DNA of 32,000 nt from Candidatus Heimdallarchaeota archaeon B3_Heim (GTDB taxonomy: Archaea; Asgardarchaeota; Heimdallarchaeia; Hodarchaeales; Hodarchaeaceae), in NCBI GenBank assembly GCA_003144275.1, contig NJBF01000018.1:1-32000 (forward strand), in the 5' to 3' direction. The notes beneath the pieces are model-generated. The model worked only from the letters and a program-made list of their open reading frames with translations, searched no databases and was not told the origin of the DNA. The first letter of the stretch is position 1. Each line of letters begins with the position of its first letter. The position numbers and the translations under genes were made by a program. Of the stretch, positions 1 through 32,000 are shown in pieces.

Positions 1-932
1 CTATAATAGGTCTCAATCGTGAAACGCTGCCGATAAAGCTCATTTATCCGTCTTCCTGAGAGAACACAGGTGGGAGGTACAATTAAAGCCATGATACGAT
101 CACCTGCTCGACAAAGAGCGAGCTTAACGGGAAGCCGTTTCCGAGTATGACCTTTATTCATTCGATAGTCTACAACCAAATGTGTTCCTTTTTGACGTAA
201 CTCTTCTTGGTGTTTTTGCACCAAAGGTTTAACACCTGCATTAACACGTCCTCGAATGATAAAAAAAACTTGCTTATGAATAAGCCACTGGATTAAATCC
301 CAATTATAAAATCCACCATCCGCAAGTACTCCAACAATTCGTTCTTGAGTGAGTAGAGGTGTCAAAAGGCTCTGAACCGTCTTGAAAGTCGAATGCTTTA
401 TAGGGAGAAGTTGGACTGCTAACGTGATTGGTTCGGGTGCATTTAACCAAATGACTGTGATATATTTATAAGACTGGTGGGTACTGGCTTTCTTCCTACC
501 TTTACAGATATAAGCGGATAAAGTTTTTGCATAATTAGGATCAGTATGGAAGTCGATCGCTAGCAACATTCCTTGCTTCCGAGCAAACTGAAAGTTCTCA
601 GGCAGACTCTCTAAGAATTGGTAGAAACCAGTTTGTTGCGAGGTTGTTATGTCTTCAACTGATTTGGTTTTTAACCATGCTAAAGTAGCTTCACCTGAGG
701 GGATTGGGAGGTTTTGCTCTCGTAGATCTCGAGCTTTGCGAGAAATTGAGGTTCGATCTATAGCGGTAAGTAAAAGTAATTTCAATCGATTTTTCATTTT
801 GAAAGGTGAGCTACTTGGGATCGGGTTTAATAAGATTTGAAATTTATCTAACCAGCGTACTACAAAGTTTATAAGGGTCGGTGTATTTCGTGCTTTCCGT
901 GGTGGAAAGCGAGGTAGTTTTATTTTGTCCAT
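1..932 (-). CDS. ISH3/IS4-family DDE transposase (3'-truncated by window edge)
   Basis: Manual translation gives an uninterrupted 310-codon frame from ATG 932 (MDKIKLPRFPPRK...). It carries LLAIDFHTDPNY (first D), GVLADGGFYNW (second D) and ELYRQRFTIETYYR (Y-R-E-R signature with the catalytic E). Confidence 0.9.
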   Translation of the reverse strand, partial: MDKIKLPRFPPRKARNTPTLINFVVRWLDKFQILLNPIPSSSPFKMKNRLKLLLLTAIDRTSISRKARDLREQNLPIPSGEATLAWLKTKSVEDITTSQQTGFYQFLESLPENFQFARKQGMLLAIDFHTDPNYAKTLSAYICKGRKKASTHQSYKYITVIWLNAPEPITLAVQLLPIKHSTFKTVQSLLTPLLTQERIVGVLADGGFYNWDLIQWLIHKQVFFIIRGRVNAGVKPLVQKHQEELRQKGTHLVVDYRMNKGHTRKRLPVKLALCRAGDRIMALIVPPTCVLSGRRINELYRQRFTIETYY

Positions 933-1021
933 AATGGCTACTAATTGCTTTTCTCCACATTTAAGTCTTTCCCCTTCGAGATTTCATGAAGATCACCCTC
1001 TCCCATAGTTACGAAGTACTG
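1..1021 (-). mobile_element. Insertion sequence, ISH3/IS4-like, left part only (runs off window start)
   Basis: Contains a DDE transposase ORF. A candidate left end 5'-CAGTACTTCGTAACT starts at 1021 on the minus strand, 89 bp upstream of the ATG, and resembles the CAG(TA) termini of ISH3-family elements. The right end and target duplication lie outside the window. Confidence 0.7.
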
Positions 1022-1343
1022 GTTGGTATAACGACTTTCAGGGGATATAAATAAAACCGTGAAAACAATTATGTGCAATTCAAGAGTTACAGACTTCCAT
1101 TTATATCAATGAACGCACTAGGGGAGAGATTGAAATTTCCTCAAGATTTTTCACAGAAAATAAGTCCAAAAATCCCTCTTCTCACCTGATTTAATCAGAA
1201 CAGTCTTGATAAAAAGTCATTCCTCCGTATTCGTCTGCACAAAGATTAAACAAATTGTTGCGTGACAGGTGGCGACTACTGTTCGTTTACAAAAATAACA
1301 CACAAAATCTACATTCTGGCGATCCTGCGTTAAGCATAGATAA

Positions 1344-2681
1344 TTAGATTGTAAGTTTGGTTATTTCGACATTGCGGACAACTTTTATTTTTAATAGTTC
1401 TTGTTTTAACTGGTCATCAGAGATCTTTAGGTTACATGAATCGATATAACCTTCAAAAATCCATGTTTCTTGATAGGGGTTGAAAAACCAAGGTGTTCCT
1501 TTACTATAAAGCATTTTAATTTTATTTCTCATAAAGACTAATCCCAATTCTTGTAAGAAGTCAGGTGGAAACCATCTGTAGCTTTTTGTTTCAGAATCAA
1601 GCGTTAATTCGGTTTCAATAGCAACCTTTACAACGGATGGACTCTCCGTAGGAACGAGTCTGAAATCTTTCCCTACACGGTTAAAAAGCACTAATACAGA
1701 CTTTGTGTTTGGTGGAAGTACTACTAAAAAATCTTCAGGCAGTACAGTTGGCTTTGACTTATGTAATTGAACCATTCTTGTCCTTGCTTTTATCGTGCTT
1801 TCCCCTGTAGGACGTAAAGCATCTTTATGCTGGTTTTGTTTCTCCACTTCATACTTCTCTAAATCGTAAAAAAGCTGATCAAGCATACTCGATCCAACTT
1901 TCTGAAAAACAAACAAGCACTCCGTTTCCTTGTTTAGATTAACCTGCTCTATTAGCTGAAATCCCAGAATATTTAGGGGTACTTTGACCCAAGAATAAGA
2001 ATTGGAATTCTCATGCCAATTGTACTCATTTATCCTATATAGTAAATATCTATAGGCTAGATCATCGGAATAGTCCAGATAAGGATATTTAGAAGGTAAC
2101 AGTAAGAAGATTTCAATTTCTGAGTTTTTACAAGGAGAATAAAATAATGAATGACCTGTAGGAAAAGGATTCCTTCTCCGTTCCCCCATCCCGATAAAAT
2201 ATCCCCCTTTAACCAATACGCGATCCAGTTCACGCCAAAAATCTAATTTGTGGACAATTCCCGCACTTCTTTGCTCATAAATCAAATCTACGTTCTTGAT
2301 TGCAGGGGGAAATTGAATTTTCATTTTATTGTCAAGAATGAAGTAGAGTAATTTTCTTTCAGTATTCTTATAAACATAATTCGCCTTTAATGTCGTGTCT
2401 TCCAAGTTAATAACTAGATCCTGAATAAGGTTTTCTTCTTCTAAGTTATCTAGCTTCTCTTTAACCCGATTTAAAACGAAAAGATTCACATCTGAATAAT
2501 AATGAGTGTAAAAATTGTGTAGGGGTAGGGAAGGTAAATGACTCCCAGCTGCTTGATAATAAAATCTCGCATGGTTTTTAAGATTCAGTTCACGCGAAAT
2601 TTCATAAAATGGAAATTTTTTGAAGCAACTCCACCAACTATCCTTCCAGCAAATTCCAATAAATTTAGTCAGTGGATCCAT
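1344..2681 (-). CDS. Hypothetical protein, N-terminal half possibly class I SAM-methyltransferase-like
   Basis: 445-aa ORF. FYYQAAG (motif I-like), HYYSD, VDLIY and RELDRVLVKGGYFI resemble Rossmann methyltransferase elements. The C-terminal half was not recognised. Confidence 0.45.
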   Translation of the reverse strand: MDPLTKFIGICWKDSWWSCFKKFPFYEISRELNLKNHARFYYQAAGSHLPSLPLHNFYTHYYSDVNLFVLNRVKEKLDNLEEENLIQDLVINLEDTTLKANYVYKNTERKLLYFILDNKMKIQFPPAIKNVDLIYEQRSAGIVHKLDFWRELDRVLVKGGYFIGMGERRRNPFPTGHSLFYSPCKNSEIEIFLLLPSKYPYLDYSDDLAYRYLLYRINEYNWHENSNSYSWVKVPLNILGFQLIEQVNLNKETECLFVFQKVGSSMLDQLFYDLEKYEVEKQNQHKDALRPTGESTIKARTRMVQLHKSKPTVLPEDFLVVLPPNTKSVLVLFNRVGKDFRLVPTESPSVVKVAIETELTLDSETKSYRWFPPDFLQELGLVFMRNKIKMLYSKGTPWFFNPYQETWIFEGYIDSCNLKISDDQLKQELLKIKVVRNVEITKLTI

Positions 2682-3043
2682 TTCAAGAATTCCCTATCAT
2701 TAAAAACCTGATTCTTTACATATGAAAATCTTTTCTTTCCAACGTTTAACGACATATTCAGGAATTATTCATTTAGAAGTTAACTTATGATTCGACAGCT
2801 AGCGTTAAAAATTATAAAAATTATTTGATGAAAGCTGACTTTAAAAAAAAAAGTACCCTTCCTTTTTTGTTTTTAATATATGAGTTAAGCTCTCTCCTAG
2901 CAACCCGATTATAAAATCATTTTGAACCTCAATTTTCACGATGTTCAATGAATTACTCAACGCGTATTATAGATGTGCAATAACCATCGATTTCAGCTTA
3001 AAAAAAAATGTGAAGGAATAACATTATCCAATATCTCAATTTC

Positions 3044-4357
3044 TTAATCATTATTTTTCCTTTTTTGATACCCTGCAAATACGATGCTTGCTAGACTTGT
3101 TCCCACTAGACATAAACCCCCTAATAAGGTAATATCTTTAAGCGTGTATCCTTGAATAAGAAACCATGAACCTAATATTGAACCAAATCCGAAGAATAAT
3201 ATTCCAACTGTTTGTAATGCTCCAACAAATGAATCGGTCTTGAATTCGTGTTCATGAACGTGTCCATGAGCTCCTAGTACTATTCCTCTACTCGAACCAA
3301 AACCAACATCTAGATGCAGGTGAGAATGCTCATATTTTTGTTTCATTTCCACGATTAATGCTGCTTTGTTCCTCACTGGTTCTAAAAACCCCTCCGCTAG
3401 TCCTGCGAGCATTAATAATACGAATAACGCTGATATGAAGTTAGCTTCCGGATAAAAGATCACTGTCACCCCCTTTAGTAATAAACTTAGTATTAAAGGG
3501 ATATAATATCCTCTCCGGTCTACTAATCTTCCTGCAAATAATTGACTTACCCCCCATGTCATATCTCCTACTAGATATCCGAGACTCACACCAACTTCAC
3601 TTATACCTTGTGCTGTGAGCAATATTGATAGATTGGGTGTATATAGTCCATGTGCGAGGTCATATAATGAATATATTAGTAATAACAAGGCAATAGAGGG
3701 TACAACAAACATTTTTCTTACCCATGGTTCTAGATGAAAATGTTGCCATTTCCACACCTTTCGTTCACCTTTGGATGTCGATTGTATTGTTCTTACTAGA
3801 ATAAGTAATGATATGACGGTAAGAATACTGGCTAGGCCCGCAATCAATTGAATGGATTGGATTGAGGTTAATTCTGTTTGATCCAACATCAAGTTCCAGG
3901 TTATCCCAGCAATTCCTTGACCAATTGCTAGGCCTCCAAATATTGCTGCAAATAATCCCCCGAGTACTTCTCCTTCACGTTTAGGAAATTGAGATGCCAA
4001 AGAAATAACTCCCAGAAATAAGAGTCCATATCCACCCCCTTCCAAGATCTTCATCACCATTAGTAACACTGGGTCGATTATTATACTCATTGACAACATT
4101 AAAAACGCTAATAGACCTCCTCCAGTTAGTAATCGTTTCTGGTTTGATTGAATAAGTGCTCCTAGGATTAATAATCCAATTATTTGCCCTGCTGAGAAAA
4201 GAACGCTTGCATTCGATATTTGTATAGTGCTTCCTCCCAAATTAATTATCTGAAATGGGAATAGAAAGCGGATACACCCTAGATTCATTGTTAAAATGAA
4301 TAATCCTAGAAAATATTGCTGGATTTGACGATTTGTACGGAGTATCCAAGATGACAA
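3044..4357 (-). CDS. Major facilitator superfamily transporter with His-rich loop
   Basis: About 12 hydrophobic segments. Motif A-like GRLVDRRG in the C-terminal half; ILEGGGYG in TM4. Confidence 0.85.
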   Translation of the reverse strand: MSSWILRTNRQIQQYFLGLFILTMNLGCIRFLFPFQIINLGGSTIQISNASVLFSAGQIIGLLILGALIQSNQKRLLTGGGLLAFLMLSMSIIIDPVLLMVMKILEGGGYGLLFLGVISLASQFPKREGEVLGGLFAAIFGGLAIGQGIAGITWNLMLDQTELTSIQSIQLIAGLASILTVISLLILVRTIQSTSKGERKVWKWQHFHLEPWVRKMFVVPSIALLLLIYSLYDLAHGLYTPNLSILLTAQGISEVGVSLGYLVGDMTWGVSQLFAGRLVDRRGYYIPLILSLLLKGVTVIFYPEANFISALFVLLMLAGLAEGFLEPVRNKAALIVEMKQKYEHSHLHLDVGFGSSRGIVLGAHGHVHEHEFKTDSFVGALQTVGILFFGFGSILGSWFLIQGYTLKDITLLGGLCLVGTSLASIVFAGYQKRKNND

Positions 4358-4602
4358 GCTATCATTTTCCTCTCAGTCAGTTAATTTAAAATTAGATTTG
4401 TTCACTGATTCCTCCGCCTGTTTTATTTAGGTTTATACTGGTTACGTAATCAACATTCTTATCTCTGATGTATTCATAACAATTACTTCAAGTATATCTG
4501 GACTCTATAGTTCAAAAAAACTAATATTTCGTCAAACAAATATGAGTGAAATCAATACAAAAGAGGATAGTTTCTAATCTAAGGTTAGGAAGGAAATATT
4601 TA

Positions 4603-6162
4603 ATGGAAGTAAAAAAAATTCCAAGTATTTTTAATGATGTTATGGGCCCAATAATGAGAGGACCATCTAGTTCTCATTGTGCGGCTTCTGTTCGTATCGG
4701 TAGGATGGCAAGGGATTTGATGGATGGTAATATTAAAGATATCTTGATAGAATTTGATCCAAAAGGCTCATTAGCGACAACACATGACAGTCAAGGATCT
4801 GATATGGGTCTTTATGGAGGGTTTCTTGGTTGGGAAGCCTATGATGAAAGATTGGTGAATTATGCAGAAGCGATAGAAGAAGCAGGAATTACAATAAAAG
4901 TAGAGATTAACGATTTTAAAGCTGAACATCCTAACACATATAAATTAACATTAAAAAATGATAAAGAAACCCACGAAATGGTAGCAATTTCTACTGGTGG
5001 TGGAATGATAGAAATTATTGAAATTGACCGTATTAAAGTTTCAATGATTGGAGATTGTTATGAAACGCTAATCTATTCTGAAGAGACAGGAATTCTGGAA
5101 TATTTGCAGAAAGAACTCATTATTGATGAAATTATAAATTTTAAGGGAAAAGATATTCCATTTATAGAAATAAAATCCCAGAAATTTCCCAACAAAGAAA
5201 TTTTAAATAGACTCCATTCTAATTTTAGGATATTCAGTATAAAAGAATTAAAACCTGTATTACCAGTGCTTTCTCGTAAAGGGATGGAGGTGCCATTTAG
5301 TACCTATGAAGAAATGCTTGAGTATAATGAAGATAAGAACTTGAATCTATGGGAATTAGCTATTCATTATGAAAGTATTAGAGGGAGCATTTCTTCTGAA
5401 GAAGTAATCAAAAAAATGAAGCATATAGTTAAGGTAATGAAAAAATCGATATTTGATGGTATTAAAGGAACTGAGTTTGCAGATAGAATTTTAGGCTTTC
5501 AATCAGGTTTTTTTAAGACCCAAATGGAAAATGAGAGAATCCTAGACGGTGGTATCTTAAATCAAATGATTCTTTATATTTCTGCTATGATGGAGATAAA
5601 AAGTTCTATGGGGGTAATAGTTGCCGCTCCTACTGCTGGTGCTTGTAGTACCATACCAGGTGCGTTATTAGGCGCAGCTAGTATGATGGAACTGTCAGAA
5701 GAAGAAATAATTAAAGCTATGTTTGCAACAAGTTTAATAGGGATATTCATATCCAGAGGTGCCACTTTTTCCGCTGAAATTGGAGGTTGCCAGGCCGAAT
5801 GTGGTTCAGCCTCAGGTATGGCTGCTGCAGGACTTGTAACCTTAAAAGAAGGTAACACAAAACAAGCTACTGATGCTGCATCAATGGCATTACAAAATAG
5901 TTTTGGTATGGTATGTGATCCTGTAGCTAATAGGGTAGAAGTACCTTGCTTAGGAAAAAATGTAATGGCAGCTAGTAATGCTCTTTCATGTGCTAATATG
6001 GCATTGGCAAATTATGATGTAGTCATTCCTTTAGGAGAAGTAATTGAATCTATGAATAAGGTAGGCAGAAGTATTCCGTATGAATTAAGATGTACTGCTT
6101 TAGGTGGATTATCTGTTACCAAGACTTCAAGAATATTAGAAGAGAAACTTAGAAGCAATTAA
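4603..6162 (+). CDS. sdaA: Fe-S L-serine dehydratase, beta and alpha subunits fused in one chain
   Basis: Beta motif GPIMRGPSSSHCA at the N-terminus. Alpha motifs IVAAPTAGAC, GGCQAECGSA and GMVCDPVANRVEVPC (Fe-S cysteines), ending LRCTALGGLS. Start moved from GTG 4546 to ATG 4603, which follows GGAAGGA. Confidence 0.92.
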   Translation: MEVKKIPSIFNDVMGPIMRGPSSSHCAASVRIGRMARDLMDGNIKDILIEFDPKGSLATTHDSQGSDMGLYGGFLGWEAYDERLVNYAEAIEEAGITIKVEINDFKAEHPNTYKLTLKNDKETHEMVAISTGGGMIEIIEIDRIKVSMIGDCYETLIYSEETGILEYLQKELIIDEIINFKGKDIPFIEIKSQKFPNKEILNRLHSNFRIFSIKELKPVLPVLSRKGMEVPFSTYEEMLEYNEDKNLNLWELAIHYESIRGSISSEEVIKKMKHIVKVMKKSIFDGIKGTEFADRILGFQSGFFKTQMENERILDGGILNQMILYISAMMEIKSSMGVIVAAPTAGACSTIPGALLGAASMMELSEEEIIKAMFATSLIGIFISRGATFSAEIGGCQAECGSASGMAAAGLVTLKEGNTKQATDAASMALQNSFGMVCDPVANRVEVPCLGKNVMAASNALSCANMALANYDVVIPLGEVIESMNKVGRSIPYELRCTALGGLSVTKTSRILEEKLRSN

Positions 6163-6228
6163 AATTCTTTAATCTAGCGAAAAAACGGCCATCTCAATAA
6201 GCAACCATTCCAAGATATATTACCAAAG

Positions 6229-6406
6229 TTAATCTGCTTTAAGTAACCGATCTTGGACGATGATTGAGTCAGCACAAAGCTCTTGAACTTCTTAATCTCA
6301 TTTCAAGTGGTTGAGTCTCATCAAGGCAATATTTCAAGCTCATTTGAGAGAATTTTTTCTCTAGTTTTTCAACTACAATAGTTTTTCTTGATTGAATTGA
6401 GTACAA
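6229..6406 (-). pseudogene. 3' remnant of a paralog of the 118-aa gene at 11315-11671
   Basis: Translates as ...RKTIVVEKLEKKFSQMSLKYCLDETQPLEMRLRS, then after a +1 frameshift ADSIIVQDRLLKAD*. The intact gene reads ...KRITLVEKLGGRFSQMSLNYFLDETQPIEKRMRSLEAYANSVIVQQRLTNPE*. An exact 16-nt match ATTCTCTCAAATGAGC occurs at 6353-6338 (-) and 11548-11563 (+). There is no start codon and no N-terminal half. Confidence 0.8.
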
Positions 6407-6408
6407 AT

Positions 6409-9234
6409 TTATTCTTTCATCTTTTTCTGTTTTTCAAATAGTCTATCCGTTAGGAAGTTTCCAACACTTTCCAGTTTCTCATCGATCTCTGCTACTTTTG
6501 TTTTAGCATGTTCTTTTTCTGGTTTGGGTACACTGAAGATAGATAGGATTCCCACAATCTGATGATGCTCATCCATAACAGGAAGTAGTGACTCCCCAGT
6601 TATTGAGAAGATACCCCATGCCTCTTTCAGGGTTTGACCGACCTTAAAGGTGTAATTTATAGGAAAGGCTACTTCATAAACTTGAATATTCACTAATTTA
6701 CTTGCTTTTTCCACCAGATTAAATGGTATGAATCCAGAAGGAGATCCATCCTGCGTAATAATCCAAGTCTCTTTCTCAGTCGCATGTAGTTGAATGTCAG
6801 CACAGTACCGATCCCATTCAATCAACTTGAAGTTATCCTGTACAAATTCATTAATTGAATCATTAGCATTTATTATCCCCTCATATTCCGCATTTATCTT
6901 TTCTAAATCAATGTCATGGATCACTGGTAATCTTAGAACCTCAAGTGAATCTTTTGTAACCAACAGAGCAGTAAATGATCTTCCGATTGAACCATTAGCA
7001 TAGAAACCTAAATCTTTCTCTTCATGAATGCAGTGATTATGTCCCACAATAAGTTTTTTGGATGTTAAATTGTGTTTTTCCCTGAAGTTTGATATATATT
7101 GATCGAGAGGTGGTGTGAAGTTCTTCCAGAAATCCTGATCTCCATGTTCTATCCAGATATTTTCATCGTGATAGATTTCTCCTAGAAAATGAATGTCTAA
7201 TTCTCGCTTTAATTTCATACGGAATTGGTCATAGAAACTCTTTGGGTCATGGTTACCCGAGATAATATGAATTCTTTGATCTCCGAGAGAATCTTGAATT
7301 TGGGACAACTCATTAAGAAGAGAAATTCCTTCTTTATCTGTTTCTGAAAGCTCGGCAACGCGATCAATATTGAAAACATCTCCACCAATTAAGATTGATC
7401 GAACATGGTGTTCTTCGCATGCATTTTTGATTTCCGCCAAACAAAGTTTCGCTAATTTGTTATTAAGTCCCCAATGGAGGTCGGAAAATATCAACAGTGG
7501 ATATGCAATCACTGGTTTATCTTCCACCAAGTCTTCAGGGACAAAGGTTTGGAGAATATTTCTGTAAACTTCTTTGATAGTAATTATCAATTCCTTGTTT
7601 ATGCTTTCCACGGCTTCAATAGGCATTTCTGACGTTAACTTGTATTTTGCCATTGAAAAGTTACTATAACCCTGAATAAGTATTCTACCTTGTTCCTCAG
7701 AAATAATATCTCGTTCTACAGCCATTTTAAATCGGTCAATAGTAGTAGAAGTGAAGTTTGTTTCATTTAGTACGGCTAGAACGGTACCTAAATCCTGTAA
7801 TGCAGTGATCACAGAGTATGTCTTGAAAATGGAATCGTATAGAAACGGTTGACAAATTCGTAGATTATCTCCTAAAGCATTATCTTCAGCTTTCAGGGAT
7901 TCAGTAATTTGGAGCAATATTGGGATTATCTTGTGAATTACATTCCTGGTCGAACGGGTAATTTCATTACGTAAAATCCTGCCTTTTCCAATAGGCTTTT
8001 CGTAAATTGGAACCATGTTAATAATAGACTTGTATATGGACCAACAGTATTTGCTAATGCCATTTCTTCGATCTTCAGGAGATATGGAAGTTTTACGGAG
8101 ATTTTCAATAGAGCTTAACATTTCATGAATCGCTGATCTTTGATTAGATTCTAAGAAATTGTCATCCCCGTTTAGAAAAGCGTGTAAAATATTAGGAATC
8201 ATCTCTTCATGAAAATTCAGTTTTTCAACATTCTCTAGTTTGCATAATTCGAGATTGGGCGTGTGTTGTAATACACGATGTAGAGCCTCACCTACTTGTA
8301 GGAATTGTTGATCATTACCCTCATGAATCAAGAGCATATCTAAATCCGAGTTATCAGAATATTCTCCTCTTGCATAACCCCCACATACCCCAATGATGAA
8401 ATTACTTGGAATACCAACCATAGTCTTATGTTCTTTATCAACCTGTAGATATTTATTGAAAACTGTATTTTTTTCTGCAAGGAGTACAGCACTTTCAAAT
8501 AGGATATTTATGCGTGAACTAATCGTTTGGTGAGTTCTTTCGTTCCAAATGGATCCTAAATACGATTCCACTTGCTTCGTATCCCAAGTGAGATAATTGG
8601 TTCTATTTAACTCCCGATAGGAGAGGAAATGTTCCATTCTTGGAGGAAGGGTATACGAAGTGGATTGATATGTAAATTCAGTAATTTTCTCGATTGTACT
8701 CAATATATTTGGCAGTTTGGTAACATTATTATCCATAGGTCCCTTAATCACTACAAGCTCGCTGAAATCAGAAGTTTCTGGATTTCTTCTTAATATAAGG
8801 ATATCATCTTCAAGGTTAATCTCTGTGACATTATTAAACAGATCCCAGTATCCTGATTTAATTATATTCCCTTTTACCAAGTAATTAAGAAGATCAATTG
8901 ACGAATTAATGCTGTGATGCTTATTATGTCGATTATTGGACATTAACGGTTCTTCGGATTTAGTAGAGTTCATTTCGGTTTTAATCATTTCTTTGATTCT
9001 ACGCCGTTCCTGTGCCATAGATTCGAAATCTATCCAATCGTCATTCAGGAAAGAAATTCTCCTCTTAAACAAAATTTCCTCCGGAAGATAGAACATATTC
9101 CCATTTTGTGTTAGTAGAAGACTAATTGCTGGTGTTTCTATTTGCTGAAGATCTTCAAGCGAAGATATTTTCTGCAAAAAACTTTGGTCGGCTAAATAAA
9201 ATTCTAAGGTCCTTAGAGCTGCATCGAAATCCAT
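6409..9234 (-). CDS. Multidomain protein: unknown N-terminus + GlnD/GlnE-like nucleotidyltransferase + helical (DUF294_C-like) domain + calcineurin-like metallophosphoesterase + CBS pair
   Basis: NTase motif CGGYARGEYSDNSDLDML. Helical motif TIDRFKMAVERDIISEEQGRILIQGY. Phosphoesterase motifs SDLH, GGD, GNHD, EHGD and GHNH. CBS motif LPVMDEHHQIVGILS. Start moved to ATG 9234, which follows GGAGG and lies 2 nt after the upstream stop. Confidence 0.85.
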   Translation of the reverse strand: MDFDAALRTLEFYLADQSFLQKISSLEDLQQIETPAISLLLTQNGNMFYLPEEILFKRRISFLNDDWIDFESMAQERRRIKEMIKTEMNSTKSEEPLMSNNRHNKHHSINSSIDLLNYLVKGNIIKSGYWDLFNNVTEINLEDDILILRRNPETSDFSELVVIKGPMDNNVTKLPNILSTIEKITEFTYQSTSYTLPPRMEHFLSYRELNRTNYLTWDTKQVESYLGSIWNERTHQTISSRINILFESAVLLAEKNTVFNKYLQVDKEHKTMVGIPSNFIIGVCGGYARGEYSDNSDLDMLLIHEGNDQQFLQVGEALHRVLQHTPNLELCKLENVEKLNFHEEMIPNILHAFLNGDDNFLESNQRSAIHEMLSSIENLRKTSISPEDRRNGISKYCWSIYKSIINMVPIYEKPIGKGRILRNEITRSTRNVIHKIIPILLQITESLKAEDNALGDNLRICQPFLYDSIFKTYSVITALQDLGTVLAVLNETNFTSTTIDRFKMAVERDIISEEQGRILIQGYSNFSMAKYKLTSEMPIEAVESINKELIITIKEVYRNILQTFVPEDLVEDKPVIAYPLLIFSDLHWGLNNKLAKLCLAEIKNACEEHHVRSILIGGDVFNIDRVAELSETDKEGISLLNELSQIQDSLGDQRIHIISGNHDPKSFYDQFRMKLKRELDIHFLGEIYHDENIWIEHGDQDFWKNFTPPLDQYISNFREKHNLTSKKLIVGHNHCIHEEKDLGFYANGSIGRSFTALLVTKDSLEVLRLPVIHDIDLEKINAEYEGIINANDSINEFVQDNFKLIEWDRYCADIQLHATEKETWIITQDGSPSGFIPFNLVEKASKLVNIQVYEVAFPINYTFKVGQTLKEAWGIFSITGESLLPVMDEHHQIVGILSIFSVPKPEKEHAKTKVAEIDEKLESVGNFLTDRLFEKQKKMKE

Positions 9235-9236
9235 TT

Positions 9237-11213
9237 TCAGCCCTCCATGAGTTGTTGCAATCCCAGTGTCGTAATCCAATCAGTGTTCTCTGATCGCAAG
9301 GTTTCAGCATTTGGCTTGTATTTCAGCTCCTGAAGAGTTTTAAAAGCTTCCATTCGGATGAAAGTTGTTTCTTTTGGATCCAAATAAATCTTGAATATCA
9401 ACTCGGTACCCTTTTTATCAACATCATGTTGTTCAAGAGCTTCTAGTGAGGCCTGTCTGACACGTTCCGCTTTTGATTGATCAACTGCAAGATCTAGAAG
9501 AATTGCGGTGACTTTCGGATTTTGATAAGTCCGTAAATTTCGGACAGCAATTACTCGAATGATGGTCGCAATGGATTTATTCTTAGCGATCATTAGTAGC
9601 AAATCTTCCTCTGTACCTTGTCGTGAAACAAAATCAACAATAGATCGCTTCACAGGATTGGGTAAATCCACAAAATCTTGTGAAGTAGTATACATTTGAG
9701 GTAAGGTACCTGTGAACCATGAAAGAGAGTCGATGGCCCGCCCTCTGAGAAATTGATCATCGTTTTTGTTCTCTGCAACGGTATTAAGGAAAGGAATGAG
9801 TTTACTTCCAACCCGACTAATCAGAATTCTCAGAGCTAGTTCCCGTAGTTGGTAGCTTTGTTTTGAATCTTCAAAAATCTCAAAAAATTTGTTTGCCACA
9901 GGATCGGCAGAAATGACTGGCTTAATGGGAGAAATACCTGCATCAGGGAAATCATTAACTACCTTTTTCCGTAAAAGCTGAATTGGTTCCTTTAATTTGT
10001 ACTCAGGTACCCCTTTGCCAAAAGCCTGGATAGAAATCTTTGAATTTTCAAGAGAAAGTGCTTCAAAAGATATTATCGAATAGTTACGACGAAATTCTTC
10101 CAGGAGACCCGCATTCAGTTGAAATTCATCGATGCCCTCTGATTCAAACCCAACTCGGGAAGAAAAGTGATGTTGTAAATAGTTGAGACAAACCCACTTA
10201 ATGGAGGCAAGTTCATAGGGATTTTCCAGAATATTAGTGATTAATTGATTTATTTTCTCTTCTTTAAGAATAAGGGGTAAATTTCTGATAATCTTAGACC
10301 GTTCATTTTTGGAAATCTTACGGTCGAAGAGTAATTTCCATTCTTCGTACCTTTCATAGCTACCGACATTTCCTATCACAAGTTCTTCGTTTACAGTTGA
10401 AGTCCTGACACCTGAATGGTTTTTTATTAATTCATAGAGTTTAATCATGTCTTCAAGATCCGTAGATTCATCAAGCTCATTGTTGATTATTTCTTGTTTT
10501 GTTAACATCTCATCGGAGTTATCTATAATTTGGAGAAAAGAGTGAAAGGTGTCAATGATGGGATTGTCTGAAAATTTCTGTTTAATGTTGAAGAATCTGA
10601 AGGAACACTTATTACATCCTGCTGCTATCGTTTCCTCTCTCTCAAATCTCACCCATTTAGCAATATTATCGGCGATAAGTGAATCATATTCACACATAAT
10701 AGGCCCTAAATCCTCCCGTCCAAAGAGTTGGAATACTTCTTGGTAAAGACAGCGGTTGATATCAAAAGCAAATTCTTCTTTAGTTGCGGTAACTTCTTTT
10801 AGCTGGAAATATTCGTTATCGTAGATTTTTTGATTACCTTTTCGGGTATCCTCTACAAATGTGGCCCAAGGATCTTTCGAAGACGCCATAAATCGCCGTT
10901 GAGGTTCTAAAACCATTTCTTCAAGCATTGTTTTGTAAATAGCAAGGACTAATCTAGTAACAATAGTTACATCTTTTTGACCCTGCTTACCAGGAAGGGC
11001 TTCTTCCAAAGCGATCACAAAAACAGGATTGATTCCATAAAAAAGTTGTGTTTCATTGAAATTCTCTTCTAACTTCAATTTTTCATGAAGTTCACTAAAG
11101 CGTTGTGAAAACGAAGAAAGTACTTCTTTGGCTTCTTCAGGGTCAAAAGATCTTTCTAATTCTTTAGAGGTCAATATAATGAAATACTGAAACATCTGAT
11201 CCATTTGAGACAT
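9237..11213 (-). CDS. ATC-hydrolase-like (V4R-related) domain fused to HEAT-like repeats
   Basis: The N-terminal ~210 aa contain FAFDINRCLYQEVF...IMCEYD...FEREETIAAGCNKCSFRF, typical of the L-2-amino-thiazoline-4-carboxylate hydrolase-like domain. The C-terminus has repeated helical units (LRELALRIL, LRGRAIDSL, IRVIAVRNL, VRQASLEAL, IRMEAFKTL). Confidence 0.75.
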   Translation of the reverse strand: MSQMDQMFQYFIILTSKELERSFDPEEAKEVLSSFSQRFSELHEKLKLEENFNETQLFYGINPVFVIALEEALPGKQGQKDVTIVTRLVLAIYKTMLEEMVLEPQRRFMASSKDPWATFVEDTRKGNQKIYDNEYFQLKEVTATKEEFAFDINRCLYQEVFQLFGREDLGPIMCEYDSLIADNIAKWVRFEREETIAAGCNKCSFRFFNIKQKFSDNPIIDTFHSFLQIIDNSDEMLTKQEIINNELDESTDLEDMIKLYELIKNHSGVRTSTVNEELVIGNVGSYERYEEWKLLFDRKISKNERSKIIRNLPLILKEEKINQLITNILENPYELASIKWVCLNYLQHHFSSRVGFESEGIDEFQLNAGLLEEFRRNYSIISFEALSLENSKISIQAFGKGVPEYKLKEPIQLLRKKVVNDFPDAGISPIKPVISADPVANKFFEIFEDSKQSYQLRELALRILISRVGSKLIPFLNTVAENKNDDQFLRGRAIDSLSWFTGTLPQMYTTSQDFVDLPNPVKRSIVDFVSRQGTEEDLLLMIAKNKSIATIIRVIAVRNLRTYQNPKVTAILLDLAVDQSKAERVRQASLEALEQHDVDKKGTELIFKIYLDPKETTFIRMEAFKTLQELKYKPNAETLRSENTDWITTLGLQQLMEG

Positions 11214-11282
11214 GTGAATCCCTTATAATGATAAAAAATACTACATTAGTAACCATAACCTTCATCCTATAAAAAGAATACA

Positions 11283-11290
11283 TTTATATG
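11283..11290 (+). promoter_or_regulatory. Candidate archaeal TATA box (TTTATATG) for the 118-aa gene
   Basis: Lies 25-32 nt upstream of ATG 11315, after a purine-rich stretch. No RBS is visible, which is consistent with a leaderless transcript. Confidence 0.35.
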
Positions 11291-11314
11291 AGGATATAGT
11301 ATGTTAATGTACTA

Positions 11315-11671
11315 ATGAGTAATCCTCAACGAAGAACTTCTCGATCTATGTTGGCACGTGCAAAAGCGATTTTTAAGATAATCAATTATATGGATGAACC
11401 ATTTGCTAAAACGAAATTAACAGATGCAAATATAAGTCCAAAGGCCGCAGAAAATTGGCTAGATCTGATAGTTTTTATCCAAAACCAACCAAAAATACGA
11501 GTAACTAAAACAAAACGCATTACATTGGTCGAGAAATTAGGTGGAAGATTCTCTCAAATGAGCCTCAACTACTTTTTAGATGAAACTCAACCAATTGAGA
11601 AAAGAATGAGAAGTTTGGAAGCTTACGCTAATTCCGTAATAGTCCAACAGCGTTTAACTAATCCAGAATAA
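11315..11671 (+). CDS. Small basic protein, probable winged-helix-like DNA-binding protein
   Basis: 118 aa and basic. A helix-turn-helix-like segment (KTKLTDANISPKAAENWLDLI) is followed by a beta hairpin (KIRVTKTKRITLVEK). Transcribed divergently from the cassette. The paralogous remnant at 6229-6406 supports that it is coding. Confidence 0.65.
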   Translation: MSNPQRRTSRSMLARAKAIFKIINYMDEPFAKTKLTDANISPKAAENWLDLIVFIQNQPKIRVTKTKRITLVEKLGGRFSQMSLNYFLDETQPIEKRMRSLEAYANSVIVQQRLTNPE

Positions 11672-11722
11672 ATTTTATAAGATATATCGAAGTGAGATCC
11701 TGTGTATCAATTGATACAAGAA

Positions 11723-12013
11723 TCAGATTTCTATACCTATTCGCACATCTTTGGCATTCTTCCATAGTTCGTTGAATCTAGCTCTTAATTCGTTAGCAAA
11801 ACGCTTTTGCCACACATAGATCGCCGCGAAATACTCCGTGGGGTTAATGGGGTTTGGAACTTTAAGAAAAACTTTTTCTCCATAGATAATATCAAAGCCT
11901 GCAGTGTCAGGAACTCTGATTACATCAATCATGGCATGAAATAAGCCACCTAAACTTCCTCTTGACCCCATTGATCGAATAAATAGTTCTGGATCGGTAC
12001 TGAGTCCATCCAT
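11723..12013 (-). pseudogene. C-terminal fragment of a TrmB-like regulator (effector/PLD-like domain)
   Basis: FDIIYGEKVFLKVPNPINPTEYFAAIYVWQKRFANELRARFNELWKNAK resembles the end of TrmB-type effector domains. There is no HTH and no room for one upstream. Confidence 0.45.
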
Positions 12014-12064
12014 TCCTATACGTTCATTGAACCTCAGAATGATAGATTTAACATAATATAATAT

Positions 12065-12967
12065 CTATTCCGTTGGGGGAAAAATTAATGCATTAGTATT
12101 TTGTAAGCAGAGCGAAGCAGTTATTATTTCAGCATCATTTTCGATTTTCGTCATTGCTTGAAACACTATGAGAGAATCAGGTTCTTTTTCTACAATAGCA
12201 CAGAAATCTTTCAGGTAAATTGGGCCTTGATTGAGCCGTAATTCTATTTTTCTATTATCTTCTTCAAGTCTCTCCTTGATTATGTTGAAGAAAATCTCCA
12301 TTCGTTTCAACTCCTTTTCTTCAACTAAACTCGAATAAAAGACATCGATTTGCGCATTATCTTCGATCAGAGCGATTAACCATCCAAGAAAATCATTCTG
12401 GAAAATTGAACTTCTTATTAACACCTTAATATCTTTAACAGGTGTTTTTTGGGCTTTTAATACCAAATAAATCGGAATTCTCCCCTTGAGAAGATGTTCT
12501 GTTATGACTTGATCTACTGTCGTCCCTATGCTAATCATTTCTTGTTTTTCTTCTTGAGCAAATAACGTGAAAGGGGCTGGAATCACTATTAAATCTATTC
12601 TTCTTTTTTGGATGATTTCCTGCATCCGGTTAAAAGGTGTTTCTTTGTCATCAGGAATAAGAGCCACATTAAATAATTCTTTTTCGCCTGAGAACCTTTT
12701 TTTAATTCTAGTTATTAATTCAGGAAGTGTTTCAAGATCAATATTCGCAGCTTTTGCTTGAGACCGATATCCGCGAACAGCTAGAAGGAAAATGAAGCTT
12801 GCATTCGTCCTTTCATTCAACTGTTCAACTAAATTGAAAATAAAATCCTCCCGATCTTTAGTTTCATCAAGAACTAATAGAATGTTCTTGATATCTGTTT
12901 CATCGGAAATCTTGGATTTTTTAAAGATTTCTTGGAATTTCTTGATTGAGTTTTCAAAGTCATCCAT
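12065..12967 (-). CDS. Universal stress protein (USP)-like, probably tandem domains
   Basis: NILLVLD, IDLIVIPAP, SIGTTVDQV and RIPIYLV match the USP pattern. Start moved to ATG 12967, which follows AGAGGA. Downstream of an ArsB/NhaD permease, a common pairing. Confidence 0.7.
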   Translation of the reverse strand: MDDFENSIKKFQEIFKKSKISDETDIKNILLVLDETKDREDFIFNLVEQLNERTNASFIFLLAVRGYRSQAKAANIDLETLPELITRIKKRFSGEKELFNVALIPDDKETPFNRMQEIIQKRRIDLIVIPAPFTLFAQEEKQEMISIGTTVDQVITEHLLKGRIPIYLVLKAQKTPVKDIKVLIRSSIFQNDFLGWLIALIEDNAQIDVFYSSLVEEKELKRMEIFFNIIKERLEEDNRKIELRLNQGPIYLKDFCAIVEKEPDSLIVFQAMTKIENDAEIITASLCLQNTNALIFPPTE

Positions 12968-12986
12968 TTTTGTTCCTCTTTTGCCC

Positions 12987-14324
12987 TTAAATTGAAAGTA
13001 ACCATAAACCAATAATGTAAAAGGATCCAATAAGTAATTGTAAAAAAGATGTTATGCCTCCATATTTCACAAATTCCAAGAATGTAACTCTAAATTGTGG
13101 ATTATCTAGACGGTTTAGTGAAGATACTGCTTGAACGGTTGAAGCTGACCCGATTGGTGTCATATTTCCACCCAAATTCGTCCCAATAACGACAGATACT
13201 AAAAGCGGGTTAAAGTGAAGAGCAGGATAATCCTCTAATAATGTATCCATAACATTAGTCATGACAGAAGCCACAGGAATGTTGTCTAATACGGCTGATG
13301 CTAGAGCATTGATCCATTGCAGAGCGATAATCCCTCCTAGAAGATTTATTTCGCAGAAGACTTCAATTGGTGCAGCTAGAATTTCCAAGATACCAACTTT
13401 CTCAGCAACGCCCACAACTGTGAGAAGACCGATCATAAAAAAAACTAAAGACCATTCAACTTTTTCTAAAGCTTGATCCACACTTTCACCAATGAGTCCA
13501 AGCATAACAAAACCACCTGCGATCGCAATATACCCTAATTCAATCTTAAAAGGTAAGAATGATGCGATTGCAAAACTAAATATCGTCAGAATTAGTACAA
13601 TGATCGCGATATTAAAATCCCTCTGATTATTTACAACCGTTTTTTCATTAATAAGAAGAATTTCTTCATAGTTTCTTCTAGATATCTTTTTCGAAAAATC
13701 TTTTCTAAACAGAAAAACCCAAAATATGTATGTTAGAATCCCAGTAATGAACACAAAGGGAGCTGTTAAAATAAAGAACTCAACAAAACCTATATCGAAA
13801 TGACCGCCAATAATGAGATTCGGAGGGGATGCTATGCGAGTCATTGTTCCTCCAAGATCGGCAAAAATTGCTTCTCCTAAGATAAAGGGTTTTGGATTAA
13901 TGTTTAGGGCCTCACATCCAACTATCGTGATTGATCCGATTAGTAATATTGCCATATATGCATCTAGCAATGCAGAAAAGATTAATGTTAAAACACATAG
14001 CGCAAATAGTAGTTTATATTGATTGTCTCCACTTTTTTTTAATACAACTATTGCTATATAGTCAAATATTCCTGTTGTTCTTGCAACTCCAACCATGAGA
14101 GTAATACCAATAATTACTAATAGTAGATCAACTTCTAAGAGCTCAAGTAGATGTTCTACATCAGGGATTAGAACCTCACCGTAACTATCAGGGATTATTG
14201 CGATAAGTAAAGCAAATCCAGCACCCATCATTGCTGCTAATGTTTTATGAACACGCTCAGAAATGATTAATAGAAGGGTTAAGGCGAAGATAAGAATTAT
14301 AAGCAATTCTGGTACTGAAACCAT
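12987..14324 (-). CDS. ArsB/NhaD (IT superfamily) anion or cation permease
   Basis: HKTLAAMMGA, SALLDA, ADLGGTMTRIASPPNLII, SAVLDNIP and GTNLGGNMTPIGSASTV are hallmarks of the family. Start moved to ATG 14324, which follows GGTGA. Confidence 0.9.
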   Translation of the reverse strand: MVSVPELLIILIFALTLLLIISERVHKTLAAMMGAGFALLIAIIPDSYGEVLIPDVEHLLELLEVDLLLVIIGITLMVGVARTTGIFDYIAIVVLKKSGDNQYKLLFALCVLTLIFSALLDAYMAILLIGSITIVGCEALNINPKPFILGEAIFADLGGTMTRIASPPNLIIGGHFDIGFVEFFILTAPFVFITGILTYIFWVFLFRKDFSKKISRRNYEEILLINEKTVVNNQRDFNIAIIVLILTIFSFAIASFLPFKIELGYIAIAGGFVMLGLIGESVDQALEKVEWSLVFFMIGLLTVVGVAEKVGILEILAAPIEVFCEINLLGGIIALQWINALASAVLDNIPVASVMTNVMDTLLEDYPALHFNPLLVSVVIGTNLGGNMTPIGSASTVQAVSSLNRLDNPQFRVTFLEFVKYGGITSFLQLLIGSFYIIGLWLLSI

Positions 14325-14802
14325 ATTTATTTCACCAAATTTCGATATCTTATTTCTCAAAATATTCATTCAATGTTTTGGATTAGTGGGACGAGTCTTT
14401 AATACGAAGAGTTTGGAGAGTGATCAAACCCTATTCATTTAAATCAAGGTGTGTATAATTTTCTTTAAAAACATTCAGAATTGACAATCTTTTGTAGTCA
14501 ACGATATTTACTTACTTAAATTACCTTAACTTGCCTTAATCTGAAGGGATATGTAACAATGAACCTTCTTAGAGCTGTAGAAAAGAGGCCGTTCCTATTA
14601 ATTATACTTAATACTCGGGATATAATAAGTTGAAACATTGTATCAGGGGTAAAACCTAATTCATTAAACAAGACTGAATCAATCTAAAATGAGTTATTTG
14701 GAAACTTAATTAGCTGGTTAATATTGAAAAAACCATCTTGTACATATCATCAACAGTGAAGTAAAAAAAGGTGCTATGTTAGTTTACCATGGAGGAGAAA
14801 AA

Positions 14803-15750
14803 ATGAATTTAGATGATATGCTAAGAATTGATGCACCTGTAACCAAATCAAAGATTGTAACGTTCATTCGTTCTACTTTGGAAAAAAGAGAGATCGATGG
14901 ACTACTAGTTTTATACAAATACTGTGTAGAGTCAATCACAAATGTCCACCTTGCTATAGAAGCTGTAGGAAGGAATAATGTGAAGCTAGTAGTTACAAAA
15001 GGAAGACTTCTTAACAAACAACCTAGGGAACAAATGAGTCTTGATGCAATAAATCGGTATTTAGATCTTCCAAAAGAGAATATTGTATTTGTCAACCAAG
15101 AAAATATCCTCAAAGAGATCAGCGATGTGTTTTCTGGAAGATATGGCCTAAAAGCGGGAATCGCTGTTTCTGACTCTATTCCATCCTTAAATTATAATTT
15201 AAGTTATTTCTTATTACGAGGTATGGTTCAACAAGAAATGGAGCAAAAAACTTACGCTGCTCCCTTGAAAAAGCCATCGACGCAAAGAGAAAAATTTATT
15301 CAAAGAGCTATTGCCCACTATAAGAGTCAGATTCGGTTGCGAGTGCTTCTTGCATTTCTCCTAGCTGAAACTGAAAATCGATCATATCTTGGGTCTGTAA
15401 ATAAAAGCGAATGGCTTCTAGGGTTATTCACTAAATTTGGAACATATCATGCGGCAGATTTTTTACCTTTAGCCAGTCTCTATCGAACTCAAGTCATTCA
15501 GCTTGCTAACCATCTTGGTCTTCAAGAGTTTTTAACTTCCAAAGTAGCTCCACGCCCTCCAAGCTACAAATATTTCTTTAATCTTTCCGCTGACGAGGTT
15601 GATCGTATTTTAATACGAATAGAATCTGGATTTTCTGTGAAACAAATTGCAGAGGATACTGGACTCTCTTCAAAAGCGATCAATAAAGTAAACTATTACT
15701 ATCAATCATCAGCTTACACACGGACGGTACCATTAATACCAAAGTTATAA
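14803..15750 (+). CDS. NH3-dependent NAD synthetase (NadE) homolog, probably catalytically inactive
   Basis: Retains QIRLRV, GSVNKSEWLLGLFTKFG and DFLPLASLYRTQVIQLA. The SGGxDS PP-loop is replaced by YKYCVES. Start moved to ATG 14803, which follows GGAGG. Confidence 0.75.
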   Translation: MNLDDMLRIDAPVTKSKIVTFIRSTLEKREIDGLLVLYKYCVESITNVHLAIEAVGRNNVKLVVTKGRLLNKQPREQMSLDAINRYLDLPKENIVFVNQENILKEISDVFSGRYGLKAGIAVSDSIPSLNYNLSYFLLRGMVQQEMEQKTYAAPLKKPSTQREKFIQRAIAHYKSQIRLRVLLAFLLAETENRSYLGSVNKSEWLLGLFTKFGTYHAADFLPLASLYRTQVIQLANHLGLQEFLTSKVAPRPPSYKYFFNLSADEVDRILIRIESGFSVKQIAEDTGLSSKAINKVNYYYQSSAYTRTVPLIPKL

Positions 15751-15842
15751 CAAGAGGAGAGTCGCACGAAACTATGGTAAGAATAAATTATTATTGGTGA
15801 AACTAGTTTTTATCAAATTATCGATTGGTAAGTGGATTTAAA

Positions 15843-16724
15843 TCATTTTTTTCGCTTGGACCAAGTCACTAGCATCATTATCACTAAAATTGGGAGAATT
15901 CCCACACCAGATGTCTCAGTGGTTGTTGTCTGAGTGGTTGTTGTAGTAGTCGGGTCTGGGAAATCATCTTTAACAGCTGTTTTAATTCTTTTATATACCC
16001 TCTCAGATGATAATAATTCAATGTGGGCTAATCCTTCAACCGCAGTATTATTTGCTCCGTCAAGAGGTGGAGATATAGACGGGATTGCATCATCCAGGCT
16101 ATAAATTGATGTATATGAGATATTCCCTGGAACATGAGTACTATTATAAATAATCCCCGAAACAGGATCGGTTCGATTTCCTAAGGTATCATTTAAAATT
16201 CCTCCAGGAGTTTCATCCCCCTCGTTTAAGATTACAGCTAATGCATTGACACCTTGAGCTCCACATGTAGCAATATTCTCCCCATGATGTGGGCTCCCCA
16301 AGCTTACATAGTCTTCGACTTTATCTAACCCATCTAGAAACTTAATATAATATCTACTACTTAATCCTCCCATACTATGTCCGACTAGATCAATTTTATC
16401 TGCACCAGTATCATTTAAAATTTCATCTACCCATTGACTTATCCTGTTTGCATTGTTTATATTAGTCTGAACACTGCAATTATTTTTATCATCAAAATTA
16501 TAGGATTAGAGATTTGTGCTTGGCCACCCATCGGTTTTTAACCATAGTTTTAAAGTATCGAAATCTAAAGAGCTTCTTTTCCATCCATGGATAAACAAAA
16601 TGGGATTATGAGTTAATGAACCAATCTCACTTGTTTGTATATCAGCTTTATGATCAGCAAAAGATGGGGAAATCTGAATAAAAAATACAACGATTAACAA
16701 AATCACTTTTATTGAGTTTTTCAT
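15843..16724 (-). pseudogene. Secreted, membrane-anchored alpha/beta hydrolase (lipase-like) interrupted by one in-frame TAA
   Basis: The 72-aa and 176-aa ORFs share a frame. Reading through TAA at 16508-16506 gives signal peptide, NPILFIHGW, ...STNL*SYNFDD..., DLVGHSMGG (nucleophile elbow), SLGSPHHG and GLAH, then a Thr-rich linker, a TM helix and KRKK. Confidence 0.85.
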
Positions 16725-17071
16725 GTTGAATTCTCTCCAAGTTTAATAACGCTAAAGGAGGATAAAGGTCTATATTAAGTTATCCTCAGTTTATACCTAA
16801 TTTCTCTCATCTGATTTCATCCTCATGGTGAAGAGTCTACTAAATTTAATCAGCCTTTTATTAGTTTGATCTACCATCGTTATTCAAGGAATGGTATATA
16901 CTACGGCATATAAAAATCTTATTGAAACGTTGGTTAAGCGACAGAAAATAAAAAAAATTTACACCACCAATATAGGTTTGACGACGGTGTATTTTCCTCT
17001 TAAATTCAAAGCTCATTGCATCGATTCAGACTGAATAAAGTAAGAAAAAAGGAAATTGGGTAAATCCTTAA

Positions 17072-20041
17072 CTAAGATCTATCTAATCCGTATGCATCTC
17101 GAAGAATTTGCGTTGGATGGTAAATTTCTTTATCCACATTCAACAATTGTAGTTTACATGTTGGACAATCAGTAACTAACGCATCGATATCTTCCCTCTT
17201 AGCCTCAGGGTACAAAGACCGTTCAGCAATGATCTGCCCATATTTATAATTCTTTGATTTGAATGCCCAACTACCTAACTGACCACAACATTCCGTCTTA
17301 AGAGCTTCAACATCGACTGTACCTAAACTCTGCAACATCTTAAACGATGTACCTTTTTTGCCACTACTTATCAGGTGGCAGGGTTCATGATACCCTAAAC
17401 GAAGACCATTCTTCATGTTACCTTCGAAATCAGTATTAAGTTTGCCTTCATCACGCAATTTAAGTATATAATCGGTGAATAGATACGTATTATCTCTTAC
17501 TAGCTCCGATTCTTCATTCCCGACAAGTGTTTCATGGAGCTCGTCTTTTAGGGTAGCATAACACGAACTACATTGAGTAACAACATCATACCCCTGCTTT
17601 ACATACTCTGCGAATATCTTTGCATTATTTTCCCCTTTCTTCTGTGCAACATGCCCGAGACCATTCGAAAGTAAGGGCATTCCACAGCAGTTTTGTTCTT
17701 TGGGCACTACTACTTTGATTCCATTCTTTTCAAGGACTTGAACATGGGCTACTGCTATATCTCTATTTTCTGTGTAATTCGCAAAACACCCATGGAAAAT
17801 TGCGACTTTTTTGGTAGGATTTGTAGGAGCAGGATTTTTCTTTGCATGTTTTGTAAACCATTTTTGGAAAGTATTTCGGGTAAAGTTCGGAAAATTGGCT
17901 TTACGGTGTACACCCCCAAAAATTTGCATCAGGTATTTATTGGGACCCCATAGACCAATATTTGATAGAGGGGAGAATGTACTACCAACTTTAGCAACTG
18001 TTTCGTAATTTCCTGCAAAGTAGTGACCCTTGGGAATTTTTCCAATGAAAGGATATTTAGAACCACCATAATGCATAATCTTTGCATCAAACATGACTTT
18101 GGGAATATTGACTCCTGAGGGACAATCGATGTTACACATCATACATCCTGCACAGTCTTCTAGAACCTGTCTCGCTTCTTTTGTCCGTAATACACTGTAA
18201 TCTAATTGTCCTGAAATAATTCCTCGCATTAGGTTTGCACGTGCTCTGGGAGAAGCAAGTTCGCCAGTGGTTTCCTTTTTTGCTCTATAAATAGGACAAT
18301 CTCTTTGAGGACGAAGATCAACTGTACACTTACCACAGCCATGACATGATTCAATAACTTCCTCAAAACCCCATTTGTCATCCCAAACTAAGTTCTTTTT
18401 TAATCCTTGAATTACCGAATACTCTGCGCCAAATCGTAAGTTGCTAATTAAAAGATCTTCTTTATCAGTAATCTTATTATCGGGATTGAAGGTTACTGCA
18501 GGATCATATAGATTCTTTATTTCCCTGAATTTGCTGTAGACTTCTTCTCCGTACATCTGTTTGATATAATTGACTCGATCAAGTCCATCATTATGCTCGC
18601 CCGATATAGCTCCTCCAATACCGATCACGTATGTATTAACCTCATCCGCGACTTTCTTAATCAGTTCGAGGTCATTTGCATCCTTAGTGTTGACGAAAGG
18701 CCTAGTATGGACAAGCCCCTTGGCAGCATGACCATAAATGGCTGCTTTCAAGCCATATTTTGGAAAAACTTCTTCACGTAAATGAACCATATAATTACCT
18801 AATTGTTCTAGAGGCACAGTTTGATCTTCAACAAATGCCATAATACGACGAGGTTCGCGTACCTTCTGTAATAATGGAACTGCATCTTTTCTCACCTTCC
18901 AAAGGCTTGCTTGCTCTACTGGATCATCAGAAAATCGCATATCTGAAGCTAACTTTTCTTGATCAATGATTAACGCCCTGGATTTCTTGACTTTATCAGC
19001 TCGAACTGCCGGGTCTTCATCATCAAATTCGACATATAGAATGTTGTCTACTCCTTCAGGAATAAACTCCTTCAATGCAGGATTCATCCCCACTGCGATT
19101 TCTAGGACAGATTTACCTAATTGTTCAATAGCTGCAACACCAACTTGATTTACCAATAAATCAACGGCTCTTCCAGATTTAGCTAGAGAATCAAAGTCCA
19201 TGACTATCAAGGTCATCTGTTTAGGTTTTGGAATGAACTTAATTTTTGCCTCAACAACGAGTCCAAGGGTACCTTCTGACCCCAAAAATAATCGCGATAG
19301 ATCAATAATATTATCCTTAATAACATCCTTAAGATTATAACCACTTACATTCATCTTAACCTTGGGCCAATGTTGTGCAATCAGAGATTGCGCGTCAGGA
19401 TTATCTACCATTGCTACTGTTGATTTATACAATTTTGCTTCAAGGGTATCCTTGGAGATAATTTCATTATATTCTTCTGAACCTATCTCCACTGGACGGG
19501 CATGGATCTCTTCACCGTTACTTAGGATTACAATTAATTCTTGAACAAAATCGGCCATATAGCCATATTTGACGGCATGAGCTCCTGATGAATTAGTACC
19601 AATCATTCCCCCAATTGATGCATAATTTTCGGAAGAATTATCTACATATACAATTTTTCCGATTTTCGCCAATTCAGTATTGAGATTTCCACAAATTACT
19701 CCAGGTTGAACAGTGGTGGTATCGTTAGCCGTATCAATGTTAATAATTTCATTCATATATCTGCGAAACGCGAGAATAATTCCAGGACCTAAACATGCTC
19801 CCCCTAATCCCGACCCTGCTCCTCGAGGATGTATAGATATTCCATGCTTATTGGCAAATTTGATTACTGTTTTTACATCTTCTTTGTCCTTCGGATAGAC
19901 AACTGCTGTCGGCATTATCCGATAGACGCTTGCATCCGTGCTATAGAAGTAGCGAGTGATTTCCTCTGCGGAAACATCGCCTTTAATTCTTCCTTTAAGC
20001 TTTTTTTGTACAAATTCAGGTTTTAAATTACTACTACTCAT
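17072..20041 (-). CDS. FAD-binding / Fe-S oxidoreductase (GlcD-GlcF/YdiJ-type 2-hydroxyacid dehydrogenase, e.g. D-lactate)
   Basis: PRGAGSGLGG, SIGGMIGTNSSG, GSEGTLG, GHAAKGLVH and SGEHNDG; two 4Fe-4S motifs (CHGCGKC, CAGCMMCNIDCP); two CCG domains (CCGMP, CCGQLG). Confidence 0.9.
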   Translation of the reverse strand: MSSSNLKPEFVQKKLKGRIKGDVSAEEITRYFYSTDASVYRIMPTAVVYPKDKEDVKTVIKFANKHGISIHPRGAGSGLGGACLGPGIILAFRRYMNEIINIDTANDTTTVQPGVICGNLNTELAKIGKIVYVDNSSENYASIGGMIGTNSSGAHAVKYGYMADFVQELIVILSNGEEIHARPVEIGSEEYNEIISKDTLEAKLYKSTVAMVDNPDAQSLIAQHWPKVKMNVSGYNLKDVIKDNIIDLSRLFLGSEGTLGLVVEAKIKFIPKPKQMTLIVMDFDSLAKSGRAVDLLVNQVGVAAIEQLGKSVLEIAVGMNPALKEFIPEGVDNILYVEFDDEDPAVRADKVKKSRALIIDQEKLASDMRFSDDPVEQASLWKVRKDAVPLLQKVREPRRIMAFVEDQTVPLEQLGNYMVHLREEVFPKYGLKAAIYGHAAKGLVHTRPFVNTKDANDLELIKKVADEVNTYVIGIGGAISGEHNDGLDRVNYIKQMYGEEVYSKFREIKNLYDPAVTFNPDNKITDKEDLLISNLRFGAEYSVIQGLKKNLVWDDKWGFEEVIESCHGCGKCTVDLRPQRDCPIYRAKKETTGELASPRARANLMRGIISGQLDYSVLRTKEARQVLEDCAGCMMCNIDCPSGVNIPKVMFDAKIMHYGGSKYPFIGKIPKGHYFAGNYETVAKVGSTFSPLSNIGLWGPNKYLMQIFGGVHRKANFPNFTRNTFQKWFTKHAKKNPAPTNPTKKVAIFHGCFANYTENRDIAVAHVQVLEKNGIKVVVPKEQNCCGMPLLSNGLGHVAQKKGENNAKIFAEYVKQGYDVVTQCSSCYATLKDELHETLVGNEESELVRDNTYLFTDYILKLRDEGKLNTDFEGNMKNGLRLGYHEPCHLISSGKKGTSFKMLQSLGTVDVEALKTECCGQLGSWAFKSKNYKYGQIIAERSLYPEAKREDIDALVTDCPTCKLQLLNVDKEIYHPTQILRDAYGLDRS

Positions 20042-20610
20042 TTCTAAGACCCAAGATTCTCTTGAAATTGAAGGTAATTAGATTTGGTTAAATTCATCAT
20101 CACATTGTGATTCCACTTATAAAGTCTAGTGGTGCTCTAAGTTAACTTTTCAATTGTGTATTAGAGGGTTAATCAGTATCTCCGTTACTGAATTACTGTT
20201 GATTGGATACAAAATAATTGAATTATAGATTCAAATTTCAACAGAGTCATTCTCCAATTAAGCCTGTAGGTTAATATTTTAAAAAACTTCTGGCTCTGAT
20301 TTCGTTAATCTGAAAAACAATAGAGATTTACAGGTTAACTTGCGAAAATATGTTCACATGAGCATGTATTCATGCGATTATCGTGTATTAAAACTAAAAA
20401 ATGCAGAAAAAAAATAAACTATGATTCACATCATTGCTTAAAGTCTAGTCTTTTTCAGGAAAGGTTGCTAACCCAAGATGAATAAGACTATCTGAAAGAT
20501 CGACAGTATTTCACAATACAGAAAAAATATAAAGAAATAATCATTTAAATCGTTGATACTAAAAATTTCACACCTTATCTACCACTATCACTATTCAATG
20601 TCAAAGGTGG

Positions 20611-22521
20611 ATGCACACGTACCAACCAATAGATTCAAATGAACCCACTTATACTACGCCTAATGTTGCCCTTTCACGCATTAAACCAGGTGACAGAATA
20701 TTCATAGGTACAGGTTGTGCAGAGCCTAGACTTCTTTTGTTACACTTACATCAGATGGAGATTCAAACCGAGGATAACGAAATCTATCATGTTATTTCTT
20801 ATGGACCTGCTCCTTACGTGAAAGAACAGTATGCTAAGCGGTTTAGATATAATAGTATTTTTATCACTCGTAATATCCGTCAAGCTGTACGAGGGGGAAG
20901 AGCTGATTACACACCTGTATCTTCACAAAAAGTACCAGATCTTTTTAGAAAAAAACTTCTTCCTATCGACGTTGCTTTGATTCAAACATCTGTTCCTGAT
21001 AAATCGGGTTATGTCAGCTTAGGAATTAGTGTTGATCTTACAAAGGCTGCAGTCGAAAACGCTGAAATAGTAATTGCTGAAGTTAATCCTGAAATGCCTG
21101 TTACACATGGAAATAGTTTGGTTCACATATCTGATATCGATTATTTGGTTCAGAATAACAGTCCCTTAACAGAATGGAAAGCACCTGCTCTAACGCCTCA
21201 AATCGAGCGAGTCGCACGAAACGTTTCAACTTTGATCGATGACGAGTCAACCCTGCAAATTGGTGTTGGTAACGTCACAAATGCGATGGCTAAATATTTA
21301 TGTGACAAAAAGGATCTTGGAATTCATTCAGAACTCATAACCGATTCTGTCTTGGAGTTATTAGATTGTGGTGTGGTAACAAATTCTAAAAAAACTATTC
21401 ACACTGGAAAAACAGTCGCAGCTTTTTGCATGGGGACTCAACGCTTATACTCGACTATTAATGATAACCCAGATTTTCATTTTTATCCTTCTGATTATGT
21501 ATTGGATCCGAATGTTGTTGCCAAAAATCATAAGATGGTTACAATCAATTCTGCGATAGAAATCGATCTAACAGGACAAGTAGCTGCTGATAGTTTGGGC
21601 ACATCCCTGTATAGTGGTATTGGCGGAGCAGTTGATCTACATCGTGGAGCTCAATTATCTCCTGGTGGAAAAACAATCATTGCCCTACCTTCAACTTCAA
21701 GTGATGGTAAACATTCTCGCATTGTCTCTCATTTGTGTCCAGGAGCAGGAGTTGCAATAACAAGGGCAGATATTGAGTATGTAGTAACTGAATACGGGAT
21801 TGCTTACCTACATGGTGCTTCTCTTCGTGAACGAGTACTTTCTATGATTGAATTAGCACATCCTGATTTCCGTGAAGAGTTATTTATGAGAGCAAAAGAC
21901 CTCAATTATATGTATCAAGATCAAATTTACAGTGATCCCTCAAAACATCTCATGTATCCTATGGAAGTTCAGGAACACTTCACGTTGAGAGATGATGGGC
22001 CAGCTGTGCGTATTCGTCCAATTCTTGCCAGTGATGAAGATAAACTAAGACGATTTTTCTATTCTGTCTCAGAGAAGAGTAGATATTCACGATATTTTAG
22101 TGCTATTAGGGCCTTACCCCATAGCTTAGCACAGAAAGAAGCAAACATAAATTTTAGTCAAGATATGGGAATAGCTGCTTTTTTAGGACCAATCTCAAAA
22201 GAGAAAATAATAGGAACAGGTCACTTCTTTATCCTACATGATTTTAAAACGGCTGAAATTTCATTATTAGTCCATGAGGATTACCGTAATAAAGGTCTTG
22301 CTAGAGAATTCCTTCGCTTCTTAACTGAACGAGCATTAGAATTGAATATTACACGATTCATTACAGAAACCATAATGGGTAATGCAGCAGCAATTCACCT
22401 GCTAAAAGACTTTGCAGCTAGTGGGCTAGCAACTAATGCATCAATGGAAAGTGAGGGGGGAGTTATTATACTAACATGGGAGTTTACAGAAGAATCATTT
22501 TATAGTCAAAATCCACGCTAG
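20611..22521 (+). CDS. Acetyl-CoA hydrolase / 4-hydroxybutyrate CoA-transferase family protein fused to a C-terminal GNAT domain
   Basis: TLQIGVG, DLGIHSE (catalytic Glu), INSAIEIDLTGQV, SGIGGAVD and VVTEYGIAYLHG. The GNAT part has VRIRPILASDE, SRYSRYF and VHEDYRNKGLA. Confidence 0.92.
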   Translation: MHTYQPIDSNEPTYTTPNVALSRIKPGDRIFIGTGCAEPRLLLLHLHQMEIQTEDNEIYHVISYGPAPYVKEQYAKRFRYNSIFITRNIRQAVRGGRADYTPVSSQKVPDLFRKKLLPIDVALIQTSVPDKSGYVSLGISVDLTKAAVENAEIVIAEVNPEMPVTHGNSLVHISDIDYLVQNNSPLTEWKAPALTPQIERVARNVSTLIDDESTLQIGVGNVTNAMAKYLCDKKDLGIHSELITDSVLELLDCGVVTNSKKTIHTGKTVAAFCMGTQRLYSTINDNPDFHFYPSDYVLDPNVVAKNHKMVTINSAIEIDLTGQVAADSLGTSLYSGIGGAVDLHRGAQLSPGGKTIIALPSTSSDGKHSRIVSHLCPGAGVAITRADIEYVVTEYGIAYLHGASLRERVLSMIELAHPDFREELFMRAKDLNYMYQDQIYSDPSKHLMYPMEVQEHFTLRDDGPAVRIRPILASDEDKLRRFFYSVSEKSRYSRYFSAIRALPHSLAQKEANINFSQDMGIAAFLGPISKEKIIGTGHFFILHDFKTAEISLLVHEDYRNKGLAREFLRFLTERALELNITRFITETIMGNAAAIHLLKDFAASGLATNASMESEGGVIILTWEFTEESFYSQNPR

Positions 22522-22698
22522 CAAATAAGGCTCAAGTTAGGACAGTTAATGCACTTATTTAACGATTAGCATATCGGAGCTCATAATGACGTAAAGACTT
22601 CTTAATGCCGATTTTTAATGTTTTATGATTAATGTCAGTAGAGGAGGTAACTTGTAGCAGGAAAATATCAAAAATTTCTCTGGTTTGTTGAATTCTAT

Positions 22699-22914
22699 CT
22701 ACAGGGAACTAGTGGCATCTTTTTCCGTATCGGAGTGTGTCATACCATGGACCTTCTGCCATTCACGGAGTGATTTCCAGAGAAAGCGTTTAACTACCAA
22801 TACTGTAAGGCCTGTTTCACCTGAGATTATGTCTGCAAAGTCTTCTATAATTTTCTTCTGTTCTGAGTCAACTTCAATTTTCTCTAAAGGAGATTTCGAC
22901 AAGGCTTGTAACAC
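22699..22914 (-). pseudogene. Short helical ORF, possibly a frameshifted gene fragment
   Basis: 71 aa from a GTG, with protein-like composition (FADIISGETGLTVLVVKRFLWKSLREWQ). A shifted frame at the stop continues as PVDRIQQTREIFDIF. Confidence 0.3.
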
Positions 22915-22956
22915 GAAAGATTGGTTCTTTATATTTCTTCTTCAAGTCCTGTCTCT

Positions 22957-24318
22957 TTAAGATTGCTCTGCGATATTTGTTAACATGAGTTTAATGACTT
23001 CCTTTCCCCCGACAAGATTTTTTATTCGAATTCGTTCATTCTGTCCATGGGCTCCATCAGAAGGTTGGCCAATTCCGATACCAATAGCTGGTGCATTAAA
23101 TGTACTTTCCATAAATGGAATGATAGGAATAGAGCCTCCTGATCTGGCAAAAGATGGTTCTATCTTCCAATATTGTTTGAGAGCCACTTTTCCTGAAGTA
23201 AATAGAAAATTATTTACATTTCCTAGCCACCAATCCCCGCTACCTAAAGGAGTAATTGTTAATTGATTGGGAGAGTGTAATTTCTTGAATTCGGCCTCGA
23301 CAAACTTCGTAAATAATTTTGTTATTTCTTCAGGTTCTTGATCTGGAACTAATCGCATACTTACTTTACCAATTACTTTTCCAGGGACAACAGTTTTTCC
23401 TCCTGCTCCACTAAATGCGCCTTCAATACCGTGAATAGACAAACAAGGGTTACGCCACATGTTCATTAGGGTTGTTGTAGAATCTTCTACTAAAACTTTA
23501 GAAATCCCAATGGAATCCTTGTATTCTTGTAAAGAAAACTCTAAGTTCTCATATAACTTTGTTTCTTCATCAGTTAGAGGCTTAACCTTATCATAAAATC
23601 CGTCTACTAGTACCTTTCCTTCTAAGTCGACAAAACGTGACATTAAGTAGATTAAATCTATTAAAGGTTCTCGAATAGTACCTCCGACCATACCTGAATG
23701 TTGATCACTCGATGGTCCTTCTATTTCAACACCAAGATAGGTAATACCTCTGAATCCATAATCTAGAGATGGTTGTCCATCAGTGAACCAGGAAGTATCC
23801 AGGATCATTATTCCATCAACCTGTCCAAAATAGTCTTTATTCCTCAGGACGGTTTCTTCGAATCCCCCTGACGAACTCTCTTCTTCCCCTTCATATAAAA
23901 TTCGTAAATTTACTGGTAAACTACCATGATCCTTAACTAGCTCTTTAATTGCAAATATAGTAGCCACAATCGGACCTTTATCATCATCTGTACCTCTGCC
24001 ATAAACATATCCATCCTCTTTTTCCGTCAAGATAAATGGATCAGTATCCCACCCATCAGCAATTTCAGCAGGTTGAACATCATAATGAGAATAAAATAAG
24101 ATTGTTTTCTTTTCAGGATCTTCCCCTAGTTTCCCAAAAACGAGAGGATTCTTACCCTTAGTTTCGTTTTCCATAAGATCCGCATGAACCCCAATTATCT
24201 CTAGATTCGATTTGATATACTCTGCGGTCTTTCGGGAATTTTCTGCTTGGCTCGTATCAGAACTAACAGATTTAAACGCAATTAATTGTCTTAAAAAATC
24301 AAGAATGTCGTCATTCAT
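22957..24318 (-). CDS. M20 family metallo-dipeptidase (CNDP2/Dug1-like)
   Basis: Metal-binding motifs HYDVQPA, YGRGTDDDKGP, EGEEESSS and AHGQNERI, plus DQHSGMVGG and PCLSIHGIEG. Confidence 0.9.
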   Translation of the reverse strand: MNDDILDFLRQLIAFKSVSSDTSQAENSRKTAEYIKSNLEIIGVHADLMENETKGKNPLVFGKLGEDPEKKTILFYSHYDVQPAEIADGWDTDPFILTEKEDGYVYGRGTDDDKGPIVATIFAIKELVKDHGSLPVNLRILYEGEEESSSGGFEETVLRNKDYFGQVDGIMILDTSWFTDGQPSLDYGFRGITYLGVEIEGPSSDQHSGMVGGTIREPLIDLIYLMSRFVDLEGKVLVDGFYDKVKPLTDEETKLYENLEFSLQEYKDSIGISKVLVEDSTTTLMNMWRNPCLSIHGIEGAFSGAGGKTVVPGKVIGKVSMRLVPDQEPEEITKLFTKFVEAEFKKLHSPNQLTITPLGSGDWWLGNVNNFLFTSGKVALKQYWKIEPSFARSGGSIPIIPFMESTFNAPAIGIGIGQPSDGAHGQNERIRIKNLVGGKEVIKLMLTNIAEQS

Positions 24319-24438
24319 AGGTGAAACCTCTTGAAATCCTGTGAATAAAAAAATAATTATGAATTTTTGGATTTAAAAAAGGATATTGATAATGATCTCA
24401 AGAAAGATGGAAAGCTAAAAAAAAAAGGGGGAAGAGAA

Positions 24439-26268
24439 TTATTTTCTTCTGGTAACAATACCGTCTTCCATAAGAATTTGTCTTTGAGCGTAAGCGGCAA
24501 CATCTTCCTCATGGGTGATAACAACGACTGTAGTTCCTGTTTCCTCATGAAACTTTTTCAAAAGATCCATAACTTGCTTTCCTGTACCACTATCAAGATC
24601 TCCAGTTGGTTCATCAGCAAAAATAATAGTAGGTTGATTTGTAAGAGCACGTGCAATTGCAACTCTTTGCATTTGGCCTCCACTAAGTTGGGCAGGAAAT
24701 TGTTTCGCTTGCTGATCAATGCCTACTCCTTTCAGAAGATCTTCAATTCGTTTTTTCAACTTTTTATTTAAGCTCCCAGCGAGATCAGCAGGTAAAGAAA
24801 CATTTTCGCGGGTATTGAAGTGGGGTAGTAAAGCATAACTTTGAAAAATGAATCCCATCTCACGTAGACGAACATTAGACTTTTTAGAATCATTCATTTT
24901 GTGAAGATCCTTACCTCGAAAGTATACAGCTCCATGATCAGGAGAATCCAGGCTGGCCATACAATTTAAGAGCGTTGTTTTTCCCGCTCCCGAGGACCCA
25001 ACAATCGCCACAAATTCTCCTTCTTTAATGTCAAGATTGACTCCTCTTATGGCATAGACGGTATTACGACCAAGATTATAGTTCTTAAAGAGTCCACGTA
25101 CCGCAATGATAGTATCAGCGTCAATTTTTTCTACTGCAGTCTCTTCAACACTTAATAATTGAGCATTAAAACTAAAGAAGGGTAAATCGGAGCCAAAATA
25201 GTCAGACCAGATTTTTAACATTTCTGCTTCAACAAACAAGTCTACACTTATTTCGCTCATGGGTCTTAAGGCTTCTTTAAACTCTTTATTAGACTCAAGG
25301 ACTTCAACTCCGTTAACTCCAACATCAAGGTAATCACGAATGCACAGTTGACATTTTTGAATTAATTCGCTAACCTCGTGCAATTTAGCCTTACCTATGT
25401 TGATTTCTTCTGAAATTCGTGCAATAGTAGCATTAAAATCACCAAAATCACTCTTAAGATTATATTGAGTCAAGGACATTCTTGGAATTTCAAATAGGTT
25501 AAATATTCGATAAATTAAATTTTCTACTTCTTGTAGAGCACTTAATTTTGCTACAAGTATTCGTAAGAATAAATCGAATTTAGATTGTAACTTTTTATTC
25601 TTCGCCGCAAAATGTTGTTTAGACATCTCATCCTCGAGTTTGGCCAGTACATTTTTCATTTCATCCAAGCGTTGAATCGTTGGTTTCAAAAATGTAACAA
25701 AAAAGTTTGCTATCAATAATTGGTCAACAATTCCACCTATATTGATTTGAACATCAGCGGTTGATCCGCAAAAGAGAGGAAAATCAAATCCTGATAAATA
25801 AAATCTGTATTCATTCGCTTCTTCAATATCCCAGAGGGTAATAAAGCTTTTAATACTCAACTCACAGAAAATCCTTGGTAGATCTGTGTTTACTTTTTTT
25901 AATTGATTATCTAGTTTCTTAGGTAGACTACCATCAATTTCCTTGATGAAATTTTTAATAATTTGTGAGGTCTCACGGAGTTCTTGATTATTTTGTAATA
26001 AAGATCTGAATTTTGATTCATTGGTCTTATTGTATGTTTCAAATCGTTTGTATAACACACCTTTCTCAATTTTTTCAACCAATTTAGGATGCATACTACC
26101 ATTAGCGCGTTCCCCTGATAAGAAAATAAATGAATTTAATTCTTGGCTAGAGATGGCGTTTCGATTCACACGTAATATTTTTTTCAAATCAGAAGTCATA
26201 TTCTTACGTAAAGCTGTATTAAGCGTTCTCTGGGGTTTATCAATAAGGGCGGCTGTATATATTTTCAT
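24439..26268 (-). CDS. LolD/MacB-type ABC ATPase with a ~375-aa unknown helical N-terminal extension
   Basis: Walker A GSSGAGKT, Q-loop FIFQ, signature LSGGQ, Walker B IIFADE and H-loop VITH. The start overlaps the upstream stop (TAATG). Confidence 0.88.
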   Translation of the reverse strand: MKIYTAALIDKPQRTLNTALRKNMTSDLKKILRVNRNAISSQELNSFIFLSGERANGSMHPKLVEKIEKGVLYKRFETYNKTNESKFRSLLQNNQELRETSQIIKNFIKEIDGSLPKKLDNQLKKVNTDLPRIFCELSIKSFITLWDIEEANEYRFYLSGFDFPLFCGSTADVQINIGGIVDQLLIANFFVTFLKPTIQRLDEMKNVLAKLEDEMSKQHFAAKNKKLQSKFDLFLRILVAKLSALQEVENLIYRIFNLFEIPRMSLTQYNLKSDFGDFNATIARISEEINIGKAKLHEVSELIQKCQLCIRDYLDVGVNGVEVLESNKEFKEALRPMSEISVDLFVEAEMLKIWSDYFGSDLPFFSFNAQLLSVEETAVEKIDADTIIAVRGLFKNYNLGRNTVYAIRGVNLDIKEGEFVAIVGSSGAGKTTLLNCMASLDSPDHGAVYFRGKDLHKMNDSKKSNVRLREMGFIFQSYALLPHFNTRENVSLPADLAGSLNKKLKKRIEDLLKGVGIDQQAKQFPAQLSGGQMQRVAIARALTNQPTIIFADEPTGDLDSGTGKQVMDLLKKFHEETGTTVVVITHEEDVAAYAQRQILMEDGIVTRRK

Positions 26269-27041
26269 TATTTATCCTCCTCAAATGGGCCCATTTCCAC
26301 ATTGGAAATTTTTCCATCAATCATGTGTACGATATAATCGCATTTTTCTGCAATCCATCGATTATGGGTTACCAATACGAATGTTTGATTATTTAGTTTA
26401 TTAATTCGGCGGAAAAGTGTCATCACTTCAGCGCTTGTAGTACTGTCCAAGTCTCCAGTTGGTTCATCTCCCAAAATAATAGCTGGATCAGTAATCAACG
26501 CCCTTGCGACAGCAACTCGCTGTTGTTGTCCTCCTGAAAGTTCCAAAGGATTGTGATACAAACGATCACCCATTCCAAGATCTCTTAGTAACATTTTGGC
26601 TTGTTCTCGTGCAACACCAGAATTGTACCCTTTCAGTAGTAAAGGAGTTTCCACATTTTCCACTGCACTTAGGAAAGGAAAGAGATTAAAGAGTTGGAAA
26701 ATGAATCCAATATTATCCCGACGAAATGCAGTCATTTTCCCGTCTGATAACTTATTGGCATCTATAGTAGAAATATGGATTTCTCCTCCAGAATTTTGAT
26801 CTAGATGTCCAATCATATTGAGTAATGTAGTTTTACCACATCCTGAAGGACCCATAATTGCCATCATTGCACCTTTCTTAACCTCAAGATCGATACCTCT
26901 GAGTGCATGGACTTCGTTTGATTTACCTTCATTATATCGTTTATGAAGGCCTTTAATCAGTAAAATATTCTCGGACTCATTTGGTTGAGACATTTGGGGA
27001 GTTTCCATTTTTATTGCTTCGTTTTGCGACATTTTTTTCAC
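26268..27041 (-). CDS. LolD/MacB-type ABC ATPase
   Basis: [35 protein letters not shown] and LVTH. Confidence 0.95.
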
Positions 27042-27044
27042 CCT

Positions 27045-30000
27045 TTAACCTACATACCTCAGCGCTTCTGCTGCTGGGATTCTACTTGCTACCCATCCTG
27101 GTATTGCTCCTGCTAATAATCCGATGAACGTAATGAACGATAGATACGCTCCAATTGTTCCCCAAGGTATAACGACAGGAACATCCATCATATTAGAAAA
27201 TCCAACATTAACAAGCAGACCATTCACAACACCGATAAATAATCCAATGAAACCAAGAACCATAAGTTCTAGAAGCGCAGCTGTCATGACTTGATATCGA
27301 GGAAATCCAATTGCTCGCATCATACCGATTTCTCTTTTTCTTTCAGCAACATTTCTAACAGAGATAACAGCCATTCCTACAGCTCCTATAATTAATCCGA
27401 AGTTGACGTATATTTGTAAGAAACTGGTCATTTGTTCCATCATTTCCAAGGAAGCTTCAAGCTTTGAATAAAGAGAAGTAGCAGTTGCTACCATGAATTC
27501 ATCGTCTATTATCTCACGGTATCCAGATTTTCTGGTATTTGTAAAGTCCTCAATCAATTGAGCAATAGTATCGATTCCTGGATGGTCAAAAGGATAACTT
27601 GTTTTAACTAAAAAGGTATCAAATTGATCAGCTTCACGTTTATCAGGTGAGAGTTCGTCTACCATACCAAAGAAGTCAGTATAGTTTGAAAAACGTTCTG
27701 GAAAATAAACAGAACCCATAGTACCTGAGAAACTCCCACTTGAGAATCCTTCTGTTTGCATATTTCGTGAGAGAGGCCATCCTCCAGCACGCTCGGAATC
27801 AAAGCTGCCTCCTATCGTAAATGGTTGATAAACTGGGAAACCAAATTGGGATGTGTTAAAAGCAATCCAAATCGGCATTCCAAGAGGCAATAAGAATGAA
27901 TCTGTGAATACGATAGGATATTGAACTACTGATCCATTAATATCTAGGATTGGGTCTACATCATCTAAGGTTGCAGCACTAAAACCACCCATACTACTGA
28001 TATCAAAATTTTCTAAATCAAATGTAATATTATAAGCAGTCATCTTATAGTCAGGATCGAAAAATCGATCCCACGCAGTTTTGGATTGATTAAGTAATTC
28101 CTCGTCACTCGCACCCAGATCAATAGTGCTTGGTCTGACACCATCAGGTAAATTAAACATATAGAAATCAAATCGCCAGTTTTCATCTGCTGCGTTTTGT
28201 GCTTCACCACGGATTTGATCTGAACGAAGTTCTCCAAAACTTAAGGGTAACAGATTCTTTTGTGGATTAAAACCTGATTCAGGATCATAGGGATCTTTCG
28301 TTGCAACATATCGCGTATAATCTGTACTACTCGGAGTGAAAGTCTTCATTCCTATGACATCAGTTATGCTCGAATCTAATTTATAGAGTTCGTTTGTATA
28401 CGAAGTATCAGGAAGATCATATTCAGGAGCACTTAATTGGATATATAAATCTACACCACGAGAGTCTTCTTCTGATTGCCCGATCGTACTATCAATATTT
28501 GTAGCAACAAGACTAGCCACTGTGACATTAAGGGTTAAAACCACTGCAAAAATTGCGAAAGTGAGAGTTGATCGTGTCTTGTGCGAAGAGATCAGCGCAG
28601 GGGCAACTTGGGCAACGCCTTTTAATCCTCGAATTTTGATGAGCGTATTTCTCAGGATGCGCATAATATACGGAAGATTCATGCCAACAAGTAATACTGA
28701 ACCTATAACAACTTCTATAATAGCAATGATAAGTATACCCATGGAAGAACCACTCATATCAGTGATCCATCCGTTACCCATCGCTACAACAAACATAAAA
28801 ACAGGTGTTCCCCAGAGGACTATTGCTGTTAAGTTAAAAGCCTTCGTTCGAGAAATGTAACGGGAAAACACTATACCAAGACCTGAAAATAGAAATCCAG
28901 CTCCTAAGAGAATATTCTCCCATTCAAGTAAATTGTCCCAACCTGAAGTTTTCCAGATATATTGCAAATCTTTGTTAATTCCTCCATTAGTAATGAGGAA
29001 AAAGATTCCAACAATACCAAGTAAAACACCAATAACAGCAAAATTTGCACTAGACTTTTCTTCAAAGGTAATTTTTATTCCTCTAAGTGCTTCGACAATA
29101 TTTACACGGGAAGCTCTGAGCGCTGGAAGTAAACCAGTTAACATTCCTAAAATTACACCAACAAGTACTGAAAAAATGACAACACTTTCTTTAACAATAG
29201 GTTGGACACTTGCGCTTCCAGAGCCGAATAAGCTGACTAGATATAAAGCGACCACTTGGCCAAAAATTAAACCACCAGCTAAACCAAAAATTCCGCCGAA
29301 GACCCCTTGGAAAAGAGTTTCAAAAAGCATAGAACGAAATATTCCCCCACGCTTTTCTCCTACAGCTCTTAGGACTCCTGTTTGGAATTCTCGGTCTTCA
29401 ACACTCATTAATTGTACATTTGTTATTAATAAAATTCCCGTAATTATGATAAGTAAACCAAGAACGTTCAAAAAGGAAGACATGAGGGTAAATATTAAAT
29501 CAATAATACCAACATACAACAAACGTGCTGAATCAATTGCATAAACATTTACTTCCTGATCATTAACCATTTTTACAGGTAAGATTTCTTCTAACGCATC
29601 AAATCGTTCTTGCAACAAAGCTTCATCGATGGGGGTGGTAAAATGATCGGTTTGATAAGCGATTAAGTATGCTCCTATAACATCTTTATTTCGCAAAGGA
29701 TCCTGCAAACTTATCCAGTCTTGATAACCCTCTAACGAAAAGACAACACCCCGATAAGAAGCACCGATGCCTGGATGTCTTGAATCAAATATTTCTCGTA
29801 TAGTAAGATTCACTCTCACTTCAGAGCCCACAGTTACGGTTTCATTTCCTACTAATACATTATCATTAATAGTGAATTCGGTTGTTAAAGTGATTGGTAG
29901 TTCTGTACTCTTATTGATATCCATATCTTCTGCAAGACTACTAGAAAGTAACACACTTGTATTAACAGTTAAATAGGTACTTATATCCATAACTTCTCCA

Positions 30001-30392
30001 GAATCCCAATAGCAAAATTCGCCAAAAGCTGCATCATAGTCGAAAGGAATTCCAGCCATTGATACAGAAGGTTCAAATTGCGATCCAATCATAGCTGGTC
30101 CGCTAGATTTTAATTCTGGCATAATAGCAAGCTCATCAGTAACCAATGCTGAGATGTTTTCTTTGTCTGCAGCGGTTAGAAATCCACCTGTCCCATTCGA
30201 AAACCGTATATCTACCTCTCCTTCTCGAATGAGAAGACTTGTGAGAAATGCATTCTCCAGAGTGTCGGTAGTAATTTGTATCCCGACCATCAAAGTGACT
30301 CCGAGGGCTATTGCTAGAATAGCACTAAAGTTTTTGGTCTTTCGTCGAGTCAGCGCTCGCTTTGCAATTTTAATACTTGATATTAATCCCAT
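27045..30392 (-). CDS. MacB/FtsX-type ABC permease with two permease repeats and large extracellular domains
   Basis: Two copies of the FtsX signature (SVEDREFQTGVLRAVG; NVAERKREIGMMRAIG) with matching C-termini (LPALRASRVNIVEALR; IPGWVASRIPAAEALRY). Confidence 0.9.
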   Translation of the reverse strand: MGLISSIKIAKRALTRRKTKNFSAILAIALGVTLMVGIQITTDTLENAFLTSLLIREGEVDIRFSNGTGGFLTAADKENISALVTDELAIMPELKSSGPAMIGSQFEPSVSMAGIPFDYDAAFGEFCYWDSGEVMDISTYLTVNTSVLLSSSLAEDMDINKSTELPITLTTEFTINDNVLVGNETVTVGSEVRVNLTIREIFDSRHPGIGASYRGVVFSLEGYQDWISLQDPLRNKDVIGAYLIAYQTDHFTTPIDEALLQERFDALEEILPVKMVNDQEVNVYAIDSARLLYVGIIDLIFTLMSSFLNVLGLLIIITGILLITNVQLMSVEDREFQTGVLRAVGEKRGGIFRSMLFETLFQGVFGGIFGLAGGLIFGQVVALYLVSLFGSGSASVQPIVKESVVIFSVLVGVILGMLTGLLPALRASRVNIVEALRGIKITFEEKSSANFAVIGVLLGIVGIFFLITNGGINKDLQYIWKTSGWDNLLEWENILLGAGFLFSGLGIVFSRYISRTKAFNLTAIVLWGTPVFMFVVAMGNGWITDMSGSSMGILIIAIIEVVIGSVLLVGMNLPYIMRILRNTLIKIRGLKGVAQVAPALISSHKTRSTLTFAIFAVVLTLNVTVASLVATNIDSTIGQSEEDSRGVDLYIQLSAPEYDLPDTSYTNELYKLDSSITDVIGMKTFTPSSTDYTRYVATKDPYDPESGFNPQKNLLPLSFGELRSDQIRGEAQNAADENWRFDFYMFNLPDGVRPSTIDLGASDEELLNQSKTAWDRFFDPDYKMTAYNITFDLENFDISSMGGFSAATLDDVDPILDINGSVVQYPIVFTDSFLLPLGMPIWIAFNTSQFGFPVYQPFTIGGSFDSERAGGWPLSRNMQTEGFSSGSFSGTMGSVYFPERFSNYTDFFGMVDELSPDKREADQFDTFLVKTSYPFDHPGIDTIAQLIEDFTNTRKSGYREIIDDEFMVATATSLYSKLEASLEMMEQMTSFLQIYVNFGLIIGAVGMAVISVRNVAERKREIGMMRAIGFPRYQVMTAALLELMVLGFIGLFIGVVNGLLVNVGFSNMMDVPVVIPWGTIGAYLSFITFIGLLAGAIPGWVASRIPAAEALRYVG

Positions 30393-30422
30393 GTAAACAC
30401 CTTATATCATTTAAATCATAAA

Positions 30423-31088
30423 TCACTTATTTTGAATTACCTTAGTTCCTGCTACGAAATCTAACATTCGTTGATTCCTTCCCCGTGTTTTTTCTGACAA
30501 TATCCCTACAAAAAGGTCGATTATCAGAAATGCGCTTAAGAACGGCACTTTTGTGAAATTTCTAAGAATAGATTGGTTCCACGATATCTTGATCCCTGAT
30601 TCATCAACTACAGTCAAACCAAATATTCGCTTACCAAGGGTTGTGGAGTATGTTTGTTCTAAGATAATGAAATAGCCTAACATAAATCCAAAGATAGGAA
30701 GACTAACAAATAGAAAACCAAAAGGAATATCCATACCATGCAGTGGAAGTGTTACTTGATCTATGTCGAAATCAGTTAATACAAGTCTGATTAACCCAAA
30801 AATAATGAATAATATAGCTGATAAGGAAAAATCTATAGCTGATGCCAATATACGTATCGTCCAACTTGCCGATTTTGTTCCCCAATTTTGTGCAAGACTT
30901 ACATTTTTTGCAACGTCAATCGGTGAACCAAAAACTACAGTTGGAGGACGTTTTTCCTCCCCCATTGCATCCTGAACATCTTTCTTTAAATTTTCTAAAA
31001 CCGGCCATTTAATCTCCTCTGGATATGGTAGTAAATTACTTACCTCCCATATATACCCATCAATAGGATCTGCATGCTTATTAGCCAT
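30423..31088 (-). CDS. RDD family membrane protein with a small N-terminal (HAAS-like) domain
   Basis: RILASAID, STTLGKRIFGLTVV, ILRN and QRMLDFVAGTKV form the RDD pattern. The N-terminal YIWEVSNLLP...VLENLKKDVQD resembles the HAAS helices found next to PadR genes. Confidence 0.85.
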   Translation of the reverse strand: MANKHADPIDGYIWEVSNLLPYPEEIKWPVLENLKKDVQDAMGEEKRPPTVVFGSPIDVAKNVSLAQNWGTKSASWTIRILASAIDFSLSAILFIIFGLIRLVLTDFDIDQVTLPLHGMDIPFGFLFVSLPIFGFMLGYFIILEQTYSTTLGKRIFGLTVVDESGIKISWNQSILRNFTKVPFLSAFLIIDLFVGILSEKTRGRNQRMLDFVAGTKVIQNK

Positions 31089-31092
31089 TTTC

Positions 31093-31452
31093 TTACATGT
31101 CTCCGTGACTTTGATTTGGATTTATTATCTCGTGCATACTACTATTGAATTTTTGAATCTCAATTTCTAATTTCCCTAGAAACTCCTTTCCTTTCTGGGT
31201 AAGGAGATAGAATTTTCTATCCGATTCATCAAGCTGACTAGCAATCAAATTATCCTCTTCAAGCTTAGCTAACATAGGATAGATATTTGAACCAGCAATA
31301 GAAATTTCTCCTTTTGTCAATTCAAGAATCTTTTTAGTAAGGAGATATGCATAACTTTTCTCTACTTTAGCAAGAGCAAATAAGATTAATGGCTTAGAAT
31401 AACCTTTTTTGAATTCTGTTGTCCATTTTGGAAGGAGTGAATCGATAGACAC
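31093..31452 (-). CDS. PadR family transcriptional regulator
   Basis: LILFAL...SYAY, GSNIYPMLAKLEEDNLI and RKFYLLTQKG. GTG start preceded by GTGAGG. Confidence 0.92.
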   Translation of the reverse strand: MSIDSLLPKWTTEFKKGYSKPLILFALAKVEKSYAYLLTKKILELTKGEISIAGSNIYPMLAKLEEDNLIASQLDESDRKFYLLTQKGKEFLGKLEIEIQKFNSSMHEIINPNQSHGDM

Positions 31453-31636
31453 AGGTAATCCTCACTAATTTCGCTTCGGACTATAAGTCTATATATGGCT
31501 TACTATATCGGTTATACATATTCCTTTTCTTTCGAGCTTCGAATCAAATAGAAAGATTGTTATTTAGTGAAAATGACTTTATTTTTTAAGATAGAAAAGC
31601 TAAAAATAGAGGACTAATATTCGAGGTCTCATTAAA

Positions 31637-32000
31637 TTGAGTATAGACCGTATTTATAGATTAGTATTTGAAGGTAAGATCGATGAAATGGTGAAGGAGG
31701 TCGAGAAATTATCTGGTGTTGAGAGAATAGAGGGTGAATTAATGAAAGCCTATTGGTTACTAGAGTTTAGAACCTCAGAAGTTGATGACTACATCGCATT
31801 AGCCAATAAAGTGATCAATGAACACTCCGATAATCTACGGCTTCAAATTATTGGTCGCCTTCACAATCTTGGTGGCTATTGGTGGACAGCGGAATTCTTC
31901 AAGGGGGTCACACAACTAGAGGGAATTGAGAAACAATTCCAAAAACTCGATTCCTTAACACGTGAGAATTTAAGATTTTATGAAATTTGGTTTTACCATT
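31637..32000 (+). CDS. Hypothetical helical protein, N-terminal part (runs off window end)
   Basis: Manual translation from TTG 31637 (GAGGT upstream) is open to the window edge: MSIDRIYRLVFEGKIDEMVKEVEKLSGVERIEGELMKAYWLL... The helical pattern could be TPR-like. Confidence 0.6.
   Translation, partial: MSIDRIYRLVFEGKIDEMVKEVEKLSGVERIEGELMKAYWLLEFRTSEVDDYIALANKVINEHSDNLRLQIIGRLHNLGGYWWTAEFFKGVTQLEGIEKQFQKLDSLTRENLRFYEIWFYH

Follow-up and report, generated by a model that had tools for sequence, protein, structure and literature searches.

Protein nucleotidylation is classically written by enzymes that have the GlnE/GlnD/DrrA fold. To remove AMP, GlnE uses a second nucleotidyltransferase (NTase)-fold domain, and in GlnD an NTase and a helical domain are combined with an HD hydrolase and with ACT sensors in one chain. 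A further branch is formed by the DUF294/COG2905 sensor NTases, which comprise proteins with the layouts cNMP-CBS-DUF294-DUF294_C and Cache/PAS-DUF294 and which have an RNase T-like exonuclease either fused or paired. For this branch, a genetic link to a symporter has been reported (10.1101/072470). It is large and biochemically uncharacterised in the literature searched. MntA, a minimal NTase, poly-AMPylates the HEPN toxin HepT (PMC7641770), and the HEPN-like domains of the GlnD/E-like NTase clade have been described as being devoid of the RNase motif (PMC3710099).

A gene for a fused enzyme of this kind is located in the window analysed here, which is a stretch of 32,000 nucleotides from Candidatus Heimdallarchaeota archaeon B3_Heim (contig NJBF01000018.1, positions 1 to 32,000). 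The gene (6409..9234, (-) strand) encodes 941 amino acids plus the stop codon, and its product consists of an N-terminal domain, a GlnE-like NTase, a HEPN-like helical domain, a metallophosphoesterase, a probable CBS pair, and a C-terminal helix. It is contained in a single uninterrupted open reading frame of 956 amino acids (6409..9279, (-) strand). The start codon is the ATG at 9234, which is shared by the database twin P0003 and by most homologues and has the sequence GGAGGG upstream. A promoter and terminator scan of the bacterial type, which is ill-suited to archaea, yielded nothing above shuffled sequences.

About 45 relatives, full-length or fragmentary, were found, all of them in Hodarchaeales/Heimdall-type Asgard archaea. 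The 941-residue fusion is found only in some Hodarchaeales and belongs to an accessory gene pair that roughly one half of the related genomes carry. Canonical DUF294 was detected in only 2 of the 201 Asgard genomes searched, and a search of the host genome with PF03445 gave no match. In a deeper lineage, the gene is naturally split into one gene for the N-terminal domain with the NTase (533 aa) and one for the metallophosphoesterase with the CBS region (376 aa), which form a set of overlapping genes together with a gene for a HEAT-only protein (288 aa). This split form is present on at least three independent assemblies and in genome G038. Thus, the modules are separable yet stay together. An origin of the 941-aa gene as a chimera or by misassembly, which the initial annotation had considered, is rejected.

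According to the predicted fold, residues 205-570 are a nucleotidyltransferase of the GlnD/GlnE/DrrA/DUF294 type. The full-length AlphaFold model of the 941-aa protein is poor (pLDDT 63, with the NTase core and the CBS part below 50), and fold claims for the NTase are taken from a domain model of residues 205-570 only, which has a pLDDT of 88. This model comprises the NTase core (residues 205-415; 7990..8622, (-) strand) and a HEPN-like helical "substrate-binding" domain (residues 416-570; 7525..7989, (-) strand). It matches the GlnE adenylylation domain 3k7d_B with a Z-score of 16.9 over 280 aligned residues, DrrA 6yx5_B with 16.2, and the GlnE N-domain 1v4a_A with 15.2, well above helix-only matches, which reach 11.8 at most. 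The same three structures were retrieved by Foldseek with E-values of 3.5e-5 to 4e-4 and a probability of 1.00. The helical domain itself resembles HEPN and NTase substrate-binding domains with Z-scores of 9.3-11.8. Atlas shape matches of the NTase module are CBS-DUF294-DUF294_C proteins and GlnD (TM 0.56-0.63), and its language-model neighbours are clusters of DUF294, DUF294_C, and GlnD_UR_UTase. The Pfam family NTP_transf_2 matches 27 of 30 members (best E 4e-6), DUF294 one (E 8.5e-4), and DUF294_C three (E 8.2e-3); in the 941-aa protein itself, none of DUF294 (PF03445), DUF294_C (PF10335), and GlnD_UR_UTase (PF08335) is matched.

The catalytic motif G285-G286 ... D297-x-D299 (GGYARGEYSDNSDLD; residues 285-299; 8338..8382, (-) strand) is invariant in 32 sequences with respect to G285, G286, R289, E291, S296, D297, L298, and D299, and the G-G and DxD residues also hold in the two most divergent lineages. 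Two residues are candidates for the third carboxylate: E329, located on the strand after helix 308-322, is D or E in 31 of 32 sequences, and E334 is retained in 31 of them. The split-form protein P0052 has other residues at both positions. With an hG[GS] loop, a DxD motif on the next strand, and an alpha/beta NTase fold, the domain belongs to the Pol-beta superfamily. The NTase core followed by a HEPN-like helical domain of the KNTase_C clan, together with the fold match over the whole module, places it in the GlnE/GlnD/DrrA/DUF294 clade. The GlnD/GlnE-class NTase with a downstream helical domain that had been proposed in the initial annotation is thereby confirmed at the level of the modelled fold, and the concern raised there that this region might not be Pol-beta-like is settled.

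With GlnE and DrrA, the enzyme shares the NTase and helical fold (Z 15.2-16.9 over 280-282 residues) and the G-G ... DxD motif. This motif is accompanied by an R-x-E located between its two parts and by an H-[DE] that follows the DxD strand, both of which we take to be GlnE/GlnD signatures. However, identity to GlnE and DrrA is only 12-14%, and there is no Pfam match to GlnE or GlnD at threshold in the 941-aa enzyme. In contrast to GlnE with its second NTase-fold domain for AMP removal, the archaeal enzyme has a fused metallophosphoesterase, and the N-terminal domain, the probable CBS pair, and the HEAT-repeat partner are all absent from GlnE and DrrA. GlnD follows the same logic of NTase, helical domain, hydrolase, and ligand sensors in one chain, and NCBIfam models of GlnD weakly match residues ~289-329 of the 956-aa reading frame (274-314 of the 941 aa) with 16.6-19.7 bits, far below their cut-offs of 519-631; the Atlas TM-score to GlnD is 0.56-0.59. 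However, GlnD has HD and ACT domains, in place of which the archaeal enzyme has the metallophosphoesterase and the probable CBS pair. As neither HD nor ACT is matched by Pfam or NCBIfam in the 941-aa protein, it is not assigned to GlnD.

The best Atlas matches by shape and features are the DUF294/COG2905 sensor NTases, which carry CBS sensors on the same chain, as the archaeal enzyme probably does, and which likewise have a phosphodiesterase fused to them or encoded alongside. In these proteins the domain order is reversed, whereas the probable CBS pair of the archaeal enzyme is C-terminal and follows the hydrolase. The archaeal family further differs from DUF294 systems by its HEAT-repeat partner, by its unique N-terminal domain, and by the lack of a conserved linkage to a carboxylate transporter. 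MntA-HepT is similar in that an NTase works with a HEPN-fold domain, and the helical domain of the archaeal enzyme matches HEPN structures with Z-scores of 10.4-11.8. In the archaeal enzyme, however, this domain is fused, and a toxin-antitoxin layout is absent.

The calcineurin-like metallophosphoesterase (residues 578-770; 6925..7503, (-) strand) was recognised by Pfam and Foldseek. As had been noted at the outset, it contains all five metal motifs, namely D585xH587, G618D619, G660N661H662D663, H697, and G731H732xH734 (window positions 7033-7482). In a set of 32 sequences to which the two most divergent lineages also belong, none of these residues varies except the last histidine, H734, which is conserved in at least 90% and fails in one sequence. 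Judged from these motifs, the metal site is intact. Of 30 members, 28 are matched by Metallophos_2 and 22 by Metallophos. In comparisons of the phosphoesterase profile with the PDB, only weak matches were obtained, from which no subfamily can be named, and residues 571-941 (phosphoesterase and CBS region) gave no usable Atlas match by features.

Residues ~790-905 (6520..6867, (-) strand) form a probable, divergent CBS pair. The initial annotation had called a CBS pair, which agrees with a comparison of the family profile with the PDB, in which seven of 11 matches are CBS-domain structures (best six with E 0.003-0.03) and the match to 2ef7 spans both CBS motifs (E 0.007). However, Pfam recognises the second motif only, with 14.2 bits in the protein and 18.3 bits in the genome (6538-6651) against a cut-off of 24. 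An alignment of the C-terminal profile with seven CBS pairs of the same genome by hhalign was weak and covered one motif with a probability of 7%. The protein ends with a conserved helix (residues 919-941; 6412..6480, (-) strand), which is preceded by a conserved PKPEKEH linker.

The N-terminal domain (residues 1-204; 8623..9234, (-) strand) is specific to the family and is kept in the split form (P0052). It has no Pfam or NCBIfam match and no usable Atlas match, which is not evidence of a new fold; in a structure search with the whole model, the matches were taken up by the helical domain. The first ~280 residues had initially been left as unrecognised, which still applies to residues 1-204, whereas residues 205-280 are part of the GlnE-like module.

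The enzyme gene is preceded by a partner gene encoding 658 amino acids (9237..11213, (-) strand). Its product consists of an ATC_hydrolase-like domain with three invariant cysteines (C155, C174, and C203), a middle region, and C-terminal HEAT repeats, the latter being identified by HEAT_2 (E 4.8e-8) with a score of 33.6 bits, above the cut-off of 27.7; PDB profile matches of the partner are alphaRep and HEAT proteins. The stop codon of the partner gene is located 2 nt before the ATG of the NTase gene, and this 2-nt spacer is found in every locus examined. Of 22 related genomes, 21 have either both genes or neither. When the HEAT repeats (residues 430-658) were modelled in complex with residues 1-570 of the enzyme, the score was 0.84, compared with 0.18 for the best of three controls. 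Among solved complexes, 58 of 80 attain such a score, as do 2 of 110 mismatched pairs; these counts are rough, as own alignments were used. At least 93% of contacts are shared among the runs, with a pLDDT of at least 85 for the partner. The predicted contacts involve residues 186-244 and 414-419 of the enzyme and residues 487-654 of the partner, and the interface does not put the partner in the active site. The contact residues show no significant enrichment in conserved positions (hypergeometric p of 0.46 and 0.095), so that conservation gives no independent support for the complex. The 658-aa protein, which the initial annotation had named as a neighbour, is thus an obligate gene partner that is probably bound physically to the enzyme, as the modelled complex suggests.

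On the other side of the partner gene, a small divergent gene (118 aa; 11315..11671, (+) strand) completes the cassette and has homologues in the same place at loci L001-L003, L007, L011, and L012. Its product has nothing significant in Pfam or PDB and is possibly a winged-helix regulator, judging from its sequence. Just downstream of the enzyme gene, there is a second, decayed copy of this small gene, of which a frameshifted remnant of the 3' half is left (6229..6400, (-) strand); translated, its two reading-frame pieces correspond to the C-terminal half that is conserved in the small-protein family. Flanking genes vary among the loci examined, and no conserved neighbour pointing to a substrate was found at these loci. 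A CitMHS gene is located 1.8 kb from the cassette in the window and 6.7 kb from it in L002 and is absent at the other loci examined; the carboxylate-transporter linkage reported for bacterial DUF294 systems is accordingly not conserved across loci. Genes for small GTPases flank the cassette in two of nine loci, which is probably due to chance, given that the host genome has at least 46 Ras-like genes, and this neighbourhood was dismissed as a clue to the substrate. In one lineage only, the operon also contains genes for an amidohydrolase and an ASKHA-type protein.

Tentatively, the 941-aa protein may form the catalytic subunit of a switch that consists of two proteins, transfers nucleotidyl groups under the control of a sensor, and occurs in some Hodarchaeales only. 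As in characterised enzymes of the same fold, the NTase would take an NTP and put the NMP on a hydroxyl, most likely of a protein. The fused two-metal phosphoesterase would hydrolyse the resulting phosphodiester and thereby reset the mark, and the C-terminal CBS pair, probably by binding an adenosine-containing ligand, would set the balance of the two activities. The HEAT repeats of the co-translated partner are predicted to dock where the N-terminal domain is joined to the NTase, and the cysteine-bearing ATC_hydrolase-like domain of the partner may bring in either the substrate or a second input. The analysis establishes the identities of the domains, with the CBS pair as a probable one, as well as the intact catalytic motifs, the conservation, the natural split form, and the strict pairing of the genes. 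We infer what class of substrate is modified, which way the control runs, and what ligand is bound, and the reversible nucleotidylation under energy charge that the initial annotation envisaged is likewise inferred. The reading as writer, eraser, and sensor in one chain is plausible, and GlnD serves as its analogy. PII, which had been suggested as a substrate, is an unlikely one, as no PII gene was found in the host genome, which is 94% complete, with a search that was positive in 13 of 14 control genomes.

Several observations speak against this switch, among them the missing PII gene, the failure of both E329 and E334 in the split form, the Pfam score of the CBS region below its cut-off, and a predicted interface that is neither enriched in conserved residues nor located at the active site. 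Moreover, the hydrolase associated with relatives can be an exonuclease of the RNase T type, as seen in an Atlas cluster with CBS, RNase_T, and DUF294 in one chain and in a COG2905 protein annotated as an RNase T domain protein; such exonucleases are known for acting on nucleic-acid 3' ends rather than on protein-NMP bonds, which favours a nucleotide or oligonucleotide product. In addition, the fold of the phosphoesterase is nearest to Mre11/SbcD and LpxH (Foldseek probability 0.9-1.0 for LpxH and Mre11, with SbcD also among the structural matches) and not to a known protein de-nucleotidylase. The RNase T association and the phosphoesterase fold would fit a nucleotide-signal synthase/hydrolase, which the initial annotation had offered as an alternative. 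The messenger synthesised by the NTase would then be a linear or cyclic (oligo)nucleotide, the phosphoesterase would degrade it, and the CBS pair and the partner would sense the inputs. This alternative is nevertheless unlikely, since the closest folds, GlnE and DrrA, modify proteins and the cassette contains no conserved effector or receptor gene at the loci examined. Moreover, the HEPN-like domain of the clade has been described as the C-terminal domain of GlnD/E-like NTases modifying glutamine synthetase (PMC3710099).

The resemblance to Mre11/SbcD could also indicate processing or repair of nucleic-acid ends, with the NTase tailing RNA or DNA 3' ends and the phosphoesterase trimming them or opening 2',3'-cyclic phosphates. 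Such a role would recall CCA-adding enzymes with a hydrolase domain and healing enzymes of the Pnkp type, and motif-level matches of the NTase are indeed Pol beta and minimal NTases. SbcD is the best NCBIfam match of the phosphoesterase (E 1e-7), but with 32 bits it remains far under the cut-off of 77.65, and no SbcC/Rad50 gene is present in the cassette, so that the domain is not classed as an Mre11/SbcD nuclease. Ligase, kinase, and helicase genes are likewise absent from the cassette, the whole-domain fold is that of GlnE, DrrA, and DUF294 and not that of polymerases or CCA enzymes, and CBS and HEAT partners are atypical for repair nucleases, which makes a function in end processing quite doubtful.

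It is very unlikely that the enzyme nucleotidylylates a small molecule, as aminoglycoside or metabolite NTases do, and that its phosphoesterase serves to recycle the adduct. Kanamycin, streptomycin, and spectinomycin NTases are the next-best structures (Foldseek E 0.0075-0.6), the ATC_hydrolase domain of the partner is enzyme-like or ligand-binding, and amidohydrolase and ASKHA-type genes can join the operon; however, these antibiotic NTases match far less well than GlnE and DrrA do, and the additional metabolic genes are limited to one lineage amid flanking genes that vary. An Asgard-specific system of reversible AMPylation or UMPylation of eukaryote-like signalling proteins such as Ras/Arf-type small GTPases, with a DrrA-like writer, the metallophosphoesterase as a novel type of eraser, and the HEAT partner presenting the substrate, is the least probable reading.

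In full-text searches of the literature on DUF294, COG2905, PA3233, and NTase/metallophosphoesterase/CBS/Asgard, neither a biochemical characterisation nor a description of such an architecture was found. This agrees with the original statement that no protein with this architecture has been described, and it removes the reservation that the family might already be characterised, although the layout is less isolated than assumed, given that Atlas clusters contain proteins with CBS, RNase_T, and DUF294 in one chain as well as Cache/PAS-DUF294 proteins. As a fusion, the 941-aa protein is new, whereas the class of sensor-gated nucleotidyltransferases to which it belongs is widespread and biochemically unstudied. 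The exact architecture of the protein is undescribed. Hodarchaeales are placed closest to eukaryotes among the archaea. As an accessory gene pair found in about half of the related genomes, the system points to lineage-specific regulation and not to a core ancestral trait. The writer, the candidate eraser, and the sensor are united in one soluble polypeptide with only one obligate partner, and the natural split form shows where the modules meet, so that the family offers a compact system for studying the function of the whole class. If the proposed nucleotidyl-transfer switch is true, its phosphoesterase would be the first metallophosphoesterase to act as the reset enzyme of such a switch.

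The enzyme gene lies in a single open frame (6409..9279 (-)), and its translation almost certainly begins with the ATG at 9234, because an identical 941-aa record exists, the family alignment begins there, and a GGAGGG motif is located upstream. This ATG lies 2 nt past the stop of the preceding gene. The window has a G+C content of 32-40%, and searches across it for tRNA genes and Rfam families found none. The initial annotation of 6409-9234 as one chain with nucleotidyltransferase (NTase) and phosphoesterase motifs is confirmed by the single frame, the conservation of both motif sets, and many relatives. A word-indexed search retrieved 45 of these with 49-90% identity, mostly of full length (912-960 aa); the named ones are nearly all labelled Hodarchaeales, Hodarchaeota, Heimdallarchaeota, Kariarchaeaceae, or Promethearchaeota, with one Thorarchaeota record. 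An exhaustive HMM search among 1.84 billion representatives yielded just 15 proteins at E <= 0.001, consisting of two full-length 50% clusters, fragments, and one protein each of 533 and 376 aa. The genes for the latter two adjoin and overlap, as seen in three independent assemblies and in genome G038, and represent a natural split of the enzyme into N-domain, NTase, and helical domain (533 aa) and metallophosphoesterase (MPE) and CBS region (376 aa). A count over 83 genomes of the class placed the gene in 12 of the 21 that belong to the same genus-level group as the window; one genome of another family carries the split form, and none of the remaining genomes has the gene. It is missing from several relatives that are 94-99% complete. 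This is therefore a real, lineage-restricted, and dispensable gene.

Eight loci were read (L001-L003, L007, L010-L012, and the window), and in each of them a gene for a protein of ~575-680 aa with an ATC_hydrolase-like domain and HEAT repeats, the partner (658 aa in the window, 9237-11213 (-)), lies just upstream of the enzyme gene. The spacer is 2 nt in six loci and 5 nt in L007, while the genes overlap in L001, where the gene caller picked an earlier start. Most of these loci, the deep L007 lineage included, also carry a small divergent gene (114-130 aa; in the window 11315-11671 (+)) that completes the cassette, and the flanking genes vary. Where the enzyme is split, the gene upstream encodes a 288-aa protein that aligns with the HEAT part of the partner alone (hhalign probability 94.8%, E 5e-8); thus, the HEAT module is the constant companion of the enzyme. 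Of 22 related genomes, 12 have both the enzyme and the partner gene and 9 have neither. The sole exception is G058, where there is no partner gene and the enzyme gene is reduced to its C-terminal ~165 codons, interrupted by two in-frame TAA stops (G058:C127:2970-3467); the cassette appears to be decaying there. Because related genomes are not independent, this pattern shows joint gain and loss and is not a statistical result.

Several other features were observed around the cassette. Directly downstream of the enzyme gene, a second copy of the small gene survives as a frameshifted piece of its 3' half (6229-6400 (-)); this piece is inverted relative to the intact copy, its residues are closer to the L002 and L003 orthologues than to that copy, and it may have been left by an old rearrangement or by cassette replacement. 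On the other side, a 96-aa ORF (11723-12013 (-)) may be a truncated gene, as it contains MeaB-type GTPase and DUF7436 only as pieces, and a 321-aa ORF (12065-13030 (-)) without a family match overlaps the start region of a CitMHS transporter gene (12987-14369). In L007 (943-4233), the most divergent full-length lineage, two extra operon genes between small gene and partner encode a 768-aa fusion of an ATC_hydrolase-like and an EutA/Ppx-GppA (ASKHA) domain and an Amidohydro_2 protein, so that the Cys-bearing ATC_hydrolase-like domain occurs twice in that operon. Arf/Ras/Roc-type small GTPase genes directly adjoin the cassette in two of nine loci (L010:4857-5432, L012:2752-3270), which may be chance, given the 46 or more Ras-like genes in the window's genome. 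In L012 alone, a Lactamase_B protein with a weak match to anti-Pycsar Apyc1 (388-1188) and a SAVED-domain protein (12651-13757) are encoded less than 6 kb from the cassette; Apyc1-type and SAVED families both handle cyclic-nucleotide signals.

The NTase motif GGYARGEYSDNSDLD (residues 285-299, 8338-8382 (-)) contains eight residues, G285, G286, R289, E291, S296, D297, L298, and D299, that do not vary in any of the 32 aligned family members, the two most divergent lineages among them. Single-sequence searches gave motif-level matches alone, to NTP_transf_2, Polbeta, and very weak GlnD models. While the full-length model is poor (pLDDT 63), residues 205-570 folded alone from a 32-row alignment reached pLDDT 88 and pTM 0.87. 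In VIA-align, this model matched the GlnE adenylylation domain 3k7d_B (Z 16.9, 280 aligned residues), DrrA 6yx5_B (Z 16.2, 282), and the GlnE N-domain 1v4a_A (Z 15.2, 282), clearly above the next rows (Z 8.6-11.8), HEPN or NTase substrate-binding domains that cover the helical half alone. Foldseek concurs (E 3.5e-5 to 4.3e-4, aminoglycoside NTases next), as do the nearest ESM Atlas shapes (TM 0.56-0.63; CBS-DUF294-DUF294_C, a CBS + RNase_T + DUF294 cluster, Cache-DUF294, and GlnD) and language-model-feature clusters (DUF294, DUF294_C, and GlnD_UR_UTase, 0.84-0.92). The proposed GlnD/GlnE class is therefore right for fold and clade, although the window's protein does not reach the Pfam thresholds of DUF294, DUF294_C, or GlnD_UR_UTase. 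Canonical DUF294 was found in just 2 of 201 Asgard genomes searched, which makes the family an isolated archaeal branch that has diverged strongly. To judge by how the strands follow one another in the model, E329 or E334 should provide the third catalytic carboxylate; these positions are occupied by D/E and by E, respectively, in 31 of 32 sequences each and are hence not universal. The stretch of ~280 residues initially left unrecognised shrinks to residues 1-204, which had no match in Pfam or NCBIfam and no usable one in ESM Atlas, since residues 205-280 belong to the GlnE-like module.

All five metal motifs reported for the MPE were found again (D585xH587, G618D619, G660N661H662D663, H697, and G731H732xH734), and their residues are invariant except H734, kept in at least 90% of sequences. 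Metallophos_2 matches 28 and Metallophos 22 of 30 members, and in structure comparisons the domain falls next to LpxH, Mre11/SbcD, and small uncharacterised phosphoesterases; neither NCBIfam models nor the MPE profile against the PDB named a subfamily. A CBS pair is probable from profile similarity and is the weakest of the domain calls. CBS-domain structures made up 7 of 11 PDB matches of the C-terminal 171-residue profile (best six E 0.003-0.03), one of which, 2ef7, spans both motifs, whereas Pfam CBS covers the second motif alone below its cut-off of 24 (14.2 bits for the protein, 18.3 bits in the whole-genome scan, 6538-6651). Profile-profile comparison with seven CBS pairs of the same genome aligned one motif with 7% probability.

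Complex prediction of the partner HEAT region (430-658) with enzyme residues 1-570 gave scores of 0.84, 0.79, and 0.84, against 0.18 for the best control. Of 80 solved complexes, 58 attain such a score, as do 2 of 110 mismatched pairs; given the custom alignments used here, these counts are valid only roughly. At least 93% of contacts are shared between the runs, and the partner pLDDT is at least 85. The predicted contact, on enzyme residues 186-244 and 414-419, lies outside the active site, which suggests that the partner regulates the enzyme or serves as an adaptor and is not itself bound as a substrate; conserved residues are not enriched at the predicted interface. The partner N-domain has three invariant cysteines (C155, C174, and C203). 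Its middle third (~208-430) is strongly conserved, with invariant residues such as W292, R305, E334, K339, W340, and Q347, and had no family or structure match.

To our knowledge, all characterised enzymes with this NTase fold, GlnE, GlnD, and DrrA, place AMP or UMP on a protein tyrosine. In GlnD, such a writer is joined with a hydrolase and ligand sensors in one chain; the enzyme instead has an intact two-metal phosphoesterase and a probable CBS pair in these places, and the three modules remain together even in the split-gene lineage. By this analogy, the NTase would write an AMP or UMP mark, the phosphoesterase would reverse it, the CBS pair would act as sensor, and the enzyme would work as a heterodimer with the HEAT/Cys-domain protein. 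Such a sensor-gated, reversible nucleotidylation switch is the best reading, albeit a tentative one, and the functional interpretation of the initial annotation is partly supported. Three rivals were kept because no substrate can be named, a search for a PII gene in the window's genome found none, and bacterial cousins often have an RNase T-type exonuclease in the place of the phosphoesterase. This last observation is at least as compatible with a product that is a nucleotide or oligonucleotide, as expected of a nucleotide-signal synthase/hydrolase, a reading that is nevertheless rather unlikely. Nucleic-acid end processing is less probable still, and small-molecule nucleotidylylation is improbable. 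There is also a small chance that the cassette is an AMPylation system of Asgard archaea that targets eukaryote-like signalling proteins.

None of the literature searched describes this exact architecture, with N-domain, NTase, HEPN-like domain, MPE, and CBS in that order and a HEAT partner; the theme of sensor, DUF294-type NTase, and phosphodiesterase is not new, as Atlas clusters already contain it. For bacterial sensor-DUF294 systems, the literature searched held nothing beyond genetic evidence, namely that COG2905 mutants cofit with a DUF4212 symporter (10.1101/072470). The enzyme is thus a new fused form of a known but uncharacterised kind of NTase, and its family, a compact and soluble system of two proteins, lends itself to learning what the whole class does.
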